IMG/VR virus record: IMGVR_UViG_2974767555_000001 | Coordinates: 1-64,000 of that record | Length of the DNA stretch: 64,000 bases | Strand: one strand, 5' to 3' | DNA from: a virus | Lineage: Duplodnaviria > Caudoviricetes | Part shown: positions 1 through 64,000 of the stretch, one piece after another | Layout: every line of letters starts with the position of its first letter | Position numbering within the stretch: position 1 is the first letter of the stretch | Position numbers and translations under genes: made by a program | Notes under the pieces: model-generated | Seen by the model: only the letters and a program-made list of their open reading frames with translations | Database searches by the model: none | What the model was told of the DNA's origin: nothing

Positions 1-201
1 GGGGTCGTACCCCCCCGAGGGAAGGTGAACAAAACACCTGGTCAGGGGGTTGCGGCAGGGACGGTGCCGCAAGGGGTTTGGCCGGCCTGACGCGCGGTCG
101 GCGAATCCGCTGCTCAGCAACACTTTCGGGTCGGTCGGTCGGACCCGTGATGCACCAACGACTTCCGTTCACTTTTCCACCGATCACAAGGAGATCCGCT
201 G

Positions 202-861
202 ATGTCCGAATCGACTGATGCACCAACTGATGCCGTGGGCACCCTGATGGGTGAACCGGGGAAGCTGAAGGTCGCCGACCTGCACACGTTCCTGGGTAAC
301 CCCCGGCGCGGCAATATCGCCCGGATCGCGGAGTCTCTGGCGGTCAACGGGATGTACAAGCCGGTGGTGGTCAACAAGGGCACCCACACGGGTCGCCCGA
401 ACGAGGTGTTGGCCGGTAACCACACCCTGATGGCCGCAAGGGAATTGGGCTGGTCGGAGGTCAACGCCTGGGTCATCGACGTGGACGAGCACCAGGCCAA
501 GAAGATCGTCGCCGCCGACAACAGGACCGCTGACCTGGGCGAATACGACAACGACGCCATGATCGAGCTGCTGGGTTCGCTCGATGACCTGGAGGGCACC
601 GGGTATGACGCCGATGATCTGTCGGCGCTCCAGGACCTGGAGAACGACGGGTTGTGGGACAACGAAAACCCCTATGACGGGGGTGGTTCCGACCCTGGCG
701 ACCACTCTGACCAGGACAATCACAAGTTCTTCCCCAAGATCGACCTGCGCATCCCGCCGATGATGATGGACGCCTGGCGGGAGCTGCTCGACCGGTACAG
801 CGGCGAGGACGACGTGGACAAGCTGGAGGCCCACCTCAAGGCTCAGGGGGTGCTCCAGTGA
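202..861 (+). CDS. ParB/Srx-like N-terminal domain protein
   Basis: NPRRGN...GMYKPVVV...VLAGNHTLMAARELG...ADNR ParB-N motifs; AAGGAG RBS at 188-193. Confidence 0.85.
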   Translation: MSESTDAPTDAVGTLMGEPGKLKVADLHTFLGNPRRGNIARIAESLAVNGMYKPVVVNKGTHTGRPNEVLAGNHTLMAARELGWSEVNAWVIDVDEHQAKKIVAADNRTADLGEYDNDAMIELLGSLDDLEGTGYDADDLSALQDLENDGLWDNENPYDGGGSDPGDHSDQDNHKFFPKIDLRIPPMMMDAWRELLDRYSGEDDVDKLEAHLKAQGVLQ

Positions 862-995
862 CCTACACCCGCGCGGAACTGATGGCCCAGGCGCGCCGTC
901 ACGGTCACGGGTTCCGGTCGGGCGCTGTGGTGGCGGGATCGTTTGCTGCAGCGGTGATCCTGGTCGCGGCGGTCATCGTGGTGTCGGTGCTGTGA
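858..995 (+). CDS. Small single-pass membrane protein (45 aa)
   Basis: Read by hand: GTG 858 overlaps upstream TGA, TGA 993-995 overlaps next GTG; hydrophobic C-terminus AVVAGSFAAAVILVAAVIVVSVL. Confidence 0.6.
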   Translation: MTYTRAELMAQARRHGHGFRSGAVVAGSFAAAVILVAAVIVVSVL

Positions 996-2050
996 CCAGC
1001 TTCGATTCACCAGTGCCCGTCTATCCGGAGACCGGCAGGCGCGTGCTGCCAATGAATTTGCTGTGGTCGTACGTGTATGCGCGGAGTTTGGACCTGCGCA
1101 AGTTCCTCAACGGGCTTGCCGCAGACCCGATCCGGTTTTTCGCTGACTCCGGTGCTCACAGCGCGCGCACGCTGGGCGTCCACATCGACGTGCACGAATA
1201 CGCCGAATGGCTGTGCCAGCACAAGGACCTGTGCACGATCTACGCCAACCTCGACGTGATCGGCGCGCCCGACGCCACCCGGGCCAACCAGGACATCCTG
1301 GAATCGTATGGGCTGGACCCGATGCCGGTGTTCCACACGGGCGAGCCGTTCAGCGTCCTCGAGGACTACATCAAGGACGGGTACACCTACATCGCCCTCG
1401 GAAAGCTGCTCGGCAACAGCCAGAAGGACCTGACACCGTGGATCGCACGGTGTTTCGAGGTGGCCCAGGACCGTGCAGTGTTCCACGGCTTCGGTATGAC
1501 CGTGTGGGCGCAGATCAAGCGGTGGCCCTGGTACTCGGTCGATTCCAGCTCGTGGGTGGCCGGGGTGCGCTACGGCAGCGTCCGGTTGTTCGACAACGGG
1601 AAGTGGAAGGTCATCCAGCTCCGCGACCGGCAGGGGGTGCGGGACAACCTGGGCCTGCTCCGGTCGTACGGGCTGACCCCGCGCATGTTGACCAAGGAGG
1701 GGTACGACCGGCTGGCTGTGGCAGGGGCGTGCGCGGTCGCCCAGTACCGGGCCAGCGATTGGGTGTCGCAGAGGACCGGCACGGTCGTTCTGCCCCCCGG
1801 CAAGGGGTATCCGGCACCCGATTCCCACGCTGCAGACAAGATCATCAGGATTCAGGACGGTCAGCCGACCCTGACGACCGATCCCCACCGGTCGCACAGC
1901 GAGGGGCTGCATCAGTACCTGGCCAACACGGCATCGACCAACCACGGTTGGCACGCCGCTGGTCTGCAGCTGTACATCGCCGACAGCTCCACCACGTGGA
2001 CGCCCGCTGCGGCAGTCGGTATCGCCAAGGAGAACGGTCAGGATGTCTGA
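992..2050 (+). CDS. TGT-fold DNA guanine transglycosylase-like protein (DpdA-like)
   Basis: DSGAHS, NLDVIG, PVFH, HGFG, SVDSSSW motifs of TGT-like barrels; adjacent to queD/queE/folE. Confidence 0.78.
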   Translation: MTSFDSPVPVYPETGRRVLPMNLLWSYVYARSLDLRKFLNGLAADPIRFFADSGAHSARTLGVHIDVHEYAEWLCQHKDLCTIYANLDVIGAPDATRANQDILESYGLDPMPVFHTGEPFSVLEDYIKDGYTYIALGKLLGNSQKDLTPWIARCFEVAQDRAVFHGFGMTVWAQIKRWPWYSVDSSSWVAGVRYGSVRLFDNGKWKVIQLRDRQGVRDNLGLLRSYGLTPRMLTKEGYDRLAVAGACAVAQYRASDWVSQRTGTVVLPPGKGYPAPDSHAADKIIRIQDGQPTLTTDPHRSHSEGLHQYLANTASTNHGWHAAGLQLYIADSSTTWTPAAAVGIAKENGQDV

Positions 2051-2468
2051 GCACCGCATGACAATCACGATTGGCCCGCTGACCTGCGTGTTCGGCAACC
2101 ACAACAAGGCGATGGGTCTGAAGCTGCATTTCCACACTGCGGCGGTGTTTTTGGAGTATTCGGTCCCCGTTTCGGGGGTGCAGACCGCGAAACACTGGGG
2201 TGGCCACGGGTTTCCCAGCTTTGAGGCCACCAACGACGCCCTGCGTGACCGGGTGCGTGAGCTGACCGCCGCCCCGTTCGAGGACGCGACCAACGAGGAC
2301 GTGGCGTGGCGACTGTTCCAGGCCCTGAAGGGATTCCGTCACGGGTCGTGGGACCGCTACGGCGGCGACTACCGGCTGATCGGTCTGGACCTCGACGTGG
2401 TGGGGGTGCCCGACAGCATCGGCCACGACGACGGCACAACGCGATACACGATCAAGGAGACCAGCTGA
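2043..2468 (+). CDS. QueD-like T-fold paralogue lacking the catalytic Cys (possible DpdL-like CDG-modifying enzyme)
   Basis: FGNH...LHFHT aligns with QueD FSAGH...CTNVHGHT; TNEDVA aligns with QueD PTTEAIA. Confidence 0.6.
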   Translation: MSEHRMTITIGPLTCVFGNHNKAMGLKLHFHTAAVFLEYSVPVSGVQTAKHWGGHGFPSFEATNDALRDRVRELTAAPFEDATNEDVAWRLFQALKGFRHGSWDRYGGDYRLIGLDLDVVGVPDSIGHDDGTTRYTIKETS

Positions 2469-2938
2469 TGTACGGAAACCTGACCGCCACGGTGCGGCAC
2501 CACTTCTCTGCCGGTCATCGCATCCCCGGATTGCCTGGTGCAGGGGAGAAATGCACCAATGTCCACGGTCACACGTTCGGTGTGTCGTGGACGGTGGGGG
2601 TGCCATCGCTGGACGCCACGGTGGTGGAGTTTGGTGAGCTGAAGCGCGCCTTCCGGGGCTGGATCGATCAGCGCCTGGACCACGGGTTCATCGTCGGCAA
2701 GGACGACCTGGAGATGCTGGGTGTGCTGAAGCTGATGGGCAGCAAGCACTTCGTGACCGATAACCCGCCGACGACCGAGGCCATCGCCTCTGTGATCGCC
2801 CAGGCCAGCCAGGACCTGCTGTCTGGTGTCGTCCTGCTGTCGGTGGAGGTGACCGAGGGGCCGCACAACGCTGCCACGTGGCACAACCCGGCCAAGGTGT
2901 GGTCAGCCCAGGAGCTGGAAGGGATGGCGGGCTTCTGA
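2468..2938 (+). CDS. queD: 6-carboxy-5,6,7,8-tetrahydropterin synthase
   Basis: FSAGH, CTNVHGHT, LDHGF, PTTE motifs; ATG 2468 in TGATG overlap. Confidence 0.92.
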   Translation: MYGNLTATVRHHFSAGHRIPGLPGAGEKCTNVHGHTFGVSWTVGVPSLDATVVEFGELKRAFRGWIDQRLDHGFIVGKDDLEMLGVLKLMGSKHFVTDNPPTTEAIASVIAQASQDLLSGVVLLSVEVTEGPHNAATWHNPAKVWSAQELEGMAGF

Positions 2939-3657
2939 TGACCGACGACGCAATGGTGTTGCCGGTCAGCGAGGTGTTCGGCCCGACGATCCAGGGAGAG
3001 GGGCCGCACCAGGGGCGCGCGGTCCAGTTCGTCCGGTTGGGTGGCTGCAATCTGTCGTGCGACTGGTGCGACACCCCGTACACCTGGGACGGCAGCCGGT
3101 TCAACCTGCGGGAAGAGAACCCGCTGACGACGGTGGCCGACGTTCTGGCACGGGTGATTCCGTGGCTGACGGTGGTCATCTCTGGCGGGGAACCGCTGAT
3201 CCACCAGGCGAAACCGGCGTGGCAGGAGCTGCTGCACGGTCTGCACCAACAGAATTGCCGCATCCACGTCGAAACCAACGGGACGATCAACCCCAACGAC
3301 GTGACCCGGCGCTACGTCGAGCACTACTCGGTGTCGCCCAAGCTGCCGCACGCCGGGTCGCACAAGCGATCCCAGAACCCCGCGCTGGCCATCGGGTGGC
3401 GGCGCGGTAAGTGGCCGGTCGGCGTCGGGCGCGCGCTGAAGGTCGTGGTGCGCGACGGGGCCGATGTGTCGGCGGCGTTCGACCTGGCCGACGCCAACGC
3501 ATGGCCGCTTGACGAGGTGTGGGTGATGCCCGAGGGCACCACCACCGAGCAGCTGCAGGCCCGGTGGCCCGAGGTCGCCGAGACGGCTGCCCACTACGGC
3601 ATCAACGCATCTCATCGACTCCACGTCCTGGCGTGGGGGGATCGGAAGGGCACATGA
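2938..3657 (+). CDS. queE: 7-carboxy-7-deazaguanine synthase (radical SAM)
   Basis: EVFGPTIQGEG, GCNLSCDWCDT (CxxxCxxC), SGGEP, ETNGT, SPKL, RLHV motifs; TGATG start. Confidence 0.94.
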   Translation: MTDDAMVLPVSEVFGPTIQGEGPHQGRAVQFVRLGGCNLSCDWCDTPYTWDGSRFNLREENPLTTVADVLARVIPWLTVVISGGEPLIHQAKPAWQELLHGLHQQNCRIHVETNGTINPNDVTRRYVEHYSVSPKLPHAGSHKRSQNPALAIGWRRGKWPVGVGRALKVVVRDGADVSAAFDLADANAWPLDEVWVMPEGTTTEQLQARWPEVAETAAHYGINASHRLHVLAWGDRKGT

Positions 3658-4286
3658 CCGCGACCAACGGCCACGTCAAGACCTGGGGTGGGGACGAGCT
3701 GCCCCCGGTGCCCGTGGTGACCCCCGAGGCGCGCGCTGCCGACGCTGTGCAGCAACTGTTGGACGCGCTGGGGGTAGACGAGGGGGACCACACCGCACGG
3801 ACCCCGCAGCGGGTCGCCAAGGCGTGGAGGGAGATGCTGGCCGGGTACCGCGAGGACCCCGCCGATCACCTGGAGACGACGTTCTCGGCCCCCGGCAACC
3901 CGGGCCTGGTCATCGTGGACCGGATCGAGCTGCAGTCAACGTGTGCCCACCACATGCTCCCGTTCACCGGTCGTGCCACCGTGGCGTACCGGCCTGCCAA
4001 CGGTCAGTCCATCGTCGGGTTGTCCAAGATGGCGCGACTGGTGAACGGGTTCAGCCGACGCCTGCAGGTACAGGAGCGCATCGGTGCCCAGGTCGTGGAC
4101 GCGATCATGGAGCGGCTAAAGCCCGAGGGGGCAATGTGTCTGATCACCGCCAGCCACGACTGCATGAGGCTGCGCGGGGTGCGGGAGCCGGAAGCGGAGA
4201 CCACCACCGAGGCCCGCCGTGGTCTGCTGCTTGACCACGAGATCAGCCTGATTCACCTGCGGCACCTGGGGTCTGCCGCGCGATGA
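3654..4286 (+). CDS. folE: GTP cyclohydrolase I
   Basis: TPQRVAK, STCAHHMLPF, GLSKMAR, RLQVQER, HDCMRLRGV motifs; ATGA overlap at 3654. Confidence 0.95.
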   Translation: MTATNGHVKTWGGDELPPVPVVTPEARAADAVQQLLDALGVDEGDHTARTPQRVAKAWREMLAGYREDPADHLETTFSAPGNPGLVIVDRIELQSTCAHHMLPFTGRATVAYRPANGQSIVGLSKMARLVNGFSRRLQVQERIGAQVVDAIMERLKPEGAMCLITASHDCMRLRGVREPEAETTTEARRGLLLDHEISLIHLRHLGSAAR

Positions 4287-4711
4287 ACCGTGTGGAGCGC
4301 GCGCGGCGCGATGCAAAGGTGTTGCGGCTCCACATCGCTGGTGCCACGTACCGGCAGATCGCTGAGGCGTGCGACATCAGCGTCGGCATGGCCGACAAGA
4401 TCGTGAAGCGGGAGCTGGCCAAAGCCGCGGCGAGGCGAGACCTGTTGGGCGACCAGGCTTTAGCCATGTTCCTGGAGCGGTCGGAGTCACTGTTCAAGGC
4501 CAACTACCCCAAGGCCATGAAGGGTGACTACAAGGCAGCGGTGATCTGTGACCGCATCATGGCAAGGCAGGCCCGTCTGTTCGGTGTAGTCGATGGCCAC
4601 GGTATCGGCGGTGCTGGGAACGAGGACCCGGAACCGCCCGATACCGAGGATGACCCCGAGGATGACGGTGACGATGAGCTTGCCAAGTGGCGTAGTCGCC
4701 GACGAGCTTAA
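4283..4711 (+). CDS. Terminase small subunit (N-terminal HTH)
   Basis: GATYRQIAEACDIS HTH, acidic tail ending DDELAKWRSRR, directly upstream of terL. Confidence 0.7.
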   Translation: MNRVERARRDAKVLRLHIAGATYRQIAEACDISVGMADKIVKRELAKAAARRDLLGDQALAMFLERSESLFKANYPKAMKGDYKAAVICDRIMARQARLFGVVDGHGIGGAGNEDPEPPDTEDDPEDDGDDELAKWRSRRRA

Positions 4712-6299
4712 GGGCCACACCAAACCACGTCAGTACACCCCACCTCTGGCGGTCAACTGCAACATCCTGATCAACCCGGATGTTGGGTGCCCGTGTGGAT
4801 GTGGGCTACACCCCGAAACCTCTTGGGGCTTCGACTGTATCGACTTCTTGACCGAGGTCATGAAGTGGGAGTTGCTGCCCTACCAGAAGTGGCTGTACAT
4901 CCACGCGCTGGAGAAAGGCCCAGGGGGCGAGGGCTTTCGGTTCAAAACGCTGGTCATCCTGATCGCGCGCCAGAACGGAAAGACCCAGTGGCTGCGGGGT
5001 CTGGGGCTGTGGCGGTTGTACCTCGACAACCGTGGCCGCATCACCCCGGACTGCCCCGCTGCCAAGACGGTTGTCATTGCCGCCCAGGGCCTGGAGTACG
5101 CCGAGTCCACGTTGGGTGAGGTGGTCAACGAGGTCAAGGAATGCCCGCCGCTGAAGCGGGAGTTCCTGCGTCACCGGCAGACCAACGGCAAGCACGCCAT
5201 GCTGTTGACGGGGCGGCGCGCGTGGCGCGCGGTCGCCGCCAACCGTAAGGGTGGCCGGTCGATGTCGGTCGATCTGGTGGAGCTTGACGAGCTACGTGAG
5301 CACACCGACTGGCTGGCCTGGAACGCCATCACGCCGACGACCCAGGCCCGCAAGTACAGCCAGATCGTGTGCGCGTCCAACGCTGGCGACATCCGGTCGG
5401 TGGTGCTGCGGTCACTGCGCGACGGCGCGCTGGCCAAGATTCAGGCCCGCGACACCGCCGACACCAAGACCGGGTTGTTCGAATGGTCGGCCCCGCAAGA
5501 GGTTGACCCGCTGGACCGCAGGTACTGGCCGATGGCCAACCCGGCGCTGGGGTACCTGCCCGGTAACGACGCAGACGCCTTGGCTGCCAAGGCTGAAGCG
5601 ATGGCCGACAACATGGCCGGTTTCGTGACCGAGTACCTGTGCCAGTGGGTGGACACCCTGCTCCCCGGCATCATGCCGATGGAGGACTGGATTGCCACGA
5701 CCGACCCCGAGTCCCGCCGCGCGGAGGGGGCACCCGTGTATGCCGCCGTCGATGTGAACCACCAGAGGACCAAGGCGTACATCGCCATCGCATCGCGGCG
5801 CGCTGACGGTCTGCTGCACGTCGAAGTCGTTGCGGCAGCGCGTGGTCTGGACTGGGTGGTCAAGTGGTTCCAGGAGCGTCAGGGCAAGTTCGTCGCCGTG
5901 GCGGTCCAGGCGCGGGGTTGCCCCGCAAGCGATCTGATCGAGCCGCTGACCAAGGCCGGGGTGCCGGTCATGGAGTTGGGTGGGTCGGAGCTGACGCGCG
6001 GTGCTGGTGGCGTCCTGTTTGACGGGATCCGCAAGCACGCGATTTGGCATCGCCCGCAAGGGGTTCTGGACACTGCCGCCAAGGGCACGGTGTCGCGGAC
6101 CTTGGGTGGTGACACGTGGGTGCTCGACCGTAAGAACTCCCCGGTAGACGCCGCGCCCCTGGTGGCGTGCGCTGCTGCCGCCTGGGCCGAATCGCAAGGC
6201 CCGATGGTCCCGGACAAGGTGCCCGAGGTCCACGAATGGCCCGACGAGGAGGAAATCGCCCAATGGGAAAAGCAACTGGACGACCTGGAGGACCTGTGA
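4674..6299 (+). CDS. Terminase large subunit
   Basis: Walker A IARQNGKT, Walker B VELDELRE, SNAG, nuclease AAVDV...DAAPL; start placed at ATG 4674. Confidence 0.93.
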   Translation: MSLPSGVVADELKGHTKPRQYTPPLAVNCNILINPDVGCPCGCGLHPETSWGFDCIDFLTEVMKWELLPYQKWLYIHALEKGPGGEGFRFKTLVILIARQNGKTQWLRGLGLWRLYLDNRGRITPDCPAAKTVVIAAQGLEYAESTLGEVVNEVKECPPLKREFLRHRQTNGKHAMLLTGRRAWRAVAANRKGGRSMSVDLVELDELREHTDWLAWNAITPTTQARKYSQIVCASNAGDIRSVVLRSLRDGALAKIQARDTADTKTGLFEWSAPQEVDPLDRRYWPMANPALGYLPGNDADALAAKAEAMADNMAGFVTEYLCQWVDTLLPGIMPMEDWIATTDPESRRAEGAPVYAAVDVNHQRTKAYIAIASRRADGLLHVEVVAAARGLDWVVKWFQERQGKFVAVAVQARGCPASDLIEPLTKAGVPVMELGGSELTRGAGGVLFDGIRKHAIWHRPQGVLDTAAKGTVSRTLGGDTWVLDRKNSPVDAAPLVACAAAAWAESQGPMVPDKVPEVHEWPDEEEIAQWEKQLDDLEDL

Positions 6300-6487
6300 A
6301 CCATCGCGGAATCGCCAGTGCGGCCATCCAACTGGCCGGGGTGGTGGCGATCATGGCCGGATGCTGGGTGCTGGCCCCCTGGCTGGGGCTGGTCGTCGGT
6401 GGTCTGCTGCTGGTGGTGGTCGGTCTGGCCATCGACCCCCCGGCGCGCAAGGCCAAGCAGCCCGCACCGATGGGTGACGTGCTGTGA
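6296..6487 (+). CDS. Small membrane protein upstream of portal
   Basis: GTGA overlap with terL stop; two hydrophobic segments. Confidence 0.7.
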   Translation: MNHRGIASAAIQLAGVVAIMAGCWVLAPWLGLVVGGLLLVVVGLAIDPPARKAKQPAPMGDVL

Positions 6488-7815
6488 GCTTGTTGGGCAA
6501 CCTGTTTGGCGGCGCGGCGGGGCCGGTCGAGCAGCGCGGGTTGTCGTTCGCCAACACCAGGATTCCGACCCCCGACGAGGACGCCCGCCTCAACGGGTTG
6601 GAAGGGCCGAGCAACGCCATGCAACTGGCGGCGTTCTATGCCTGCGTGACCCTGCTGGCCGACATCATCGCCGAGCTGCCGCTGCGGGCATACGTCAAGG
6701 GCACCAACGGGGGCCGCAAGCCGGTCGAGTCGCAGCTGTTGGACGAGGACAGCCCCTACCCGGAGACCACGTGGTTTGAGTGGCTGTGGATGTTGATGGA
6801 GTCGGCCTGCATCACCGGCAACGCCTTCTTCTACGTCACCCAGCGCGACGGGACGCCCAGCGTCAAGCATGAGGAGGGGCTGCCGACCGCGCTGATGCCG
6901 GTCCACCCCTCGGTGCTGTCGGTGGAGATGCCCAAGGACAAGGCGGGCGTGCGCTGGCCTGAACCGGTTTGGCGTGTCGATGGGACCCGGGTCAACTACG
7001 ACGACCTGGTGCACGTCAAGCGGTACCCGATTGCTGGTGCGGCACTGTCGATGTCGCCGGTCCAGAAGGCGTCGCGGTCGCTGGGTCTGGGTATCGCGGC
7101 AGAGCGCTACGGCTTCAACTACTTCCGCGACAGCGCCAACCCGTCGTCGGTGCTGGAGACTGACCAGACCCTGGACGACAACGCCGTGAAGGGTGTGATG
7201 GCCAGGTGGATTGCCACCCACGGTGGTCGCCGCCGACCGGCTGTGTTGTCGGGTGGGTTCAAGTGGCGACCAATCGCCATCGCCCCCAACGAGGCCCAGT
7301 TCCTGGAGACCCGCCAGTTCCAGCGGTCGGAGATCGCCATGTGGTTCCGGGTCCCGCCCCACATGATCGGCGACACCACGAAGACGACCAGCTGGGGCAC
7401 TGGTATCGAGCAGCAGTCCATCGGCTTCGTCAAGTTCACGCTGGGGCCGTGGTTGAAGTGCATCGAGGACGTGATGACCGCGTGCCTGCCCAAGGGCCAG
7501 TTCGCCAAGTTCAACGTTGACGCGCTGCTGCGCGGTGACGCCAAGAGCCGGTGGGAGGCATACCGCATCGGTCGAGATGCAGGTGTGTACAGCGTCAACG
7601 AGATTCGCGAGAAGGAAGACATGGAAGGTGTCGGTCCTGAGGGCGACATCCGTTTGCAGCCAATGAATTTCGTTCCGCTGGGTACTGACCCAGCGGACTT
7701 GAAGGATGCACCAACTGATTCCGACGACACCCCCAGCAGCGAACCGGACGAACCGGAACCCGAAGACCCCGAAACGCCCTCGGACGACGAGGACGAGGAC
7801 GAGCAGGAGGACTGA
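6484..7815 (+). CDS. HK97-family portal protein
   Basis: AAFYACVTLLADIIAELP, GNAF, EAQFLETRQF, IAMWFRVPP, NEIREKE motifs. Confidence 0.93.
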   Translation: MSLLGNLFGGAAGPVEQRGLSFANTRIPTPDEDARLNGLEGPSNAMQLAAFYACVTLLADIIAELPLRAYVKGTNGGRKPVESQLLDEDSPYPETTWFEWLWMLMESACITGNAFFYVTQRDGTPSVKHEEGLPTALMPVHPSVLSVEMPKDKAGVRWPEPVWRVDGTRVNYDDLVHVKRYPIAGAALSMSPVQKASRSLGLGIAAERYGFNYFRDSANPSSVLETDQTLDDNAVKGVMARWIATHGGRRRPAVLSGGFKWRPIAIAPNEAQFLETRQFQRSEIAMWFRVPPHMIGDTTKTTSWGTGIEQQSIGFVKFTLGPWLKCIEDVMTACLPKGQFAKFNVDALLRGDAKSRWEAYRIGRDAGVYSVNEIREKEDMEGVGPEGDIRLQPMNFVPLGTDPADLKDAPTDSDDTPSSEPDEPEPEDPETPSDDEDEDEQED

Positions 7816-8768
7816 TGAAGACCAAGCGCAATCGCCCCACGGTGATCACCGACGCCCCAGAGCATCGCGCCATCCCGATCAACCGGCTGGAGCTGCGCGC
7901 TGCTGACGACAGCGCCGACGAGATCGAGCTGACCGGCTACGCAAGCACGTTCGAGCCGTACGAGATGTACGGGGGACCGGCTGCCGGTGGGTGGATCGAG
8001 CAGATTGACAAGCGCGCGTTCACCAAGACGCTGCGCGAAAAGCCCGACCTGATGCTGCTGATCAACCACGAGGGAATGCCCCTGGCGCGCACCAAGTCCG
8101 GGACCCTCACGCTGTCGGTCGATGACCACGGACTGAAGGTCCGCGCGATGCTCGACCGGTCGGACCCCGACGTGCAGCGTCTGGAGGCCAAGATGCGGCG
8201 CGGTGACATGGACGAGATGTCGTTCGCGTTCCGGGTCCGTGGCCAAAAGTGGGAGGCCACAGAGGACTTCCCCGACGACCTGTACGCGCTGCGCACCATC
8301 ACCGAGGTCAACCTGCACAAGGGCGACGTGTCGGTGGTCAACTACGGTGCGAACCCGACCACCCACGCCGAGGTCAAGGGTCTGGACGCGGCGATCAGGA
8401 TTCTGGCCGACGCCGACCAGTCGCAACTGGTCGAGGCCCGTTGCGATTCCGATGCTGTAGCGCGCGCCCAGGCCAACCTGGGGGCGATGATCGGCAAGCC
8501 CAGCGCCGACGACCAGCCCGACGACGAGGCCCGGTCGGAGGAGAAGGACGTGCCCGCCGACGACGCCGCCCCGGTCAAGAAGGGGATGAGCGTCCAAGAG
8601 GCCTACCGCCGCATGGGATTCGGCCCCGACGACGGCACCACCCTCAAGACCGCTGAGGTCGAGGAGCGCGAGAAGTCGGAGTCCGACACCATCGAGGCGC
8701 TGCGCGCCACGGCTGCCGGTCACGCTGCGTTGCTGCGCAAGCTGACCGGCGACGACACCGCCGAATAG
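7815..8768 (+). CDS. HK97-family prohead protease
   Basis: LTGYASTF, LLINHEG, MSFAF, DVSVVNYGANPTT motifs. Confidence 0.9.
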   Translation: MKTKRNRPTVITDAPEHRAIPINRLELRAADDSADEIELTGYASTFEPYEMYGGPAAGGWIEQIDKRAFTKTLREKPDLMLLINHEGMPLARTKSGTLTLSVDDHGLKVRAMLDRSDPDVQRLEAKMRRGDMDEMSFAFRVRGQKWEATEDFPDDLYALRTITEVNLHKGDVSVVNYGANPTTHAEVKGLDAAIRILADADQSQLVEARCDSDAVARAQANLGAMIGKPSADDQPDDEARSEEKDVPADDAAPVKKGMSVQEAYRRMGFGPDDGTTLKTAEVEEREKSESDTIEALRATAAGHAALLRKLTGDDTAE

Positions 8769-8790
8769 CCACTACCCCAACAACTTCCCC

Positions 8791-8828
8791 ACACAAGGCC
8801 CCAGATCACCTGGGGCCTTTGTCGTGTG
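8791..8828 (+). terminator. Intrinsic terminator-like hairpin between protease and capsid genes
   Basis: AAGGCCCCAG-ATCAC-CTGGGGCCTT followed by TGTCGTGTG. Confidence 0.65.
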
Positions 8829-8839
8829 CGGAGAAAACG

Positions 8840-8906
8840 TCACCGCCAGCCCTGGCACTGGGCGGGTGATCGGTCATGGACGGCCCTGGCACTGGGCGCG
8901 TGACCA
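8840..8906 (+). repeat. Tandem 16-bp direct repeat GCCCTGGCACTGGGCG forming twin hairpins in the capsid leader
   Basis: Exact copies at 8849-8864 and 8883-8898, each with GCCC/GGGC stem and TGGCACT loop. Confidence 0.85.
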
Positions 8907-8957
8907 CCTTCCATCAACAACCGCCCAACCAGGGCAAATCACAGAAGGGACTCCATC

Positions 8958-10352
8958 ATGGAGGAACGTCTCAAGCGTCTGATCGCGTTGCGTGCCAAGG
9001 CGCAAGAGGAACTGGACAAGCTGGTCGCCGAGCGCCAGGCCATCGCCGACGTGGCCAAGGAGGAAGCGCGCGAGGACCTGACGGTGGAGGAGGACACGGA
9101 GTACCGTGCCAAGACCGCCGCCATCGGCACCAAGCAGACCGAGTGCGCTGGTCTCGACGAGCGCATCCAGGAGCTGGCCCAGGAGATCGAGCGGTCGGGC
9201 AAGCTGTCGGAGGGTGCCGCTGCGGTTCGCAAGGCCCAGCAGCGCGTCGAGTCGGTCAAGGAAGCCCGTGCCTACGAGAAGGGCAACGGGCACAGCTACT
9301 TCCGCGACCTGATCCTCAGCCAGCGCAACATGGACGGCAGCGGCGAAGCCGCCGAGCGTCTTTCGCGCCACGCCAAGGACGTGTCCACCGACTCCGAGTA
9401 CCGCGACATGGACACCGTGGACGGCAACGGCGGGTACTTCGTGCCCCCCGTGTGGCTGGTGTCCCAGTTCATCGAGCTGGCCCGGTCGGGTCGCGCCTAC
9501 GCGAACCTCGTTCCGTCCCAGGCGCTGCCGAGCGGCACGAACTCCATCAACATCCCCAAGGTGACTGCGGGGACTGCGGTGGCGTTCCAGACCGCCGACA
9601 ACGCCGCCGTCAACGAGCAGGACGCCGACGATGCCAGCATCGAGGCCAAGGTTCGCACCATCGCCGGCCAGGCCGACGTGGCGATCCAGCTGCTCGACCA
9701 GTCGCCCGTGTCGTTCGATGAGGTCATCTTCCGTGACCTGATCGCCGACTACGGCACCAAGGTGGACGTGGCCACCCTCGCGGGTTCGGGCACCAACGGT
9801 CAGGTTCTGGGTGTCCACAACACCCCGAACATCACCACCATCCCGGTGTCGTCGGTCGATGTCGCCGGGTTCTACTCCGCTGTGGCAGACGCGATCCAGC
9901 GTGTCCACACCAGCCGGTTCCTGCCCCCGACCCACATCGTCATGCACCCGCGCCGCTGGGCGTGGCTGACTGCCGAGCTGGGCAACGACGGTCGCCCGCT
10001 GGTGCTCCCCGCCGCGAACGCCCCGCAGAACGCCGTCGCCACCATGGCCGGTGTGTTGTCGGAGCAGGTCGTCGGCTCGCTGCAGGGCCTGCCGGTGGTC
10101 ACCGACCCGAACATCGGCATCAACTACGGCGACGACGGCGACGGTGGCCCCAACGGCGAGGACGTGGTGTACGTCCAGCGGTCGTCGGACCTGATGCTGT
10201 TCGAGAGCGGCATCAAGACCCGGGTGTTGCCCGAGGTCGGTTCCGGCACCCTGACGGTGCGGCTCCAGGTGTACGGCTACATGGCCTTCACCGCCGAGCG
10301 GTACCCGCAGTCGGTCGTGGAAATCACCGGCCTGACGGCACCGACGTTCTGA
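8958..10352 (+). CDS. Major capsid protein (HK97 fold, coiled-coil N-terminal delta domain)
   Basis: GGYFVPP, QLLDQS, GSGTNGQVLGV, MHPRRW motifs; GAAGGGA RBS. Confidence 0.93.
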   Translation: MEERLKRLIALRAKAQEELDKLVAERQAIADVAKEEAREDLTVEEDTEYRAKTAAIGTKQTECAGLDERIQELAQEIERSGKLSEGAAAVRKAQQRVESVKEARAYEKGNGHSYFRDLILSQRNMDGSGEAAERLSRHAKDVSTDSEYRDMDTVDGNGGYFVPPVWLVSQFIELARSGRAYANLVPSQALPSGTNSINIPKVTAGTAVAFQTADNAAVNEQDADDASIEAKVRTIAGQADVAIQLLDQSPVSFDEVIFRDLIADYGTKVDVATLAGSGTNGQVLGVHNTPNITTIPVSSVDVAGFYSAVADAIQRVHTSRFLPPTHIVMHPRRWAWLTAELGNDGRPLVLPAANAPQNAVATMAGVLSEQVVGSLQGLPVVTDPNIGINYGDDGDGGPNGEDVVYVQRSSDLMLFESGIKTRVLPEVGSGTLTVRLQVYGYMAFTAERYPQSVVEITGLTAPTF

Positions 10353-10367
10353 CCGTGACAACCGGAC

Positions 10368-10410
10368 ACGCCTCCCGCCCCGAGTCTTCCCCGGGGCGGG
10401 GGGCGTTGTC
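10368..10410 (+). terminator. Intrinsic terminator-like hairpin after capsid gene
   Basis: ACGCCTCCCGCCCCG / CGGGGCGGGGGGCGT stem followed by TGTC. Confidence 0.65.
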
Positions 10411-10425
10411 CTGAAAGGACTTCCA

Positions 10426-10830
10426 ATGGCTATCAAGCCGAAGAAGCGAAACGCCAACGCCGACCACATCGCGGCGCTGAAGGCCAAGCGTGACCTGTAC
10501 GCCCGCGCGGGCAAGGACACGACCAGCTTGGACGCCCAACTGGCACGGTTCAACGCCAAGCCTGCCGCCCCCGTTGCCACCCCGGTGGTCAACACCCCCG
10601 CCCCGGAGGCCAAGGACGGCAGCGACAGCGGCAGCGCGCCTGCCACCCCACCGGCAGCCACGCCGGAACCGCCCGGAGGTGATCAGGTGGAGAACAAGGC
10701 GCTCGACCGCGACGACGAAGAGAACGCCAAGGCCAAGGCCCAGCAGGAGAACAAGGCCCTGCCTCAGTCGCGGCCCGCTGGCCCGTCGCACAAGCCCGGT
10801 CAGCGGAACCACCCGGGCCGCAAGGGATAA
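10426..10830 (+). CDS. Hypothetical low-complexity head-associated protein
   Basis: GAAAGGA RBS; position between capsid and adaptor. Confidence 0.65.
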   Translation: MAIKPKKRNANADHIAALKAKRDLYARAGKDTTSLDAQLARFNAKPAAPVATPVVNTPAPEAKDGSDSGSAPATPPAATPEPPGGDQVENKALDRDDEENAKAKAQQENKALPQSRPAGPSHKPGQRNHPGRKG

Positions 10831-10832
10831 CG

Positions 10833-11375
10833 ATGGCCCTGGAACTGGTCAAAGTCACCGACCTGGCCAAGCTGGAGGACGGGGAGGACGCTGAGTTCTT
10901 CTTGGCCGCAGCGGAGGCGGCAGTGCGCGACTACTGCGGTTGGCACCTCGCCCCGTCGCGGACGGTGACCGAGCGTGTTCCGTTGGGCGAGCGGGGTCTG
11001 ATCGTCCTCAAGACCATGCACCTGACCGCCGTCACATCGGTGGTGGTGAATGGGGAGGAGCTGGACCCGGAGGACTACGACTGGGAGGCGTGCGGGGTCA
11101 TCACCCGCACGCGCCCGTCGTGGCCGAATAGTCCGCGTCCCAAGGCGACTGTGACGTTCACCCACGGTTACACCGACTGCCCGCCCAACGTGGCGATGGT
11201 GGTGCTGGAGCTGGCGTCACTGGCCAAGGAAATGCCCGCGTCACCGGCAAAGGACGTGTATGCCGGTCCGTTCCGTATGTCGCTGGCCAACCAGCTTGGC
11301 AACAGTCTGAACCCGGACCAGAAGTCGCGGCTGGCCAACTACCGGGTGACTGAGTTCGGGTTCGGGGTGTTCTGA
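10833..11375 (+). CDS. Head-to-tail adaptor
   Basis: AVRDYCGWH, TFTHGY motifs; synteny. Confidence 0.8.
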   Translation: MALELVKVTDLAKLEDGEDAEFFLAAAEAAVRDYCGWHLAPSRTVTERVPLGERGLIVLKTMHLTAVTSVVVNGEELDPEDYDWEACGVITRTRPSWPNSPRPKATVTFTHGYTDCPPNVAMVVLELASLAKEMPASPAKDVYAGPFRMSLANQLGNSLNPDQKSRLANYRVTEFGFGVF

Positions 11376-11749
11376 TGCCGGTGTTCCGAGAGGTCCACCC
11401 GATCAGGCACTACCCGTTCATTCCAGACCCCAACGGGCTGACCGACACCCACGGCAACGTCATCGGCACGGTGTCTACCGATCCGGTGCCGCGCAAGGTG
11501 ATTGCCATCTACCCGAACGGAACCCCGTTCGAGGCAAACCATTCCATCGACTACGTGGAACGGGACGTGTCGTTCCTGATCATGCTGGTCAGGAAGCCTG
11601 AGCTGTATCACGCCCAGGATGAGGTGGAGATCAACGGTCGCCGGTTCCAGGTACAGGGTGAGGGCGAGGACCTGGACTATCGCCGGTCGCCGTGGCCCAA
11701 CGTGACCAAGGCATTCGGCGGTCAGGTACTGATCAGGAGGGTCGGCTGA
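11375..11749 (+). CDS. Head-to-tail stopper
   Basis: DEVEINGRRFQVQGE motif; synteny. Confidence 0.72.
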   Translation: MPVFREVHPIRHYPFIPDPNGLTDTHGNVIGTVSTDPVPRKVIAIYPNGTPFEANHSIDYVERDVSFLIMLVRKPELYHAQDEVEINGRRFQVQGEGEDLDYRRSPWPNVTKAFGGQVLIRRVG

Positions 11750-11997
11750 TGGCTGTCCGTATCAAGTGGAACCGCAGGGGGTTCCGGCAGGTGCGTCATG
11801 CGTTCGGTGGGTATGTCCAGCAGCGCGCGGAGTCGGCGCTGTCGGGCCTGCCCGAGGGGTACAAGGTGGTCACCCAGCGTGACCCCTCGACCCAGCGCCC
11901 GCGCGCGTACCTGGTGGCCGACAGCTACGAGGCGCGCAAGGACGAGGCCGAGAACAGCACGCTGTTGAAGAAGATCAGCAGTATGCGGGGCACGTGA
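11749..11997 (+). CDS. Neck/tail completion protein
   Basis: IKWNRRGF...RARAYL...ARKDEAENSTLLK; TGATG start; synteny. Confidence 0.65.
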   Translation: MAVRIKWNRRGFRQVRHAFGGYVQQRAESALSGLPEGYKVVTQRDPSTQRPRAYLVADSYEARKDEAENSTLLKKISSMRGT

Positions 11998-12434
11998 TGG
12001 TTGACGTTGCTGGCGAGTCGATTTACCCCCCGATCCTTCCTCCCGACCTGGAGGAGCTGTCGGTCAATTACCTGATGCTCAAGATGGCGGTGGCGATGGG
12101 TACCCGGCTGCCGAAAACCCCGGCAGGGCAGTCGCTGCCCGATCCGTTCGTCCGGGTCCAGTTCGGTGGTGGTGTGCAGGTCAACCCCATCGAGTTCGAC
12201 ATCGACACGATCATCCACAGCTATCACGCCGATGAGACGTTGGCATCGCTGAACTGCCGCACTGCCTTTGCTCACATGGTCGCGGCCCGGGGGCTGACCG
12301 TCGATGGCTGGTTCATCAGCGGCACCCGCGGAACGTCGCTGCCGCACCGCATGTCGGACCCCCAGGTCCCACTTCCCCGGTACCGGGCGATGGTCTGCTG
12401 GCGCGTTCAGGGCCAGCTGATCACCCCCCAGTAG
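11994..12434 (+). CDS. Tail terminator protein
   Basis: PDPFVRVQFGGG...PRYRA motif; synteny. Confidence 0.72.
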   Translation: MMVDVAGESIYPPILPPDLEELSVNYLMLKMAVAMGTRLPKTPAGQSLPDPFVRVQFGGGVQVNPIEFDIDTIIHSYHADETLASLNCRTAFAHMVAARGLTVDGWFISGTRGTSLPHRMSDPQVPLPRYRAMVCWRVQGQLITPQ

Positions 12435-12466
12435 ACCTCACGCCCCCCGTGGGGCAGATGAGAACC

Positions 12467-12502
12467 ACAGCCACACCAATCCCGGTGTGGCTGTTCGCGT
12501 TT
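12467..12502 (+). terminator. Terminator-like hairpin upstream of major tail gene
   Basis: ACAGCCACACC-AATCCC-GGTGTGGCTGT then TCGCGTTT. Confidence 0.55.
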
Positions 12503-12546
12503 CACGCCCTACCTGGGTGTGGATCACCACCAGAAAGGACAGCCCA

Positions 12547-13128
12547 ATGGCTGAAAACAACGTCCTGGAGCTGGCGGCCCCGTCCCCACGGGTGACCGGT
12601 GGCGTCCTGCGTGCCCCCATCGGCAGCGAGCTGCCGACCAGCGCGGTCGGTGCCCCCGACTCCGCGTTCGTCAACCTGGGCCACGTCTCCGACGACGGCC
12701 TGGAGCGCACCGAGAACCGCAACAACACCGACACCTTCAACTGGGGTGGCGACCTGGTTGCGGTGCTGCAGCAGGAGTTCGGCCTGGAGCTGAAGTTCAA
12801 GCTGCTCCAGACCATGAACGCCGACGTGCAGAAGGCCGTTCACGGTGACAGCAACGTGACCGTCACCCCGGGCGACGCGACCCACGGCGCGCAGATCACC
12901 GCCAAGCTGAACGCCAAGCTGCTCGACACGGGCTGCTGGGTGTTCGACGGGTTCTACAACCTGATCTCGATGCGACTGGTCATCCCCATCGGTCGTATCA
13001 CCCAGGTCGGCCCGGTCAAGTGGGTGCACAAGGAACTGGCCGCGTACGAGTGCACGCTCAAGCCGTTCCCCGACGACGAGGGCAACCACGGTTACCAGTA
13101 TTACGACGACGGCATCGTGGTCCTGTAA
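12547..13128 (+). CDS. Major tail protein
   Basis: LGHVSDDGL, FNWGGD, AYECTLKPFPD motifs; GAAAGGA RBS before ATG 12547. Confidence 0.87.
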   Translation: MAENNVLELAAPSPRVTGGVLRAPIGSELPTSAVGAPDSAFVNLGHVSDDGLERTENRNNTDTFNWGGDLVAVLQQEFGLELKFKLLQTMNADVQKAVHGDSNVTVTPGDATHGAQITAKLNAKLLDTGCWVFDGFYNLISMRLVIPIGRITQVGPVKWVHKELAAYECTLKPFPDDEGNHGYQYYDDGIVVL

Positions 13129-13144
13129 GGGGAGTGACTGACCA

Positions 13145-13597
13145 ATGACCACACCGGCCAAGAAGACGACGGCGCGAAAGGCCGCGCCGCGCAAGCAGTC
13201 ACCGAAGAAGAAGGCCGCTTCCACCAACCCCGAGGTGGAGGCCGATCAGACCGAGGCCGCAGCGGTTGACACCTCCAAGGACGCCGAGACCAAGGCGCAC
13301 CTGGAGGTGCTCAACGCGCTGAAGAAGCTGTACCCCAAGGGAACCGAGTTCTTCGTGTTCACCGCCGAGGACGGCACGATGATCCCGCTCCCACGGTTCA
13401 CGCAGGTGCCGCAACCGGATCGGGCGTTCTTCTGGCGTATCTACCAGATGGACGCCATGTTCCAGGGGTTTGAGTGGATGCGGCACGCCAAGGTGCCGAC
13501 CGAAATTCAGGCCATCATCGTGGAGCTGGGGGCCAAGGACTATGACCAGATGTTCGATGACTGGTTCGCCGACGCCCAACTGACAGCGGGGGAATAG
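13145..13597 (+). CDS. Tail assembly chaperone (short form)
   Basis: Between major tail and tape measure; ends GCG GGG GAA TAG. Confidence 0.85.
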   Translation: MTTPAKKTTARKAAPRKQSPKKKAASTNPEVEADQTEAAAVDTSKDAETKAHLEVLNALKKLYPKGTEFFVFTAEDGTMIPLPRFTQVPQPDRAFFWRIYQMDAMFQGFEWMRHAKVPTEIQAIIVELGAKDYDQMFDDWFADAQLTAGE

Positions 13598-14025
13598 GAG
13601 CGCTCACCCGTGCCATCGGCGCACATTGGCACGCGGTAGAGCGCGATCTGATCGCGCTGGGCAAGGACGAGGAATTCGACAACGGCACACTGGGTTTGGC
13701 CAAGTTGGGTTCCATCGTCCTTGCCGCGCAACCCGGTACAGCCGTACATCACGCCGTCAACGAGGGGTGGACCCCGGAGGCCCACCTGTTGGCAAATCAG
13801 TTGGAGCAGCGCGCCGGTCTGCTCAACATGGCGCGCCGTATGCCCCGCGCGGGTGTACCGGAGGAGACGCCGACACCGCCCCAGCCGGTCAACGACAAGC
13901 GCGTTGATAGCTGGGATTCCTTGCCGCTCGACCAATTCGAGCGGCTTCGTGCTGAGAACTACGCCAAGGGCAAGGCCAAGGGGCGCAAGCCCAAGGGTCG
14001 TGTGTCCCGAGTAAAGAGGAGGTGA
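13145..14025 (+). CDS. Tail assembly chaperone, -1 frameshift-extended form
   Basis: The -1 frame after GGGGGAA is open (GIGALTRAIGAHWHAVERDL...) and joins the ORF ending at 14025. Confidence 0.82.
13588..13594 (+). promoter_or_regulatory. -1 ribosomal slippery site GGGGGAA
   Basis: Immediately before TAG 13595-13597; typical of mycobacteriophage tail chaperones. Confidence 0.85.
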
Positions 14026-14029
14026 GCCT

Positions 14030-17000
14030 GTGACCACACCCGGTGGCGGCATCGAGTTGGCCCAGATTTGGGTCCCGCTGATGCCTGAAGCGTCGAAACT
14101 CGCTGCGGGCGTCGAGAAGATCGGGCGTGATGCCGAACGCCGGTTTGGTCAGGCCACCAAGACGATGGGCGCGTCGATGGCGCGCAACGTCGAGACCAAC
14201 GCCGGTCGGCTGCGGTCGGTGCTCGCTGACGTAGAGAAGCGCACCCAGGCCGTCGAGAGGGCCAAGCGGAAGGAAGCCGACGCCCAGGGGCGGGTCAACG
14301 TCGCCGAGCAGCGCTACCACGAGCTGCGGAATAGCAGCAAGGCCAAGGAATCCCAGCGGGTCCAAGCGTATGAGCGGATGACTGCCGCCCAGCGCGCGCA
14401 TGAGGCGTCCACCAAGGCGCTGACCCGCGAGACCCGGATGTTGGAGGAAGCACAGCGCCGCCAGCAGGCCGTGCAGAACGGCAACGCCACCCGGATGCCG
14501 CTGGGCGCGAACATGCTCAACCAGGGCGAGAACGCGGGACAGTCTTGGACGCAAGGGTTTGGCCGCGCGCTGCGTACCGGTGCCGCGCTGGCCGGGTTCG
14601 GCGGGTTCGCCATGACCTTGAAGAAGGTTGTGACCGCTGGCGTCGAGATGGAGTCCAACCTCAACCGGTTGCAGGGCGTGACCAGTGCCAGCGCTGACGA
14701 GATGGCAAGGGCGAGCAAGCTGGCCCAGCAACTGGGCGCGGACACCTCGATTGTCGGTGCTACGTCAGCGTCTGCCGCTGCGGGCATGTTGGAACTGGCC
14801 AAGGGTGGTCTGACGCTGGAGCAGTCGATGGCTGCCGCGCGTGGCACCTTGGAACTGGCCGCTGCCGCCGACATCGACGCCGCGAAAGCTGCCGAGTCGC
14901 AGGCCGCGATCCTCAACTCCTTCCAGTTGATGCCCGAGCAGGCCGGTCACGTCGCTGACGTGCTGGCCAACGTCGCCAACGCTGCCGCTGGTGAGGTCCC
15001 CGACTTCATGTCGGCGCTCCAGCAGGCCGCGACGGTGGCCCACGGGTTCGGGATCAGCATGGAAGACACCGTGGCCGTGATGGGCCTGTTCGCCAAGGCG
15101 GGCATTCTGGGGTCTGACGCCGGTACGTCGCTCAAGACGATGCTGACCCACCTGGCCAATCCGAGCAACGCTGCCGCGCAAGCGATGGAGCGCCTGGGGG
15201 TCGTCTCTCACGACGTGGTGACCGGTGAGTTCGTCGGTGTCCACGAGCTGTTCCGGCAGATCGGTGAGGCCGGAAAGTCGATGCGGCCTGACGACTTCCA
15301 GCGTGACGTGGCCAAGTTGTTTGGCACCGACGCGATTCGCGGCGCGATGATCGCCGGGAACCAGGGTGTCGAGACGCTGAACCAGATGTCGGAGGCCGTC
15401 ACCGAGGTCGGTGGTGCCTCCAAGATGGCATCGGCCAACATGCAAGGCGTCCCAGGCGCTTTGGAGTCGGTCAGCAACGCGGCAGCCGGTGTCAGCGGGT
15501 CGCTGTACGACATGATGAAGCCCCTGCTGATCAGCGGTGCCGAGAGTGCCCTGGGTCTGTTGGAACGCGCGCAGGAGAGCCTGGACAAGCTCAAGTCCGG
15601 TGGTGGTGGCCCTGGTCTGCAGATGATCGCCGATGGCTGGAAGAACATCATGGGCGCGGTCAAGGACATCGGGCCTGAGCTGGTCGAGGCGGTCGGGTCC
15701 CTGCTCAAGGGCGCGGCGGGCACGGTTGTAGCCGGTTGGAGCGCACTGGGATTGGCGTTCAAGGTGATCGAGCCGCCAGCCAAGGCTCTGCTGTCGGTGC
15801 TCAACGCGATCCCGGGCGGGCTGACCACTGCCGCCGCGATCATGACTGCGCTGTACGCCAAGTCCAAGCTGACCGGCCCGGTGATGTCGCTGGCTGCCAA
15901 GGCAACGGGCCAGTGGGCCAAGGCCTTCAGCGGGTGGACGATGGAAGCCGACGCCGCCGACCGGACCATGACCCGGATCGTCAACAGCCAGGGCGAGACC
16001 GTGCTGATGCAGCGCGGCTACATGACCCAGGTCAGGGACGCCTACCGGACGGGTGCCGAAGGCGCGTCCCGGTTTAGCCGATCTGTCGGCGTCGCAAAGG
16101 GTGCCATGGCCGGTCTGAAGATCGCCGGTGGCGGGGTCATGTCGATGCTGGGTGGCCCGTGGGGGATTGCCGCGCTGGGCCTGACCGGGGCAATGGCACT
16201 GATCACCAGCGCCCACCAGAAGGCTGCCGAAGCTGCCGAGAAGCAGCGCCGCGAGGAGGAAGCGCTACAGAACACCCTGGACAAGAGCACGGGCGCGATC
16301 ACCGAGGAGACCCGGGAGGAGATCGCGCGCCGGTTCACCGACGAGGGAACCTCCGACCGCGCGGTCAGCTACGGGATCGACCCGAACAAGCTGGTGCAAG
16401 CGGCGACTGGTGACGGTCAGGCCTACGCCGACATCATGAATCAGGCCATCGAGCGCGGTATCCAGCCCGGTCTGGAGCAGATCAACTACGTGGGCGCTGG
16501 TGGGGTGCAGGTCAATTGGGATGTCATCAAGAAGCAGATCGGCGACGCCGGGGTCACGACCGACGAGCTGACCGCCGCGCTGCTGCGTCAGGGTGACGCC
16601 TGGGATCAGGTGCAGCAAAAGCTCAACGACGCTGCCGGTGACCCGTCCCAAGCGCTGAGCCTGCAAAAGCTGATCGACCAGATGCCCGACGCGAATGAGT
16701 CGATCATCACGATGGCCCAGAACCTGAACGAGGTACAGGACCAGCTGGGTACGACCAGCGAGAAGCAGCGGCTGTTCAACGAAACCCTCAACGGCTCTTG
16801 GGAAGTCACCCAGCGCGGCATCGAGGCGTTCGGGGCGATGGGCGCGGCGGTCAAGGCGGTCCCGTCTGACAAGCAGGTCGTGGTCGAGGTACCGGAGGAC
16901 AAGCGCGTCGAGTTCCTCAACAAGATGCAGGAGTTCGGCAACACGGTCGAGCAGCTGCCTGACGGAACCATCGTGGTGACGGCCAATACCGCTGAGGCAG

Positions 17001-18613
17001 AACGTCGATTCCAGGACTACACACGCCAGATCGAGCGCACCAAGGTGGACGTGCACCTCAACCCCGTGTGGGGTGACCTGGGGTCGGGCCACGCCGCGGC
17101 TGCCGCGCGTCAGCGCCTGGGCGAGGTCGTCGGCCACGGTGGTCGCGCCAGCGGCGGCATGGTTGACAGCAACGGGATGATCAGCGGCCCGGGTAGCGGC
17201 ACCAGCGATTCGATCCTGGCCCAGGTGCTCGGTGGCCGGGGCGGGTTCGTGCGGGTGTCGAACCGGGAGTCGATCAACACCGAGCGATCCACGCGGGCCA
17301 ACTGGCCGGTCATCGACGCGATGAACAAGGGCGCGAACCTGACCCAGTGGTTCCGTCAGCTCCCCGCGTTCGCGGGTGGCGGTGCGTTCGACCTCGAGGA
17401 CGCCGTGTCGGAAATGTCTGGGGCACCGTACGTGCGGGGTGGGGCCGGTCCCAGCGGGGCTGACTGCTCCGGTGCGATGAGCTACCTGGTCAACCGTGCT
17501 CTGGGTCTGCCGACCGATTCCCGCATGGCCACCGGCAACGCTGGGGAGTGGTTGGCCGAGCGTGGGTTTGTCGAGGGTAGCGGCGGGCCTGGCACGTTCC
17601 GCATCGGTTGGTACAACGGGGGTCCCGGTGGTGGCCACATGGCCGGGACGCTGCCCGATGGGACCAACGTGGAGTCGGGCGGGTCGGTCGGCAACTTCAC
17701 CGCTGGCGGGTCGGTCGGTGCCGATGATCCCAAGTTCACCAACCAGATGTACCTGCCGGTCGATGCGCTGTACCCGGACGGGGACCCGTATGGATCAGGT
17801 GGGGGCTACGGGGGTTCGTTCGGCAGCGGGGGCGGCAGCGGTGGTGCCGGGGGTTCTGGTCCCACGGGTGCTGAGCGGCGCGCGCTGCGGAACGCGGCCC
17901 AGAAGATCGAGGACACCGCCAAGTCGGTCGAGTCGGCCCAGAAAGCGTTGGAGGAGCTGTCGCCCAACGCCAAGGAATCGACCCGGATGAACGCACAGAA
18001 GCGGCTGGACAAGGCGATTCGTGAACACGAGGACGCCATCAACGACGAGGCCGAGCTACGCGAGGAGACGGCCCAGAAGGTCCGTGACCGGGCCAGCAAG
18101 GGCGGCAAGGGGTCCGGTGGTTCGGGCAACTTTGGTCAGGACCTGTTTAACGGGATGTTGGAGGCCATCGGTCTGGACGGGTCGGTGTTCGGCAACCCGT
18201 TTGAGTGGGGTATCTGGAAGCTGTTCACGGGTGGTGCCAACTGGCTTGGCGGCATCCTCCAAAAGAACGACTTCTCCAAGCCGCGACTGAACCCGTACGC
18301 GGGTGACCCTGCCAGTAGCGAGCACGGGCGCGGGTTCGGGTCACCTGGCCCGGGTAACGCTGGCGACGGCGGCATGGGTCAGTTCCAGCTTGGCGACGGC
18401 GGCGGTATGTCGAGTTTGGGCGACACCCTGCTGGGTGCGATCCCGGGGGTGGGTGACTTCCTCCCAAGTCCCGCAACGCAAGCCGCGCCAATTGACGCCT
18501 CGATCAACATTCACGGCAACGTTGACCGAGGCACGTTCAACGACATGAAGTCGGCCAACCTCAGCCGGGTGCGTTCTGCCGGTTCAGGTTTGAAGGGAAT
18601 GGGCGGGTTCTGA
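14030..18613 (+). CDS. Tape measure protein with embedded peptidoglycan-hydrolase-like motif
   Basis: 1527 aa Ala-rich helical protein; GSDAGTSLKTML TP901-type core; GGRASGG...GPGSGTSDSI; YVRGG...DCSG...GGHM motif. Confidence 0.93.
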   Translation: MTTPGGGIELAQIWVPLMPEASKLAAGVEKIGRDAERRFGQATKTMGASMARNVETNAGRLRSVLADVEKRTQAVERAKRKEADAQGRVNVAEQRYHELRNSSKAKESQRVQAYERMTAAQRAHEASTKALTRETRMLEEAQRRQQAVQNGNATRMPLGANMLNQGENAGQSWTQGFGRALRTGAALAGFGGFAMTLKKVVTAGVEMESNLNRLQGVTSASADEMARASKLAQQLGADTSIVGATSASAAAGMLELAKGGLTLEQSMAAARGTLELAAAADIDAAKAAESQAAILNSFQLMPEQAGHVADVLANVANAAAGEVPDFMSALQQAATVAHGFGISMEDTVAVMGLFAKAGILGSDAGTSLKTMLTHLANPSNAAAQAMERLGVVSHDVVTGEFVGVHELFRQIGEAGKSMRPDDFQRDVAKLFGTDAIRGAMIAGNQGVETLNQMSEAVTEVGGASKMASANMQGVPGALESVSNAAAGVSGSLYDMMKPLLISGAESALGLLERAQESLDKLKSGGGGPGLQMIADGWKNIMGAVKDIGPELVEAVGSLLKGAAGTVVAGWSALGLAFKVIEPPAKALLSVLNAIPGGLTTAAAIMTALYAKSKLTGPVMSLAAKATGQWAKAFSGWTMEADAADRTMTRIVNSQGETVLMQRGYMTQVRDAYRTGAEGASRFSRSVGVAKGAMAGLKIAGGGVMSMLGGPWGIAALGLTGAMALITSAHQKAAEAAEKQRREEEALQNTLDKSTGAITEETREEIARRFTDEGTSDRAVSYGIDPNKLVQAATGDGQAYADIMNQAIERGIQPGLEQINYVGAGGVQVNWDVIKKQIGDAGVTTDELTAALLRQGDAWDQVQQKLNDAAGDPSQALSLQKLIDQMPDANESIITMAQNLNEVQDQLGTTSEKQRLFNETLNGSWEVTQRGIEAFGAMGAAVKAVPSDKQVVVEVPEDKRVEFLNKMQEFGNTVEQLPDGTIVVTANTAEAERRFQDYTRQIERTKVDVHLNPVWGDLGSGHAAAAARQRLGEVVGHGGRASGGMVDSNGMISGPGSGTSDSILAQVLGGRGGFVRVSNRESINTERSTRANWPVIDAMNKGANLTQWFRQLPAFAGGGAFDLEDAVSEMSGAPYVRGGAGPSGADCSGAMSYLVNRALGLPTDSRMATGNAGEWLAERGFVEGSGGPGTFRIGWYNGGPGGGHMAGTLPDGTNVESGGSVGNFTAGGSVGADDPKFTNQMYLPVDALYPDGDPYGSGGGYGGSFGSGGGSGGAGGSGPTGAERRALRNAAQKIEDTAKSVESAQKALEELSPNAKESTRMNAQKRLDKAIREHEDAINDEAELREETAQKVRDRASKGGKGSGGSGNFGQDLFNGMLEAIGLDGSVFGNPFEWGIWKLFTGGANWLGGILQKNDFSKPRLNPYAGDPASSEHGRGFGSPGPGNAGDGGMGQFQLGDGGGMSSLGDTLLGAIPGVGDFLPSPATQAAPIDASINIHGNVDRGTFNDMKSANLSRVRSAGSGLKGMGGF

Positions 18614-19611
18614 TGTCGAGGTTTATCCGTGAGGCCGAGCTTGCCGCCTACGACGACTGGGACAAGCTGCCGAATTCGTTGCAGGGCCTGGACACTCGGG
18701 TCATCTACATCAGCCCCGATGGGGACCGGTGGGACCTGATCGGCGGGCCGCTGGCCGGCATCCAGGGCGTGTGGTTGGCCGAGGAGTTTGCGGGCGAGCA
18801 CCATTGGCCGTTTGAGCTGCTGTTGACCGAGGGCGCATATGAACTCGGCGCGACCATCGAACGGGTCAACGTGCTCAAGCGCGAGATCGACCTGGGTGTG
18901 CTGATCGGTGGGCACAAGCGCGGGGTGATGACCAACTACCAGTACCGGATGGCTGAGTCCCGTTGGTGGGCCGGTCAGGACGAGAACCGGGACGGGTGGT
19001 TGGGCATCTATACCCGGTACTCCGGGTGGCGCTGGCTGCGGGTCCGACCGATGCAGACGGTGGAGGGGTCACTGAAGCGTGACCCGGTGTACGCCGGGAA
19101 CAACACGGCGACGTACAGCCTGAAGTGGATCGCCCAAAAGCCGTACTACTCCAAGCCGTCCGTGTGGGGCACCTACCAGACCACGGTGTCGAACAAGGAG
19201 GGGGTCATCACCCTGGCCAACCGGGGTGACCTGGAGGCCCATCCCCAGTTCCTGGTCCCACCGGGTAAGGCGTGGGTGGAGGACGGGATCAGTGGCCGCA
19301 TGGTGGAGCTGCCGCTGACCACCCAGAACGACGGCTACGTGCTGGTCGATACCGACCCGACGCAGCGCACCCTGACGGCATCGGGCGACCCGGTGGACAA
19401 CGTGTTCTACAAGATCGCACGGCAGTCAAGGATTCTCGACTTCTTGTTGGGCGAGCTGGATGAGACCGGCGAGCCGGTCTGGAAGCGGTTCGACAAGACG
19501 TTCACCCAGTCGGTTCCGGCAAAGACAGTGGCGCAGTTGCGTATTCGGCATGAGACGCCCGGTGCGACGGTCACCGCGATCATGCCCCAACGGTTTAAGA
19601 GGAGCCGATGA
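18613..19611 (+). CDS. Minor tail protein (distal tail-like)
   Basis: Follows tape measure; YISPDGDRWDL, ITLANRGD motifs. Confidence 0.8.
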   Translation: MSRFIREAELAAYDDWDKLPNSLQGLDTRVIYISPDGDRWDLIGGPLAGIQGVWLAEEFAGEHHWPFELLLTEGAYELGATIERVNVLKREIDLGVLIGGHKRGVMTNYQYRMAESRWWAGQDENRDGWLGIYTRYSGWRWLRVRPMQTVEGSLKRDPVYAGNNTATYSLKWIAQKPYYSKPSVWGTYQTTVSNKEGVITLANRGDLEAHPQFLVPPGKAWVEDGISGRMVELPLTTQNDGYVLVDTDPTQRTLTASGDPVDNVFYKIARQSRILDFLLGELDETGEPVWKRFDKTFTQSVPAKTVAQLRIRHETPGATVTAIMPQRFKRSR

Positions 19612-21443
19612 GCCTGCTTCAGAGCGCGATTGCCGACGACGGCCAGACGATCACTGTGCCGTCGTTGCACTTCACCAAGTGGCTGGATGAGACGCGCAGC
19701 AAGGTGATTGGGGCCAACGGTGCCCCTGACCCGGTGACCGACCCGATGTCGGCCTACCGGTACCTGAAGGGTCGCCGGTCGGTGATCGAGGGCGCGGCCC
19801 GTCAGCGCCCGATGCTGCGGTTGTTTGACAAGAACATGGACCCCATCGCCCAGATCGCCGGGGAACGGCTGGCGTCGGTCGAGGAAATGATGAGCGACAG
19901 CGGGCAGGCCAATGTCGTTCTGCGGTACGACAACTGGCTGACCGACTGGATTCTGCACCAGACGAAGATCCACGAAGACCTGCACCTGGTGGTCGATCCG
20001 AACCCGACGCAACGGACTTGGCGTACCCGGTGGGGCGGCAAGATCACCGGTATCAACGCCAAGCGTGACGCCAGTGGCATCCACACGCTGGAGCTGGAGG
20101 CAATCAGCAACCGGCAGCACGCCAAGCACATGCTGTTCGCCAGTAACCCGATCTTCCCGCCAGAGATTCAGCTCCCCAAAATGTGGGTGCTGCCAGGCAA
20201 TACGCGGACCATCCTGTCCATCTCCATGTTCATCAACCTTGCGCGGCGGTTCTTTCCGGCGCTGTCGATCCCGACCAACGTGTTCAACCCGTTCGCGTGG
20301 GTCAACAACGGGTTCGCTGGGCTGGACCCGCTGTCGTGGCCGCTGCAGGTGGCGTTCGTCAACGCGCTGCTGGACCAGTCGCGCACCTCGGTGCTGGGGT
20401 CGTCGTGGACCGACTGGCACACGGCGATGGGCGACATGCTCAAGGACGCCGGGTGCATCTTCCGGGCCTACACCTACCTGACCGAGGACGAGGAGACCCC
20501 GCACACCGAGCTGGTGGACGCTGTGCGCGGTCTGGGTCAACTGCCCGACACGGTGGACAAACTGTCACGCCCGCACCGCAATTGCGTGGTGTTCGCCATC
20601 GAGGACAAGTCGGGTGTCGAGGGTCCCACGGGTACCGCTGCTGACGGCGTGGTCAACCTGATCGGGGCCACGTTGGACGACATGATCACCGAAACACTGT
20701 TCAACCTCGACCGCGACGGTGACGGGGAGACCGATCCGATCTTCCGCAAATTGCTTGGCGTCGCACCGCAAAAGCCCAAGACGATCTGGTACGACGGCCA
20801 GTACAGCGGGATCATCGAATCCGAAATCCGAAGGCACAAGGGGCCTGTCAAGAAGGTGATGACCGGTGGTCGGTCGCCGACCATTGTGAACCAGGCCCAG
20901 ACATTCGCTATCCGCTATGCGCTCTCCCAGCTGGCCCAGACGATTGCCCTGTACGGGCAAATCGAAGGGACTGAGGGCCTTGACAATCTGTACCAGGGTC
21001 AGCTCGACAACACGCTGTTCGCCTGGCAGGGATTTGACGATCCGATCCGTGCGCTCCAGACAGGCGACATGGCGTGGCAGGAACACTTTGAGCGCGGCAG
21101 CGGCACCGCCTACACCCTGTCGGGGATCGTCACGCTGCGGATCGGCCACTACAAAACCCGTGCCTGGCAAGGCTTTACGGTCAAGGTAGTCAACGGGCGA
21201 CCCCACGCCATCGACATCGACGTCACCCTTGGCGACCGGGCGGGATTCGAGCAGGGCGGGATCATCTTCGTTGATCAGATCAGCGCCATTCGGCGTAGCT
21301 GGTCGCGGGAGCAGCCCGTCACGGTGGAGCTGTCCATCGGTGATGACCAAGACAAGGAAGACCCAGCAGCGCGCGGACTGCGTGCGCTGCAAGCGGTTTG
21401 GACAACGCTGGGGATGTTGTTGGGTGAAGGGACGATCTTCTGA
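19608..21443 (+). CDS. Minor tail protein (baseplate hub-like)
   Basis: 611 aa; LRLFDKNM, RWGGKI, VTLGDR motifs; synteny. Confidence 0.8.
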   Translation: MSLLQSAIADDGQTITVPSLHFTKWLDETRSKVIGANGAPDPVTDPMSAYRYLKGRRSVIEGAARQRPMLRLFDKNMDPIAQIAGERLASVEEMMSDSGQANVVLRYDNWLTDWILHQTKIHEDLHLVVDPNPTQRTWRTRWGGKITGINAKRDASGIHTLELEAISNRQHAKHMLFASNPIFPPEIQLPKMWVLPGNTRTILSISMFINLARRFFPALSIPTNVFNPFAWVNNGFAGLDPLSWPLQVAFVNALLDQSRTSVLGSSWTDWHTAMGDMLKDAGCIFRAYTYLTEDEETPHTELVDAVRGLGQLPDTVDKLSRPHRNCVVFAIEDKSGVEGPTGTAADGVVNLIGATLDDMITETLFNLDRDGDGETDPIFRKLLGVAPQKPKTIWYDGQYSGIIESEIRRHKGPVKKVMTGGRSPTIVNQAQTFAIRYALSQLAQTIALYGQIEGTEGLDNLYQGQLDNTLFAWQGFDDPIRALQTGDMAWQEHFERGSGTAYTLSGIVTLRIGHYKTRAWQGFTVKVVNGRPHAIDIDVTLGDRAGFEQGGIIFVDQISAIRRSWSREQPVTVELSIGDDQDKEDPAARGLRALQAVWTTLGMLLGEGTIF

Positions 21444-21985
21444 TGGCAGCCACGGAGATGACCGAGCGGGACCGTGCGGTCTGTGACGAAGCCGAGGAGT
21501 GCGACGACTGGGACGACCCGGAGTTGGCGGTCGGTCTCAACGCTGGGCTTGATCGTGAGAAGGCACGCAAAGTCGCTGACATGCGCGACATTCAGCGTGC
21601 GTACATGGAGCTGATGGAGGTGATGGAGTTCCCCGTCGATCAGCGCGGGGTGCCCCATGACCTGACGGCGATGTCGGCGTCCGCGCTGGCCATCGCTTGG
21701 ACCGCAGTGCTTTACGGGTTCCGGCGTACCGGTCCCGCATTGATCAAGAAGCGCAAGATGTTCGGCCCGGGTATCTATGAGAACGCCTGCACCTGGGTCG
21801 ATGTCAACGCGCCCGACGACGCCGAGCGCGATCTGCAACCCGGCGACTTTTCCGATGACCGGCTACGCCCGCCTGATGTGCGCGGGCTGGCTGCCCGCCG
21901 CGATGGCGAAGGGCCGCAAGTGATCGCCGAATGGCACACCAAGGCCGAAGTCCGCTACACCGACGAACCACGACCGAAGGGCTGA
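21443..21985 (+). CDS. Minor tail-associated protein (DUF2744-like)
   Basis: Synteny; GFRRTG...IKKR motif. Confidence 0.6.
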   Translation: MAATEMTERDRAVCDEAEECDDWDDPELAVGLNAGLDREKARKVADMRDIQRAYMELMEVMEFPVDQRGVPHDLTAMSASALAIAWTAVLYGFRRTGPALIKKRKMFGPGIYENACTWVDVNAPDDAERDLQPGDFSDDRLRPPDVRGLAARRDGEGPQVIAEWHTKAEVRYTDEPRPKG

Positions 21986-21989
21986 CCCG

Positions 21990-23429
21990 ATGACCGCACC
22001 CGTTTCCAACGTGCCAGGTACAGGCGAGATGGTGTACCTGAAGTCGGTGCTGACCAACGTCCACATCTTCGGGTGTGTGTCGGATGGTGAGACGCCCGAC
22101 CAGTTCTGCGCGACCTTGGAGATCGCCGGGGACAACGCCAGCATGAGCTTGGCCGCGCTGGTCGGCCCCAAGGGACCCCCGGGGCAGAACGCCTTTGCGC
22201 TGCGGCTCCAGCGGTCGATCATTGACGACCCGGAGGACCTGCCCCAGAACCTGACCGATGACGAGGAGGACATCGGCAAGTATTGGGTGCTCAACCATTA
22301 CGACACCCAGGACGAGCAGCACCAGGTCACCATCACCGGCAGCCCCGACGACGGTGTGTGGACCTACGGGTGGCAGGGCGAGAGCGAGGTGACCGAGGGG
22401 CTGGCCCCCGACGCCACTGCCGCTGATGTCCAGTCGGCTATCGAGGCGCTGTCGTACGTCGGGGCGGGAAACGTGACGGTGGAAGGCGTTGCGGGCGGTC
22501 CCTACCTGATCACCTATGCCGGCGCGCTGGGGTCCCAGGACATCCCCCACGGCATCGCTGACGGCACCGCGCTGGAGGGCGGCACAGCCCCTGCCGCCAC
22601 CTGCACCGTGACGGTGGAGGGCGGGTCGGTGCTGACCGGCAGCCGCGCGTACATCTGGTTCGGCGACCACTACAAGGTGCTGATGATGGGCAGTCAGGGG
22701 CCGGTCGGCCCGGTCCCCGCGATCACCTGGAGGGTGGAGCTGCTGGACCCCGATGGTTCGGTCGATAGCTACATGCAGCAGACCGGCACCATGCTGGCCC
22801 CCACGGTCACGGCCTACCTGAAGGTGCCGCGCGGCCCCCAAGGCCCCGCAACCAATCTGGGTAACGCCCCCGACGTGGACCTGAGCACCCCGCCGAGCAT
22901 CGGCCAGGTGCTGGGGTTCGCCGGTAACTACACCGGCAGCGGTGATCCGATCTTTGAGCCGATCAGTGTGGGTGCCATCGTGCCGCGCCCGTACATCGTG
23001 CCGGAGGCGGCGTTCAACAACTTCGAGGGTCTGTCCACCCGGGCACCCATCGGGTCGTTTGCTGTACCGGCGCAAGACTTTCCGTGGAAGCCGGTCGTGT
23101 TCGGCAAGATCAGGGCAACCGGTCTGGAGCTGGACTCCGACCCGCTGATCATCGGATGTGAAGTGCGGCTAGGCCACCCGACCACGGGTCAGCTGGTCGC
23201 GCGCGGGTTCGGCAACGTCAGCTCCTGGACCATCCTGACCCCGCACACCTCCACCCCGTCGTCGCCGTCCGACGCGATGACCCCGGACAACGACACGGGT
23301 TTGGTGCCTGCCAACCACACTGGCAACGACGGCACCCTGTACATCAACCTGTACAACGATGGCCTGACTGGCGTGTATCTGTTCAACAAGCAGAACGCAC
23401 AGCTGTTCGTCCAGGTGACGCCGGTCTAA
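21990..23429 (+). CDS. Minor tail protein with collagen-like segments
   Basis: GPKGPPG, GSQGPVGP, RGPQGP; inserted DATAADVQSAIEAL...GGPY module. Confidence 0.78.
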   Translation: MTAPVSNVPGTGEMVYLKSVLTNVHIFGCVSDGETPDQFCATLEIAGDNASMSLAALVGPKGPPGQNAFALRLQRSIIDDPEDLPQNLTDDEEDIGKYWVLNHYDTQDEQHQVTITGSPDDGVWTYGWQGESEVTEGLAPDATAADVQSAIEALSYVGAGNVTVEGVAGGPYLITYAGALGSQDIPHGIADGTALEGGTAPAATCTVTVEGGSVLTGSRAYIWFGDHYKVLMMGSQGPVGPVPAITWRVELLDPDGSVDSYMQQTGTMLAPTVTAYLKVPRGPQGPATNLGNAPDVDLSTPPSIGQVLGFAGNYTGSGDPIFEPISVGAIVPRPYIVPEAAFNNFEGLSTRAPIGSFAVPAQDFPWKPVVFGKIRATGLELDSDPLIIGCEVRLGHPTTGQLVARGFGNVSSWTILTPHTSTPSSPSDAMTPDNDTGLVPANHTGNDGTLYINLYNDGLTGVYLFNKQNAQLFVQVTPV

Positions 23430-26023
23430 TGCCACGCGCTGTTGATCTGCGACCGCAGAACTTTCGTTTGAGCCATGACCCGACCCATCAGCTGACCCCG
23501 GATGCTGGGCTGGGCAAGGAGTTCGGAAGCGCTATCGACCTGTTGGGCAAGCTGATCGGCCAGTTCCCCAACCTGATCAGGGAATCAGCGGAGCGGATCG
23601 TTGAGACCCTGATCGGCATTGCGACCAACCCGATCCCGGAGCTGGTGGAGTGGGTGCAGACCATCCCCGGGTGGGAGGCCATCGTCACGGCGCTGACCGG
23701 CATTCCTGGTGGGGTCGAGCAGCTGACCCAGATGTTCACCAACCTGCGGTCGTTCCTGACCATCGACATCAACGCCGAGGACTTCGACCCCCAGCAGGCC
23801 GCACAGCAATTCGTGACCACGGTGATCCAGCCGTTCATCAAGACGATTGCCCAGATTCGTGCTGCGTTGTTGGGGCCGTTGCCGATTGGCATGTTGACCG
23901 ATGAGCGTATCACCCTGTTGCTGGAGGGTGGGTTCGATGATGCGGTGACCATCGTGGAGGGGTCGGGGTACGTCCACGATCCCGACGACGGGGCCACCAC
24001 CCCGCTGGGCTGCGCGGTGGTCGAGTGCGACGGTCAGTGGCACCTGCTGTCAACGGAACCGGTCAGGGTCGCCCCCGGTTGGGTGCTCAAGGCGGGCGCG
24101 AAGGTCAAGTACGAAAACGTGGTGGCCGCAGCGGAATCGAACGCCATCAGGATCGAGCTGACCCCGTACAACGAAACCGAGCAGGGCGAGCTGGTGTGGA
24201 TGGCCAGCGATGAGTCGCCGACCGGTACCGAGGACTGGGGTGACCTGAACGCCTGGGGCGAGTACACCGTGCCCGCAACGGGTGTCACCCACGTCGGGCT
24301 GACGCTGGTCACCGCCGAGGAGGCCACCGGGGGTCGGGTCAAGTGGGACAACGTGTACCTGCAGGCCACCCAGAAGATCCCCCAGTTCTTCACCCAAGAC
24401 CTACCCGAGGACCTGCTGTCGCTGTGGAATGGGTTGGGCAGCCTGATCGACCAGATGCTGACCCGGCTGGGGATCACCCCGGCAGGTGACCTGCTGGACC
24501 GCATCTTTGACCTGAGCGACGAGCTGGAGTGGATTCAGCAAAAAGCCCAGGAGGGTGCCCAGGACGCAGCCGAGGCGCTGGGTGACATCGCCAACCTGGC
24601 CGGTCAGCTGCTGACCAATCCCGGTGCGGTGCTGGGGACCATCGGTCAGGACCTGGTGGAGCACCTGGAGGACGACCTGGCCGACGCCGGGGATGCCATC
24701 GCTGATGTGTTCGACGACATCCGTGAGACGTGGCGAAACTTCTTCAATGCGTTGACCGGTCGGACTGAGGACACCACGACACTGGACGAAGCCGCGGCTC
24801 AAATGGCTGAGTTGGCGGCGACGACAGCGGCCAACGCCGCGCTACTGGCTCAGCTCCAGGCCATCGCTGACGGTGACGGCAACGGCGGCGTGTCGGGTGA
24901 CGATGACTTCGAGCGGGTCAACACCGACGACATCGGCCCCGGTTGGGACGAAACGTACTCCAACAACACGGCAACCAACGGCAAGTACACCATCGCCGAT
25001 GGGCACCAGGCCGTGATGGTGCCGGTCGGTAGCGGTACCCAGAGTGGCAAGTTCCTGCGGTCACTCGATCAACCAGATGCCGAGACAGAGACCGACTTTC
25101 AAAAGGTCAGCCTGGTCTATGGCACTCAGGTGGCGGGGATCAACGCCGTTGACCGGATCTATGGTCGGGTCAGCGACGACGGGACGCAGTACGTGTTCGC
25201 CGAGATCGGAAGCGGCAACTCCTTCCCGATCCGGCTTCGATTGGGCTACAACGTCGGCGCGGGGGAGGTCATCACCTACAGCGGGGAACTGAACGTCCAG
25301 CGGTCGCCCGGGCAGATTTGGGCGCTGTTGTGCGGCACGGGTGCCAACGCGCGGGTGTTCGGGTTGTCGTTGGGCGGGTCGGTCATCGCCGGGTGGACCG
25401 ATGCCAGCAACGTCACTGGCATGGGGTCCGGGTTCCGTCGATGGGGCTGGGGTGGCGCGTCGGGGTCGTTCTTCGGGTCGCTTCGGCTCCCGTCTGCGAT
25501 CACCCGTGTCACTGTCGCCGACAACACCCCGGTTCCGGTGTTGGGCACGACATTCCGCGCCTACCGTGCTTCCACCAGTGCAATCACGTTCTCGCTCGAC
25601 AACGCATCGGGTCGGCTCGAGAACGTGTTCGACACCCTGGAGTACGTCTCCACCGACCTGGTGTGGAATCCCGCGACGGGCACGCTGACGGTGACCAAGA
25701 CAGGCACATATCTGGTGTCGGGACGCCTTGCGGCCAACGCCGATGTCAGCCAGAGCGCCAGCATCATGGCGTTGGACGTGTTCGTCAACGGCTCCCGCAA
25801 GATCAGGACGGGCGACAAGCTGGTTGCCTCAGCGGGTATCGGTGCCGGGTCCAACTACGACCGCGAGGTCGCTGGCTCGGTGCAGGTCTATCTACAGGCT
25901 GGCGACGAGGTTGGGATGTGGCTGTTCCTGAACAACCGGTCTTCTGGGGTCTCGGTCAACTTCCCGGTCGCCGGGGATGCTGGCGGGGTCAACACCTGGT
26001 TCTCTGTGACCAAGGTGGCCTGA
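23429..26023 (+). CDS. Minor tail protein / receptor-binding protein
   Basis: 864 aa; GPLP...LLEGGFD module, helical linker, beta-rich C-terminal domains. Confidence 0.78.
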   Translation: MPRAVDLRPQNFRLSHDPTHQLTPDAGLGKEFGSAIDLLGKLIGQFPNLIRESAERIVETLIGIATNPIPELVEWVQTIPGWEAIVTALTGIPGGVEQLTQMFTNLRSFLTIDINAEDFDPQQAAQQFVTTVIQPFIKTIAQIRAALLGPLPIGMLTDERITLLLEGGFDDAVTIVEGSGYVHDPDDGATTPLGCAVVECDGQWHLLSTEPVRVAPGWVLKAGAKVKYENVVAAAESNAIRIELTPYNETEQGELVWMASDESPTGTEDWGDLNAWGEYTVPATGVTHVGLTLVTAEEATGGRVKWDNVYLQATQKIPQFFTQDLPEDLLSLWNGLGSLIDQMLTRLGITPAGDLLDRIFDLSDELEWIQQKAQEGAQDAAEALGDIANLAGQLLTNPGAVLGTIGQDLVEHLEDDLADAGDAIADVFDDIRETWRNFFNALTGRTEDTTTLDEAAAQMAELAATTAANAALLAQLQAIADGDGNGGVSGDDDFERVNTDDIGPGWDETYSNNTATNGKYTIADGHQAVMVPVGSGTQSGKFLRSLDQPDAETETDFQKVSLVYGTQVAGINAVDRIYGRVSDDGTQYVFAEIGSGNSFPIRLRLGYNVGAGEVITYSGELNVQRSPGQIWALLCGTGANARVFGLSLGGSVIAGWTDASNVTGMGSGFRRWGWGGASGSFFGSLRLPSAITRVTVADNTPVPVLGTTFRAYRASTSAITFSLDNASGRLENVFDTLEYVSTDLVWNPATGTLTVTKTGTYLVSGRLAANADVSQSASIMALDVFVNGSRKIRTGDKLVASAGIGAGSNYDREVAGSVQVYLQAGDEVGMWLFLNNRSSGVSVNFPVAGDAGGVNTWFSVTKVA

Positions 26024-26024
26024 C

Positions 26025-27062
26025 GTGCCGTGGTCATACCCTCCGGTCATCCCGGAGCTGACCCACGAACCGGCCTGGTTCCCGGACAAGCCGGAACCAG
26101 AGCCGCCGCAACATGAACCGGCGTGGTTCCCGCGCTACCGGTTCACGGTGACCGATCAGGGCGTCGGTACCGATCTGGCGCTGCTGGTACCGGACATCCT
26201 GGTGACCGACCGGGGTATCGGCGGCGACAGCGCGCTGATGGGGCTGCCCCCGCTGGACCTGGGGGACCAGGGTGTCGGTGCCGACCTGGCCATCGCGGGT
26301 GTGCTCGGAGCCGATCAGGGTGTCGGTGCCGACCTGGCCGGTCTGGGTGTGTACGGGTGGGATCAGGCCGCTGGGTCAGACAGCGGCCTGGTCGTCCCCA
26401 AGGTGGTGACCGGCGACCAGGCGTGTGGGGCCGACCTTGCCGCGCTCCTGGTCCCGCAGTCAGGCCGCGATCAGGGTGTCGGCTCGGACTCAGGGACAGC
26501 GGGATTCGCCCCCCACGCCGCGCTGGCGGCGACGTACACCACGGTCGGGGCATACACCTTCACCATCCCGGTCTGGTGCCGCTACATCGACGTGATCCTG
26601 CTGGGCGGTGGTGGCGGCGGCAAAGGCATGGCCACAGCTGGCTTCTGGGGTCAGGGCGGTCGTGCCGGTGTGTGGACCAGCGTCACCTTGGAACGGGGGG
26701 TTCACATTCCATGGACGGCCATCCAGATCACAGGGACCGTGGGGGCTGGCGGTACCCCGGGCCAGGGTTCGTTCCTCAGCGCTGGCAACGGTGGCCCAGG
26801 TGGTGCCACAACAGCATCGGCAGCTGGGTGGGCAGGAGCTAGCGCAGCGGGTGGTGCTGGTGGTACGGCACAGAACTTCACCGACAACTCCGGTCTGTCG
26901 CCAGGTAACCGTACCCACAACGGTGTCACGTACACCGGAGGCAGCCTGGCGCTCATCGGCAACGGAAACGCCCCCGGTGGTGGTGGTGCCGGTGCACAGG
27001 TATCAACCGGTAACGGTGGTGCCGGTGCGCGTGGGCAGGCATGGTTCTACTGCTACCAGTGA
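26025..27062 (+). CDS. Glycine-rich minor tail protein
   Basis: EPAWFP twice, repeated DQGVGAD units, YTFTIPVWCRYIDVILLGGGGGG. Confidence 0.78.
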   Translation: MPWSYPPVIPELTHEPAWFPDKPEPEPPQHEPAWFPRYRFTVTDQGVGTDLALLVPDILVTDRGIGGDSALMGLPPLDLGDQGVGADLAIAGVLGADQGVGADLAGLGVYGWDQAAGSDSGLVVPKVVTGDQACGADLAALLVPQSGRDQGVGSDSGTAGFAPHAALAATYTTVGAYTFTIPVWCRYIDVILLGGGGGGKGMATAGFWGQGGRAGVWTSVTLERGVHIPWTAIQITGTVGAGGTPGQGSFLSAGNGGPGGATTASAAGWAGASAAGGAGGTAQNFTDNSGLSPGNRTHNGVTYTGGSLALIGNGNAPGGGGAGAQVSTGNGGAGARGQAWFYCYQ

Positions 27063-27111
27063 TCGAAACCTACTAGCACACAACATATCCCGATTTTGGA
27101 GGGGAACTGTC

Positions 27112-27510
27112 ATGGCCGAATATCAAGCCGCGCATCGACGCGCGTGTGCTGAGGCGATCACCGCGCTGGGCAACACCATTGGCCTGTACGCCGGTTCGAC
27201 CCGTGTCGGTACCGTGTCGGCCAACACCACGTGGGGATCGGCCACCGACCTGACCGAAGCAGTGGACCCGTCGCAGCCGGTCGATACCGACAACCCGTCG
27301 GTGGACAAGGCCCTGGTCACCGGCTCCCAGGTCACGCTGACCATCCCGGCAGGCACGGTGTCGAACGGCACCACCATCGACCGGTACGGAATCCTCAACG
27401 GCACAACGCTATTGAGGACCGAAGCGCTGCCGGTGTCACTGGTCATCAACGACGGCAGTCAGGAGGCGCAGGTCCAGGTCACCCCTCGGTTCAAGTACCG
27501 GGGGGAGTGA
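27112..27510 (+). CDS. Tail-associated protein
   Basis: GGAGGGG RBS, ATG 27112; beta-rich sequence; synteny. Confidence 0.7.
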   Translation: MAEYQAAHRRACAEAITALGNTIGLYAGSTRVGTVSANTTWGSATDLTEAVDPSQPVDTDNPSVDKALVTGSQVTLTIPAGTVSNGTTIDRYGILNGTTLLRTEALPVSLVINDGSQEAQVQVTPRFKYRGE

Positions 27511-27782
27511 TGGCGCGGATGCGGCCAGCTGACTGCATGTGGGTCGGTCTGGCTGCATACGTGGTGGGCTGCAATGTCTGTGCCTGCGCGCGGGGGACCG
27601 AGATGTTGTCGGAGGCTGCCGACCGGTACCTGGCCGGGAACCGCTGGGTCACGGAGCTGGTGATGCTGTCGGTGTACGCGCACGTCAGCAACCGGGTCCC
27701 CGACCGGTACGACCCCATCCACTGGGGCTTTTTGGGCGTCAAACGCCTTGTCACGCACGTCAAGCCGAGGAGCACGCGATGA
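27510..27782 (+). CDS. Small protein preceding lysin A
   Basis: TGATG start; EMLSEAADRY...RYDPIH. Confidence 0.65.
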   Translation: MARMRPADCMWVGLAAYVVGCNVCACARGTEMLSEAADRYLAGNRWVTELVMLSVYAHVSNRVPDRYDPIHWGFLGVKRLVTHVKPRSTR

Positions 27783-29089
27783 CTCGATTCCTGCCGCTGA
27801 AAGAGGGGACCTTCCGCTGGGGGTCGCCGTTCGGGTGGCGACCAGGCGGGGACCACTACGGGCAGGATTTCGAGGCCGCTGACGGCACCCCGATCTATGC
27901 CGCCCAGGCCGGGACCGTGGCATACATCGGTGCCGCAAGCGGATTCGGTCAGTGGATCGTGATCGACCACCCCGCTGCCGATGGGGCTGGGACGACCGTC
28001 TACGGCCACATGTGGGACGCATTCGCCACCGGTCTGCGGCAGGGCGATTGGGTCGGTGCCGGTCAGCTGATCGGCTACGTCGGTAGCAACGGCCAATCGA
28101 CCGGGCCGCACCTGCATTTCGAGGTCCACCCCACCGTGTGGCGGGCCGGTTCCCAGATCGACCCGCGCCCCTGGCTTTCCGGGGCGCTCAATCCTGGTGG
28201 GGCACTGACCCCGCCGCCGAGTACAGGAGGTGGCAACTTGTGGACTGGTGACCCAGTGTGGTTGGAAGAGGTGCTGGGTGCGGAGCTGGGCGACCGGCTG
28301 CGTACCCTGCCCGGGTGGAAGAACCGTGGCCACGGCGACTTCAAGGACATCCGGGGTGTTATGTGGCACCACACCGGCAACGGTCGTGCCAGCGCTGAGA
28401 GCATCCGCGACGGGCGACCCGACCTGGCCGGCCCGCTGGCCAATCTCCATATCGCCCAGAACGGCATCGTGACCATCGTCGCGGTCGGGGTGTGCTGGCA
28501 CGCAGGTTCGGGGTCGTACCCGTGGCTGCCGACCAACATGGGCAACTGGCACATGATCGGGGTCGAGTGTGCCTGGCCGATGGACACTTCCGGTCGTATC
28601 AACGCCAGCTACCAGGCCGAGCGCTGGCCTGATGAGCAGATCATCTCCATGCGCGACGTGGCTGCCGCGCTGTCGCTGAAGCTCAACGTCGGTGCCGACC
28701 ACAACATCGGTCACAAGGACTATGCCGGTGCGACACAGGGGAAGTGGGACCCCGGATACCTGGACATGCGGTGGTTCCAGGGCGAGGTGGCCAAGGACAT
28801 GCAGGGCATGTTCGGTGGTCCCGTCCCGCCCCCGCCGCCGCCCCCGGTGGTGGACCCACCGGTCAGCAACGGGTACGCCCACATCCTGATCTATCGCGGG
28901 ATGACCGGCCCCGCAGTGCGTGCGCTGCAGACCCGGCTCAAGCGGGCCTACTCCAAGCTGGTGGTGGACGGGGACTTCGGCCCCCACACGGAGGCGTGCG
29001 TGCGCGACTACCAGAAGCTGCACCCGCCGCTGGCCGCTGACGGAATCGTCGGCCCCGCAACAGCGGCCATGCTGGAGCTGGTGATCTGA
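27779..29089 (+). CDS. Lysin A (M23 peptidase + amidase + peptidoglycan-binding domain)
   Basis: HYGQDF, GPHLHFEV; GVMWHHTG, GHKDY, GKWDPG; DGDFGP, DGIVGP. Confidence 0.92.
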   Translation: MTRFLPLKEGTFRWGSPFGWRPGGDHYGQDFEAADGTPIYAAQAGTVAYIGAASGFGQWIVIDHPAADGAGTTVYGHMWDAFATGLRQGDWVGAGQLIGYVGSNGQSTGPHLHFEVHPTVWRAGSQIDPRPWLSGALNPGGALTPPPSTGGGNLWTGDPVWLEEVLGAELGDRLRTLPGWKNRGHGDFKDIRGVMWHHTGNGRASAESIRDGRPDLAGPLANLHIAQNGIVTIVAVGVCWHAGSGSYPWLPTNMGNWHMIGVECAWPMDTSGRINASYQAERWPDEQIISMRDVAAALSLKLNVGADHNIGHKDYAGATQGKWDPGYLDMRWFQGEVAKDMQGMFGGPVPPPPPPPVVDPPVSNGYAHILIYRGMTGPAVRALQTRLKRAYSKLVVDGDFGPHTEACVRDYQKLHPPLAADGIVGPATAAMLELVI

Positions 29090-30312
29090 TGGCGTGGTCA
29101 CCACCGTCCAAGGTCGGGGACATCGCCCCGGTCGTCGCGGCGGCCAAGCAGAAGATCCAGAAGTTCCAGTACGGGCGCGACAACGTGCCGAGCACCGACA
29201 CCAGTGAGGTGTACACCGAGGGTCTGCTGACCGCGATGCTGGAGTTCCAGCGGCGCGTACACAACGAGGTGCTGGCCGGTCAGCGCGAAACCCCGGACGT
29301 GCCAACCGATGGGACCATCGACTGGGCCACCCAGGTACAGCTGGGGATCATCGAGCGCCAAAAGCCCACCATCCCAACGGTCGGGCCGCGCCACCCGGCG
29401 ATCGTGTTCCGGGGTACCGGGGGCATCATCGGTCAGGACCTGGTGTCGCTGGTGTGTCAGCACTGTGCCGACCTGGTGGAGGAGATCAACCCCGACTGGC
29501 CTGCCACGATGGGCGGCATTCCCGTTGGCACCGCTGGGAACATCAGCGACCCGTCGATGTGGCGCGGGGTGCAGATCGCGGTCGCCGACGCACAGCGCCG
29601 GTTCCTCGACATCCTGGCCAAGCGACCCGCCGTCAAGATCGTGATTGGCGGGTACAGCGCGGGAGCGGTCGCCGCGGCGATCTTCAAGCAGTGGATCATG
29701 GACAACTTCCCTGATCACTACCTGTGCAGCTTCAGCTTCGGCGACCCGACCCGCCCGGTCGGCGGGGCCTTCTTTGCGGCACCAGTGATCCCGTGGGGTC
29801 GGGGTGTCGCGTCGGTCCACTACGGCGACCCCAAGGACTGGCGTCACTGCTGGCTGACCGCCGAGGGCGACATGTACGGCCAGGTGCCGCAAGGCGTTAC
29901 GGGCGACATCATGGACGATGCGTTCGACATGGTGACCAGGGTGGAGCTGTCGAACATCCTGGAGACTGCCCAGGCGATCATCCCCCGCATCCCCGAGGTC
30001 GCCGAGAAGGCGGGCATCGGGCTGCCCAGCGTGCTGGGCGCGCTGGCTGGCGGTATCCCCGGTCTGCTGGGGCTGGGGCTGCCGTGGGCGCTGGGGGCGA
30101 TCAGTGGGCTGGTCGGTACCGGCAACCCTGACCTGTTGACCGGATCGGCAGCAGCGGCCAAGGCAGCGCAGATCGCGCTGACCTTTGCCGCCCAAGGGAC
30201 CGCGCCACACATCGAGTACCACATGCGCGAGGTGTGGCCGGGTCAGACCTACCTGGGTCTGGCTATCCAGCACGTTCGGGACTACGCATCGGCCACGCCG
30301 GCCACTGCGTGA
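29089..30312 (+). CDS. Lysin B (serine esterase, cutinase-like)
   Basis: FRGTGG, GGYSAG nucleophile elbow, FGDPTR, HIEY. Confidence 0.88.
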   Translation: MAWSPPSKVGDIAPVVAAAKQKIQKFQYGRDNVPSTDTSEVYTEGLLTAMLEFQRRVHNEVLAGQRETPDVPTDGTIDWATQVQLGIIERQKPTIPTVGPRHPAIVFRGTGGIIGQDLVSLVCQHCADLVEEINPDWPATMGGIPVGTAGNISDPSMWRGVQIAVADAQRRFLDILAKRPAVKIVIGGYSAGAVAAAIFKQWIMDNFPDHYLCSFSFGDPTRPVGGAFFAAPVIPWGRGVASVHYGDPKDWRHCWLTAEGDMYGQVPQGVTGDIMDDAFDMVTRVELSNILETAQAIIPRIPEVAEKAGIGLPSVLGALAGGIPGLLGLGLPWALGAISGLVGTGNPDLLTGSAAAAKAAQIALTFAAQGTAPHIEYHMREVWPGQTYLGLAIQHVRDYASATPATA

Positions 30313-30334
30313 AACACGACGAAAGGGCAAGTGC

Positions 30335-30691
30335 GTGAACATCCTTGATTTACGGTCGGGGGACGACGTGCGTCGTTTCCTCCACGTCGCACTACCGGGT
30401 ATCGCTGCGCTGCTGGTGACAGTCAGCGTGCTGACCACGGAGCTGGCACCGTTGGTCGTCTCCACGGTGCTGACCATCGCCGACTCCGTGCTGTCACGGG
30501 TCAACACGACCGACAAGGTGCGGAAGTGGTTCTATCCGTTGATGGGTGCCGCAGCGCTGGGGCTGCTGGCGCTGGGTCACTACCTGAACACGGAGACGGC
30601 CCAGTGGTTGGCCATCGTGCCGATCCTGTTGGGCGGCGGTGTAGGTGCGGCCAACACCAACTCGTCCGCTGACCCCACCACGGCAGGATGA
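30335..30691 (+). CDS. Holin
   Basis: Several hydrophobic helices directly after lysin B; GAAAGGG RBS; GTG 30335. Confidence 0.7.
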   Translation: MNILDLRSGDDVRRFLHVALPGIAALLVTVSVLTTELAPLVVSTVLTIADSVLSRVNTTDKVRKWFYPLMGAAALGLLALGHYLNTETAQWLAIVPILLGGGVGAANTNSSADPTTAG

Positions 30692-31254
30692 CTGTCGCGC
30701 ACGGCTTCCCACGTCGTCGGAGCCTGCGGTATGTGATCCGGGGGTTCCTCGACGTGGTGGACGAGGAGTCAGTGGGCCTGGTCCAGGCGGTGTTTTACGG
30801 GATCGGGTTCGTCATGTTCGGGGTGTACGCGCTGGTCTTCGCCGACAAGCCAGCGGCGGTGCGCGACACCATGTTCAGTCAGACATACACGCTGTGGGTG
30901 TGGATGTGTCTGATCGGGCCGCTGACGGTCCTGCTGGGGTACTACCTCGACAAGGTGAAGCTGGCGTTACCCGGGGCGATCCTCCGGTTGGTCGGCGACA
31001 TCGGTACGTGGCTGATCTTGGGCGCGTACTGGCTGTCCCTGGTCAGTGACATTGCGTTGGTGCGACGGGGCACCTTGGCGGCGTTCATCTTTGCCGCGCT
31101 GTTGGTGGTCATCAGCCTGTTCATCCTCCGTGACGTTCGACGTATGTTGCAGATTGAGCGCGGCGCGGCAGTCATTTCGGCGATACGTACGTTGACCGAA
31201 GGACTGCCCGCTGGAGAGAGTGAGCAGGGACGAGACACTGATGGTCGGAAGTGA
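30688..31254 (+). CDS. Multi-pass membrane protein (lysis cassette)
   Basis: About four hydrophobic segments. Confidence 0.7.
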   Translation: MTVAHGFPRRRSLRYVIRGFLDVVDEESVGLVQAVFYGIGFVMFGVYALVFADKPAAVRDTMFSQTYTLWVWMCLIGPLTVLLGYYLDKVKLALPGAILRLVGDIGTWLILGAYWLSLVSDIALVRRGTLAAFIFAALLVVISLFILRDVRRMLQIERGAAVISAIRTLTEGLPAGESEQGRDTDGRK

Positions 31255-31567
31255 TGTTGTCGCAACGATGGTGGCCCTAGCTACTGGGATACTGGGCGGT
31301 GGTGCGGGCGCTGCGTTCTGGGCAGGGTTCTTCAAAAGGAACACCGACCGGGCCGACGCTGCGAACGCCATTTCCCAAGGGGCCGTTGGCCTTCTGACCC
31401 GAGCCGACAAGGAGATCGCCAAGTTGGAGAAGAGCAACGGGGAGCTGAAGGCCGTGGCCGGCCCCCTGCTCGACGCTGCCGAGCAGATGCTGCCCCTGCT
31501 GCCGACCGGTGACCCGCGCGCTGCCGCGTGGGCCAAGGCGATACACGATGCCCGGTTGGTTCTGTAG
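31241..31567 (+). CDS. Membrane-anchored coiled-coil protein (lysis cassette)
   Basis: N-terminal hydrophobic helix followed by a heptad-like segment. Confidence 0.65.
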   Translation: MVGSDVVATMVALATGILGGGAGAAFWAGFFKRNTDRADAANAISQGAVGLLTRADKEIAKLEKSNGELKAVAGPLLDAAEQMLPLLPTGDPRAAAWAKAIHDARLVL

Positions 31568-31578
31568 TAGCCGAACGC

Positions 31579-31614
31579 AAAGCGCCCCCTGGCCTTCGGG
31601 CCGGGGGGCGCTTT
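31579..31614. terminator. Bidirectional intrinsic terminator ending the late operon
   Basis: AAAGCGCCCCCTGGCC-TTCG-GGCCGGGGGGCGCTTT between convergent genes. Confidence 0.85.
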
Positions 31615-31624
31615 CGTCGTTTGG

Positions 31625-31837
31625 TCAGTCGTCGTGGAGTAGATGGTCGGCCCGTTCCAGTTCCTGGAGCTGGTAGTCCACTTCGTCGCGGCGGCGGGTG
31701 GCTTCGGTGATGGTGTGGGTCAGCTCCGACCGTTCGGCGATCAGCGCGCGCCGCTGGAGTCTGATCATGGTCTCCAGCTGTCCCCGGGGGTAGCCCCCTA
31801 TTGTGCGACTTGCCATTCCAGTAAACCCTCTCAGCAA
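31625..31837 (-). CDS. Small coiled-coil hypothetical protein
   Basis: Ends at the terminator; helical sequence; start uncertain. Confidence 0.55.
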   Translation of the reverse strand: MLRGFTGMASRTIGGYPRGQLETMIRLQRRALIAERSELTHTITEATRRRDEVDYQLQELERADHLLHDD

Positions 31838-31921
31838 ATATTCCAGCCTTTGGCCTGGTCAACGTACACTTCTAGCGTAGTCAACTAGTCAACGGTTGGT
31901 AAGCGAGCTAGACTTCCGCGC

Positions 31922-32155
31922 ATGACAACGACGCCCCAACCACTAACCAGCGAGCAGCGAGACAAGCCGACACCCCAGGTGCGGAAGCGCCATCTGAAGG
32001 CCTTGGCGAAAGCGCGAGCAAACCAGATCAAGGCCCAGGACGAGGTGCGGCAGTTGATCATCGACGGGTTCGCGCTGGGGATCAGCGGTCAGGACCTGGC
32101 TGATGCCGCAGGCGTTTCCAAGCCCCGGGTGTACCAGATCAGGGATGGGCGATGA
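31922..32155 (+). CDS. Small HTH DNA-binding protein, probably leaderless
   Basis: GISGQDLADAAGVSKPRVYQI; -10-like TAGACT at 31909-31914, 7 bp before ATG. Confidence 0.75.
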   Translation: MTTTPQPLTSEQRDKPTPQVRKRHLKALAKARANQIKAQDEVRQLIIDGFALGISGQDLADAAGVSKPRVYQIRDGR

Positions 32156-32349
32156 CGGGGCCGTCCCCGGCCCACGTGTGGGTGATGACCGTTGACACCG
32201 ACGAGGCCGGGTTTGTCAGCGTCCACACCACCGAGGATGGGGCCAGGGCCAAGCTCCAGGAGATCGTGGACCGTTGGGGCCTACAGGAATCGCTCGACGG
32301 TGACGAGCTGGTGCACAGCATCGCCTACCTACCGGTGCAGACCCCGTGA
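32152..32349 (+). CDS. Hypothetical protein
   Basis: ATGA overlap; coding-like composition. Confidence 0.6.
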   Translation: MTGPSPAHVWVMTVDTDEAGFVSVHTTEDGARAKLQEIVDRWGLQESLDGDELVHSIAYLPVQTP

Positions 32350-32708
32350 GCGCGGTGCCGTCCGGTGGGGTGCTGATCTACCCGACCGGCAAGGTGGCCA
32401 AGGTCGCTGGGATGCTTGGCCTTCGGGAGCTGCAGCGTGACATGGGCGGGTACGTCCAAGCGGTACCGGTGGAGTGGGACGACGACGGCACGACCAGCAC
32501 GACCCTGTGGTGTAACGAGGACGGCAAGGCGATGGGGCTGCCGGTCAACGACCTGGCCACCCGGGTGTGGTGGACGCTGTGCCCAGAGATGGCCAATCGT
32601 GACAACCTTGTCGGCACAGTGCTTTTCACCGGGCCGGTACAGGAGTCGGGGTACGGCCAGCTGACCCAAGCCGCCTGGGATGTCATCGAAACCATAACTA
32701 CGGCATAG
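32346..32708 (+). CDS. DUF3846-like protein
   Basis: LQRDMGGYVQAV, CNEDGK...LPVN...AT, LVGTVLFTG. Confidence 0.75.
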   Translation: MSAVPSGGVLIYPTGKVAKVAGMLGLRELQRDMGGYVQAVPVEWDDDGTTSTTLWCNEDGKAMGLPVNDLATRVWWTLCPEMANRDNLVGTVLFTGPVQESGYGQLTQAAWDVIETITTA

Positions 32709-32715
32709 GGTTTCG

Positions 32716-32790
32716 GCCACCGTAGCTCAGATTGGAGAGAGCAGCCGCCTTCTAAGCGGCGGGTCGCAGGTTCGAGTCCTGCCGGTGGCG
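32716..32790 (+). tRNA. tRNA-Arg(UCU)
   Basis: Acceptor GCCACCG/CGGTGGC, anticodon arm GCCGC-CTTCTAA-GCGGC, T arm GCAGG-TTCGAGT-CCTGC; CCA not encoded. Confidence 0.9.
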
Positions 32791-32793
32791 CGG

Positions 32794-32867
32794 GGGGTGG
32801 TAGCTCAGATGGTCAGAGCCACGGACTCATAATCCGTAGGTCGCGGGTTCAAGTCCCGCCCACCCCA
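32794..32867 (+). tRNA. tRNA with CAU anticodon (elongator Met, or Ile2)
   Basis: Acceptor GGGGTGG/CCACCCC, anticodon arm ACGGA-CTCATAA-TCCGT, T arm GCGGG-TTCAAGT-CCCGC; paired 1-72, so not initiator. Confidence 0.88.
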
Positions 32868-32974
32868 CACCAGAGGTATCTTGGAACCCGCTGTAGCCGA
32901 ACGTGCCGGTAAGCGTCGGGGGTACGCAGGGTCACGAAGTTGGCCCCCGACCGCTACAGCCCGCGAAACGAACT

Positions 32975-33001
32975 GTGCCCCACCCGATCCGGGTGGGGCA
33001 C
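32975..33001. terminator. Bidirectional terminator-like hairpin between tRNA unit and toxin-like gene
   Basis: GTGCCCCACCCG-ATC-CGGGTGGGGCAC. Confidence 0.75.
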
Positions 33002-33008
33002 CTTGCTG

Positions 33009-33257
33009 TCAGCGCTGGTGGCTGGCAGGTCTCCAGCGTAGGGGCATCGCGTGGAACACCACCAGCTCGTTGGGCGACCGGTTGCCGTCGCGGGCGATGA
33101 CCTCCAACCAGGTCCCCCGGTTGTCACGACCGATGAAGACCACCTGACCCTTGGCCTCCACCACGGTCGGGTTCGCGTGGCGCATGGCGGTGCGTATCCG
33201 ACCCTTGGACACCCCGTGCTTGCGCGCGCTGCGGGTGATCTTGACGAACTGGCTCAT
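33009..33257 (-). CDS. Small toxin-like protein (RelE/BrnT-like fold suspected), no adjacent antitoxin
   Basis: SARKHG...FIG.D..G..LEV...VFHAM pattern; preceded by a cassette promoter and hairpin. Confidence 0.55.
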   Translation of the reverse strand: MSQFVKITRSARKHGVSKGRIRTAMRHANPTVVEAKGQVVFIGRDNRGTWLEVIARDGNRSPNELVVFHAMPLRWRPASHQR

Positions 33258-33275
33258 GTCTACCCCCGGGGGTTG

Positions 33276-33322
33276 GGAGCTGGTCTGGTACCTGCTCCGG
33301 TGGTCGGGAGTCTAGCAACCTA
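33276..33322 (-). promoter_or_regulatory. Promoter-stem-loop cassette, copy H
   Basis: Minus strand TATAGGTTGC-TAGACT (-10 at 33309-33314); hairpin GGAGC-A-GGT-ACCAG-ACC-A-GCTCC. Confidence 0.7.
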
Positions 33323-33396
33323 TACCGACAGCGCGCCACGGATCGGGCCGATTACCCGGGATGACCTGGACCGACAGACTGAATCGGCCCAGGTAC

Positions 33397-33458
33397 TTGC
33401 GGCCCGTTTGTCTAGAGAGCTATAACTGAATCACCGGGGCCGGTGACCGACCAGCCCC
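33397..33458 (+). promoter_or_regulatory. Promoter-stem-loop cassette, copy A
   Basis: TTGCGG-N18-TATAAC; hairpin 33436-33458; GAGAGGAA RBS. Confidence 0.85.
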
Positions 33459-33481
33459 CACCCCTACGAGAGGAACCAGAA

Positions 33482-34465
33482 ATGCCCGCCACCGTCGAGT
33501 TCACCGCGATCACCCCCGATGGCCAGAAGGTCACCCGCAACAGCAAGACCAAGCAGTACACCCACGCCGTCGCCACCCTGCGCGTCCGCGACAACGACAC
33601 CGAGGCCACCTGGGGGATCGCCAGCTTCCACGAGGGTGTGACCAACGCCTTCAACGCTGGCCGGTCGTACAAGAACGCCAAGAGCTACCGGGTGGTCGAG
33701 GTCGAGGTGACCGCCGTCAAGGGCACCCCGTCGCCCGAGCACACGTTCGCCATCGAGCACAAGGAGCGCCTGGCCCAGGTCGCCGAGGACGCCCCGGTCG
33801 AGGTCGAGGACGCCCCCGTCGAGGACGCCCCGGTCGCCGAGGTCGAGGTCGCCGAGGTCGAGGTCGCCGACCAGGATGACACCACCGAGGTCGCCGAGGT
33901 GGTCGAGGTCGCCGACACCCCCCAGGAGCGCCGGAACCGGAAAGCGCGTGAGCGCCGCGCCGCCAAGCGCGCCGCTGCCGCCAGCGAGAAGCAGGCCCAG
34001 GACGACGCCATCGCCAAGAGCGAGTGCCTGACCGTGACCGAGGTCGAGGAAGCACCGAAGGCCAAGGGTCGCAAGGCACCCCGGGCCAAGGTCACCCCGC
34101 TGTCGGAGATCGGCCTGACCGGGAGCGCCATCCTGGACGCTGCCGTCGCCGCCGCCGCCGACGAGATCGCCGAGGACGCCCCGGTCGAGGTCGCCGAGGT
34201 CGAGGCCCAGGTGGTCGAGGTCGAGGTGACCGAGGACAGCGCCGACACCCAGATCACCCAGGTCCTGGAGGTCACCGCCGACGACATCGCCGCCGCCAAG
34301 GCCGGGATGGTCAAGGGTGAGAAGTGCCCCGGGTACGGGATGGTGGTGCCCGGTGACGGTGCCAGCAAGGGCAACGGGTCGCACAAGCGGGTGGAGTGCC
34401 CGGTCTGCGGTCACAGCGTCAAGCGCTACGACAAGTCGGGCAAGCTGGGTTCGCACCGGGTCTGA
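33482..34465 (+). CDS. Acidic low-complexity protein with C-terminal Zn-ribbon-like domain
   Basis: EDAPVEVAEVE repeats; CPGYG...CPVCG...GKLGSHRV; ATG 33482. Confidence 0.78.
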   Translation: MPATVEFTAITPDGQKVTRNSKTKQYTHAVATLRVRDNDTEATWGIASFHEGVTNAFNAGRSYKNAKSYRVVEVEVTAVKGTPSPEHTFAIEHKERLAQVAEDAPVEVEDAPVEDAPVAEVEVAEVEVADQDDTTEVAEVVEVADTPQERRNRKARERRAAKRAAAASEKQAQDDAIAKSECLTVTEVEEAPKAKGRKAPRAKVTPLSEIGLTGSAILDAAVAAAADEIAEDAPVEVAEVEAQVVEVEVTEDSADTQITQVLEVTADDIAAAKAGMVKGEKCPGYGMVVPGDGASKGNGSHKRVECPVCGHSVKRYDKSGKLGSHRV

Positions 34466-34486
34466 GGCCCGCGCTGCCGGATCGGC

Positions 34487-34519
34487 AGGGGGCCGGTGGG
34501 GTAACACCACCGGCCCCCT
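34487..34519 (+). terminator. Terminator-like hairpin
   Basis: GGGGGCCGGTGG-GGTAACA-CCACCGGCCCCC. Confidence 0.65.
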
Positions 34520-34563
34520 CGTCGTCTCGGCAGGCGCGCATGCAGGCAGTTTCGCGCAGGTGG

Positions 34564-34625
34564 TTGCGGGTGGGCCGTCTAGTTTGCTATAACTGAGTCA
34601 CCGGGGCAGGTACCAGACCAGCCCC
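34564..34625 (+). promoter_or_regulatory. Promoter-stem-loop cassette, copy B
   Basis: TTGCGG-N18-TATAAC; hairpin GGGGCAGGTACCAGACCAGCCCC 34603-34625; AGGAGG RBS. Confidence 0.87.
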
Positions 34626-34643
34626 CAGACCCCAGGAGGGGAC

Positions 34644-34892
34644 ATGACCACCACCGCCACCATCACCAGCAAGCGCGTCAAGGCCGGGGTCTACCGGGTC
34701 GCCGCCGCCGATGGTCGGGCCTGGATGGTCTTCAGCTACCAGCTGGACCCCACCGTGGGGTACGGGTCGGGCACGGTCTGGCAGGTCAACGGTGACCCCA
34801 ACGCCGAGACCTACACCCCGGACCCCGGGTTCGACCCGGCGTACACCAAGGCCCAAGCGCTGGAGTGGTTGACCGCGCTGGTCAACGCCTGA
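34644..34892 (+). CDS. Hypothetical protein
   Basis: Strong RBS; follows cassette B. Confidence 0.75.
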   Translation: MTTTATITSKRVKAGVYRVAAADGRAWMVFSYQLDPTVGYGSGTVWQVNGDPNAETYTPDPGFDPAYTKAQALEWLTALVNA

Positions 34893-34938
34893 CCCCCCAC
34901 CCCCCACCTACCCACCACCACCCGAAAGGACCCCGACC

Positions 34939-35631
34939 ATGACCCGCACCGCCGACCTGCCCGCCAAGACCGCCGCCAAGATGGTCGCCGCGCACGCGGT
35001 CGGCCTGTCGTACTGGGCCGATCACCCTGCGGCAGGTCACATCTGGGCCGTGTCCGACGACCAGCGGGCACACGTGGTCCGGGTCAACGCCAAGGAGGGG
35101 ACGGCCCAGCACGTGTGTAATCGCTACGCGCACAACGTGAATCAGGTGTCGCCGTGTGAGGGCGACGACCGTGTGATGTCGGTGGCCAACGTTGACGCCA
35201 TCGCCAAGCACCACGGGATGCGTCGGTTCGACGTGGTGGCCAGCGTGACCCGCCAGCACGTGGTGACCGTAGAGACGGTGGCCGACAACCACGGGTACCC
35301 GTACCGGGCCAAGTGCGCGTGTGGGTGGGAGTCGAACACCTACGCCAGCCAGCACGCTGCCCAGGCGATGGGCGACGACCACCTGGGTGTGGACACCACC
35401 CCGGTCGCCGTGACCGCCAGCGAGGTCGGCACCATCACCGAGTACAGCGACGGATCGCTGACCATCACCACCGAGGAACCGGCCCTGGTCGTCGGCGAGC
35501 GCTGCCCCGGGTACGGGCAGGTTGTCGAGGGTGAGGGTCGCCGCGCGCGGTGCCCGCACTGCGGGTCCAGCGTCAAGCGCTACGCCACCGGCAAGCTGGG
35601 CAGCCACCGGGTGCCCGCCCGGGTCGCCTGA
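34939..35631 (+). CDS. Hypothetical protein with C-terminal Zn-ribbon-like domain shared with 33482-34465
   Basis: GAAAGGA RBS; KCACGW...H; CPGYG...CPHCG...GKLGSHRV. Confidence 0.75.
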   Translation: MTRTADLPAKTAAKMVAAHAVGLSYWADHPAAGHIWAVSDDQRAHVVRVNAKEGTAQHVCNRYAHNVNQVSPCEGDDRVMSVANVDAIAKHHGMRRFDVVASVTRQHVVTVETVADNHGYPYRAKCACGWESNTYASQHAAQAMGDDHLGVDTTPVAVTASEVGTITEYSDGSLTITTEEPALVVGERCPGYGQVVEGEGRRARCPHCGSSVKRYATGKLGSHRVPARVA

Positions 35632-35642
35632 CCCACCCACCC

Positions 35643-35667
35643 GGGGGCCGGTACCAGACCGGCCCCC
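35643..35667 (+). promoter_or_regulatory. Stem-loop cassette, copy C (no promoter seen)
   Basis: GGGGGCCGGT-ACCAG-ACCGGCCCCC then GAGGAGG RBS. Confidence 0.75.
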
Positions 35668-35692
35668 ACCCCTACCAAGAGGAGGAACCACC

Positions 35693-35920
35693 ATGCCCAC
35701 CCCCGCCACCATCTGGACGCTGACCACCGTGACCGAGGGCGACGACCAGCCCAGCACCACCGTGCACCTGACCGAGGCCCACGCGCTGGCCACGCTGCGC
35801 GACAGCTGGGAGGTGCCCGCGTGGGTCGCCGACGATGACCTGATCGCCGAGCTGCTGGGCGACCCGGTGGCCGGGTTCGTGTACATCGAACTGGAGGAGC
35901 ATGACCTGCCCACCGGGTGA
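35693..35920 (+). CDS. Hypothetical protein
   Basis: ATG 35693 after GAGGAGG. Confidence 0.7.
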   Translation: MPTPATIWTLTTVTEGDDQPSTTVHLTEAHALATLRDSWEVPAWVADDDLIAELLGDPVAGFVYIELEEHDLPTG

Positions 35921-35939
35921 CCGCAGCACCCACCCTGCC

Positions 35940-35966
35940 GACCCCTGCACGACACGTGCAGGGGTC
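35940..35966 (+). terminator. Terminator-like hairpin
   Basis: GACCCCTGCAC-GACAC-GTGCAGGGGTC. Confidence 0.65.
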
Positions 35967-35972
35967 AACTCA

Positions 35973-36035
35973 TTGTGTCGTGGGTACTGGGAGGGTACGG
36001 TCGGGTGCGCGCGGGGCAGGCGACCAGGCCAGCCC
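35973..36035 (+). promoter_or_regulatory. Promoter-stem-loop cassette, copy D (divergent)
   Basis: TTGTGT-N17-TACGGT; hairpin GGGC-A-GGC-GACCAG-GCC-A-GCCC. Confidence 0.55.
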
Positions 36036-36062
36036 AGGAACCCAAGAGGGGAGGCAAACACG

Positions 36063-36326
36063 GTGGCAGTGGCTCGACGGTCCAGCGATACCCACCCGGC
36101 CAGGTGGCAGGGTGTGACACCATTGGGCCGAATACGTTGGCGCACAAACGGGGCGCATGTCGGGGGACGAAAGGGCGTGACCGTGAACTGTCCAGATTGT
36201 GGTGCCGCAATGGATTACGGACCCGGCGACGGCAAACACTATGACCAACCGTATTGGGTGTGCCCCAACTGCATGTACGAGGTGCACCCCGACGACGACG
36301 AGGACCGAGAACATGACCCCTGCTGA
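36063..36326 (+). CDS. Small Zn-ribbon protein (start may be GTG near 36177-36183)
   Basis: CPDCG...WVCPNC. Confidence 0.55.
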   Translation: MAVARRSSDTHPARWQGVTPLGRIRWRTNGAHVGGRKGVTVNCPDCGAAMDYGPGDGKHYDQPYWVCPNCMYEVHPDDDEDREHDPC

Positions 36327-36714
36327 GTTCCGCATCATGCGGGAGTACCTGGGCCTGCCGCCCGTGTGGATGGCCGAACGCCTTGGGGTGCGCGAGCGTA
36401 CGGTGGCCCGGTGGGAGCACGGTCACGCCCCGATCCCACCGGGGGTGGTCGATGAGTTCACCGACATACTGGAAGTGACTGCGCGACTGGTGGATTCGCT
36501 GATCATCCAAGCGGGCGCGACCGGCCACCTGGTGACGTACCGGACTGACGAGGACTACCGGAGGTCGGGGTCGAGCTACGCGGCCACGTTCCCGGCGTCA
36601 TGGCACCGCGCTGTCGCGGCCCGTGTGTACGACGCCGTGCCCCAGGTGCAGATCACCTACAGCACGGACCATTCCGACGACGAAGCGCCAGGTGGTTGCG
36701 GGTCACAGGTATAG
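36313..36714 (+). CDS. XRE-type HTH protein (DUF1870-like)
   Basis: MTPAEFRIMREYLGL...LGVRERTVARWEHG. Confidence 0.75.
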   Translation: MTPAEFRIMREYLGLPPVWMAERLGVRERTVARWEHGHAPIPPGVVDEFTDILEVTARLVDSLIIQAGATGHLVTYRTDEDYRRSGSSYAATFPASWHRAVAARVYDAVPQVQITYSTDHSDDEAPGGCGSQV

Positions 36715-36756
36715 AGAGCTACCCTTCGCGCTACCGGGCAGGTAACCGACCAGCCC
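36696..36756 (+). promoter_or_regulatory. Promoter-stem-loop cassette, copy E
   Basis: TTGCGG-N18-TACCCT; hairpin GGGC-A-GGT-AACCG-ACC-A-GCCC. Confidence 0.75.
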
Positions 36757-36776
36757 ACAACCCCCAGGGGGTACCG

Positions 36777-36914
36777 ATGAGCACCAGCACGCCCGCGCCG
36801 GAACCGATTGCGCGGCAAGTACCGGCCACCCTGCCGGTACTGGGCATCAACCAGCTGATCCTGTTCCAGGCCCGTCACACCCGCCGCCTGCGCCGGTCGG
36901 CCTGGACCCGCTGA
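36777..36914 (+). CDS. Small hypothetical protein (45 aa)
   Basis: ATG directly after cassette E. Confidence 0.5.
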   Translation: MSTSTPAPEPIARQVPATLPVLGINQLILFQARHTRRLRRSAWTR

Positions 36915-36964
36915 CACCAAGGAGGACGCACACACTATGCCGCGCAACACTTTTGGAGGAAACG

Positions 36965-37465
36965 ATGAACCCGACCGATACCGACAACTACGAGTTCGCC
37001 GTCTACGGGGAGGTGTACAACACCACGTCGGAAACGTGGGCCGAGCATGGCCTGGGCTGGTACGGCCCGGGGGTCGATGGTCAGCCACCGTGGGGGGTGC
37101 TTGAGCAGTACAGGATCTGGAAGGAAGCCGCCGACTCCAACCCGGGCATGGTGCGCAACCTGACCATCAGGTACTACCCCACACCAACCTGGACACCGTT
37201 GGCCCCCAGCGACGTTGAGACGCTACCGTCAATTGAGGACTACTCGTTTACGGCCAGGATCGAGGCGTTTTACACCCCCCTCGACCCTCCGATCTGGCTG
37301 TGGGTCGGCGTCGTTTACGACGGGGCCGAAGGGGCAGCGGGGGCCGTGTCTGTCTTCGGGGGCTATTCCGAACTGCCGCACAACGATCCCACCACCCAGT
37401 ACCGGAACCTGACTCTGGCCTACGCCCCCCGGGTCACGTGGTCGGAGTGGGACCTGACCGAGTAG
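36965..37465 (+). CDS. Hypothetical protein with internal two-fold repeat
   Basis: GGAGGA RBS; two Y.F...RNLT..Y.P..TW halves. Confidence 0.7.
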   Translation: MNPTDTDNYEFAVYGEVYNTTSETWAEHGLGWYGPGVDGQPPWGVLEQYRIWKEAADSNPGMVRNLTIRYYPTPTWTPLAPSDVETLPSIEDYSFTARIEAFYTPLDPPIWLWVGVVYDGAEGAAGAVSVFGGYSELPHNDPTTQYRNLTLAYAPRVTWSEWDLTE

Positions 37466-37486
37466 GACGGCCCGACCTGGGATGTC

Positions 37487-37511
37487 GGCCCTCACCGTTA
37501 TGGTGGGGGCC
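37487..37511 (+). terminator. Terminator-like hairpin
   Basis: GGCCCTCACC-GTTAT-GGTGGGGGCC. Confidence 0.5.
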
Positions 37512-37522
37512 GTTCCCGAAGA

Positions 37523-37961
37523 TTATCAGGGGTTGATTCGATGATCGTCGCCGTTTCTCCAGGTAGGCAGCCGATCTGACAGCGCACACATGTTTCCGAT
37601 TACCGACACTCGTAGGGAGATGACGACTATGCCGACCACAGAGCATGGATCAGACGTCCAGCACTTGAGCCCTGAACACCGCGATCGTGCTTGGCGCGAT
37701 AGGTTCAACGCCCGGTGGCACTATGACTACGGCGGGTGGATTCGTACCAGGCCGCAGGATGAGGCGTCGACCTTCGCTTTGATCCCAACCAAACACTACG
37801 GACCGTTCACTGAGGATCACTCGTGTCCTGCCTGCCTGGTGGTACACCCACCTGAGGATTGCCCCGTCCTAAGTGGAAACACCGACATGTTGGTTGTTTT
37901 CGATTACGACACCTCGCCCAACAAGGCACAAGCGGATACAGCTGACGATGACCCCAGATAA
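37523..37961 (+). mobile_element. Mycobacteriophage mobile element, MPME1-sized (439 bp)
   Basis: 11-bp inverted ends TTATCAGGGGT (37523-37533) and ACCCCAGATAA (37951-37961); 439 bp span; single 123-aa ORF; lower GC than flanks. Confidence 0.92.
37590..37961 (+). CDS. MPME-encoded 123-aa protein
   Basis: MFPITDTRREMTTMPTTEHG... ; stop codon lies within the right inverted repeat. Confidence 0.88.
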   Translation: MFPITDTRREMTTMPTTEHGSDVQHLSPEHRDRAWRDRFNARWHYDYGGWIRTRPQDEASTFALIPTKHYGPFTEDHSCPACLVVHPPEDCPVLSGNTDMLVVFDYDTSPNKAQADTADDDPR

Positions 37962-38001
37962 CATTACTGCACACCAGGTTCTAACCGTTGTGCCTGGTCC
38001 G

Positions 38002-38062
38002 TTGCGTGCTCTGGTCTAGTGAGCTATAACTGACGAACCGGGGCAGGTACAAGACCAGCCCC
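38002..38062 (+). promoter_or_regulatory. Promoter-stem-loop cassette, copy F
   Basis: TTGCGT-N17-TATAAC; hairpin 38040-38062; GAGAGGG RBS. Confidence 0.85.
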
Positions 38063-38082
38063 ACACCCTGAGAGGGAACATC

Positions 38083-39285
38083 ATGACGAACACCACCCCG
38101 CTGCCCCCCGTCCCCACCCGTACCCTGCGCGGTGCTGGGATTGAGCAGCTGGTCAACCTCCTGCAGCTCCAGCACCGGCACAAGATCGACGTGGTGGTGC
38201 CGGTGACCACCCTGGCCATGCGGAACGGGTTGCTGCAGTTCCCGATGCTCGACCCGGTGGTGGACGCCGAGGGCGTGACCAACGTGGCCGGTCAGTACCT
38301 GCGCACCGACACGGTGGACCAGCAACTGGCCAGCCTGTTCGACATCCCGGTCCGGTACGTCAGGACCCTTGCCGCCGAGTACACCGAGCTGCTGGACACC
38401 AACATCAACATGTGGGCCGAGAAGGAAGCCGACCGCAACAAGCCGCGCCGGGTACTGGTGCGGATGCTGTACGGCGAGGACCCCGACGCCCCGGGCACCA
38501 GCGGCCTGGTCCGCGCGATCCTGTCCGACCGCTACGGCATCCGCGACAACCTCGACACGGTGATCAGCGTCCTGGACGGTATGCGCGAGGGGGGCCTTGG
38601 GGCAGACAACATCCGGGGCGCTGACCTGACCGACGACCGGCTGTGGTTGCGGGTCCACGCCCCCGAACTGTCAACGCACGCCGGGAATCTGGCCCGGGGG
38701 TACCGGTCGCCGTTCAACGGTAAGACCGCCGAGGAGCTGCCGCTGATCCACGCTGGCATCGTGGTCGAGAACAGCGAGACCGGTGGGGGTGCACTCAAGG
38801 TCACCCCGGAGCTGATCATGCAGGTGTGCAACAACGGCATGAAGATCAACACGGCAGCGATGCGTCGGGTCCACCTGGGCACCAAGCTGGATGAGGGCCA
38901 GATCGCTTGGAGCGCAGACACGGTGGACGCCGCCAACGAGCTGACCAAGCACCAGATCAAGGACGCCGTGAAGTCGTTCATGACGGTCGAGTTCGTGGAA
39001 TCGACTGTGGCCAAACTGAATGAGGCCGCTGGGGTGGAGGTCGAGGACCCGACCAAGACGGTCGAGGTGGTGGCCAAGAAGCTGAGCTACAGCGACGACG
39101 TGGCCAAGGGCATCCTGGGTCACTTCATGGCCAGCGTCGCCCCGACCGAGGAGGGCCTGAAGTACACGGCAGGCCACATGATGCACGCGGTCACCAGCTA
39201 CGCCCAGGTGATCGACAACGTGGACAAGGCCAACGAGGTTGGTGCCACTGGTGTTGAGGCCATGCTGATCGCGGCGGGCCGGTAA
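38083..39285 (+). CDS. DUF932-like phage/plasmid protein
   Basis: RAILSDRY...DN, GIVVENSETG, QVCNNGM motifs. Confidence 0.68.
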   Translation: MTNTTPLPPVPTRTLRGAGIEQLVNLLQLQHRHKIDVVVPVTTLAMRNGLLQFPMLDPVVDAEGVTNVAGQYLRTDTVDQQLASLFDIPVRYVRTLAAEYTELLDTNINMWAEKEADRNKPRRVLVRMLYGEDPDAPGTSGLVRAILSDRYGIRDNLDTVISVLDGMREGGLGADNIRGADLTDDRLWLRVHAPELSTHAGNLARGYRSPFNGKTAEELPLIHAGIVVENSETGGGALKVTPELIMQVCNNGMKINTAAMRRVHLGTKLDEGQIAWSADTVDAANELTKHQIKDAVKSFMTVEFVESTVAKLNEAAGVEVEDPTKTVEVVAKKLSYSDDVAKGILGHFMASVAPTEEGLKYTAGHMMHAVTSYAQVIDNVDKANEVGATGVEAMLIAAGR

Positions 39286-39305
39286 CCACCTACCCCCGAC
39301 AACAA

Positions 39306-39336
39306 CGAACCCCCCGGGTCTGACCCGGGGGGTTCG
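39306..39336. terminator. Bidirectional terminator between accessory region and integrase
   Basis: CGAACCCCCCGGGTC-T-GACCCGGGGGGTTCG between convergent genes. Confidence 0.8.
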
Positions 39337-39420
39337 CTCACCTTTACCCAACACCACCAGCGGGGGGTGCATGACTAGTGCTTGGCCGCTGACGTGTCGC
39401 CGCGATCATACCGCAGACCG

Positions 39421-40662
39421 TCATGTCTGGTACCTGCCTTCGCTGCTGCCGCTGGGGCACATGGTTTCCGAGATTGTCCCCCAGTACCTGCTGGGTCGGA
39501 GCAGGCGCGGGTTGCCAACCAGGTAGGCCAGCGCGGCCTCGTCACCCTCGGTCTGGTCGATCTGGCACGCATGGCGCGCGTAGTAGATCAGCTCCCGAGG
39601 CGTCCGGTCGCGGTACTCGAACTCAGGGTCGGCCTCCAACACGGCCAACACCAGCTGCTCATCAGGTGTGAACCAGTCGGTGATGGCACGGGCGACCGGG
39701 GGACTGAATCCGGTCAGGGCCAACACGATGGCCATAGCGGCCCCCATCATCCCCAACCGGCTTATACCCTCGTCAGTCTTAGCGGCTTGCATCGCGGCCC
39801 GTACCTCGCTGTCATCGACGGCGGTATAGCGCTCGGTCACGGCGACGTTGGCGTGCCCCAGTAGGGTCTGCACGGCGCGCAGGTTCCTCGTGCCGCGATA
39901 GGCCCGGGTCGCGAACCGGTGACGGAGGGTGTGCATCGTGTACCCGGCAGGCATTGCGGCAGCGACCAGCTTGCCCACCCAGCGGGGGGAGAGGTGACCG
40001 TCCTCGTCACCAGGGAACAGCCACCCCTCGACGCCGTAGGCGGCCATCTCTGGGGTGTGGCCCGGGGCACCAAGGGCGATAAGGTCGGCCAGGTCGTCAG
40101 TGATGGGGATGACCCGCTCCCGGTTTCCCTTCCCGTGTACCAGCAGCTGCGGGCCGTCAAACCCCTCGCGTAGGTCACGGGTGTGGACCTGGGCGACCTC
40201 GGCCCGACGTAGGCCCGCCTCTGCCGCTAGACGCATCATCAGCGCCACCCGGGGGCCAGCGGCCTGGAGGGCCTGACGCCACACCCGATCTGGGGCCGGT
40301 CGGGGGACTGGCCGGTCGGGCTTGACCGGGGGCAGGTCGGTGGCCGGGTTGGTCGTTAGGTGACCTGCCTTGTGTGCCCAACCGAAGAAACTTACCGCGC
40401 TGTTGCGGTATCCACGGCGCGTCTCGATGCGCCACTGGGTCTGCCCAGCAAACCACCGTCGGAGCTTTTCGGCAGTCAAATGGTTGGGGTCGGAGCAAAT
40501 CGACCGGGCCATTCGGCAGACATGTGACAGGCGTGTAGCTACGGTGCTTTCCGGGCGACCGGCTGCGCGCAATTCCAATGTGTAGCCGTCAATTAACGGC
40601 TGCCAGTGGGGCGGTACTGGTGACGGAGATGGGCCGCTTTTTTGACCCGAGCGGGTTGACAC
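39421..40662 (-). CDS. int: Tyrosine integrase fused in frame to a C-terminal hydrophobic segment and DUF732-like domain
   Basis: Catalytic R (GLRRAE), K (GKG), HxxR (HTLRH), H (LGH), Y (ERY); frame continues about 120 aa past RAAMQAA; start (GTG 40662 or 40680) uncertain. Confidence 0.88.
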   Translation of the reverse strand: MSTRSGQKSGPSPSPVPPHWQPLIDGYTLELRAAGRPESTVATRLSHVCRMARSICSDPNHLTAEKLRRWFAGQTQWRIETRRGYRNSAVSFFGWAHKAGHLTTNPATDLPPVKPDRPVPRPAPDRVWRQALQAAGPRVALMMRLAAEAGLRRAEVAQVHTRDLREGFDGPQLLVHGKGNRERVIPITDDLADLIALGAPGHTPEMAAYGVEGWLFPGDEDGHLSPRWVGKLVAAAMPAGYTMHTLRHRFATRAYRGTRNLRAVQTLLGHANVAVTERYTAVDDSEVRAAMQAAKTDEGISRLGMMGAAMAIVLALTGFSPPVARAITDWFTPDEQLVLAVLEADPEFEYRDRTPRELIYYARHACQIDQTEGDEAALAYLVGNPRLLRPSRYWGTISETMCPSGSSEGRYQT

Positions 40663-40796
40663 CTCAGCAAGATTAGGCACCACCGTAAGTACGGTTTTGG
40701 GTGAGCCGTGATCGTTATGTGATCGTGACCTGCCTATGCGTTTCGTTGGGCCGCAACTGGGTACGGCCATGCCTTCCGGAAGGGGTTGGGCGGCAG

Positions 40797-41177
40797 TCAC
40801 GCAACCGCTCCTCGTGTTTGCTGGTTGTCACCATCAACCAAGCGCAAGTGGTGTTGAGTCCCAAACCAGAAGGTTGGGGGTTCGAATCCCTCCGGGCGCA
40901 CTTTATTTGCCGTGTCGTCGTCGGGTGATGGTGGAACGAACTCCCCGATACCGGATTCCAGCCAGCTGACTGGCACCCCACACGCCAACGCCCAGGCGTT
41001 CAGTACGACCTTGCGTGGCCGTGTCACGCCCCGTTCAGCATTCGAGATGACGTGACGGGTAACACCCATCGCGTCGGCCAGCTCCTGCTGACTTAGACCC
41101 GCCTCCTCGCGGGCGATCCACAAGCGGTACTTCAGTCGGTTTGGGGGGATGAACCCCTTTTCGTATGCACTAGTCAT
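40797..41177 (-). CDS. Immunity repressor (XRE HTH) containing attP in its 3' end
   Basis: AGLSQQELADAMGVTRHVISNAERG; VRPEGFEPPTF is encoded by the attP core; ssrA-like end DNQQTRGAVA. Confidence 0.87.
   Translation of the reverse strand: MTSAYEKGFIPPNRLKYRLWIAREEAGLSQQELADAMGVTRHVISNAERGVTRPRKVVLNAWALACGVPVSWLESGIGEFVPPSPDDDTANKVRPEGFEPPTFWFGTQHHLRLVDGDNQQTRGAVA
40867..40901 (+). other. attP common core matching the 3' half of a tRNA-Arg(ACG)-type gene
   Basis: CAGAAGGTTGGGGGTTCGAATCCCTCCGGGCGCAC is a variable loop, T arm and acceptor 3' strand with no 5' half. Confidence 0.82.
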
Positions 41178-41184
41178 GTCGCGG

Positions 41185-41214
41185 ATCGTAACGCGCATGC
41201 GCCGCGCTTAGCAA
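41185..41214 (-). promoter_or_regulatory. Leaderless repressor promoter
   Basis: TTGCTA-N18-TACGAT, 7 bp upstream of ATG 41177. Confidence 0.65.
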
Positions 41215-41288
41215 TTGGCGGCTCAAAACAATTAAGTGCCGACAGCGGCACGCTCAGCAAACACGCGCAAAATCAACACCAAACGTAA

Positions 41289-41321
41289 AAAGGGCCATGG
41301 GTTACAAACCCACGGCCCTTT
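41289..41321. terminator. Terminator-like hairpin in the switch region
   Basis: AAAGGGCCATGGGTT-ACA-AACCCACGGCCCTTT (one mismatch) with A/T flanks. Confidence 0.6.
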
Positions 41322-41431
41322 ACTTTGTCCACATCAGCCGCCAAAAGCACTGGAATGTCACACTTGCGGGCCTATGCGAATATGCGTAATACTGCTGCGG
41401 TATGACCCGCACCACAGCAAAGGACCGACCA

Positions 41432-41839
41432 GTGATCAGGCCCCCGTACGAGCACCAGGGATGGCGTAACCCGTTGACGCCCCGGGCCAAGGACCGTCTG
41501 GCCGTCGTCTTGCTCCTGACCACCTGCCTGTTCCTGGGCGCGGTCTGGCACCTAGCGGGTCACGCCCACGCAGCACCCGCTGCCGTGGTCACCGTCGAGA
41601 TGTCGTGGACGGGGTGCGCTGACCTGACGGCACCCGACGCCCACGACCGCACGCAGGTCACCAGCGCGGTGATCTGTGAACCCCCTGCCGCAACCACGTA
41701 CCCGGTCGCCAACGGCGAGATGTACGGCGCGGCCCTGTTCTCACCCGGCGAGCTTGTCGTCTGCCGGGTGTCGGTCGGTGGCCAAGAGGTCGCCTTCCAG
41801 GCCGCGCTTGGCGCGGTCAATTGCCTGGCCCGCATGTAG
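41432..41839 (+). CDS. Exported or membrane protein (MmpS-like Ig fold suspected)
   Basis: AAAGGA RBS; hydrophobic segment ending AHA-AP; CRVSVGG...VNC. Confidence 0.6.
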   Translation: MIRPPYEHQGWRNPLTPRAKDRLAVVLLLTTCLFLGAVWHLAGHAHAAPAAVVTVEMSWTGCADLTAPDAHDRTQVTSAVICEPPAATTYPVANGEMYGAALFSPGELVVCRVSVGGQEVAFQAALGAVNCLARM

Positions 41840-41881
41840 CGGCCAGGTCTCACCTCACCCCAACACCAAGGAGTTCATTCC

Positions 41882-42274
41882 ATGAACAAGAAGGCCGTTG
41901 CTGCCGTCGTCGCCGTCCCGACCACGTTGGTCCTGATCGCCGGGACCGGCCTGGCCATCAGCGCCACCCGGGGACCGCAGCACAGCGATGCCGACAAGGC
42001 GTTCCTGTCGCTGCTCAATCACGAGGGCATCGACGTCAGCAGCGAGGACCGCGCCGACCAGATGATCGACAAGGGGCACAGCGTGTGCCAGTCGCTCGAC
42101 AACGGGGCCACCCTGCTGCAGCTGGGTATGGGCGCGATCGCCGACCCGTCACTGACGATGGAGCAGCACGGGACCGTGATCATCGCGGGGGTGTCATCGT
42201 ACTGCCCCGAGCATCTGGAATCCATTGCCGCACAGGCCAAGCAGCTGTCCTCACTGGGCGGGACCAACGCCTGA
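41882..42274 (+). CDS. DUF732-like exported protein
   Basis: N-terminal hydrophobic helix; DKAFLSLL...GHSVCQSLDNG...SSYCP. Confidence 0.75.
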   Translation: MNKKAVAAVVAVPTTLVLIAGTGLAISATRGPQHSDADKAFLSLLNHEGIDVSSEDRADQMIDKGHSVCQSLDNGATLLQLGMGAIADPSLTMEQHGTVIIAGVSSYCPEHLESIAAQAKQLSSLGGTNA

Positions 42275-42870
42275 TGGCCCGTCAGCTGGTCGTGGTGGAC
42301 GTGGAATCGACGGGTCTGATCCCGGGGTTCCACGTACCCCTGGAGGTCGCCGCCGTCAACCTGGACACGGGGGAGGAGCTGTCGTTCGTCCCCTGGGTCC
42401 ACCCCAGCCACATGGCCAAGGCCGATCCTGTTGCGCTGCAAATCAACCGGTACTACGAGCGCGGGGTGTTCAAGGACCGGTTGACCCTACAGCAGACGTT
42501 CGACCGGTACCGCCAGTTGTTCGACATGTTGGAGGGCAACACATTCGGCGGGGCCAACCCACGGTTTGACGCCGAGATGGTGCGGGTCGGCTACTCGATC
42601 TCCGTCAGCGTGACGCCGAAACCCTACGACCGACTGTCGCTACCGGACGAGACGTGGCAACACCGCCTGCAGGACGTGCAGGCGTACGCGGCAGGGGTGC
42701 TGGGGTTCGACCCCGCTGACCCCCCGTCGCTGGTCGATCTGCTGGAAGCGCTGGGGATCGACAACCGGGAACCGCACAGTGCGCTGTGGGACGCCCGCGC
42801 CACAGCAGAAGCATTCAAGCGCTTAAAAGCTAAGCGGGACAACATGTATGAGAAGGACGTGCCGTACTGA
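42274..42870 (+). CDS. DnaQ-like 3'-5' exonuclease
   Basis: VVVDVESTGL (ExoI), NPRFD (ExoII), HSALWDA (ExoIII). Confidence 0.85.
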   Translation: MARQLVVVDVESTGLIPGFHVPLEVAAVNLDTGEELSFVPWVHPSHMAKADPVALQINRYYERGVFKDRLTLQQTFDRYRQLFDMLEGNTFGGANPRFDAEMVRVGYSISVSVTPKPYDRLSLPDETWQHRLQDVQAYAAGVLGFDPADPPSLVDLLEALGIDNREPHSALWDARATAEAFKRLKAKRDNMYEKDVPY

Positions 42871-43232
42871 TGACCACCGTCAAGCCCAACATCCGCAAGA
42901 TGATCGACGCCGCTGTGGCCAAGGCCCAGGGGGAAACGCCAGCGCCCGACGAGGACCGGCCCGCGCGGGAACCCGCCACCCTGGCGGCGCTGACCCTGTT
43001 CTCGCTCCAGACCCAGAGCCACGTGTACGCCGGGACCGTACCCCCGGAGGTCGTGGCCAAGCGGCGCGCGCGGAACCGCAACGCCCGCCGTGCCCGTCGT
43101 GGCAACACCGCCGCGATCCGGCATCAGGCCCGGTCCAACCGGGTCGCCAACCGTCGCCCCCGGTTCGGGTACAGCCACAACCACGACCCGCTGGGCACCA
43201 AGGTCGTTGACGCCGAGGTGGTCGAGGACTGA
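42870..43232 (+). CDS. Hypothetical basic protein
   Basis: Coupled start; HVYAGTV...RRARNRNAR. Confidence 0.65.
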   Translation: MTTVKPNIRKMIDAAVAKAQGETPAPDEDRPAREPATLAALTLFSLQTQSHVYAGTVPPEVVAKRRARNRNARRARRGNTAAIRHQARSNRVANRRPRFGYSHNHDPLGTKVVDAEVVED

Positions 43233-43525
43233 TGAATCGACCGCTCAAGTCACCGGTGCTGACAGCGCTGCTGCTGGGTGTGACGTTCCTGGTCCTGGGT
43301 GGTCGGTTTGGAGAGGAGGGGTGCATCGCCGCTGGTGTGGCGGCGGTGTTCCTCGCCATCTTCTGGGCCGTACGTGAGGACCTGGAAAACCAACGGGCCG
43401 AACGTATCTCGGCGCGCGACATCGACGCCGCCGAGATGTGGGGCGCGTGCGGGAACAAGGGGTGCGTGACCTGCCGCCCTTGGTTCGACGCCGACAACAA
43501 CGTCATCCCGGGGTCGGAGCTATGA
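43232..43525 (+). CDS. Membrane protein
   Basis: Two hydrophobic segments. Confidence 0.6.
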   Translation: MNRPLKSPVLTALLLGVTFLVLGGRFGEEGCIAAGVAAVFLAIFWAVREDLENQRAERISARDIDAAEMWGACGNKGCVTCRPWFDADNNVIPGSEL

Positions 43526-44343
43526 CCGCCACGTGCCGTACCGAGAACTGCGACAACCCCCACGACGGGGGGCGCGGACTGTGCAAGAAGTGTTGGGCCG
43601 CACACAAGCGCAGGATGGTGGCCTACGGTCGCTGGGACCCCAACACCGTGGACCCGACCGCCGCGCTGCAGCATGTGGCACAGCTCCAGCAATGGGGTCT
43701 GGGATTCCGTCAGTTGGTCAAGCTGACCGGGTTGGGCCGCAGTACGTTCCAGCACCTGGACGAGGCCGAGTTCATCTTCCGCAGTACGGAGGCCGCGATC
43801 CTGGCGGTGCCGGTCCCGACATCGGTGTTCGACCCGATGCTGGCCGATGGCACCCAGATCAGCAGCTTGGGGTCACGCCGTCGTCTGCGCGCACTGGCCG
43901 CAATCGGGTGGGACGGGGAACGGGTGGCCGAAATGCTTGGGTGCCACCGTCACCAGATTCAGTCACTGACCAGTGGTCGTCAGCCCAAGGTCACTGTGGC
44001 CCGGGCGCGCAAGATCGCTGAGCTGTTCGCGCGTCTGGAGATGACCCCCGGCCCGAGCGGGAAGTCGCGGAACATCGCCCAACAGAAAGGCTGGCCAAAG
44101 CCTTTGCAATGGGACGAGGACGAGATTGACAACCCCGACGCTGTGGCCGTTGCAACCAAGGACAAGTTCGTCAAGGCCAGTGATCGGATCGCCGAGCTGT
44201 TCGAGCTGGGGGTGACCGACCCCAACCAGGTGGCCGAACGCCTTGGGATCAAGCCCGATTCGGTCAAGCGGGCCATCCAGCGCGCGGCTGAGGCCGACGC
44301 GGACGACGACGAGTCGGAGCGAGAGCTGGAGGTGGCGTCGTGA
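43522..44343 (+). CDS. Multi-HTH DNA-binding protein
   Basis: RGLCKKC, RRLRALAAIGW, PLQWDED, VAERLGIKPDSV. Confidence 0.7.
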   Translation: MTATCRTENCDNPHDGGRGLCKKCWAAHKRRMVAYGRWDPNTVDPTAALQHVAQLQQWGLGFRQLVKLTGLGRSTFQHLDEAEFIFRSTEAAILAVPVPTSVFDPMLADGTQISSLGSRRRLRALAAIGWDGERVAEMLGCHRHQIQSLTSGRQPKVTVARARKIAELFARLEMTPGPSGKSRNIAQQKGWPKPLQWDEDEIDNPDAVAVATKDKFVKASDRIAELFELGVTDPNQVAERLGIKPDSVKRAIQRAAEADADDDESERELEVAS

Positions 44344-44672
44344 AATTCCATGTGGGCCAACAGTTGATCCTTCACAACCGCCGTGGGACCGAGGACGTGA
44401 CGGTCTCGCGGGTGGGCCGCAAGTACGTGTACATCACGCAGTATGGGCGGGAGTGCAAGTTCCACGGCGACACCGGCCAAGAGGTGTCGGAGTACGGGTC
44501 ACCCGGTGTGCTGTACACCCCGGAGGAGTGGGCCAAAAGGGAGCGCCGCCTCACGCTTTTCAAGTCGCTCGACAAGCTGGGCATCGAGGTCAAGTACAGC
44601 CATCGCAGCCTGATGGGAACCGATGTGCTGGAACAGATTCTGGCCGCTGTGGTCCACGGGGGCCGGTCATGA
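44340..44672 (+). CDS. Hypothetical protein
   Basis: GTGA overlap; VSRVGRKYVY. Confidence 0.65.
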   Translation: MKFHVGQQLILHNRRGTEDVTVSRVGRKYVYITQYGRECKFHGDTGQEVSEYGSPGVLYTPEEWAKRERRLTLFKSLDKLGIEVKYSHRSLMGTDVLEQILAAVVHGGRS

Positions 44673-44803
44673 GGCCCCTGTTCTGGTTTGTGTGCATCAA
44701 CTGTGACGAGTTGTTCACCCACACCCACATCACGACCGTGTGCGGTCGGTGTGCCCGCAATCAGGGGACCCCTGAGTACGTCGGAACTGGAGGTGGAGAG
44801 TGA
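44669..44803 (+). CDS. Small Zn-finger protein
   Basis: CINC...CGRC; ATGA overlap. Confidence 0.5.
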   Translation: MRPLFWFVCINCDELFTHTHITTVCGRCARNQGTPEYVGTGGGE

Positions 44804-44997
44804 GCAAGCCGAAACCCGTGCCAGGCAAGGTGATCGCCCGTAAGACCCGGGATGGTCAGTGGTCGTGGAAGTGGACCACCCCCACCGGTACCCCGCACCT
44901 GGGGGTGGAGCGGTTTGACACCGAGGCCAAGGCGATGACGGCAGGTCGCCGGTTCGCGCGTAAGAACTGGGCCGGCCCCAGCGGGGCCGACCAGTGA
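44800..44997 (+). CDS. Hypothetical protein
   Basis: GGAGGTGG RBS; coupled. Confidence 0.6.
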   Translation: MSKPKPVPGKVIARKTRDGQWSWKWTTPTGTPHLGVERFDTEAKAMTAGRRFARKNWAGPSGADQ

Positions 44998-45164
44998 ACC
45001 CGCGTCGGTGCCCGGTGTGCTGGCAGGCGGTGCTGCCCACGGCTGTTGCCCACCTGGTCCACATCCATCCCGACAAGGCTGACAACCGGTGCCCGATGTC
45101 GGGCAAGAGCTTCTGGTTGTGCTACCCCATCGCCAACGATCCGAAGCTGCGGGGTGCGGCATGA
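44994..45164 (+). CDS. Small Cys/His protein (56 aa)
   Basis: Read by hand: CPVC...H...CPMSG; coupled at both ends. Confidence 0.55.
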   Translation: MNPRRCPVCWQAVLPTAVAHLVHIHPDKADNRCPMSGKSFWLCYPIANDPKLRGAA

Positions 45165-45511
45165 CCGATGCACCAATGTCTGCCGATGGGTACGTGTGGG
45201 ACGAGAAGCTGACCCGCCAGGCCATCAAGCAGGGCCGGTCAATGGGGTTGTGTGAGTACCACGGGGATCACCCGGGTACCGATATGCACCACCGCCGCAA
45301 CGCATCCCAGGGCGGGAAGTGGCACCCGGCCAACATCATTTACATCTGCCGGGAGCTACATCACGAGGTGACCGTGAACCCGGAGTGGGCACATTCGGTC
45401 GGCTTGACGCTGTGGACGGGGGAGGACCCCGCCGATGTGCCGGTTCAGCTGGGCAGCCTTCACCTGTGGCTGACCGACCAGCTGATCGCCAAGGCTGGCG
45501 TAAACGCCTAG
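45161..45511 (+). CDS. HNH endonuclease-like protein
   Basis: CEYHG, MHHRRNASQGG, NIIYICRELH. Confidence 0.75.
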   Translation: MTDAPMSADGYVWDEKLTRQAIKQGRSMGLCEYHGDHPGTDMHHRRNASQGGKWHPANIIYICRELHHEVTVNPEWAHSVGLTLWTGEDPADVPVQLGSLHLWLTDQLIAKAGVNA

Positions 45512-45546
45512 CCAGCAACACCTTTCACCCAACACGAGGAGTATCT

Positions 45547-46461
45547 ATGACAGTCAAGATTGCCCCGGGTAGCGACGAGTGGCACAAGCTGATCACCCCG
45601 TCCAAGGTCGCTGCGATCCTGGGGGTCAGCCGGTGGGAGTCGCCGTACCGGTTGTGGCACCGCATGAAAGGCCTGGTGGAGCCGGAACCGGAGAAGGACA
45701 TCTTCACGGTCGGCCACGCTTTCGAGCCAGCGCTGGCCTACCTGTGGAAGGAGGACAACCCGGGGTGGCAGCTGTCGCCCGGGGAGGTCCAGATCACCGG
45801 GGACGCAGACCAGTTCGGGTTCCCGTTCGCGGTCACCCTGGACCGGCGTGCTCGCCGGGGCCGGTCGCGGCGGGTCGTGGAGTTCAAGACGGCCCGGTCA
45901 CTGGAGGAATGGGGCGACGAGTTCACCGACGAGGCCCCAGCGGATTACGTGGCCCAGGTCAGCGCCCAGATGCTGATGACCGGCTACACACAGCATCCGG
46001 CACACCTGGTGGTGCTGGGTCCCTGGCTCAAGCACCACACGTACCAGATCGAGTACACCCCAGCGGTGGCCGATCTGATCGTCGGTCGGTGCCGCGACTT
46101 CTATCAGTCGCTGGCCGGTGACACCCCGCCGCCGCTGGACGACACGGTGGCCACCTACGAGTGCGTGCGCGAGCTGCACCCCGACATCGACGGCAGCACG
46201 GCGCTGATCCCCGCCGACCTGGCCATCGAATACCTTGCGGCCTCCCGTGGTCGCAAGGACGCCGACCGGCGCGAGCGGTCGGCCAAGACTCAGGTCCTCG
46301 ACCTGATGGGCAACGCCCAGTACGGGGAGGTGAAGGTCGGCGATGACACCACGGTCAGGGTCGCCCGTCGCCAACCCTCCAGGCAGTCGGTAGCGCTGTA
46401 CGCCGTCGAGCCGAAAACACCTATCGCAGAACTCATTACAACCGAAGGGAATGTTGCATGA
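45547..46461 (+). CDS. YqaJ/RecE-like exonuclease
   Basis: ITPSKVAAILGVSRW, TLDR...EFKT, YVAQVSAQM. Confidence 0.85.
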   Translation: MTVKIAPGSDEWHKLITPSKVAAILGVSRWESPYRLWHRMKGLVEPEPEKDIFTVGHAFEPALAYLWKEDNPGWQLSPGEVQITGDADQFGFPFAVTLDRRARRGRSRRVVEFKTARSLEEWGDEFTDEAPADYVAQVSAQMLMTGYTQHPAHLVVLGPWLKHHTYQIEYTPAVADLIVGRCRDFYQSLAGDTPPPLDDTVATYECVRELHPDIDGSTALIPADLAIEYLAASRGRKDADRRERSAKTQVLDLMGNAQYGEVKVGDDTTVRVARRQPSRQSVALYAVEPKTPIAELITTEGNVA

Positions 46462-47585
46462 CCGAGCAGATGACGGACATTGAGGTGGTCGATCCGACCA
46501 GCCAGGAGGTGGCCCAGAACACCGAGGTGTACACGGCCCCGACAACCCCTGCGCTGCAGCGGATGGCCGCAGAAGCGCAGGCGCTGGACACGGCGTTCAA
46601 GATGGCCCAGTCGCTGTCGAAGACCAACGCGGTGCCCCAGCGGTACCAGCAGAGCTTTGTGCCCAGCGGTCAGCGGGAGCCGCAAGGTATCACTGCCGCA
46701 TACGATCTGGCCGCTGCGATCTTGTACGGCGCGGAGCTGGGCATGTCGGCGCTCCAGTCGGCACAGAACGTGTTCAGCGTCCACGGTCAGCCCGCCGTGT
46801 ACAGCAAGACGATGGTGGCCCAGGTGTTGCGGCACATCGACACCCAGGGGACCGGTGGTCCCAACGGTGACGGTGTGTGGGAGGTCAGCGCCACCAAGGA
46901 CAAGGTGGTGTGGGCCGGTCGTCGTGACGGCAAGACCGCCGCCGCCGAGTGGACCATCGCCCGCGCGGAGTCGGCGGGGTTCACCCGTAACCCGATGTAC
47001 GCCAAGATGCCGGTCGAGATGCTGCGCGCCAAGGCCCAGGCTGAGGTGTGCCGGATCCTTTGGCCCGACGTGCTGTTGGGTATGTCCAACAGTGTCGAGG
47101 AGCTGCAGCTCGCTGACGGCACCGTGGTGCAGCGGGTCACGTCGCAGCGTCCGACCAAGGCCAAGGGTGTCGCGGGTCTGCTGGCCAACGTGGCACCCGC
47201 TATCGAGCAGCACCCCGCCGAGCCTGGCCCTGCCGATCAGTCGGTCACCCAGGCCCCCATCCCGGAACAGGCCCCGATTCCCAACGGCGACAACGCCGTT
47301 GTGGTCGAGGACCCCGCGCCCGCCGCTGGTGAGGAAGCCCCAGCGGCGGGTGCGGAACCAGAGAAGCCCGCGCTGGTCAGCAAGCGGCAGCTGACCGAGG
47401 TAAAGCGCGCGTTGGCCAAGGAGTCTTACACCGACCCCAAGTCGGAGGAGACGTTGACCTACGTCAACCAGCTGGTCGGAGTCGAGATCACCGACCTTGC
47501 CGACCTGACGGAATCCAAAGCGGCTGAGCTGCTTTCGATCCTGTCGGAACCCATCAACACCGATGACAAGGAGAACAGCAAGTGA
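46458..47585 (+). CDS. RecT-like single-strand annealing protein
   Basis: AAILYGAELG, HGQPAVY, EWTIARA, MLRAKA; follows the exonuclease. Confidence 0.78.
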   Translation: MTEQMTDIEVVDPTSQEVAQNTEVYTAPTTPALQRMAAEAQALDTAFKMAQSLSKTNAVPQRYQQSFVPSGQREPQGITAAYDLAAAILYGAELGMSALQSAQNVFSVHGQPAVYSKTMVAQVLRHIDTQGTGGPNGDGVWEVSATKDKVVWAGRRDGKTAAAEWTIARAESAGFTRNPMYAKMPVEMLRAKAQAEVCRILWPDVLLGMSNSVEELQLADGTVVQRVTSQRPTKAKGVAGLLANVAPAIEQHPAEPGPADQSVTQAPIPEQAPIPNGDNAVVVEDPAPAAGEEAPAAGAEPEKPALVSKRQLTEVKRALAKESYTDPKSEETLTYVNQLVGVEITDLADLTESKAAELLSILSEPINTDDKENSK

Positions 47586-48325
47586 GCGAGACCAACACCA
47601 CCACGACCACCGATCCCGATTACCACGATGAGGCCATCATCGCCTTCCAGGGTCGGTCGGGATCGTTGGCCAACCCGCCGCAGTTGGGTGACTCTCGCCG
47701 GTACGTGATCGCGGGCAACTGCGTCAAGGTGTCGGAGGAGCTGCAGGACAACGGCGACATCAAGCAGGTCTGCACCATCAAGGCCCGCAACGTGTATGAG
47801 ATCGGGGTCCGTAACCCCGACGACGGTGCCGGGTTGTTCCGGGAACCGTGCCCCCACTGCGGTCACGCGGAGACCCCGGGTGATGTGGTCGATGGGTTCG
47901 TAGACGACGAGGACGGCAGCGACGAGCCTGCCGCGATTGCAGAAGCCCAGCTCGCCATTGCCGCAGCGCCCGACGACATCGTGGACGCCGAGGTGATCGA
48001 GGACGACGAGACCCCCGACGACGGCGATGACCCGACCGCTGGGGACGTGGAAGTCGTTGACGAGAACGAGGACTGGGAGGTCACCGACGTGCCCGAGACC
48101 GGGGACGACGACGACCCCGAACCCGACGAGGTGGCCCAGGACTACGAGCCAAGCGGCATGGACGAATTCGTCGCCCAGGCCGACGCGGAGACCGTGGAGG
48201 AACCCGCCGACCCGGAACCGGAGGAGACGCCGCAGCAGCGCCGTAACCGGCTCGCACGGGAACGCCGCGCCGCCAAGAAGGCCCAACAGGAGCAGGCCGA
48301 CGACGAGAGCGGCGACGACGAGTGA
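47582..48325 (+). CDS. Highly acidic hypothetical protein
   Basis: D/E-rich; TPQQRRNRLARERRAAK motif. Confidence 0.7.
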   Translation: MSETNTTTTTDPDYHDEAIIAFQGRSGSLANPPQLGDSRRYVIAGNCVKVSEELQDNGDIKQVCTIKARNVYEIGVRNPDDGAGLFREPCPHCGHAETPGDVVDGFVDDEDGSDEPAAIAEAQLAIAAAPDDIVDAEVIEDDETPDDGDDPTAGDVEVVDENEDWEVTDVPETGDDDDPEPDEVAQDYEPSGMDEFVAQADAETVEEPADPEPEETPQQRRNRLARERRAAKKAQQEQADDESGDDE

Positions 48326-48681
48326 CGAGCAGTCGCAAGGAGTTCCCGATGGCCACCGTCCTGACGGTGGTCACCGGGACCTTCCTGGTACCCCTCCAGC
48401 AAGTCCAGGACCTGGTGCAGCACATGACCGGTGGACCGGTCCCACCCCACCTGATCAGGCAGGCATCGCGGGCGTGCCGCGACTACCTACGCGAGCAGTA
48501 CGGGTGGATGGCCGGGGTGTCACTGAACCCCGACGAGGAGGACAGCGCAAAGTGGTTGGCCTACTGGGAGAAAGAGCGCGGGGCCACGATGGGTGTCCCG
48601 GTCATGCCCCAGGGTCGGTTTGTCATCGCCGACCCCATCGCCGAGTTCGCCAAGGCTGGCGGGTTCGGGGGTGACCAGTGA
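48322..48681 (+). CDS. Hypothetical protein
   Basis: TVLTVVTG...VQDLVQHMTG; start may be ATG 48349. Confidence 0.65.
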   Translation: MTSSRKEFPMATVLTVVTGTFLVPLQQVQDLVQHMTGGPVPPHLIRQASRACRDYLREQYGWMAGVSLNPDEEDSAKWLAYWEKERGATMGVPVMPQGRFVIADPIAEFAKAGGFGGDQ

Positions 48682-48977
48682 CCTCGTTTAGCGATCTGTT
48701 CCCGCAGGCCAGCGGCAACAAGCTGCACTTCCGGGGTGATGTCGTCGCCGAGGTGATGGCCCGCCCCAGCTACGGCCCCGATCTGCACGGGGCGCGGTAT
48801 GCCCCAGTGTCGGCCACCCACGACGAGGTGACCGACACAACCACGGCCATCTTCCGGCCAATCCCACGCCCACAGAAGGAATCGCATGTACATGGAACTG
48901 CTCAAACCCATTCTGGCCCAAGCCGTTCACAGCGGCGTGCGGCTGCTCGCCGAGCACGCCACAAACGCCGTCGATGA
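48678..48977 (+). CDS. Hypothetical protein
   Basis: GTGA overlap; basic tail RSQRRAAARR. Confidence 0.55.
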   Translation: MTSFSDLFPQASGNKLHFRGDVVAEVMARPSYGPDLHGARYAPVSATHDEVTDTTTAIFRPIPRPQKESHVHGTAQTHSGPSRSQRRAAARRARHKRRR

Positions 48978-49320
48978 GGTGTTGCGGGTCGGCCAGTCGT
49001 GGGGTGATCGCATCAGCGACACCCTCGACGGTCGCCCCCTGGTAGACCGGCCCGTCGCCGACCCGGTGGAGATGACTGCCGAGGTGGTGATGGCCACCTA
49101 CCGCAACGGGAACGGCAATCGCTGGACCGACGAGCTGGACTGGTTGTGGCGCATCGACCGCGAACAGATGCTGTCACTGCTGGATGACGTGATGGACAAC
49201 GGGATTCGCAACCCCATCGTCGCCGGGAGTGACGGTCGCCTGTGGGATGGCCACCGCCGTGTGGCCGTCGCTGCCGCCCTTCAGATTCCGCTGATGGTCC
49301 AAGTGATCAAGGGGGACTGA
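48886..49320 (+). CDS. Second ParB/Srx-like domain protein (start uncertain)
   Basis: GIRNPIV...LWDGHRRVAVA. Confidence 0.7.
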   Translation: MYMELLKPILAQAVHSGVRLLAEHATNAVDEVLRVGQSWGDRISDTLDGRPLVDRPVADPVEMTAEVVMATYRNGNGNRWTDELDWLWRIDREQMLSLLDDVMDNGIRNPIVAGSDGRLWDGHRRVAVAAALQIPLMVQVIKGD

Positions 49321-49706
49321 TGAGCACCGACATCAGCGGCACGTTCGACTTCGGTGGTCGCCCGTATCACCTGCTGGGGTACACCGACCCCGAGGGTGTC
49401 CAGCGGGCGGTGGTGACCGATGGCGACGAGATGTGGTCGCCGGTCGCCAGCGACGGGGGTCAGTGGGTGGCCATCTGTGATGGCTGCCCCACCACCTGGA
49501 ACGCCGACTACGGCTACCACAAGAAGCTGGAGTGGGCGTTCCCGGGTACCGAGGAGGGTCGCCAGATGGCCGAGGATTTCGCGGTGCGGCACCACGGTTT
49601 ACAGGGCCACAAGGTCAACGTGGTGACCCGCACGGAGTTCACGTTCAAGCTGTACGGCGACGACAACCCGGCGCTGTCGTACCTGCTGCCGGATGGTGAT
49701 CAGTGA
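49320..49706 (+). CDS. Hypothetical protein
   Basis: TGATG start; CDGC...H. Confidence 0.62.
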   Translation: MSTDISGTFDFGGRPYHLLGYTDPEGVQRAVVTDGDEMWSPVASDGGQWVAICDGCPTTWNADYGYHKKLEWAFPGTEEGRQMAEDFAVRHHGLQGHKVNVVTRTEFTFKLYGDDNPALSYLLPDGDQ

Positions 49707-49906
49707 CGGGTGACCAGATCGTGGACGCGCTGGCCCAGGCCCGGGTGGAGCGGGGTTGGTCGCAGAGTCGGATGGCCAAGCAGCTGCACGTTTGGCAGTC
49801 GGGCCTTTCGATGATCGAGACCGGTCAGCGCCGCCCCACCCTGGACACGGTGGTCAGCTACGCCGACGCCCTGGGTTACGACCTGGTGTTGGTGCCACGC
49901 CGATGA
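49703..49906 (+). CDS. XRE-type HTH protein
   Basis: GWSQSRMAKQLHVWQSGLSMIETG.R.PTLDT. Confidence 0.82.
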   Translation: MTGDQIVDALAQARVERGWSQSRMAKQLHVWQSGLSMIETGQRRPTLDTVVSYADALGYDLVLVPRR

Positions 49907-50055
49907 CCGACACCTGGAACGAGGAGTGGCGCAGCGCGGTTCGCGCCATGACCGAGGTGGAGCGTGAGGTTGCCGCCGACAGTCACCGCGCCGCCGTGGG
50001 TTTGGCCGGCGACCGTAGCGATGCCTACGACAACATGCCCCGGGGGCGTCGGTGA
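49903..50055 (+). CDS. Small hypothetical protein
   Basis: Coupled ATGA/GTGA junctions. Confidence 0.45.
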   Translation: MTDTWNEEWRSAVRAMTEVEREVAADSHRAAVGLAGDRSDAYDNMPRGRR

Positions 50056-50192
50056 CACCGAAAGAGCTGCGGCATGAGCGCTATCTGGCCAACCCGCGCC
50101 GCTGTGTCGATTGCGGGAGCGACCCATCAGCCGGTCGCCCCCGCTGCGACGACTGCCACAAGGACTACATGAAACGAGGAGCCACACAATGA
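50052..50192 (+). CDS. Small Zn-finger protein (46 aa)
   Basis: Read by hand: CVDCG...RCDDCH. Confidence 0.55.
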   Translation: MTPKELRHERYLANPRRCVDCGSDPSAGRPRCDDCHKDYMKRGATQ

Positions 50193-50539
50193 CCATGCTC
50201 GATGACCTGACCGCCGTCCTGGACCGCCAAGATGTCAGGGCTGCAACGGAATTCGCTGACAAGCACTTGGTGGACGGCAAGCTGCTGGTCACCCCGCGCC
50301 AGCTTGCGGAAATCAAGCGGATCGCGGGGGCGACCGATGATCGACTGCACAACTGGTGGGAGCCGAACCTGACCAGCCGGTCGTCCCTGGCCAACATCCC
50401 GGTGGTGGTGGTCAAGGACGACGGTCAGGCCCACCCCATCGGCAACGGTCGGTGGGCCGTCGTGACCCACGACGGGATCTACGTGTTCACCCCACCGGCC
50501 AATCCCTTTGGGGAGCAAGGAGGCAACGATGCCCAGTGA
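50189..50539 (+). CDS. Hypothetical protein
   Basis: GAGGAG RBS. Confidence 0.62.
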   Translation: MTMLDDLTAVLDRQDVRAATEFADKHLVDGKLLVTPRQLAEIKRIAGATDDRLHNWWEPNLTSRSSLANIPVVVVKDDGQAHPIGNGRWAVVTHDGIYVFTPPANPFGEQGGNDAQ

Positions 50540-50984
50540 CTGCGTGAAACCCGAAGAGCACTATCGCCGGGTCCGGGCGTTGATCGCGGCGGTGACGGAA
50601 ACCGTACGCCAGCACCAGGTCCGGTACCTGAAGGACGGGATGACGGTCTACCTGGCCGTCGAGGACGCCCGCCTGTTGGACGAGGATTTCAACACCAGCG
50701 GCGGGTTCTTCCCCATCAGCCAGATCCAGCACGGTGATACGGGGTCGGTGATGGGGGTGCCGTTCATCGCTGACGAGAGCGTGAAACCCGGTCGGGTGCT
50801 GGTCGGCTATGTCGTTGACGCCAAACCGAAACCGCCGACGCTGGGTGAGGACCAGGAGGTCACGGTGATCGACGCCCGCAGCAGGGCGTGGCGCGGGCAG
50901 GTGTCCGCTGTCAGCGACCCCGACGACCAGGGGCGGTACAGCGCGACGGTGTATTTCAACCACGGACCGATGAACGATGAGTGA
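50529..50984 (+). CDS. Hypothetical protein
   Basis: GGAGG RBS; ATG 50529. Confidence 0.62.
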   Translation: MPSDCVKPEEHYRRVRALIAAVTETVRQHQVRYLKDGMTVYLAVEDARLLDEDFNTSGGFFPISQIQHGDTGSVMGVPFIADESVKPGRVLVGYVVDAKPKPPTLGEDQEVTVIDARSRAWRGQVSAVSDPDDQGRYSATVYFNHGPMNDE

Positions 50985-51888
50985 CCGGTCAGCCATCGAA
51001 TGGACCGACGCCAGTTGGAACCCCGTCACCGGGTGTACCGAGGTGTCGCCGGGGTGCGATCACTGCTACGCCAAGGTGTTTGCCGAGCGGTGGCGCGGTA
51101 CGCCGGATCACTACTACACCAACGGGTTCGACGTGATGCTGCGACCCGACAAGCTGGACCAGCCGGTCAGGTGGGCCAAGCCGCGGCGGGTGTTCGTCAA
51201 CAGCATGGCCGATCTGTTCCACGCCGAGGTGCCCGACGACTACATCGCCCAGGTGTTCGGGGTGATGGCCAAGACGCCACAGCACACGTTCCAGGTGCTG
51301 ACCAAGCGCCACGCGCGGATGCGGCACCTGTTGGCCAGCATCGAGTTCCAGGCCCTGGTGTACAAGCACAGCGGGTCGATGACCTGGCCGCTGCCCAACG
51401 TGTGGGTGGGGGTCAGCGCCGAGGACCAGCAGTGGGCCGACATCCGTGTCCCAGCGTTGTTCGACACCCCCGCCGCCGTCAGGTGGGTCAGCGTCGAGCC
51501 GATGCTGGGACAGATCAAGCTGCCGTTCTGCAAGATCGACCCCAAGACGTACGCCGTCACCGGCCTGGACTGGGTGGTGGCGGGTGGCGAATCCGGTAGG
51601 GGCGCAAGGCCGATGCACCCCGTGTGGGTCCAGTCGCTGCGTGACCAGTGCGACCAGATGAATGTCCCGTTCCTGTTCAAGCAGTGGGGAGCGTGGGCAC
51701 CAGCGCGCGGGGCGGGTCAGCCGACCGACCGGCTGGTGTTCCAGGACGGTCGGTCAATCCGGTTGGGGCACGCTAACCGCCGCACGTTGCAGCGCTGGGA
51801 CTTCGTGGTCATGCGCGCCGGTACCAAGGGGGGCAACGGGCGGGTCCTCGACGGTCAGGTGCACGACGGCTACCCGGGGGTGGCGTGA
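50977..51888 (+). CDS. DUF5131 / phage Gp37-Gp68 family protein (radical-SAM-related)
   Basis: SAIEWTD.SWNPVTGC..VSPGCDHCYA, FVNSMADLFH, LTKR, WVVAGGESG, FLFKQWG. Confidence 0.88.
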   Translation: MSDRSAIEWTDASWNPVTGCTEVSPGCDHCYAKVFAERWRGTPDHYYTNGFDVMLRPDKLDQPVRWAKPRRVFVNSMADLFHAEVPDDYIAQVFGVMAKTPQHTFQVLTKRHARMRHLLASIEFQALVYKHSGSMTWPLPNVWVGVSAEDQQWADIRVPALFDTPAAVRWVSVEPMLGQIKLPFCKIDPKTYAVTGLDWVVAGGESGRGARPMHPVWVQSLRDQCDQMNVPFLFKQWGAWAPARGAGQPTDRLVFQDGRSIRLGHANRRTLQRWDFVVMRAGTKGGNGRVLDGQVHDGYPGVA

Positions 51889-52352
51889 TGGGTGCGACCG
51901 ACCCCTACGGGCTGGACCCGGGTTGTCCCATCATCCCGTGGGTCCACACCCCGAAGGTGTGCAACCGCTGTGGTGTCGCGCTGACGGGTCGGCGAACCCA
52001 GTGGTGCAGCAAGCAGTGCGAGCTGGTGTTCCGCGAGAACCACGATTGGAACCTGGCGCGGCGCGCGGCGCGTCGGCGCGACGGCCAGCGGTGTGTGCGG
52101 TGCGGAAGCGACGGCATCCCACGGGTGTTCGTCGCGGGCCAGCAGGTGGAGGTGCGGTTCGACACCAGCGCGTGGAGCCGACACCACCCGCTGCTGGAGG
52201 TCAACCACAAGACGCCGCGCGAGGGTCGCGGCTACGCGTGGGGGTGCCACCACCACCTGGAGGGACTGGAGACGCTGTGCCGCCCCCATCACCAGGTGGA
52301 GACCAGGAAGCAAGCGGCCCAACGCCGAGCGCGACAGGCGGTGTCGGCGTGA
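51885..52352 (+). CDS. HNH endonuclease-like protein
   Basis: CVRCG, LEVNH, LETLCRPHH. Confidence 0.75.
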   Translation: MMGATDPYGLDPGCPIIPWVHTPKVCNRCGVALTGRRTQWCSKQCELVFRENHDWNLARRAARRRDGQRCVRCGSDGIPRVFVAGQQVEVRFDTSAWSRHHPLLEVNHKTPREGRGYAWGCHHHLEGLETLCRPHHQVETRKQAAQRRARQAVSA

Positions 52353-52711
52353 GTGATACCGACCTGTGCCAGTGCGGTCACGTCAAGCGCGCTGACCGTG
52401 ACGGGATGCGGGGTCAGGGCCATTACGAGGGGCGTGGTCGGTGCCTGGCGTGCCTGTTGTGCGAGCAGGGTGCCGAATCGCATGTGCCGCAGCGCTGCGG
52501 GTGTCGGGTGTTTGAACCCGCGGAGCGCGTGACGGTCGAGCAGGCGATGACTGAGGGGGGTGTGCCGTGCATCTGCGGTGACCACTACCTCAGCGGTCAC
52601 GACCGACTCGAGGACGGGGGACGGTGCCGGGTTCGTCACCACGACGGCAGCCGCTGTGACTGCCCCGGGTACGAACCCGACCCTCGCTACATCAAGGAGG
52701 ACAACGAGTAA
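52349..52711 (+). CDS. Cys/His-rich protein with two tandem metal-binding repeats
   Basis: CQCGH...H...GRC...CGC..FEP and CICGD...H...GRC...CDCPGYEP. Confidence 0.6.
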   Translation: MSDTDLCQCGHVKRADRDGMRGQGHYEGRGRCLACLLCEQGAESHVPQRCGCRVFEPAERVTVEQAMTEGGVPCICGDHYLSGHDRLEDGGRCRVRHHDGSRCDCPGYEPDPRYIKEDNE

Positions 52712-53646
52712 TGGCCGGGGCGAAAGACACACGGCTGTACGGAAAGTTCACGCTCGACTTTCCGCGCCACCCCAAGATCGCCATCCTGTCCGACGCTGCG
52801 TTTCGGTGTCTGGTCGAGGCGACGTTGTACTCGCGCGATCAACTGACTGACGGGTTGCTAGCACGTCGCTACGCGGTTGCTACGTGGGGGCTAGAAGTTC
52901 TCAACGAACTGTGCAACAACGACGACGAGAACCCGTCGCTGATCGAGGTCGAAAAGGGTTGGTTGATCCACGATTACGCCGAACACCAGGACACGAAAGC
53001 TGATGTTGAGGCACGTCGGGAACGCAACAAAGCTGCTGGTCAGAAGGGTGGTTTAGCGAAAGCTAAGCGCGCTGCTAAGCGACCCGCTAAGCGACCCGCT
53101 AGCAAGACGCTTAGCGAAAACGTAGCAGAGACAGAGACAGAGACAGAGACACATAAAGAACCCGCTAGCGCGGGTTCTACGCGCGCACGCACACGTCGCC
53201 CGTCGATGTCGATCACGGAGCTGGCGACGGGTCGCCCGGAGACGCCCCCGCCCCCGGCACCGGCTGAGATTCAGCGCGGCGTACCGGCCACCAATGCGGC
53301 CCAACTGGTCGGGGAGGTACTGCCCAAGGGCCGGTATCAGCCCGCCACGCTGACCGAGGTTCGACTGCGGGTCGGTGAGCTATTGGCCGAGGGGAACGAC
53401 GAGGCGGTCATCCGAAAAGCCGTCGAGCTGTGGGACGCCCGCGACAGCGGCGGTCCCGGCCTGATCCGGTCGCTGATGGCTGAAGCGGCCAAGCGGCTCA
53501 ACCCCAACACCCACAACGTCGCCGCGCCGACCAAGCGCAACCGATACGACGAGAAGACCGCTGCCCACGCGGAGCTGTTCACCAAGTTGATGGCCGAAGC
53601 GGAGGGGCCGCAACCCAACACCCAACACCAGGAGCTGACCCAGTGA
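52711..53646 (+). CDS. Replication initiator-like protein (RepA/O-like)
   Basis: HPKIAILSDAAFR, WLIHDYAEHQ, internal DNA repeats, ETETET linker. Confidence 0.72.
   Translation: MAGAKDTRLYGKFTLDFPRHPKIAILSDAAFRCLVEATLYSRDQLTDGLLARRYAVATWGLEVLNELCNNDDENPSLIEVEKGWLIHDYAEHQDTKADVEARRERNKAAGQKGGLAKAKRAAKRPAKRPASKTLSENVAETETETETHKEPASAGSTRARTRRPSMSITELATGRPETPPPPAPAEIQRGVPATNAAQLVGEVLPKGRYQPATLTEVRLRVGELLAEGNDEAVIRKAVELWDARDSGGPGLIRSLMAEAAKRLNPNTHNVAAPTKRNRYDEKTAAHAELFTKLMAEAEGPQPNTQHQELTQ
53052..53152. repeat. Iteron-like repeat cluster (candidate lytic origin) inside the initiator gene
   Basis: GCTAAGCG at 53062, 53074, 53086 (12-bp spacing), GCTAGC at 53098, inverted GCTTAGCG at 53109, CAGAGA x4 at 53126-53149. 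Confidence 0.65.
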
Positions 53647-54239
53647 CCGAAGACGATCCCAAGAAACCCACGATCCCCGAAAACCAGTACCCGCCAATCG
53701 CTATGGCCGTCTACCAGGCCTGCTTGAACTACGACCCGTACCTGCCGGAATCGCGGGAGGCGATGGTTCGCGCCTGGGCCAAGGTGTTCTTCAGGTTCCA
53801 GCTGACACTCAATGACCTGACCGCCGCCGTGGACAAGCTGTACGCCGAACGGGAGTCGGGGTTCAAGCCCCTGCCCGCCGACATCGCCAACGCGGCCCGC
53901 GCGCTGCGGCATGACCGGCGACAGCGCGAGGAGGCGACCGCAGCGTCCCGACCCGCGCTGACCGACGAGGAGGCCGAGCGCGCCGCACGTGCCCGTATCG
54001 AGGCGATCAAGGCCCTAGCTGCCGAGAAGAAACTGGAGCTGGAGGAGAAACCCGCTCAGATCGGTTCTGCCGGGTCAGCGACCCATCTCGGGGGTAACCC
54101 CCTGGCGATCGCGTGCTCGTGGTGCAGGGCGTCGGCAGGGTCCCCGTGCGTGTCACCTGCAACTGGTCTCCGACTGACCCAGACCCCGTACCACCCCGCG
54201 CGGGTGGAAGCGGCCAAGAAGCTGGTGGGTGCCGAGTGA
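53643..54239 (+). CDS. Replication-associated protein (helicase loader-like) with C-terminal Zn motif
   Basis: Follows the initiator; CSWC.A..G.PC. Confidence 0.55.
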   Translation: MTEDDPKKPTIPENQYPPIAMAVYQACLNYDPYLPESREAMVRAWAKVFFRFQLTLNDLTAAVDKLYAERESGFKPLPADIANAARALRHDRRQREEATAASRPALTDEEAERAARARIEAIKALAAEKKLELEEKPAQIGSAGSATHLGGNPLAIACSWCRASAGSPCVSPATGLRLTQTPYHPARVEAAKKLVGAE

Positions 54240-54625
54240 TGGCCGATGACCTGACCGACCAGCAGATCGCCGACGCCATCGCCGCGATGGACGACCGATG
54301 GCACGGCGAGCCGGTCAGGTGCCAGTGTCCCGGGAAAGGCCACGGCGGCAGGGGATGCCAGGAGCCGGCCACCGTGGTGGTCGAACGTCACCTGGTGCAT
54401 CAGTGCAAGAGCGACGAAGCCAACCAGTGCGGCAACCGGGTCGAGGTCCTGTGTCTGGGGTGTGCCCAGGACCTGTGGCTGGCGGCTCACTCAGCCCTCG
54501 CGGTGATGCACCGCGCTGCGGCCCGTACTGGTGCACCACCGATCTGCACGTCGTGTCATGAGCTGATCGTTCGGCCGTCCGACATCGTGCGGTCGGTCAA
54601 GCGCAACGACGAGGGGGTGCGGTGA
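54239..54625 (+). CDS. Cys-rich hypothetical protein
   Basis: CQC..H...C, H..H.C, CLGC, CTSC. Confidence 0.6.
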   Translation: MADDLTDQQIADAIAAMDDRWHGEPVRCQCPGKGHGGRGCQEPATVVVERHLVHQCKSDEANQCGNRVEVLCLGCAQDLWLAAHSALAVMHRAAARTGAPPICTSCHELIVRPSDIVRSVKRNDEGVR

Positions 54626-54900
54626 TGTGGAGGCGGGATCAGTTGCACAAGTACAGGATTCGCAAGGCTGACCCTGACGAGCAGCCACCGTGGGTCAAGC
54701 AGCGGTTCGACCGTGACGCAAGCCGGTTCCACGGCGCGGCGGTTCACCCGCTGCCCCCCGCTGACCGGTGGTGGGTGTACGAACCGGGCAGCGTCGAGGT
54801 GTCGGCGTGCTGGCCGACCCACGCTGCCGCAGTGGAACACGTCAGGGGTCTGATCTGCCACCGGGTGGTCGGCGCGCACATGCGGAGGGTCGAGCAGTGA
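54622..54900 (+). CDS. Hypothetical protein
   Basis: Coupled junctions. Confidence 0.55.
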   Translation: MMWRRDQLHKYRIRKADPDEQPPWVKQRFDRDASRFHGAAVHPLPPADRWWVYEPGSVEVSACWPTHAAAVEHVRGLICHRVVGAHMRRVEQ

Positions 54901-55466
54901 TCATCGCGGGGATCGACCCATCGCTGACGAGCGCCGGTATCGCGGCGTTCCGTGACGGTCGGGTGGCCAAGCTGACATCTGTTGGCCGCACAGGAAGCAG
55001 CAGCGAGGACTACGACGACCGGTCAGACCGCATCGACTACCAGTCGCAGCTGGTGGTGTCGAGTCTGCCGCGCGGGGTCGAGCTGGTGATGATCGAGGGG
55101 CCAGCGTATGACGCCAACTACGGCAGCCAGTTCGACCGGGCTGGGTTGTGGCACTTCATCTATCGCCGGTTGAAGATCGCCCGCGTGCCGACCGTGGTGG
55201 TGCCCCCGACGGTGGCCAAGAAGTTCGCCACCGACAACGGCAACGCCAGCAAGAAGCTGATGACCGCCGCCGCCCGGGAGGTGTGGCACGACCTGCGTAT
55301 CCGCAACGGCGATGAGGCCGACGCGCTGTGGATCGGCGCGTACGGGGTGGCCGAGGTCGGTGACTGGTTGCCGTTCGACCTGACAGACAGCCAGAAGCTG
55401 GTGCTGAAAAAGAACAAGCTGGTGCCAAACAAGTTGGCCCACAACAAGAAACAAGGAGTCAAGTAA
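54897..55466 (+). CDS. RuvC-like Holliday junction resolvase
   Basis: IAGIDPSLTSAG, VMIEG, KKFAT.NGNASK, DEADA. Confidence 0.85.
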   Translation: MIIAGIDPSLTSAGIAAFRDGRVAKLTSVGRTGSSSEDYDDRSDRIDYQSQLVVSSLPRGVELVMIEGPAYDANYGSQFDRAGLWHFIYRRLKIARVPTVVVPPTVAKKFATDNGNASKKLMTAAAREVWHDLRIRNGDEADALWIGAYGVAEVGDWLPFDLTDSQKLVLKKNKLVPNKLAHNKKQGVK

Positions 55467-55834
55467 TGGAAGAGATCGGAGAGATCAACCCGAAAGCAAG
55501 GGCCGTTGTCGAGCAGCTGGTCCAGTCGTTCTCGCCTGCGGCCACCGCGATGATGACCGAGGCCGCTGTCGCCCGGGTCCGGTACCCGGCGTTCAACAGC
55601 GCTCACGAGGGGTGGGCCGTGTTGTACGAGGAGGTGGACGAGATGTGGGACGAGGTGCGGGCCGACAACCTGGAGCGCGCTATCGCCGAGGCAATCCAGG
55701 TCGGCGCGATGGCGATTCGGTTTGTCACCGAGATGCGGCAACGGCTCCATGGGGAGCGCACGGTGACCAACCCGTTCACCGGGGTCACTGACACGTACTA
55801 CCGAACCGACCAGGCCGCAACGGAGGCCGAGTGA
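55466..55834 (+). CDS. MazG-like nucleotide pyrophosphohydrolase domain protein
   Basis: HEGWAVLYEEVDEMWDEV...EAIQVGAMAIRF. Confidence 0.62.
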   Translation: MEEIGEINPKARAVVEQLVQSFSPAATAMMTEAAVARVRYPAFNSAHEGWAVLYEEVDEMWDEVRADNLERAIAEAIQVGAMAIRFVTEMRQRLHGERTVTNPFTGVTDTYYRTDQAATEAE

Positions 55835-56632
55835 TGTCCAACGTGTCGCGCCAGTTCCACGTGGGGGGTGGACGCCTGGAACCTGGCCCCGGTGCCCAGC
55901 GACAGGCTGGCCAAGCTGATGCGGGAGGTGACCGCGTTGAACGGGCGTCATCATCGGCCTGACAACGGCGAGCAGCGATTCGGCGTCGTGACGATGCCCG
56001 AGGGCACCGTGTTCTGGAACCGCAGCCGGTGGTGGCGCACCAGCGAGAACGGGCTGCACCAGTTGATCGTGCCGCTGTGGCACGACGACATTTGGCACGC
56101 CCACTACAACACCAGGGAGGACCGGGTGGCGGCGGCGGCCAAGTGCCAGTGCTACATCTGCCGTGCCCTGCTCGCTGACCCCGAATGGGTGGGGCTGTGG
56201 TCGCCCGACACACCCGAGTGGGACGGCTACTGCTGCGGGGGTGGGGCCAATCCTGGTCGCCACGAGTGGAACTGCCGCGTGCTCCGACAGTGGCAGAACA
56301 CCCGCGCCGCCCGACCGGCGATGTATCACTGTGAAGGCCCGTGCGGCAAGGCGTTCCCGTGGTTCGACCTGACGACGGTCAGCCAGTCACACACCACCAA
56401 CGGGACCGTGTGGTTCGACACCGTGGGGTTGTGCCGGGAATGCTTCTGGCAGCGACGGATGCACGACAACGAGTCACTGCTGAAGGTGTTCGTGGCCGAC
56501 CTGGGCGTGAACATCGAGACGCTGCTGTGGGTGCCGGTCGATGACCTGCCGGTCACCCCGCTGGGTGTGCTCGACCCGTCGTGGCAGGAGCTGGGGTTCA
56601 TCGACCGCACCGGGGACCGCGATGGGGAATAA
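55834..56632 (+). CDS. Hypothetical protein; coupled start at 55834 is out of frame with the main ORF (55868-56632) across a G6 run
   Basis: GGAGG RBS and TGATG at 55834; G6 at 55863-55868; main frame Cys/Trp-rich. Confidence 0.5.
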
Positions 56633-57374
56633 GCCGGTCGTGGCGCGCCCGCTGACGCCGCGCGAGCAGTGGCAGCGTGACCGTGACCGGTACCTGGCGC
56701 GCAAGGCCCGCAACGAGTTCCTGTTGCTGCCCGGGTCGGCCCTGGTGATCGACACCCCACCCGTGGCCGTGTTGACCGACGGGGTGGTGGACAAGCCGCT
56801 TCAGACCCTCGACACCCGGCTGACCAGTCGCGGTGAGGCCGTGTTGAACAGCCTGCTGCTGTCGTGGGCCGACAGCTCGAACCGGCCCGTGGTCGAGCAC
56901 TGGATGGCCCTGCAGCTACGGGGGATGGTCGCCGCGCCGGATGATCTGCCGCACAACCTGCGACCCGACGAGGGTGGGGCCTATTGGTTGTGCGGCAACG
57001 AGGTCTACCTGTGGACCGGGGGCCGGTACGCCATCGTGACCCTGCCCCCACCCGAACCGCAGCACGTGATCACCACCGACCGACCGCTGACCGGCGACCA
57101 GGTGGAGCAGGTACGGGACGCCTGGAACGGCACCCAACTTCAGACCTGGGGCGGGGAACTGGTTGCGGCACCACAACGGCCAGCACCGCCACCGGCACCG
57201 GTACGCCACGCCCGCTACTACCAGCAGCAGGACCTGACGGCAATCGGTCCCTGCCCCCGCTGTGGGGCCATCGACGTGCACTGGCTGCGACCACCTGAGC
57301 TGCCGCACCCGGAGCCGGAACCAGAAGTGATCAGGACGTGCCGCGACTGCGGCCAGGAATGGGGCGAGAAGTGA
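56622..57374 (+). CDS. Hypothetical protein with C-terminal Zn ribbon
   Basis: CPRCG...H...RTCRDCG.EW. Confidence 0.62.
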   Translation: MGNKPVVARPLTPREQWQRDRDRYLARKARNEFLLLPGSALVIDTPPVAVLTDGVVDKPLQTLDTRLTSRGEAVLNSLLLSWADSSNRPVVEHWMALQLRGMVAAPDDLPHNLRPDEGGAYWLCGNEVYLWTGGRYAIVTLPPPEPQHVITTDRPLTGDQVEQVRDAWNGTQLQTWGGELVAAPQRPAPPPAPVRHARYYQQQDLTAIGPCPRCGAIDVHWLRPPELPHPEPEPEVIRTCRDCGQEWGEK

Positions 57375-57853
57375 CGACGACATTGATCAACGGACGCAAG
57401 GTGATTCAGATTAGGGCCGGTGACAGTCTGGTGTACCTCCAGCGGGAGGGTCAGGACCGCAAGCGGCCCATGCTTTTTGACCTGGAGTACACCCACAAGG
57501 AGTGGATGAGGCTGGTCAACGGCACCGACCCGCTGTCGCCGGGGGACCAACTGTTCTTCCCCCACGACTTCGGCCAGGCGTGGGTCAGTGTCGAGCTGAA
57601 GACAGAGAAGCTGTGGGACTACTGGGCACAAACCGTATCCCGCCATTTTCCGGCCTACCCGATGACCTGCCCCGCGCTGACGGCCACGTTCGCGGCGCGT
57701 GACACCTGCCTTTGTTGCGACACAAACGATCTGCACCACGTCGAGATGCCTGACCTGACACCGGATCCCGGTTGGGCGGTCATCTCTCGTCGCTATGTCC
57801 TGCGACAGTGCATTACGTGCGACAACCATTGGGAACAGGAGTGTCAGTGGTGA
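57371..57853 (+). CDS. Hypothetical protein with C-terminal Zn ribbon
   Basis: CLCC...H...RQCITC. Confidence 0.62.
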   Translation: MTTTLINGRKVIQIRAGDSLVYLQREGQDRKRPMLFDLEYTHKEWMRLVNGTDPLSPGDQLFFPHDFGQAWVSVELKTEKLWDYWAQTVSRHFPAYPMTCPALTATFAARDTCLCCDTNDLHHVEMPDLTPDPGWAVISRRYVLRQCITCDNHWEQECQW

Positions 57854-58875
57854 CCGAGGACCACCACCGGTGCCGGTCGGCCGGCAACTGCGTCAACGCC
57901 GACACCAAGGGCACCGACGAAGAGGGACGGACGATTCGGCGCGGCGCGCTGGTCGTGGACGGGCTGCTGTGCGACGGGTGCCTGCTGCGGGTCCAGCGGT
58001 CGGTGCGCTACATGGCCAAGGACTGGCTGCGTCTGCGTAACCACCTGGGCCACCGGGCAACCAGCGACACCGACAAGGTGGGTGGGACACGCACGCCGGG
58101 GATTCCGCTAAACACGCAGGTCGAGGCACTGATGTCGCGGATGGTCGAGCTGGCCGAGCACGCCTGCGCGATGGTCGGCAAACCCGTTGGTGCATCACGT
58201 GGCCGCAGCGAGCAGCGCGACGCCCAGGTGATCAACCATGCCGCCCAGTACCTGACGCCCCGGGTCGGGCGACTGCTGGAGGTGCCGCCGACCGAGCTGC
58301 TGGTGTGGGCACCGATCCCTGACGGCGACAGCGGGTGGGATGACAAGGGGGGCCAGCCCCGCGAACGGGTCGAGATGTCGGGCCTAGACATCGCCGCCCA
58401 GATCGTCCGTGCAAACCGGCGCGTCGGCCAGCTTCTGGGCAAAGACCGGCTTCGACATCACTACGCACTTCCGTGCCCCGCGATGGACGCGCGTGGCCGG
58501 TACTGCGGGGCAATGACAGTGGGCCGCGACGACGGTGAGGCCCGGGTCAACTGCACCACGTGCGGCGCGTCATGGACTGACGCCGAGTACGAGTTTCTGT
58601 CCGGTCTGGTGTTGGACGAAATCAAGTTACGGGAGGAAAACGACATGCTGCGATACCTACTGGCAGAGGCGTATTGGCGTCTCGACACCTTGCAGCTCCG
58701 CGCTGATGCGCTGGCTGAGCAGTGGGAGGCACTGGTCGCACTGCTGGAGGCAGACCCCACCAAAGCGGTCGAGGTCGCCGGTCTGATCCGCGAACAGTTG
58801 ACCGAGGTGCTGACCCTCGGCGACCAGCCGCACCCGGCCCCGGCTGACCGGGTGCCAGCAACGAGGTCAGCATGA
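57850..58875 (+). CDS. Hypothetical protein with Zn-binding motifs
   Basis: CRS..NC, LCDGC, PCP...C, CTTCG. Confidence 0.68.
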   Translation: MTEDHHRCRSAGNCVNADTKGTDEEGRTIRRGALVVDGLLCDGCLLRVQRSVRYMAKDWLRLRNHLGHRATSDTDKVGGTRTPGIPLNTQVEALMSRMVELAEHACAMVGKPVGASRGRSEQRDAQVINHAAQYLTPRVGRLLEVPPTELLVWAPIPDGDSGWDDKGGQPRERVEMSGLDIAAQIVRANRRVGQLLGKDRLRHHYALPCPAMDARGRYCGAMTVGRDDGEARVNCTTCGASWTDAEYEFLSGLVLDEIKLREENDMLRYLLAEAYWRLDTLQLRADALAEQWEALVALLEADPTKAVEVAGLIREQLTEVLTLGDQPHPAPADRVPATRSA

Positions 58876-59093
58876 GTGACAACGCATTCGACGCCCGGTA
58901 CTCCGGGGTGTGCGGGGCGTGTGGCGAGCGCTACCGGTTGGGCACCCTGATCCGGTACACCGAGGACGACGGATACATCCATGCCCCAACGTGTCCCGAA
59001 CCGGAGACCGAAGACGAACCCGACCTGTCGTGTGAGGGCCACGGTCACCTGTGCCCCTACTGCCAGACCTATCACCGAGGGGAGTGCTGGTGA
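58872..59093 (+). CDS. Small Cys/His protein
   Basis: CGACG, CPYC...HRGEC. Confidence 0.58.
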   Translation: MSDNAFDARYSGVCGACGERYRLGTLIRYTEDDGYIHAPTCPEPETEDEPDLSCEGHGHLCPYCQTYHRGECW

Positions 59094-59338
59094 TGGACGT
59101 TTACGTGGTGCTCTACCTGGGGCCGCTGACACCTCACGTGGTGGGGGTAAGCGCCAAACTTCAAGGGGCCGAACTGATCCGCGCTAACGTGGCAACCAAG
59201 CGGGCCGACGATGACTACCTGTGGCACCAACACGGTCGCAGTGACGTGGTGGACCGCGACACCGCGCTGTGGCGCAACTGCTACCGCGCCGCCTACGACC
59301 ACATGACGGTCAGCAACCACGACCTGAAGGACGACTGA
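59093..59338 (+). CDS. Hypothetical protein
   Basis: TGATG start. Confidence 0.55.
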   Translation: MDVYVVLYLGPLTPHVVGVSAKLQGAELIRANVATKRADDDYLWHQHGRSDVVDRDTALWRNCYRAAYDHMTVSNHDLKDD

Positions 59339-59601
59339 TGCGGCCAAACAGGATTCACTACGTGCGTGACGGTCAGGTGACCCCGGTTGAGCTGACCCCG
59401 ATGACCGACCCGCCTGACGACGGCCTCGAGCATTGGGTGTCGAGCACCGACCTGCTCAAGGGCGACCAGTTACGCATCGAGCAACTGACCAAGGACACGG
59501 CGATCCACTTCCAGGGGTGCATCATCGTGTACGCCAACGGTGCCGTGTTCATGACCGGCCAGAAGGGCAGCATCGACATCATCGGCGGGAGCGACCAGTG
59601 A
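59338..59601 (+). CDS. Hypothetical protein
   Basis: TGATG start. Confidence 0.55.
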   Translation: MRPNRIHYVRDGQVTPVELTPMTDPPDDGLEHWVSSTDLLKGDQLRIEQLTKDTAIHFQGCIIVYANGAVFMTGQKGSIDIIGGSDQ

Positions 59602-59885
59602 CCGCCAAGGGGCAGCACCGGTCACGCAGGCGCGGGTGGCGGTACCGGGGGGTCCACCACACCAGGCGCGGCGCGCTGACCGTCGCCGACATCAAGAACT
59701 CGTTGCGGCCCAACGACGGCCAGATGATCCACCTGGGGTCGGTCATCAAGAACGTGACGTTCTTTGGTCTGCCACCCGACGCCGACCCGAGCATGGTCGA
59801 GGCGACTCTGACCCTGGTGGGTGACGAGCCGACGCTGACCATCGCCGCGCTGACGGGACCGCCCGGGCCGGGGGCGGGGTCGTGA
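59598..59885 (+). CDS. Hypothetical protein
   Basis: GTGA overlap. Confidence 0.5.
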   Translation: MTAKGQHRSRRRGWRYRGVHHTRRGALTVADIKNSLRPNDGQMIHLGSVIKNVTFFGLPPDADPSMVEATLTLVGDEPTLTIAALTGPPGPGAGS

Positions 59886-60304
59886 TCCGCGTGCTGGTGA
59901 TCGCTGCTGCCGCAATGCTGGCCGCCACCCCGACCGCGCACGCCAGCCCCGTCAGGCCCGACACTGCCCGGGTGGAGCGCTACGTGCGCGCCCACTACCC
60001 GGAGGTCGGGACCATCGGCACCGTTCGCTCCGACCGGCTGCCCGACCACCCGTCAGGACGTGCCTGTGACCTGATGGTGCCCGGGTGGGACACCCCGGAG
60101 GGCAAGGCGCTGGGTGACCGTATGGCTGATGACCTGCTGGCCAACGCTGGCCCGCTGGGGATCAAGTACGTGATCTGGAGGCAGGAGTACCGGACCCCTG
60201 GTGGTGTGCGTCGGCGAATGGCCAACCGGGGCAACGCCACCCAGAACCATTACAACCACGTCCACGTCACCACCTGGGGCGACCAGGGAACGGAGGCGCT
60301 GTGA
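59882..60304 (+). CDS. Secreted putative peptidoglycan peptidase
   Basis: Signal peptide ending AHA-SP; DHPSGRACD, YVIW, HYNHVHV. Confidence 0.7.
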   Translation: MIRVLVIAAAAMLAATPTAHASPVRPDTARVERYVRAHYPEVGTIGTVRSDRLPDHPSGRACDLMVPGWDTPEGKALGDRMADDLLANAGPLGIKYVIWRQEYRTPGGVRRRMANRGNATQNHYNHVHVTTWGDQGTEAL

Positions 60305-60822
60305 TGCCGGTTATCCCGCCGCTGTGCCTGCCGCGCCCAACCAAGCGGCCCCGCGATGACGGCGCGTGGCGCATCGGGGAACCGTGGGACCCGTTCGCTT
60401 GGGTGCCTGACAACTTCCGTTGGTGGCGTAAGCATCTGGCCGACTCCGACCGGGTGGTGTACCAGCTGACCGACGACAACCAGGCCGTACACCTGTGGGT
60501 GGAGCTGGGCGACGGGCGTAGGGTGCCAATCCCTTCCACGCTGCACGCCCGCGCCCGGGTGATCACCACCCACCTGACACCCACGTGGGAGTACGCCGAC
60601 CGGATGATCGGCAGCGCGCGCCTGGCCGTCGATCTGCTGACCAACTACCCGCCGCACCAACTGATCCCGTGGCGACCGCTGACCGACCCGGGTGACCACA
60701 ACCCGCCACCCGACGAGCGCGAGCAGAGCCACCGCTACGGGCCAACGTTCAACAGACACCAGGAGTCCACGTGGTTGCCGCCCAACCGACAGGACCTGGA
60801 CCGCATCAGGTTCGGCCGCTGA
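60301..60822 (+). CDS. Hypothetical Pro/Trp-rich protein
   Basis: Coupled junctions. Confidence 0.55.
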   Translation: MMPVIPPLCLPRPTKRPRDDGAWRIGEPWDPFAWVPDNFRWWRKHLADSDRVVYQLTDDNQAVHLWVELGDGRRVPIPSTLHARARVITTHLTPTWEYADRMIGSARLAVDLLTNYPPHQLIPWRPLTDPGDHNPPPDEREQSHRYGPTFNRHQESTWLPPNRQDLDRIRFGR

Positions 60823-60879
60823 TGGGGTGGTGGATCATCGGAGCGAAACACCTACTGCCGCAACAGGAAACGAGGAGCA

Positions 60880-61032
60880 ATGACACTGTGGAATCGCCGT
60901 CGCTGGCGTCGCATCAGGGGGCCGAAGATCAGTCTCTGGGACGCCGACACGAACAGGGTCGCCGTGATGCATGACCCGTGGGTGGAGTCGTGGCCGTCGT
61001 GGGTCAAGCGGATGATTCGGAGGCTTTTGTGA
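60880..61032 (+). CDS. Small basic protein (50 aa)
   Basis: Read by hand: GAGGAG RBS; TGA overlaps the next GTG. Confidence 0.45.
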   Translation: MTLWNRRRWRRIRGPKISLWDADTNRVAVMHDPWVESWPSWVKRMIRRLL

Positions 61033-61367
61033 GCACACTGGTCTACACCAGCGAGCGCCGCGAGCCGAAACCACGGCCCCGCAACGCACGTGAAGCGATG
61101 AACCGTATCGCCGAGACCAAGGGGTGGGAGGTCACCCTGGGGATCAAGGAGTGCGGCCACCACTGGTCGATCTACCGCCGCGAGGAGTGGTCGATCAGGG
61201 TGGACTGGACGTTTGGCCAGCACGTCCGTTATGCGACACTGCGTTCCACGACCGACCGCCGCAAGGACCAGGAGTGCCCCACCCTGGCCGACAGGCAGCG
61301 CAGCCACAACGCCCGGTTCGCGTGGGTGGCCGACCTGCTGTACCGGCTGGGGGTGAGCAATGACTGA
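61029..61367 (+). CDS. Hypothetical protein
   Basis: GTGA overlap. Confidence 0.55.
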   Translation: MSTLVYTSERREPKPRPRNAREAMNRIAETKGWEVTLGIKECGHHWSIYRREEWSIRVDWTFGQHVRYATLRSTTDRRKDQECPTLADRQRSHNARFAWVADLLYRLGVSND

Positions 61368-61818
61368 GCCGCACGACCCGCTGTGGAACGCAATGACTGC
61401 CGCTGACGGCGAGCCGGTCGAGCAGCCCAAGGTGTGGCGGTACCCGGGTGACACCGCCGAGGACAAGGCCAAACGTGTTGCGCTGTCGTACCGGCGACTG
61501 GCCGAGGCGCTCGACCCGGGCGCTGTCGCCCAGCTGGACCGCCAGTGGCAGGACCAGGGGGTGTACTGGACGGTGCCCTCCGATGACCCCATCGACACCG
61601 ACGCCTGGCTGACCGCTGGTGAGATGGTCACCCACCTCAAGCATCTGGTCGCGCTGAACGAACAGCAGATCAGGCAGATGGCCTACCGGAAACGCAAGGG
61701 CGGGGACGGAATCGTGGAGGACAAGGGGGCTGACGGTCGTCCCCGGTACAACGTCGGCGACCTGCTGGCCTACATGATGCGACAGCGGAATCGTCGGAGC
61801 GGCAGGGAATCAGCATGA
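61360..61818 (+). CDS. HTH DNA-binding protein (MerR-like)
   Basis: WLTAGEM...QIRQMAYR...GRPRYNVGD. Confidence 0.62.
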   Translation: MTEPHDPLWNAMTAADGEPVEQPKVWRYPGDTAEDKAKRVALSYRRLAEALDPGAVAQLDRQWQDQGVYWTVPSDDPIDTDAWLTAGEMVTHLKHLVALNEQQIRQMAYRKRKGGDGIVEDKGADGRPRYNVGDLLAYMMRQRNRRSGRESA

Positions 61819-62729
61819 CCGACGAGCAATGGGTACCAGACGAGGCGTGGCGGCGCACGTGGCAGACGGCAGCTCTGGCCGACCTGGACCGCGAGGAACG
61901 AGCGATGGAGGAGATTCGCCAACGGGCCGGATCAACGGCCCCGCAGCGCAACCCGGAGCAGTCGGTCATCGACGCCATCGACGCGCTGGTGAACGAGTCG
62001 CTGGAGGCCGGTCCCCGCGACGATTACAACAAGCCGTACGCCGAGCGGTGCCCGCAGTGCGACGGTCCGTGGCACGGTCTGAAGCGCGGTGACTGCCCCG
62101 GGGCGACCGGTATCGAGGGACGCCCTGACGAGGACGCCAAGCGCGAGGGCGACGTGTTCGCGCCCGATTACGACAGCGGGTCGAACCCGTTGGCCAGCTA
62201 CGCCGACCACATGGAGCGCTATGGGCGCGCGATGGGTTGGTTGACCAGCCCCCACCACGTGCCGCCCGACCAGCGTCCACCCCACGGGCCTGACCAGTAC
62301 CCGTACCGGCAGCGGTTCGCCGTCCACGGTGACCGTGTGATCCACGTCGATTCCTTGCCCGGTCTGTCGCGCGAAGTGCAGGCCGCGCAATGGGATCGGG
62401 ACGACATGACGATGCACGTGGTCACCCTCGACGTGGTGGAGATCAAGTGTCGGGTCACCCCCTGCCTGGAGTACCCGATCAGGAGCTACGCCTGGACGTT
62501 TGAGGTGTACAGCAACTGCCGCGGCGAGACCCATCGGACAGCGCTGACCATGACCCGGGAGTTCCTTGTCTCCGTACCGGCGCGGACACCGGTCACGCGG
62601 GTTCCGTTGGTGCACCTGGGTGTAGACGGAGAGCTGCGCGTGATGGAAGGTGGAACGGTCGTGCTGGTTGTGCCGATGGGGGAGGTCCCGGACGTGGTGC
62701 TGGGGTTCCTCGGTCAGGCGGGGCGATGA
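61815..62729 (+). CDS. Hypothetical protein
   Basis: CPQCDGPWHG motif; coupled. Confidence 0.62.
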   Translation: MTDEQWVPDEAWRRTWQTAALADLDREERAMEEIRQRAGSTAPQRNPEQSVIDAIDALVNESLEAGPRDDYNKPYAERCPQCDGPWHGLKRGDCPGATGIEGRPDEDAKREGDVFAPDYDSGSNPLASYADHMERYGRAMGWLTSPHHVPPDQRPPHGPDQYPYRQRFAVHGDRVIHVDSLPGLSREVQAAQWDRDDMTMHVVTLDVVEIKCRVTPCLEYPIRSYAWTFEVYSNCRGETHRTALTMTREFLVSVPARTPVTRVPLVHLGVDGELRVMEGGTVVLVVPMGEVPDVVLGFLGQAGR

Positions 62730-62992
62730 AGCTGTCACGTCGGGAGCGTGAGGTGTTGCGCGCGCTGGCCAAGCAGACGACCTGGCCGGCCCGCACCACC
62801 ACGGGGTGGATCGGCGCTGCGGCGCAACAGGATTGGGTACCGGACACGCGGAAGGTGTTGGCACGCCTAGCGGGCCTGGGGTTGGTCGAGGACCAGTCGG
62901 CGCGACACATCGCCCAGGTGGGGGGCCGGGTCACGATGGCCACCGGGTCCCGGTTCCAGATCACCGACCGGGGGCGCGAGGTGGTCGCATGA
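62726..62992 (+). CDS. Winged-HTH-like protein
   Basis: LSRREREVL...LARLAGLGLVE...FQITDRGR. Confidence 0.62.
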   Translation: MKLSRREREVLRALAKQTTWPARTTTGWIGAAAQQDWVPDTRKVLARLAGLGLVEDQSARHIAQVGGRVTMATGSRFQITDRGREVVA

Positions 62993-63147
62993 GGTGCCCG
63001 TTCTGCGGTCAGTTCTCGCTGACGTTCGACTTGCTGCGACTCCAGTACACGTGCCATGTGTACGGGTCGGTGATCAACGTTGAGGTCATGCCGGTCGGCG
63101 ACCGGTCGTGCGACCCGGGTCGCCATCCATGCACGCTGGGCGTTTAG
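62989..63147 (+). CDS. Small Cys-containing protein
   Basis: RCPFCG; ATGA overlap. Confidence 0.45.
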   Translation: MRCPFCGQFSLTFDLLRLQYTCHVYGSVINVEVMPVGDRSCDPGRHPCTLGV

Positions 63148-63155
63148 GCAGTTCG

Positions 63156-63219
63156 TTGCGGGTGGGCCGTCTAGTGAGCTATAAAAGTGTCATCAGCGGG
63201 GCCGGTACCGACCAGCCCC
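63156..63219 (+). promoter_or_regulatory. Promoter-stem-loop cassette, copy G
   Basis: TTGCGG-N18-TATAAA; hairpin 63198-63219; GGAGGG RBS. Confidence 0.85.
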
Positions 63220-63239
63220 CAGGACCCCCGGAGGGAACG

Positions 63240-63974
63240 ATGACCACCATGACCGCCGCCACCACCAACGTCAAGTACCGTGGCCGCACCTACCAGGTGA
63301 CCAGCTACGTGGACCCCCACCCGGGTCGCAAGACGACCGACCGCGTGGACGACGGCCCGTGTGGGAAGTGCGGGGGGTCGGGTGTCTACACGGGCCGGTC
63401 GGGTCTGAAGTGGGGCATCATGACCGGTCGCAAGGTCACCGTGAACACCTGGTGCTTTGAGTGCGACGGATCGGGCCGGTCGATCACCACCGTCGCCCGC
63501 GCACGCCGCGCCGCCAAGATCGAAGCCGTGTGGCGCGAGTACGGCGAGCAGATCACCGCCGAGGAGGACGCAGCGCGCGAAATCGCATACGCCGCCGACC
63601 GTTTGCGCCAGCAGATGGAAGCGTGGGACGAGGCCCACGCTGAGAACGAGCGCCGCGCCGGTCTGAACAACACCCTGATGGGCCAACCCGGTGACAAGCT
63701 CAAGGACATCGAGGTGACCGTCGAGGTCGCCAAGACCGTCGAGGTGCCCGGGTTCCGCTACGGTACCGACCTGAAGAAGTTCGTGGTGTTGAAGACCGCA
63801 GATGGCCAGGTGGCCAAGGTGTTTGGTACCAGCGCCAGCCTGTGGAGCTTGGAGCGCGGTGACCGCGCGATCATCAAGAGCGCCACCGTCAAGGGTGAGG
63901 ACGAGTGGAACGGTCAGGTCCAGACCACCCTGACCCGGGTCAAGGTCGAGCGCATCGACACCGACGAGGAGTGA
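63240..63974 (+). CDS. Protein with DnaJ-type CxxCxGxG Zn motifs and C-terminal OB-fold-like domain
   Basis: CGKCGGSG, CFECDGSG; beta-rich C-terminus ...QTTLTRVKV. Confidence 0.68.
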   Translation: MTTMTAATTNVKYRGRTYQVTSYVDPHPGRKTTDRVDDGPCGKCGGSGVYTGRSGLKWGIMTGRKVTVNTWCFECDGSGRSITTVARARRAAKIEAVWREYGEQITAEEDAAREIAYAADRLRQQMEAWDEAHAENERRAGLNNTLMGQPGDKLKDIEVTVEVAKTVEVPGFRYGTDLKKFVVLKTADGQVAKVFGTSASLWSLERGDRAIIKSATVKGEDEWNGQVQTTLTRVKVERIDTDEE

Positions 63975-64000
63975 TCGCCAGCCAGCAACCCCCGCCCAGC

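Follow-up and report, generated by a model that had tools for sequence, protein, structure and literature searches.

A mycobacteriophage 7-deazaguanine DNA-modification module without QueC has a candidate CDG-processing T-fold protein in the position of QueC

The use of 7-deazaguanine bases in DNA, of which eight derivatives are known, is a main route by which phages escape restriction. Which of these bases, or what other base, could be made in the absence of QueC is the question raised by a module at the left end of the 75.7 kb genome of a Mycobacterium smegmatis phage (IMG/VR record IMGVR_UViG_2974767555_000001; 75,687 bp, 99% complete), whose identity is 97% to phage Nadezda and 81% to Bipper. 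The module occupies positions 202 to 4286 of the window, the 64,000 nucleotide stretch of this record analysed here, as a tightly packed run of genes on the + strand that encode a ParB-like protein, a 45 aa ORF, a DpdA-like protein, gp4, QueD, QueE and FolE. Every gene listed for this run by the first-pass annotation is present; its description of the run as translationally coupled fits the 1-8 nt overlaps between adjacent genes, with the sole exception of the junction before dpdA, where a start codon at 1052 leaves a 56 nt gap.

The last three genes are those expected to supply 7-carboxy-7-deazaguanine (CDG). QueD, the CPH4 synthase (2468-2938, +; Pfam PTPS, 1.6e-20; TIGR03367, 6e-16), has the motifs CTNVHGH (CxxxHGH), LDH and PTTE; the radical-SAM CDG synthase QueE (2938-3657, +; phrog_2076, 7.1e-71), whose best five NCBIfam matches are all QueE models, headed by TIGR03365 (3.3e-29), has the cluster motif CNLSCDWC (CxxxCxxC) and QGEG; and the GTP cyclohydrolase I FolE (3654-4286, +; Pfam, 2.6e-55; NF006826, 192 bits, above the cut-off) has CAHHMLPF and SHDC. 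Catalytic motifs are kept in all five recognisable enzymes of the module, which bears out the capacity for CDG synthesis from GTP, and the accompanying DpdA, proposed from the initial reading.

That reading had seen no gene for QueC, QueF, Gat-QueC or an ArcS-like protein in the window, and the absence extends to the whole genome. A six-frame search of all 75,687 bp for QueC (PF06508) gave no match at E<=10, with the control search positive in 14 of 14 genomes; no QueF was found above the cut-off in the entire record; and the annotation of Nadezda includes no amidotransferase, ArcS or DNA polymerase. The lack of an annotated phage DNA polymerase in such a close relative fits a post-replicative exchange of bases. 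The host is as poor a source, in keeping with the general view of mycobacteria as lacking the queuosine pathway: all Q genes are absent from them according to Hutinet et al. 2019 (PMC6884629), and among 301 genomes sampled from a bacterial family related to the host, only 5 contained QueC. Hence, given intact QueD, QueE, FolE and DpdA, no QueC, QueF, Gat-QueC or ArcS-like gene, and a host reported to be without QueC, the only base this phage can supply is CDG or a product derived from it, although the sequence by itself does not settle which of these is made.

For the DpdA-type DNA guanine transglycosylase (1052-2050, +), alignment of homologues favours the ATG at 1052 over an alternative GTG start at 992. 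The Pfam TGT family (PF01702) has no match at E<=10 anywhere in the phage genome, so the assignment rests on phrog_887 (5e-63), on homology to Rosebush gp2 (33% identity) and on the predicted fold. The AlphaFold2 model is of moderate quality (pLDDT 64.8; 70-89 in the core), with the C-terminal residues 261-332 poorly modelled; Foldseek ranks the DNA preQ0 insertase DpdA (7ui4; E 9.7e-4) as its best PDB match, and dozens of TGT structures come next at TM values of about 0.4-0.46, in agreement with the TIM-barrel fold of TGT and DpdA. Three aspartates, D32 (DSGA), D68 (LDV) and D164 (SVDSS), are invariant among 14 divergent homologues including Rosebush gp2. Paired by motif and order rather than by superposition, they correspond to Asp95, Asp130 and Asp256 of the Salmonella Montevideo DpdA, which act respectively as general acid/base, base-binding residue and nucleophile (PMC10164549). 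The position of the base-stacking Phe99 of that enzyme is taken by a histidine in the clade to which the phage protein belongs.

The ParB-like protein, gp1 (202-861, +; 219 aa), adjoins DpdA as DpdB adjoins the bacterial DpdA. It shares 48% identity with Rosebush gp1 and matches phrog_723 (2.7e-59) and, just above the cut-off of 26.3 bits, Pfam ParB_N (26.6 bits; 6e-06). Its nucleotide-binding box, as read by eye, is AGNHTLMAA and not DGQQR, the NTPase motif expected of a DpdB, in which ATPase activity is required for inserting the base, and the PADLOC Dpd models do not match it. Between the two genes lies the 45 aa ORF (858-995, +), which has a hydrophobic C-terminal segment, appears in Nadezda and Bipper as a hypothetical protein, and found no match in family searches that included Pfam and PHROG. 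In more distant loci the ParB and DpdA genes are directly adjacent, and this ORF may perhaps lie outside the pathway.

The gene between dpdA and queD encodes gp4 (2043-2468, +; 141 aa), which has no Pfam, PHROG, NCBIfam or PADLOC match and belongs to a family for which we found no name, function or description in the literature. Clustered at 50% identity, its members form 85 groups in a set of 1.84 billion representatives; they are encoded by phages and prophages of Mycobacterium, Gordonia, Streptomyces, Nonomuraea, Lentzea and others. The AlphaFold2 model of gp4 (pLDDT 90.5) has a beta-beta-alpha-alpha-beta-beta layout, and all of the top 22 rows of the VIA comparison are T-fold enzymes, with PTPS 2dj6 first at Z 10.3; gp4 is confidently predicted to have a T-fold, like QueD and PTPS. 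The first-pass annotation had called it a QueD paralogue, which is sustained at the level of the fold, but no sequence method links the two. By hhalign, gp4 matched QueD with a probability of 0.6% when 29 sequences were used and 2.2% with 104, and the corresponding values against DpdL, the protein associated with dDG in Cellulophaga phage phiST, were 0.5% and 13.7% (E 0.002), as against 56% (E 1e-4) for DpdL and QueD in the control comparison; DpdL itself was reported to match PF01242 with 99.89% HHpred probability (PMC10516641). The gp4 HMM had no match in the phiST or ACP17 genomes, nor the DpdL HMM in this phage genome. At the level of sequence, gp4 is not a detectable relative of either.

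Neither family accommodates gp4 on the basis of its residues. It has neither the cysteine of CxxxHGH nor the Asp-His dyad of LDH, both present in the adjoining true QueD, and is rejected as a QueD or PTPS; the first metal-binding histidine of QueD is an asparagine in the gp4 family, so a zinc site like that of QueD is not assured. Membership of DpdL is likewise rejected, as the signature LxxxHRHxF is replaced by G-L-K-L-H-F-H-T-A (family consensus GLRxHxHTA), with a glycine four residues before the first histidine, no arginine between the histidines and no phenylalanine two residues after the second; the HRH triplet and the later phenylalanine were found in 15 of 15 DpdL homologues. Conservation within the family is nevertheless strong: of 104 members, at least 96 retain each of N21, H29, H31, E85, D124, H128 and Y135, and at least 100 retain each of H29, H31 and E85, with no conserved cysteine. 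Weak profile alignments pair the HxH and Glu85 with the HGH or HRH and substrate-anchoring glutamate of QueD and DpdL. gp4 has the traits of DpdL in its predicted T-fold, its retained HxH and substrate-anchoring glutamate, and its loss of the catalytic cysteine and of the Asp-His pair of QueD, both of which DpdL lacks too.

The position of gp4 in the operon is exactly that of QueC in the Rosebush gene order. Around 50 distinct actinophage and prophage loci have the order ParB-DpdA-[gp4 or QueC]-QueD-QueE-FolE, most with the ParB-like gene upstream of dpdA whichever type they are, and never with both gp4 and QueC in one locus. Among the distinct DpdA loci recovered, 22 had gp4 and 26 had QueC, which makes it doubtful, at least in sequence space, that such a module is uncommon for an actinophage, as had been suggested at first. 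No other gene covaries with the choice between gp4 and QueC, and no extra tailoring gene travels with gp4. A single clade of gp4-associated DpdAs is rejected (AU p 9e-59), and hence the swap between gp4 and QueC has happened more than once; across these independent swaps no DpdA residue tracks the type of locus, and even closely related DpdAs can come from different types of locus, with nothing in the pocket residues to distinguish the two. QueC is missing from 11 of 12 gp4-carrying virus records of at least 90% completeness, and a true QueC from four of seven bacterial genomes holding gp4 prophages. The co-occurrence of gp4 with DpdA, FolE, QueD and QueE in QueC-less genomes has one exception, the complete phage G003, in which an intact gp4 coexists with a true QueC at a distance of 37 kb and which sits awkwardly with a strict either-or relation.

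It is very unlikely that virion DNA is left unmodified, whether through inactivity of the module, production of a small molecule or diversion of the host GTP and folate pools. There is a precedent in Orion, a phage with DpdA alone whose DNA is unmodified (PMC6884629), and T-fold enzymes bind both pterins and purines, so gp4 could in principle take a pterin. Against this, besides the intact catalytic motifs, the order of the six genes persists among phages so divergent that their gp4 proteins share as little as 38% identity, and the near-identical layout of Rosebush (cluster B2) yields heavily modified DNA, with dPreQ0 on 28% of G (Hutinet et al. 2019, PMC6884629).

The likeliest course is that CDG is processed by gp4 and that DpdA then inserts what results, probably 7-deazaguanine. 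FolE, QueD and QueE would convert GTP to CDG; with preQ0 out of reach, gp4, a metal-type T-fold protein in the place of QueC, would bind CDG and most likely decarboxylate it, working as proposed for DpdL without belonging to that family. DpdA, assisted by the ParB-like protein as the bacterial enzyme is by DpdB, would then exchange guanines in replicated phage DNA for this base, and the resulting dDG would shield the DNA from host nucleases. What was observed is the gene content, the motifs, the predicted folds, the lack of QueC and its replacement in the slot in many genomes; we infer the catalytic role of gp4, its substrate, the decarboxylation and the partnership of the ParB-like protein with DpdA, and put the complete route to dDG at slightly short of an even chance.

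The main rival is that DpdA inserts CDG itself, giving dCDG, with gp4 an accessory that binds the base and carries it to DpdA, or that helps QueD or QueE. CDG is the last known product of the encoded enzymes, its insertion was proposed for Bipper, in which the lack of QueC had already been remarked upon (Hutinet et al. 2019, PMC6884629), and the first 8 nt of gp4 lie within the end of dpdA both here and in many other loci; furthermore, a phage DpdA2 put CDG into the DNA of an E. coli queC mutant, if at low efficiency, and dCDG has been found in the virus STSV-2 (PMC10516641). However, one tested DpdA inserted CDG around 40-fold less well than its preferred base, and phiST, with a comparable gene set, contains dDG and no dCDG (PMC10516641). 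The nearly invariant HxH, TNE, D124 and H128 of gp4 also resemble an active site more than the surface of a carrier, and a gene that has repeatedly taken the position of QueC hints at a tailoring step of another sort. We regard direct insertion of CDG as rather unlikely.

It is less probable still that gp4 represents a new family of T-fold enzymes making some other base, either an undescribed 7-deazaguanine derivative or, as a non-homologous substitute for QueC with an ATP-independent route from CDG to the amide or nitrile, dADG or dPreQ0. In sequence the family stands apart from all characterised T-fold enzymes, the close kinship and shared pocket of some gp4-type and QueC-type DpdAs would be expected if the inserted bases were similar, and G003 retains both proteins. 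However, conversion of the carboxylate to an amide or nitrile requires activation by ATP, as in the PP-loop enzyme QueC, and gp4 is a T-fold protein of just 141 aa with no nucleotide-binding motif, unaccompanied by any further tailoring gene.

The module is carried by phages cultured on M. smegmatis, a host that makes no deazaguanines, and so the DNA of the cultured relatives Bipper, Cracklewink and Nadezda would reveal what a QueC-less pathway delivers. Should gp4 prove to be a CDG decarboxylase, the reaction proposed for DpdL would have a second family, either independent of DpdL or very distantly related to it, in a host with easy genetics; otherwise a new base or an enzyme chemistry not seen before is likely, and an unexpected base would imply a second tailoring branch of the deazaguanine pathway, widespread among actinophages and their prophages. 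There are practical consequences too: modification of the DNA affects how mycobacteriophages, which serve in therapy and diagnostics, can be cloned, mapped with restriction enzymes, base-called by nanopore and engineered.

Among known systems, the module is most readily set beside that of Rosebush, which shares its gene order and host species and likewise places the genes immediately ahead of the terminase at the left end of the genome, with identities of 54% for QueD, 51% for QueE and 65% for FolE in addition to those given above for ParB and DpdA. The difference lies in the slot, where Rosebush has QueC (235 aa, PP-loop) and this phage the unrelated gp4 (19.6 bits by BLASTP, which is not meaningful); moreover, the Rosebush modification was measured on DNA, whereas the present module is known from its genes. 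Bipper has the same operon as the window. The QueC-less idea is hence not new, but the main text of Hutinet et al. 2019 (PMC6884629) gives gp4 no role and Bipper is outside the DNAs measured there; the T-fold assignment and the pattern of slot replacement are new relative to that remark.

The dDG system of phiST consists of FolE, QueD, QueE, DpdL and DpdA3, and a T-fold QueD paralogue has been linked to dDG where phages encode FolE, QueD, QueE and DpdA and lack QueC; the decarboxylase activity of DpdL is unproven, its co-expression with DpdA in E. coli having given no dDG (Cui, Hutinet et al. 2023, PMC10516641). Both modules are QueC-less and include an extra T-fold protein that has an HxH pair and the T-fold glutamate and has lost the catalytic cysteine of QueD. 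However, gp4 is longer than DpdL, lacks LxxxHRHxF and has a G-x-HG-[YF]-PSF insert and an IGHD loop; DpdA3 is a distant TGT homologue (98.83% HHpred probability to PF01702), whereas the DpdA of the window resembles that of Rosebush and is paired with a ParB-like protein; and the hosts belong to Bacteroidota and Actinomycetota respectively. With the S. Montevideo DpdA and DpdB (Gedara et al. 2023, PMC10164549; PDB 7ui4) the module shares a transglycosylase of predicted TGT fold, with the three aspartates conserved, and a ParB-superfamily partner, but the phage ParB-like protein is short and without DGQQR, its DpdA has no Pfam TGT match, and neither DpdC nor restriction genes are present.

The first 6 kb of the window is 96.9% identical to the mycobacteriophage Nadezda and 80.9% identical to the related phages Bipper and Cracklewink, M. 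smegmatis mc2 155 being the isolation host of all three. The virus record is 75,687 bp long and rated 99% complete, with the window starting at its left end. The run of genes described by the first-pass annotation was found on the plus strand at 202-4286. It opens with a ParB-like gene (202-861; Pfam ParB_N, 6e-06; phrog_723, 2.7e-59) and a 45 aa ORF (858-995), followed by a DpdA-like gene ending at 2050, which matches phrog_887, 'queuine tRNA-ribosyltransferase' (5e-63), and for which the N termini of homologues favour the ATG at 1052 over an alternative GTG at 992. Beyond this are gp4 (2043-2468), encoding a 141 aa protein with no family match, queD (2468-2938), queE (2938-3657) and folE (3654-4286). 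The CxxxHGH motif, Asp-His dyad and T-fold Glu are present in QueD, CxxxCxxC and QGEG in QueE, and CAHH and HDC in FolE; adjacent genes share 1-8 nt at all the junctions of the module, except that preceding dpdA. The 45 aa ORF, the C-terminal half of which is hydrophobic, is seen between parB and dpdA only in the Bipper/Nadezda group, and the two genes directly adjoin one another in more distant loci.

Downstream on the same strand is a gene at 4283-4711 labelled 'RNase E' in relatives (phrog_645), which encodes an N-terminal HTH (HTH_23, similar to sigma-70 region 4), lies immediately upstream of the large terminase and has homologues in the same position in 16 loci. This gene is likelier to encode the small terminase subunit than RNase E. 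The large terminase gene ends at 6299 (plus strand), and its start is uncertain: the longest ORF begins at 4593, giving a 119 nt overlap with the preceding gene, and the start annotated in Nadezda is a later one, at position 4890 of that genome. Among the early genes of Nadezda, at 47568-48002 (38569-39003 of locus L089), is another and shorter gene annotated as a 'ParB-like nuclease domain protein'.

Enzymes of the FolE, QueD and QueE families are established as producing 7-carboxy-7-deazaguanine (CDG), and the phage proteins, having the motifs of these families, would be expected to do likewise. The first-pass annotation had found no queC in the window, and a six-frame search of the whole 75,687 bp record with PF06508 extended this absence to the rest of the genome, with no match at E <= 10; the same search identified QueC in 14 of 14 control genomes. 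The only sign of QueF in the phage genome was a sub-threshold 12.7-bit cross-match inside FolE, and no amidotransferase, ArcS or DNA polymerase appears in the annotation of Nadezda (97% identical). On the host side, checked at the level of the family, QueC was detected at E <= 1e-10 in only five of 301 sampled genomes from the GTDB family containing Gordonia asplenii, which we take to be that holding Mycobacterium. Mycobacteria have been reported to have none of the Q-pathway genes (Hutinet et al. 2019, PMC6884629). A product other than dDG or dCDG, whether a new derivative or dADG or dPreQ0 reached without QueC, is considered unlikely.

The protein encoded by gp4 matches nothing in Pfam, PHROGs, NCBIfam or PADLOC, its profile retrieves nothing meaningful from the PDB sequences, and none of its 36 close homologues has a Pfam domain. 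Searched exhaustively with the gp4 profile, 1.84 billion representatives yielded a family of 85 clusters, which did not extend into the large PTPS family. The AlphaFold model predicted from the alignment (pLDDT 90.5, pTM 0.85) has the order beta-beta-alpha-alpha-beta-beta of a T-fold, and in a comparison with all PDB structures the top 22 rows were all T-fold enzymes, including the PTPS structures 2dj6 (Z 10.3, 101 residues, 2.7 A) and 2g64 (Z 9.8), the QueD-type PTPS homologue 3qn0 (9.5) and QueD2 7v0f (9.2), as well as QueF-L, DHNA, FolX and GTP cyclohydrolase I. Foldseek agreed on the T-fold with weaker E-values, and the protein Atlas places gp4 beside viral clusters, including one with 13% PF01242. 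Across 104 family members, conservation is 90% or more at each of N21, H29, H31, G56, P58, F60, T83-N84-E85, D124, H128 and Y135; the His of the gp4 FGNHN motif is limited to close relatives, the family consensus being FGNVN. Two candidate identities were rejected. As a remnant of QueC, gp4 was dismissed on a BLASTP score of 19.6 bits against Rosebush QueC, a different fold and the lack of a PP-loop. Enzymes of the QueF and QueF-L types require a catalytic Cys, and no Cys is conserved in gp4, hence it is not one of these.

Mycobacterium phage Rosebush, in which dPreQ0 replaces 28% of G (PMC6884629), has the gene order ParB-like, DpdA, QueC, QueD, QueE, FolE and terminase; the order in the window is the same, except that gp4 replaces QueC. 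About 70 loci were obtained from IMG/VR with the gp4 alignment and two DpdA subgroup alignments as queries; by tblastn they have the layout ParB-DpdA-gp4-QueD-QueE-FolE or ParB-DpdA-QueC-QueD-QueE-FolE, and none has gp4 and QueC together. Among 52 distinct DpdA sequences, 22 are beside gp4, 26 beside QueC and four beside neither, and no other ORF family in or near the module was found to co-vary with this choice. The DpdAs partnered with gp4 are spread over at least three parts of the DpdA tree, one group being a 16-member clade that includes the window and another comprising three DpdAs inside a well-supported QueC-type clade. Forcing all gp4 partners into a single clade cost 118 log-likelihood units (AU p 9e-59), in quick IQ-TREE runs where the tested clade was named only after the first tree had been seen. 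This scatter, and the rejection of the one-clade tree, argue that gp4 and QueC have been exchanged in the same slot more than once. Eleven of the 12 gp4-carrying virus records that are at least 90% complete have no QueC anywhere. The module is also found in seven bacterial genomes (Gordonia, Streptomyces, Nonomuraea, two of Spongiactinospora, Kibdelosporangium and Lentzea), three of which have a true QueC; the other four have only 22-25-bit partial matches, each in an open frame of over 660 aa.

Exceptions to the either-or pattern were nevertheless found. One complete 59 kb phage with terminal repeats, G003 (IMGVR_UViG_3300037470_000624, 59,446 bp; regions 8001-8393 of locus L011 and 6688-7515 of locus L034), has an intact module of ParB-like, DpdA-like, gp4, QueD, QueE and FolE genes and a genuine QueC (7.8e-60) 37 kb away; among the complete phages found, it alone combines the two. 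Two distinct deazaguanines may be present in this phage, or its gp4 may have a role compatible with QueC. In two further loci, L041 and L044, the slot is empty of gp4 and QueC alike, DpdA (ending at around 7987) abutting QueD (starting at around 8000). Both fall in a clade of QueC-type DpdAs, and the complete 113.9 kb record of L044 has two adjacent QueC-like genes around 19 kb away.

The DpdA-like protein itself matches no Pfam TGT model and nothing in PADLOC or NCBIfam, and its profile found nothing meaningful among the PDB sequences. It is 33% identical to Rosebush gp2, and three Asp residues, invariant in 14 divergent homologues, match, by motif and order, the Asp residues that serve catalysis and base binding in bacterial DpdA (PMC10164549). 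The best PDB match to its AF2 model, of moderate quality (pLDDT 64.8), is the DNA preQ0 insertase DpdA 7ui4, followed by TGTs. Two alignment columns differ between the gp4- and QueC-partnered groups, 36 (His versus Phe) and 120 (Leu versus Val), but they were rejected as markers of the partner; they follow DpdA phylogeny, as Phe or Tyr is retained by those DpdAs of the Rosebush-like clade that are associated with gp4. Residue 36 (1157-1159, with numbering from the ATG at 1052), which follows the first catalytic Asp by four positions, is His (DSGAHS) in the clade of the window's DpdA and Phe or Tyr in Rosebush-like DpdAs; bacterial DpdA has its base-stacking Phe99 at the same spacing. Some gp4-type loci have a tandem second DpdA-like ORF between DpdA and gp4 (L021/L069, 117-1034 and 1031-1924; L063, 3451-4362; L068, 5679-6986).

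Exchange of guanine by DpdA has been shown for the bacterial DpdA/DpdB pair (PMC10164549) and for Rosebush-type phages as a whole (PMC6884629), and in the present phage the DpdA-like and ParB-like proteins would swap guanine in duplex DNA for the modified base. Such post-replicative insertion agrees with the polymerase-free annotation of the close relative. Phage Orion, with DpdA alone, has unmodified DNA (PMC6884629); for the present phage, an absence of DNA modification is judged very unlikely.

A possible role for gp4 is suggested by DpdL of Cellulophaga phage phiST, a QueD paralogue with the motif LxxxHRHxF proposed to decarboxylate CDG to 7-deazaguanine (Cui, Hutinet et al. 2023, PMC10516641). 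DpdL phages have DpdA, FolE, QueD and QueE and no QueC, and dDG replaces all the G of phiST; no dDG was obtained when DpdL was expressed together with DpdA in E. coli (PMC10516641). Profile comparison of gp4 with phiST DpdL, taken from its record, and its homologues (15 collected) gave a probability of 0.5% with 29 gp4 sequences and 13.7% (E 0.002) with 104, and with an actinophage QueD alignment 0.6% and 2.2%, respectively; DpdL against QueD, as a positive control, gave 56% (E 1e-4). The gp4 profile had no match in the phiST and ACP17 genomes, nor the DpdL profile in that of the window's phage. In the weak profile alignments, the HxH of gp4 is aligned with HRH/HGH, and its Glu85 with the T-fold Glu, hence gp4, DpdL and QueD are probably very distant kin sharing a pocket layout. 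Neither by motif nor by homology does gp4 group with DpdL, though it may work like it.

We envisage that gp4, using its T-fold Glu together with a metal or His site, binds CDG and then alters it, the favoured alteration being decarboxylation to 7-deazaguanine, since this is the simplest reaction for a small T-fold protein without a nucleotide-binding motif and has precedent in dDG phages. That virion DNA carries dDG made through gp4 is our leading reading, held tentatively. Plain dCDG, with gp4 as a helper, is a less probable, though credible, outcome.

The QueC-less state of Bipper, and the suggestion of CDG, were already described by Hutinet et al. 2019 (PMC6884629), and the DpdL proposal dates from 2023 (PMC10516641); full-text searches on Bipper, its relatives and CDG decarboxylation found no description of gp4. 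The system lends itself readily to testing, since the phages are in culture and a host lacking the pathway is available. What appears to be new, as far as we have found, is that gp4 is, from its confident model, a T-fold protein in its own family, that nothing else in a conserved module of six genes is exchanged with QueC, and that this exchange recurs across the phages and prophages of many actinobacterial genera.

Follow-up and report, generated by a model that had tools for sequence, protein, structure and literature searches.

T-fold enzymes bind pterins and purines and assemble as homo-oligomeric barrels whose active sites lie where subunits meet; among them, QueF and QueF-L bind 7-deazaguanines, and QueF-L works on preQ0 that is already in tRNA. 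We know of no demonstrated case of decarboxylation by a T-fold enzyme. The route by which dDG is synthesized in phage DNA is still unproven, with the T-fold protein DpdL as a candidate only. Phage phiST, which has DpdL and is without QueC, has its G fully replaced by dDG; the decarboxylase activity of DpdL is a proposal only, a heterologous test in E. coli having failed, and Hutinet et al. took their DpdL model to favor the free base as the substrate (PMC10516641). DpdL matches PF01242 at 99.9% in HHpred (PMC10516641).

The window analyzed here, a stretch of 64,000 nucleotides (positions 1 to 64,000 of IMGVR_UViG_2974767555_000001), comes from a Cluster-Y-type mycobacteriophage and carries the operon listed below. 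The gene of interest lies between dpdA and queD and is called gp4 here, after its homologue in phage Bipper.

202..861, + strand: ParB-like protein, the first gene of the operon (PF02195), kept 5' of dpdA in related loci
992..2050, + strand: DpdA-type DNA guanine transglycosylase (phrog_887, 5e-63; 36% identity to CAjan/9g DpdA, residues 17-221)
2043..2468, + strand: gp4 homologue, a 141-aa T-fold protein (ORF, Shine-Dalgarno box, Bipper match, AF2 model, T-fold matches)
2468..2938, + strand: QueD (CPH4 synthase), canonical, with C-T-N-V-H-G-H (PF01242, 6e-21)
2938..3657, + strand: QueE (CDG synthase, radical SAM) (phrog_2076, 7e-71; PF04055)
3651..4286, + strand: FolE (GTP cyclohydrolase I) (PF01227, 1.5e-55)

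Several parallels link gp4 to DpdL (phiST CGPG_00067; Hutinet et al. 2023, PMC10516641). Both are small T-fold proteins (141 aa in gp4 versus 114 aa in DpdL) whose genes accompany those for DpdA, FolE, QueD, and QueE in phages without QueC; of 10 gp4 phage genomes with a completeness of ≥90%, 9 have none. In both, strand 2 opens with an HxH, a catalytic Cys is lacking, and helix B begins with a putative acidic anchor (TNE in gp4, SCE in DpdL), and both are found in the same slot between orthologous flanks in high-GC phages. However, there is no detectable sequence relationship between the two: hhalign gives 1% for DpdL and gp4, as against 92.5% (E of 5e-7) for DpdL and QueD as a control. Hence, an earlier reading of this DNA from its letters and open reading frames (the sequence-only reading), which had suggested a divergent DpdL-like enzyme, does not hold as a statement of family membership. 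It was right that the motif departs from the DpdL signature: LxxxHRHxF is missing from gp4, which reads G-L-K-L-H-F-H-T-A, and the strand 1 His of DpdL is an Asn. Further, unlike DpdL, gp4 has an invariant D124/H128 loop and a G-x-H-G-[YF]-P-S-F motif.

A conserved gene between dpdA and queD

The gp4 ORF runs from an ATG at 2043 to a TGA at 2466-2468, with an AAGGAG Shine-Dalgarno box 10 nt 5' of the start; it shares 8 nt with the 3' end of dpdA and 1 nt with the beginning of queD. Its product is 79% identical to Bipper gp4, which is annotated as a "hypothetical protein" and goes without mention in the main text of PMC10516641, a paper whose supplementary tables list the DpdL phages. There are 36 close and 76 representative homologues, and the family comprises about 100 relatives, found only in phages and prophages of actinobacteria and in metagenomes from soil. 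Fusions, to DpdA or otherwise, and longer forms were looked for without success; relatives of 170-272 aa also exist, and their extensions contain no Pfam domain.

Neither Pfam nor PHROGs has a match for gp4. Among 98 relatives Pfam returned no family match, only noise such as DUF131 at an E of ~0.03 and one QueF match at 0.05; PF01242 does not match gp4 or any of these relatives at E of ≤1, PF14489 and PF02152 have no match in the family, and a profile search of PDB sequences with gp4 gave chance matches only (E of >0.5). The lack of any database annotation and of a Pfam or PHROG family is what might be expected of a degenerate, inactive QueD duplicate or of a chance ORF without a role. Against this, ten polar residues are invariant among ~100 homologues that are 31-79% identical, the position in the operon is fixed across at least three deep DpdA clades, and the fold is predicted confidently. 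The pattern of conservation refutes such a reading in practice; gp4 is a genuine conserved gene.

Predicted fold and conserved residues

The AF2 model of gp4 (pLDDT 92, pTM 0.86) has a beta-beta-alpha-alpha-beta-beta order, with strands at residues 6-21, 26-41, 111-120, and 132-138 and helices at 61-74 and 84-96, and thus matches a T-fold unit, in which a pair of helices separates the first two of four antiparallel strands from the last two. In a structure search of 48,161 PDB representative chains, the best 22 matches are all T-fold proteins (Z of 10.5-7.0). In a second structure comparison all 50 listed entries are again T-fold proteins (Z of 11.2-8.2), the top eight being without exception PTPS/QueD (Z of 11.2-9.8). 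Foldseek comparisons with T-fold structures give probabilities of 0.99-1.0, ESM Atlas and BFVD agree with the assignment, and the T-fold enzymes that head the PDB matches have pterins or 7-deazaguanines as ligands. The T-fold membership claimed earlier, for which structure prediction had been named as the check, is therefore confirmed by the predicted model, and gp4 belongs to a T-fold family that had not been described before.

The best structural neighbors, QueD/PTPS (E. coli QueD, 4NTK; P. horikoshii PTPS, 2DJ6), align with gp4 over 100-109 residues with an rmsd of 2.8-3.2 Å and 12-18% identity, and the HxH and the putative T-x-E anchor would take the same positions. Nevertheless, a profile of 24 QueD sequences reaches only 3.4% over 19 columns in hhalign, and with neither Pfam nor PHROGs giving a match, the label of QueD paralogue has to be dropped as family membership. 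The first His ligand of QueD, the catalytic Cys of its CxxxHGH motif, and its Asp-His dyad are all missing from gp4. The replacement of this Cys by Gly, as described earlier, is apt as an alignment, in which Gly25 pairs with the catalytic Cys, but not structurally, as the 13-residue Cys loop between strands 1 and 2 of QueD has shrunk to a 4-residue turn. QueF/QueF-L and DHNA/FolX also share the fold (Z of 9.7-8.0), with QueF-L at a Z of 9.2-8.7 and DHNA/FolX nearly as near to gp4 as PTPS (Z of 9.7 versus 11.2). The catalytic Cys with which QueF and QueF-L form a thioimide with preQ0 has no counterpart in gp4, most gp4 genomes have no source of their substrate preQ0, and the Lys/Tyr/Glu set of DHNA is not recognizable in gp4 by profile.

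The segments that might build the active site, together with an insertion, are as follows.

2097..2105, + strand: N19-H20-N21, end of strand 1; N19 and N21 invariant, H20 lineage specific
2127..2135, + strand: H29-F-H31, start of strand 2; HxH invariant in the alignment, strand position from the AF2 model
2169..2198, + strand: V43-W52, an insertion of ~10 residues in the loop between strand 2 and helix A (alignment A1)
2289..2297, + strand: T83-N84-E85, N terminus of helix B; invariant, with hhalign pairing
2412..2429, + strand: D124-S-I-G-H128-D129, loop between strands 3 and 4; D124 and H128 invariant in 98 sequences

In all 46 related loci checked, the invariant residues are N19, N21, H29-x-H31, T83-N84-E85, D124, H128, and Y135; across 98 family sequences, only D124 and H128 never vary. 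By the topology of the AF2 model and the alignments, the invariant polar residues all lie at one edge of the sheet: where strand 1 ends, where strand 2 and helix B begin, and in the loop joining strands 3 and 4. The alignments contain no conserved Cys at any position, which bears out the earlier statement that a catalytic Cys is lacking. The strings on which the sequence-only reading relied are all present (F17-G-N-H20, L28-H29-F-H31-T, T83-N-E-D-V-A, and K50-H-W-G-G-H55-G), but its view that three QueD-like His are kept fails at the first of them. Position 20 holds a His in this phage and Bipper alone, with V, Q, A, T, or R in the others, while a gap-free alignment of FGNxN with FSAGH suggests that the invariant Asn21 occupies the position of the first Zn-ligand His of QueD. 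The third invariant His of the gp4 family is H128, in the strand 3-4 loop. As for the supposedly extra KHWGGHG segment, residues 43-52 are indeed inserted, though only in this phage, Bipper, and one further relative in alignment A1 (pLDDT of the block, 85), whereas the G-x-H-G-[YF]-P-S-F motif is family-wide.

For the T-fold Glu that had been placed in TNEDVA, E85 is the candidate: TNE is invariant and is the sole gp4 segment that hhalign pairs with PTTE of QueD and SCE of DpdL. Judged from these pairings, T83-N84-E85 is a putative anchor for a 2-amino-4-oxo-pyrimidine ring. By strand position, rather than by superposition, H29-x-H31 would be the topological equivalent of the HxH metal ligands of QueD/PTPS/DpdL, and the topology points to a candidate metal site formed by H29, H31, and H128/D124. 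In profile comparisons, the set N19, N21, H29, H31, E85, D124, H128, and Y135 fits no known T-fold family.

Occupants of the slot after dpdA

The operon follows the pattern ParB-DpdA-X-QueD-QueE-FolE, where X is QueC, a gp4-type protein, or a genuine DpdL. In a locus-context survey that omits the most distant gp4 homologues (P0060-P0101), the slot after dpdA is occupied, among unique DpdA rows, by gp4 in 24, QueC in 14, and DpdL in 4, and it is empty in a single row from an incomplete contig. In Rosebush, Saguaro, Quesadilla, Finch, Sour, Sonali, and many phages from metagenomes, it is QueC that directly follows dpdA and precedes queD. This preQ0 synthase (PF06508) shares the slot with gp4 but is a PP-loop ATPase of unrelated fold, and its ATP-dependent chemistry lies beyond a T-fold protein of 141 aa. 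Every gp4 locus encodes canonical QueD, QueE, and FolE. gp4 is no replacement for QueD, since a canonical queD gene always stands beside it; in three loci where it seemed to be missing (L059, L062, and L014), the apparent gap in fact holds a clear PF01242 QueD, and the QueD at 2468..2938 is the only PF01242 match in the whole genome of this phage.

No QueC was found in the 99%-complete genome of this phage. Supply of QueC by the host was considered and rejected for M. smegmatis, which reportedly lacks the preQ0 pathway (PMC6884629), and a true QueC is absent from 4 of 7 prophage hosts. gp4 and QueC are mostly mutually exclusive; two genomes depart from this, one with both genes in tandem (L056, in the order DpdA-gp4-QueC-QueD) and one, complete, with the two 35 kb apart (G006). 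Hence, gp4 is not strictly an alternative to QueC.

In all loci with upstream sequence, gp4 lies directly 3' of dpdA, bar one contig (L018/L053) with an extra ~700 nt between them. This constant adjacency would fit equally well with gp4 being a partner of DpdA, i.e., a T-fold base-binding subunit that captures CDG, or whichever 7-deazaguanine is made, and passes it to DpdA or shifts the base specificity of DpdA, with dCDG then in the DNA. Indeed, in the rearranged operon of L014 gp4 stays directly 3' of dpdA although the queD-queE-folE block has moved, in ~25 of 33 loci a start codon overlaps or directly adjoins the stop of dpdA, and gp4 is retained beside QueC in the two genomes that have both. 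A DpdA on its own is able to insert CDG at a low level (PMC10516641, Table 2), and a helper could boost this efficiency. However, invariant His, Asp, Glu, and Asn residues typify a catalytic or metal pocket and not a protein interface, and no gp4-DpdA fusion was found. We also considered and rejected the gp4-linked DpdAs being one special clade: they are spread over at least three deep and very divergent clades, and their nearest relatives use QueC without gp4, as in Rosebush, the DNA of which contains dPreQ0. Further, 4-nt overlaps are usual throughout these operons (e.g., Rosebush dpdA-queC), so the dpdA-gp4 coupling is not specific to gp4. We regard a partner role as unlikely. The G006-type DpdA was also compared with phiST DpdA3; BLASTP shows no similarity, and it is therefore left unclassified.

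True DpdL occupies the slot in the high-GC contigs L076, L092, and L093, and the true DpdLs of L076, L090, L092, L093, and L133 carry the motif L-A-x-x-H-R-H-L-F. The flanks of DpdL in L076 and of gp4 in L005 are orthologous (45% identity for ParB, 56% for DpdA, 42% for QueE, and 48% for FolE), which indicates that gp4 and DpdL displaced each other in place. The DpdA nearest to that of L005 is the one from L076, ahead of any other gp4-linked DpdA, and rows with gp4 and with DpdL are intermixed within one DpdA clade. A tblastn search with DpdL against 50,697 phage records matched no actinophage, the matches being to phages of other hosts, mostly Gram-negative.

Proposed role of gp4

Since gp4 sits in the slot of QueC and DpdL, it probably finishes the unusual guanine substitute of the phage DNA. 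We propose, with a probability of roughly one half, that gp4 is a metal-dependent CDG-tailoring enzyme that takes on the task suggested for DpdL, probably decarboxylating CDG to 7-deazaguanine, without belonging to the DpdL family. As to the substrate, metal site, reaction, and final DNA base, we infer the following scheme. In the 7-deazaguanine DNA-modification pathway gp4 would act between QueE and DpdA, binding CDG through the T83-N84-E85 anchor in the manner in which T-fold enzymes bind pterins and purines. With a metal coordinated by H29, H31, and H128/D124, it would remove the 7-carboxyl group from CDG, and DpdA would exchange the resulting 7-deazaguanine for guanine in the phage DNA, giving dDG. 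The role proposed for DpdL would in this way have been reached by a separate T-fold lineage. The CDG-modifying role entertained by the sequence-only reading thus draws support from the slot shared with QueC and DpdL, from the exchange with DpdL between orthologous flanks, and from QueC being almost always missing where gp4 occurs, even as membership in the DpdL family falls away.

gp4 represents a second, unrelated-looking T-fold family that takes the place of DpdL and QueC in one operon, making a clear case of three genes, non-homologous or barely homologous, that rotate through one operon slot. The proposal amounts to a prediction of the base in the DNA of an entire group of phages and prophages of actinobacteria, which bears on restriction resistance, sequencing, and cloning, and offers annotators a function for a gene labelled "hypothetical protein." Family members are present in available phages (Bipper, Cracklewink, Nadezda, and this phage) that are engineerable and grown on M. 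smegmatis; with culturable phages on a host reported to be without the preQ0 pathway, the step after CDG is therefore directly testable.

The order of events might also be reversed, with DpdA inserting CDG and gp4 converting dCDG in the polymer, by decarboxylation or otherwise. This would parallel QueF-L, a structural neighbor of gp4, and is compatible with the low-level acceptance of CDG by DpdA enzymes, the adjacency of gp4 and dpdA, and the coexistence of gp4 and QueC. Nevertheless, we consider it distinctly improbable: no basic patch or nucleic-acid-binding motif was identified from the gp4 sequence, the protein is small, its conserved loops are acidic, and Hutinet et al. argued that DpdL works on the free base.

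Another, rather unlikely, possibility is that gp4 runs a different and perhaps new reaction on CDG or on a pterin intermediate (H2NTP/CPH4), yielding a base that is neither dDG nor dCDG. Its active-site residue set is unlike that of any known T-fold family, DHNA/FolX is structurally almost as near as PTPS, and the coexistence with QueC in two genomes means that competition for one end product is not required. However, chemistry on H2NTP or CPH4 would leave unexplained why it is just in the presence of gp4 or DpdL that QueC can be dispensed with, and the in-place swap with DpdL argues for a shared job. Moreover, the 141-aa protein has no recognizable ATP, NADPH, or SAM site, and its chemistry is therefore limited to cofactor-free or metal-assisted steps. 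We give a similarly low likelihood to gp4 being no decarboxylase at all and acting on CDG, or on dCDG within DNA, by a reaction new to the T-fold enzymes; if so, a 7-deazaguanine derivative so far unseen in DNA would be present in the mycobacteriophages of Cluster Y and in the related prophages of actinobacteria.

The left-end operon and the gp4 family

At 64 kb, the window makes up the left part of a mycobacteriophage genome of 75,687 bp (completeness rating 99%). Identity is 97.6% with phage Nadezda and about 80% with Bipper and Cracklewink, both of Cluster Y. Ahead of the terminase and portal genes, the window carries the following genes.

Left-end operon of the window
202-861, ParB-like gene
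about 858-980, small ORF between the ParB-like gene and dpdA (Bipper gp2, "hypothetical protein")
992-2050, DpdA
2043-2468, + strand, target ORF (gp4 in Bipper, "hypothetical protein")
2468-2938, QueD
2938-3657, QueE
3651-4286, FolE

The 141-residue target ORF, here called gp4, is preceded at 10 nt by an AAGGAG box; it and dpdA overlap by 8 nt at the dpdA stop, and it has one base in common with the queD start. It and all the motifs quoted in the sequence-only reading are present. In the preceding DpdA, only the first ~250 residues align with those of other phage groups (Rosebush, CAjan, and 9g); the C-terminal ~100 residues (about 250-352) are covered in the phage collection only by Nadezda, Bipper, and Cracklewink, all of which possess gp4.

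gp4 is a real gene. A word-indexed search recovered 36 homologues of it, none annotated, and HMMER, run exhaustively over 1.84 billion representatives, gave 76 clusters, of which 56 reached E<=1e-10. D124 and H128 never vary in a 98-sequence alignment, in which conservation is 90% or higher at N19, N21, M24, L26, H29, H31, G56, P58, F60, T63, T83, N84, E85, G127, and Y135; the conserved residues are kept in 46/46 extracted genomic copies. The first of the three proposed His ligands (position 20) drops out of this set, being His only in the window phage and Bipper and V, Q, A, T, or R elsewhere. The supposed extra segment proved to be in part an insertion of about 10 residues (43-52) that, apart from the window, occurs only in Bipper and one other relative, while G-x-H-G-[YF]-P-S-F is a motif of the whole family.

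Fold and putative site

The AlphaFold2 model of gp4 (36-sequence alignment; pLDDT 92, pTM 0.86) has the order strand, strand, helix, helix, short helix, strand, strand. Foldseek against the PDB returned only T-fold proteins as top matches (PTPS, DHNA, uricase, QueF-L, and GTP cyclohydrolase I), with probabilities of 0.99-1.0, yet with E values of only ~1e-3 and TM scores of 0.4-0.55. In a Foldseek-independent scan of 48,161 chains, ranks 1-22 were T-fold proteins (PTPS 2DJ6, Z 10.5; E. coli QueD, 9.7; QueD2, 9.3; DHNA, 9.6-8.4), with unrelated folds appearing from Z 6. A second structural ranking placed eight PTPS/QueD entries first (Z 11.2-9.8, identity 12-18%), followed by DHNA (Z 9.7, identity 11%), and BFVD and the ESM Atlas agree with the assignment. 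By its model and structural matches, gp4 is therefore a T-fold protein nearest the PTPS/QueD branch, with a lead over DHNA of only about one Z unit.

Sequence methods give no link to the QueD or DpdL families, to which the sequence-only reading had tied the ORF. Neither gp4 nor any relative matched Pfam or PHROG. Hhalign with profiles of gp4 (98 sequences), QueD (24 sequences, drawn from those same loci and from phiST), and DpdL (phiST CGPG_00067 and ten phage homologues) gave 3.4% for gp4 versus QueD and 1% for gp4 versus DpdL; the DpdL versus QueD control gave 92.5% (E 5e-7, 105 columns). The single best local alignment in both gp4 comparisons falls on the same element, gp4 D-A-T-N-E-D-V-A, which pairs with QueD P-P-T-T-E-A-I-A and DpdL S-C-E-S-I-A; the earlier pairing of TNEDVA with the QueD motif gains support from this, albeit without significance.

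H29 and H31 stand at the start of strand 2, topologically the place of the HGH/HRH in QueD and DpdL. The strand-1 ligand His of those proteins is replaced by Asn21, and the 13-residue loop that bears the Cys in QueD is a 4-residue turn in gp4. From strand alternation in a sequential antiparallel sheet, the following residues would lie at one sheet edge, as a single, putative pocket requires.

Residues of the putative pocket
N19, N21: end of strand 1
H29, H31: start of strand 2
D118: end of strand 3
D124, H128, D129: strand 3-4 loop
T83-E85: N-terminus of helix B

One operon slot shared by gp4, QueC, and DpdL

Context mapping by tblastn and Pfam covered 21 viral, 7 genomic, and 18 metagenomic loci, the genomic ones being prophages in Gordonia, Streptomyces, Nonomuraea, Spongiactinospora, Kibdelosporangium, and Lentzea. 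The order ParB-DpdA-gp4-QueD-QueE-FolE holds nearly throughout. Canonical QueD is present in every gp4 locus, and gp4 is therefore ruled out as a QueD substitute. In all loci with upstream sequence, gp4 adjoins dpdA on its 3' side, bar one contig (L018/L053) with about 700 nt between them; even a rearranged locus (L014, QueD-QueE-FolE-ParB-DpdA-gp4) keeps the adjacency. Ahead of this rearranged operon (L014:2165-6411) stands a gene whose product has a YAcAr/SLOG-family domain (PF10686, 2e-12). Two tandem DpdA paralogues, 42-47% identical to the window DpdA, lie upstream of gp4 in three loci (L011:2552-4332, L013:132-1810, and L025:3973-5771), the last with three ParB-like matches besides.

QueC fills the slot between dpdA and queD in annotated actinophages that have no gp4 (Rosebush, Saguaro, Quesadilla, Finch, Sour, and Sonali). 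Because many loci are fragments, QueC absence was counted only for near-complete genomes: QueC was not found in the window phage's own genome (99% complete) or in 9/10 gp4-bearing viral records at least 90% complete. True QueC is also missing in 4/7 prophage hosts. According to Hutinet et al. 2019 (PMC6884629), M. smegmatis is without a preQ0 pathway, and Bipper, which "is only missing QueC," "could be modified by" CDG.

There are two exceptions. In one complete genome (G006; L005, L044:6688-7512), a genuine QueC (PF06508, 6e-58) lies on the other strand, 35 kb from the DpdA-gp4-QueD-QueE-FolE cluster at L005, and a soil metagenome contig (L056, 22-2016) has DpdA-gp4-QueC-QueD in tandem, the only case of gp4 and QueC side by side. 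Both gp4 copies keep the conserved residues, save H55, which is Arg in G006. Such genomes are what an evolutionary intermediate would look like if gain of gp4 preceded loss of QueC; equally, they caution against reading gp4 as nothing more than "instead of QueC." This coexistence and the unbroken dpdA-gp4 adjacency favor the main rival reading, that gp4 is a partner or specificity factor of DpdA, which we regard as unlikely. In the slot of another contig, L097, a QueC-like ORF (G030:C1:3706-4059) matches only QueC-profile positions 95-209 (E 6e-12) and may be a truncated or divergent QueC.

A QueE-anchored scan (alignment A3) classified 79 new loci, with DpdA-DpdL-QueD-QueE-FolE or a close variant in three high-GC contigs (L076, L092, and L093; GC 0.69-0.72) and in the lower-GC L090 and L133.

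DpdL ORFs of the high-GC contigs
L076:2665-2979, DpdL
L092:4280-4612, DpdL
L093:1328-1645, DpdL

All five DpdL ORFs have L-A-x-x-H-R-H-L-F, the published signature LxxxHRHxF (PMC10516641). A DpdL tblastn of the phage collection matched no actinobacterial phage; with genuine DpdL in high-GC viral contigs, DpdL may therefore reach beyond the published set. Against the gp4 phage L005, the DpdL contig L076 shows identities of 45% (ParB), 56% (DpdA), 42% (QueE), and 48% (FolE), and the L005 DpdA is nearer to that of L076 than to any other gp4-linked DpdA (44-48%).

In a FastTree of 43 unique DpdA rows, gp4-type and DpdL-type rows interleave in one clade (local support 99), with L076 sister to L005/L007 (support 90), and in three other parts gp4-type rows stand beside QueC-type rows. 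IQ-TREE on 32 rows agrees with this as regards QueC: the group of Rosebush, Finch, Saguaro, and Quesadilla has as its sister L056 (gp4 plus QueC) with L008, L010, and L028 (gp4 only; support 100/99). Per unique DpdA row, the slot holds gp4 in 24, QueC in 14, and DpdL in 4, and it is empty in 1 (L119, whose contig has a completeness rating of 41%); these counts are descriptive rather than statistical because DpdA rows are related to one another. At L119:3647-5279, L083:3734-6193, and L105:1732-4851, queD directly follows dpdA (in L105 with only a 72-residue ORF between), without QueC, gp4, or DpdL at the locus; these are fragments (14-41% complete), and QueC could lie elsewhere.

Proposed role of gp4

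Among the ligands of T-fold enzymes are pterins and 7-deazaguanines. CDG is the end point of the pathway upstream of gp4, and gp4 alternates with QueC, the normal CDG consumer, and DpdL, the proposed CDG decarboxylase. No ATP, NADPH, or SAM site is recognizable in the 141-residue T-fold, which leaves only cofactor-free or metal-assisted steps as its chemistry. In phiST, which has DpdL and no QueC, all G is replaced by dDG (PMC10516641). As the most economical reading, we propose, at about even odds (roughly 0.5), that gp4 does the job of DpdL: it would take CDG and remove its carboxyl to give 7-deazaguanine, at a putative site built from H29, H31, H128/D124, and E85. That gp4 instead catalyzes a different reaction is unlikely, slightly more so than the partner reading, and the same decarboxylation acting on dCDG already embedded in DNA is less likely still.

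We found no paper describing the gp4 family. The missing QueC of Bipper was noted in 2019 with no comment on gp4 (PMC6884629), and the main text of the 2023 DpdL paper has no mention of Bipper or any mycobacteriophage in this context (PMC10516641). What appears to be new is the gp4 family, together with its set of residues and the way it rotates with QueC and DpdL through a single slot; a T-fold gene for tailoring, set in a DpdA operon that lacks QueC, is of a kind already known.

Follow-up and report, generated by a model that had tools for sequence, protein, structure and literature searches.

The integrase gene of Mycobacterium phage Typha was found to run on beyond its recombinase core into a long tail which, as far as sequence and model can tell, is laid out like an exported pre-protein similar to the DUF732 family. 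The fusion of core and tail is very probably genuine and conserved, and on balance we favour the reading that it goes together with insertion of a hydrophobic helix into the membrane. A first-pass annotation had offered two alternatives, a loss of the integrase stop codon or a real membrane-anchored integrase, and the evidence given below favours the second. The gene lies in the window analysed here, which comprises the first 64,000 nucleotides of IMG/VR record IMGVR_UViG_2974767555_000001.

The recombinase core and its immunity cassette

The integrase ORF (39421-40800, minus strand) has 459 codons and stays open throughout past ...VRAAMQAA (residues 333-340, 39781-39804) up to a stop codon at 39421-39423. 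Codons 1-340 (39781-40800), which end in ...YTAVDDSEVRAAMQAA, were assigned to a tyrosine integrase core based on Pfam, PHROG, alignments and the AF2 model. Conservation of the core begins near codon 62, and the database form of the protein starts at Met97 (40512). The Pfam model Phage_integrase (PF00589) matched residues 182-331 with an E-value of 1e-19 (71.4 bits, cut-off 27.1), the PHROG integrase profiles ended at residues 340-342, and all integrase profiles from both collections ended within 331-342. The recombinase columns R, K, H-x-x-R, H and Y were invariant in 62 aligned homologues, a PDB profile search matched Gp33 (5vfz) and XerC/XerD, and the core was modelled by AF2 with a pLDDT above 90. 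By its sequence, Typha Int is a tyrosine recombinase. The database protein of the Typha integrase (P0008) is found on a 75,687-bp record, and the best match of the tail model among the viral models of BFVD (Foldseek) was the 363-aa 'Integrase [Mycobacterium phage Typha]', at 100% identity.

The immunity repressor (40797-41198, minus strand; viral form of 133 aa) was matched by Pfam HTH_3 (E 1e-12) and by PHROG 2328, transcriptional repressor (E 1.5e-34). Within its ORF lies a tRNA 3'-end-like attP core (40859-40903), whose 45 bp share 95.6% identity with the segment of BPs gene 33 overlapping the annotated AttP, and the C-terminus of the viral form (...QQTRGAVA) lies downstream of this core. 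The repressor stop and the first possible integrase start overlap by 4 bp (GTGA), as in BPs genes 33 and 32, and the two genes are adjacent and co-directional, in an arrangement that would allow co-transcription. Since the attP core sits inside the repressor coding sequence next to a co-directional integrase, the cassette is, on sequence grounds, an integration-dependent immunity system of the BPs kind (PMC3694055, PMC9262239), and the immunity context proposed in the first-pass annotation is borne out.

BPs is the experimental model of such systems (Broussard et al. 2013, via PMC3694055, PMC4557955 and PMC9262239) and shares with Typha a repressor with an internal, near-identical attP core, a co-directional integrase and the 4-bp overlap. 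Its integrase gp32 is homologous (~55% identity), and in it, too, ...AAMMAA is followed by a basic linker and then a hydrophobic helix. The two proteins differ in what follows the helix, which is an acidic stretch of 36 residues without cysteines, ending ...VAGF, in BPs and an 87-residue folded domain with two cysteines, ending ...RYQT, in Typha.

The tail of Typha Int is a coding sequence and not a chance open frame, as indicated by its GC3 of 78-85%, which is like that of the neighbouring genes (the core has 77%), and by protein-level conservation in distant homologues. An antisense ORF on the plus strand (39382-39864) was also considered as a real gene and rejected, as the protein-level conservation sits in the minus-strand frame.

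The tail and its distribution

The core is followed on the minus strand by the junction linker KTDEGISR (39757-39780), defined from the sequence and from comparison with phage Nadezda, the first codon of which is AAG (Lys, codon 341, 39778-39780). Next comes a hydrophobic helix of 17 residues, LGMMGAAMAIVLALTGF (39706-39756), a candidate signal or membrane anchor judged by hydrophobicity, AF2 and homologues. Its best 17-residue Kyte-Doolittle window is 1.99 and it is helical in the full-length AF2 model. It holds in-frame ATGs at 39753 and 39750, the second of which would start a product of 109 aa, as the first-pass annotation had said. A c-region-like segment, SPPVARA (39685-39705), then leads with its Ala-x-Ala end directly to the conserved domain and forms a candidate signal peptidase I site in the homologue alignment. 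In all six sequences that span this region an Ala-x-Ala follows directly after the helix (ARA, AEA, AEA, AEA, AAA and ARA), as is typical of signal peptidase I sites, and cleavage may occur there.

The remaining 87 residues (39424-39684), with cysteines encoded at 39565-39567 and 39457-39459 and the end ...GRYQT, form a four-helix domain according to AF2 and the homologue alignment. AF2 predicted a confident four-helix bundle (pLDDT ~90) for tail residues 37-112, and when the whole protein was modelled, low-confidence linkers lay between core, helix and tail domain. The conserved cysteines are Cys74 and Cys110 in tail numbering, or Cys412 and Cys448 in ORF numbering. Every feature that had been described here from the letters alone, from ...VRAAMQAA through the AAG codon to the signal-like segment and the domain, was recovered in place.

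A comparison with close relatives had been proposed, and it was provided by Nadezda, whose region is 95.6% identical to that of Typha in DNA and which has the same fusion with 91% amino-acid identity in the tail. Its junction, QAAAKTDEGGGVSR, differs from QAAKTDEGISR of Typha by in-frame indels of 3 and 6 nt, with a Lys at the same place as the Typha AAG codon plus additional in-frame codons. Both integrases end in ...GRYQT, without an AA-type tag, and the AA of ...AAMQAA is internal, although they may still be made unstable in some other way. Between the two phages the dN/dS was 0.33 in the tail (from 20 differences only) versus 0.06 in the core; by this sequence measure, constraint is weaker in the tail than in the core.

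The same tail domain was found at 27-36% identity in the integrases P0010, P0012, P0017, P0019 and P0127, whose cores are 55-58% identical to that of Typha; P0017, which has the 27% tail, is frameshifted at its end. It is also conserved in P0130, a fragment interrupted by a contig end. In the alignment of P0010, P0012, P0019, P0127, P0130 and Nadezda, the invariant positions of the domain were F39, E43, L50, E65, L66, A73, C74, A85 and L89, together with a second Cys near the end. P0010 belongs to a repressor-integrase cassette on a 49-kb phage-like contig. A phmmer search with the tail against 1.8 billion representatives gave four matches, namely the integrase C-termini of P0127 and P0130 and two spurious repeat proteins. 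No free-standing tail domain was found by this search or by word-based searches, and the latter, at the 'longer' and 'near' lengths, gave no further tail homologues. Judged from these sequences, the domain is seen solely as an appendage of this integrase family.

To place the tail in the wider family of roughly 1,700 members, the 120 best homologues were surveyed. Long tails occur in about a quarter of them, while most of the short forms stop within 4-16 residues and frequently have AA at the end. Of the 24 homologues whose tail has at least 30 residues, 20 contain a 17-residue window with a Kyte-Doolittle value of at least 1.6. Across 20 tailed homologues, the 15 residues before the helix contain 41 K/R and 20 D/E, and the 15 residues after it 12 K/R and 56 D/E. 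Exactly two cysteines lie beyond the helix in 13 of the 20, in at least four unrelated tail classes, and Cys is fourfold more frequent in tails (2.8%) than in cores (0.7%). The closest other integrases, those of Bipper (gp50, 78% identical over the aligned core), Weirdo19 and BPs (gp32), likewise do not end at ...AAMxAA: an arginine-rich linker follows, then a hydrophobic helix and another 36-44 residues.

The shortest relatives are those of the Gordonia phages Evamon (gp46) and PhrostedPhlake (gp43), which share the integrase family (~53-55% identity) and the repressor-integrase cassette with Typha, and which stop immediately after ...AAMNSAA and ...AAMTSAA, respectively. The AA that terminates them is internal in Typha, as the first-pass annotation had recognised. 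In Evamon (Wizardvirus), where the integrase has a true AA terminus, a gene in the same frame (gp45) with a signal sequence and a lipobox starts 18 nt after the stop; unlike the Typha tail, its product is encoded on its own and belongs to a family with no relation to it. The gene downstream of the PhrostedPhlake integrase lies on the opposite strand. The Evamon arrangement could be what a pre-fusion or post-split state looks like.

In an unrooted FastTree of 119 cores, all 26 helix-bearing tails fell into one half of 59 rows. The tail states require at least eight changes on this tree, and the Typha-type domain is spread over at least three clades, with other tail classes in between. This distribution suggests that the tails are old and have been repeatedly exchanged or lost, and the several losses and truncations imply that the tail is not essential for recombination. 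If there ever was a stop loss, it would be an ancient event, close to the base of the integrase family's mycobacterial branch.

The likeness of the tail to the DUF732-like gene at 41882, which had been proposed earlier, was borne out only in part: predicted fold and motif order resembled DUF732, and direct sequence comparison gave no match. Typha has two DUF732 genes of its own by Pfam scan (41882-42274, and 66221-66439 of the full record). The Pfam DUF732 model (PF05305) gave no match to the 109-aa tail at E 0.1, and a six-frame scan of the genome with this model at E 10 matched the two true DUF732 genes and not the tail. BLASTP of the tail against the gene at 41882 gave no alignment, and the tail alone had no match in Pfam or PHROGs. 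By Foldseek against BFVD, however, DUF732 proteins made up about 20 of the 25 top matches (probability at most 0.99, TM 0.4-0.5, E-values only 0.06-1), and the Atlas language-model neighbours of the tail were DUF732 clusters (feature score 0.84), which was taken as a lead only. With hhalign the signal, an FL motif and both cysteines of the tail were co-linear with eight DUF732 proteins at a sub-threshold score (P 0.0025, probability ~5%). The DUF732 comparison set included five relatives from the phage collection. Among solved structures, Foldseek found no PDB match with an E-value of 0.001 or less, and VIA-align, run on 48,161 chains, returned generic helical bundles only (Z up to 5.7); no DUF732 entry appeared in either search. 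No relatives of the DUF732 gene were found in viral contigs.

The DUF732 proteins compared, including both of Typha, carry N-terminal signal or lipoprotein sequences. Like them, the tail has a signal-like hydrophobic segment followed by a helical domain (~75-85 residues in DUF732), with one Cys in an inner helix and another near the C-terminus in a ...CP motif; from its sequence and AF2 model it shows the four-helix domain, the conserved Cys pair and the preceding hydrophobic helix with Ala-x-Ala. The difference is that DUF732 is a free-standing family of secreted proteins or lipoproteins in mycobacteria and actinophages, whereas the Typha domain is fused to an enzyme. The tail thus resembles DUF732 in predicted fold, layout and motif order, a resemblance that stops short of demonstrated family membership.

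Proposed membrane placement and competing explanations

The Ala-x-Ala motif, the charge bias around the helix, the Cys pairs and the four-helix bundle of the AF2 model together give the tail the apparent layout of a complete exported pre-protein, and the charge bias fits an N-in, C-out orientation. Typha Int would then consist of three parts, namely the recombinase core in the cytoplasm, the hydrophobic helix with its short basic linker, and the two-cysteine helical domain. The helix would insert in the membrane so as to leave the core on the inner side and the tail on the outer, and the two tail cysteines would pair as a disulfide outside the cytoplasm. Such an N-in, C-out helix with the domain folded and disulfide-bonded outside is mildly favoured. 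If the helix is inserted, the integrase would act, or be held, at the membrane. Furthermore, the C-termini of the tail relatives are not conserved (RYQT, VAT, CVA, AAA and LIS), which would be expected if the end were out of reach of cytoplasmic proteases.

Several observations speak against insertion. The helix is short (16-17 residues) and lies behind a folded cytoplasmic domain of ~340 residues, which is an unusual place for a Sec-type signal. The DUF732 likeness is sub-threshold by sequence and the solved structures yield generic bundles only. The tail is less constrained than the core (dN/dS 0.33 versus 0.06) and has been repeatedly lost or truncated. For BPs Int, a C-terminal ssrA-like signal has been described and ClpXP suggested (PMC3694055, PMC9262239), which is easier to picture with a cytoplasmic C-terminus. 

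A literature search for membrane-anchored tyrosine recombinases, or tyrosine integrases with a transmembrane C-terminal extension, returned nothing relevant; in the accessible literature on BPs-type systems no mention of a hydrophobic helix or exported domain of these integrases was found, and the word 'membrane' is absent from PMC3694055. Neither the cassette nor the integrase family is new, and the annotation of the gene reads plainly 'integrase'; no published description of the export-type tail was found.

The tail might instead remain in the cytoplasm, with helix and domain serving as a degron for Lon, FtsH or ClpXP, or as a module for oligomerisation or auto-inhibition on the C-terminal helix of the recombinase. 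In tyrosine recombinases generally, the stretch beyond the catalytic Tyr touches the adjacent subunit; assembly could therefore be influenced by a domain attached there. BPs Int, whose tail is comparable, was reported as unstable, and one substitution at the C-terminus makes it stable (PMC3694055); C-terminal ssrA-like tags are ascribed to these integrases in the reviews PMC9262239 and PMC7194413; in addition, several tails end in AA, VA or CA. However, the charge asymmetry, the invariant Ala-x-Ala and the Cys pairs that recur among unrelated classes of tail are characteristic of domains that are exported, and none of them is predicted by a mere degron. Typha-type tails also have no conserved C-terminal motif, and their nearest fold neighbours are the secreted DUF732 proteins. 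We consider a cytoplasmic tail unlikely.

Still less probable is a nested gene, in which the tail would be made mainly as a separate secreted protein of 109-123 aa and the read-through form of the integrase would be incidental. Candidate starts are the conserved Met of ...AAM (39790-39792), a TTG at 39754-39756 and the ATGs at 39753 and 39750. When read from the conserved Met, MQAAKTDEGISRLGMMGAAMAIVLALTGFSPPVARA looks like a textbook signal peptide with n-region, h-region and Ala-x-Ala, and the same is true of P0010 and P0012; a GAGG lies 11 nt upstream of this ATG. That an integrase and a separate exported protein can occur together in this family is shown by Evamon, in which the integrase TAG is followed 18 nt on by the same-frame lipoprotein gene. 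But short, tail-less integrases conserve this Met and the GAGG just as well, so that the recombinase fold accounts for both, whereas the Met codons adjacent to the helix are not conserved in P0010, P0012 and P0019. The junction indels between Typha and Nadezda preserve the frame. No stop between core and tail was seen in the tail family, and a split form was not found by phmmer, word-based search or a check of the P0130 contig, although it would be expected if the fusion were dispensable.

A recent stop loss or a sequencing error in this genome (TAG to AAG at 39778-39780), by which a short integrase was joined to a downstream gene, had been put forward in the first-pass annotation; AAG is indeed one base from TAG and the shortest relatives, of the Gordonia phages Evamon and PhrostedPhlake, stop one codon beyond the Typha AAG position after ...AAM(N/T)SAA, but the idea is hardly credible, because Nadezda, an independent isolate from Russia, has Lys there with extra in-frame codons, in Bipper, Weirdo19, BPs and P0010 the codon at this place is likewise a sense codon and the frame reads on into a hydrophobic tail, and the domain is conserved across distant integrases, with helix-bearing tails confined to one half of the tree and the Typha type in at least three clades. 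Both forms of it were rejected on the open junction of Nadezda with its 3- and 6-nt in-frame indels, and on the presence of the same domain on 55-58% identical cores.

Bearing on the BPs-type switch

The choice between lysis and lysogeny in integration-dependent immunity is believed to depend on how much stable integrase is present, and the accepted picture is that of a cytoplasmic integrase with a simple C-terminal degradation tag. Such a tag is described for BPs-type integrases in PMC3694055 and PMC9262239. The first-pass annotation had supposed that burying the AA end would stabilise the Typha protein. However, BPs Int also has a buried AAMMAA and a tail, yet according to PMC3694055 it is unstable and becomes stable through a single C-terminal substitution, so burying the AA does not imply stabilisation.

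If a membrane-placed tail is accepted, it could be this tail, and not a simple C-terminal Ala-Ala tag, that sets how stable the integrase is and hence the lysogeny frequency. Control might be exerted through a membrane protease, or through signal peptidase and intramembrane cleavage, which would release the enzyme or expose a cryptic Ala-rich degron. Membrane proteases, or cleavage of the RseA type in the Ala-rich helix, could also reconcile a membrane tail with a role of ClpXP. A role of the tail in governing integrase stability is speculative and rather doubtful.

ToxR and CadC are bitopic DNA-binding transcription regulators and RseA is subject to regulated intramembrane proteolysis; in systems of this type an outside domain and membrane proteases control stability. 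By analogy, the layout predicted for Typha Int is that of ToxR and CadC: a DNA-acting domain in the cytoplasm, a single membrane helix and, on the outside, a small domain carrying a Cys pair. There is no homology to ToxR, CadC or RseA, ToxR and CadC are not recombinases, and for Typha both membrane insertion and proteolysis are predictions.

More widely, it is conceivable, and we propose it tentatively, that a whole branch of mycobacteriophage integrases of this immunity type, including that of BPs, consists of membrane-tethered recombinases with swappable extracytoplasmic two-cysteine domains, in which the Int level and the lysis-lysogeny decision are set at the membrane. Lysogeny would then be coupled to the state of the envelope. 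For a tail truly placed in the membrane with its domain outside, the decision point of a minimal switch would be connected to the cell envelope, a site-specific recombinase would do its work from the membrane, and the instability of BPs Int would need another mechanistic reading. The Typha tail bears on the well-studied BPs switch and is easily testable. BPs-type integrases are also used in mycobacterial integration vectors, where removal or alteration of the tail could change efficiency and stability. For annotation, the gain is a tail that is now hidden beneath the single label 'integrase'.

A minor observation concerns the far end of the gene. A G+C-rich hairpin (39308-39331), read from the sequence as a likely terminator, lies between the integrase and the convergent gene at 38083-39285. 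A terminator-like site was predicted on the minus strand at this hairpin, and the DNA spanning it (39307-39366) matches Bipper and Cracklewink.

Start codon of the integrase

The database form of the Typha integrase (P0008, 363 aa) begins at Met97 of the ORF, at window position 40512 on the minus strand, and an N-terminal part read from the ORF lies upstream of this start at 40513-40800 on the same strand. Since residues ~62-96 of the ORF (GPSPSPVPPHWQPLIDGY...ATRLSHVCR) match in alignment the conserved N-terminus of the integrases of BPs and Weirdo19 and of P0010, a homologue with a Typha-type tail domain, the true start is probably upstream of Met97. Among the related phages, the annotated start of Bipper gp50 is the Met equivalent to Met97, and that of the Nadezda integrase is located 3 codons upstream of the equivalent position. 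The GC3 of ORF codons 1-61 was only 51%, which suggests that the start may be near codon 50-62, not at the GTG that shares bases with the stop codon of the repressor.

The attP core of Typha is similar to the one in BPs, a phage that makes use of a tRNA-Arg gene of its host. Adjacent tRNA-Arg(TCT) and tRNA-Met genes were found in the window at 32716-32868.

Region rightward of the repressor

No Cro- or Xis-like HTH ORF opposite the repressor was evident in window positions 41199-41839; in Bipper, a gene annotated as 'excise' occupies the corresponding place. The rightward genes begin with an ORF at 41402-41839, whose 145-aa product has several cysteines and a hydrophobic segment; the true DUF732 gene (41882-42274, plus strand) comes next. 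In the intergenic space between the repressor and these rightward genes, two perfectly matching arms of 15 bp flank a 3-nt loop (41289-41321; AAAGGGCCGTGGGTT TGT AACCCATGGCCCTTT). This inverted repeat may serve as an operator or as a terminator. A palindrome was reported in the equivalent region in the Weirdo19 paper.

Compared with its Nadezda counterpart (L001:6601-6993), the DUF732 protein shows only 57.7% identity, and the adjoining integrase region shows ~95% DNA identity between the two phages. The gene thus appears to encode a secreted protein that evolves fast or has been exchanged. Typha has a second DUF732 gene outside the window (G000:C1:66221-66439, locus L013), and the signal of its product is of the lipoprotein type (..LVGCSA..).

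Integrase ends and tails in other homologues

The integrase of Gordonia phage Evamon ends in ...NSAA followed by a TAG stop, and 18 nt past this stop, in an unchanged reading frame, starts gp45 (L005:2473-3018), a lipoprotein-like protein of 175 aa ending in ...NYCP. The tails of two homologues, P0017 (L011:4001-5296) and P0130 (L007:2-367), agree as far as ...DYLGDGTGIGA and diverge completely beyond it; a frameshift in P0017 could account for this. IS240-type transposase genes adjoin P0017, and its surroundings may be a decaying element.
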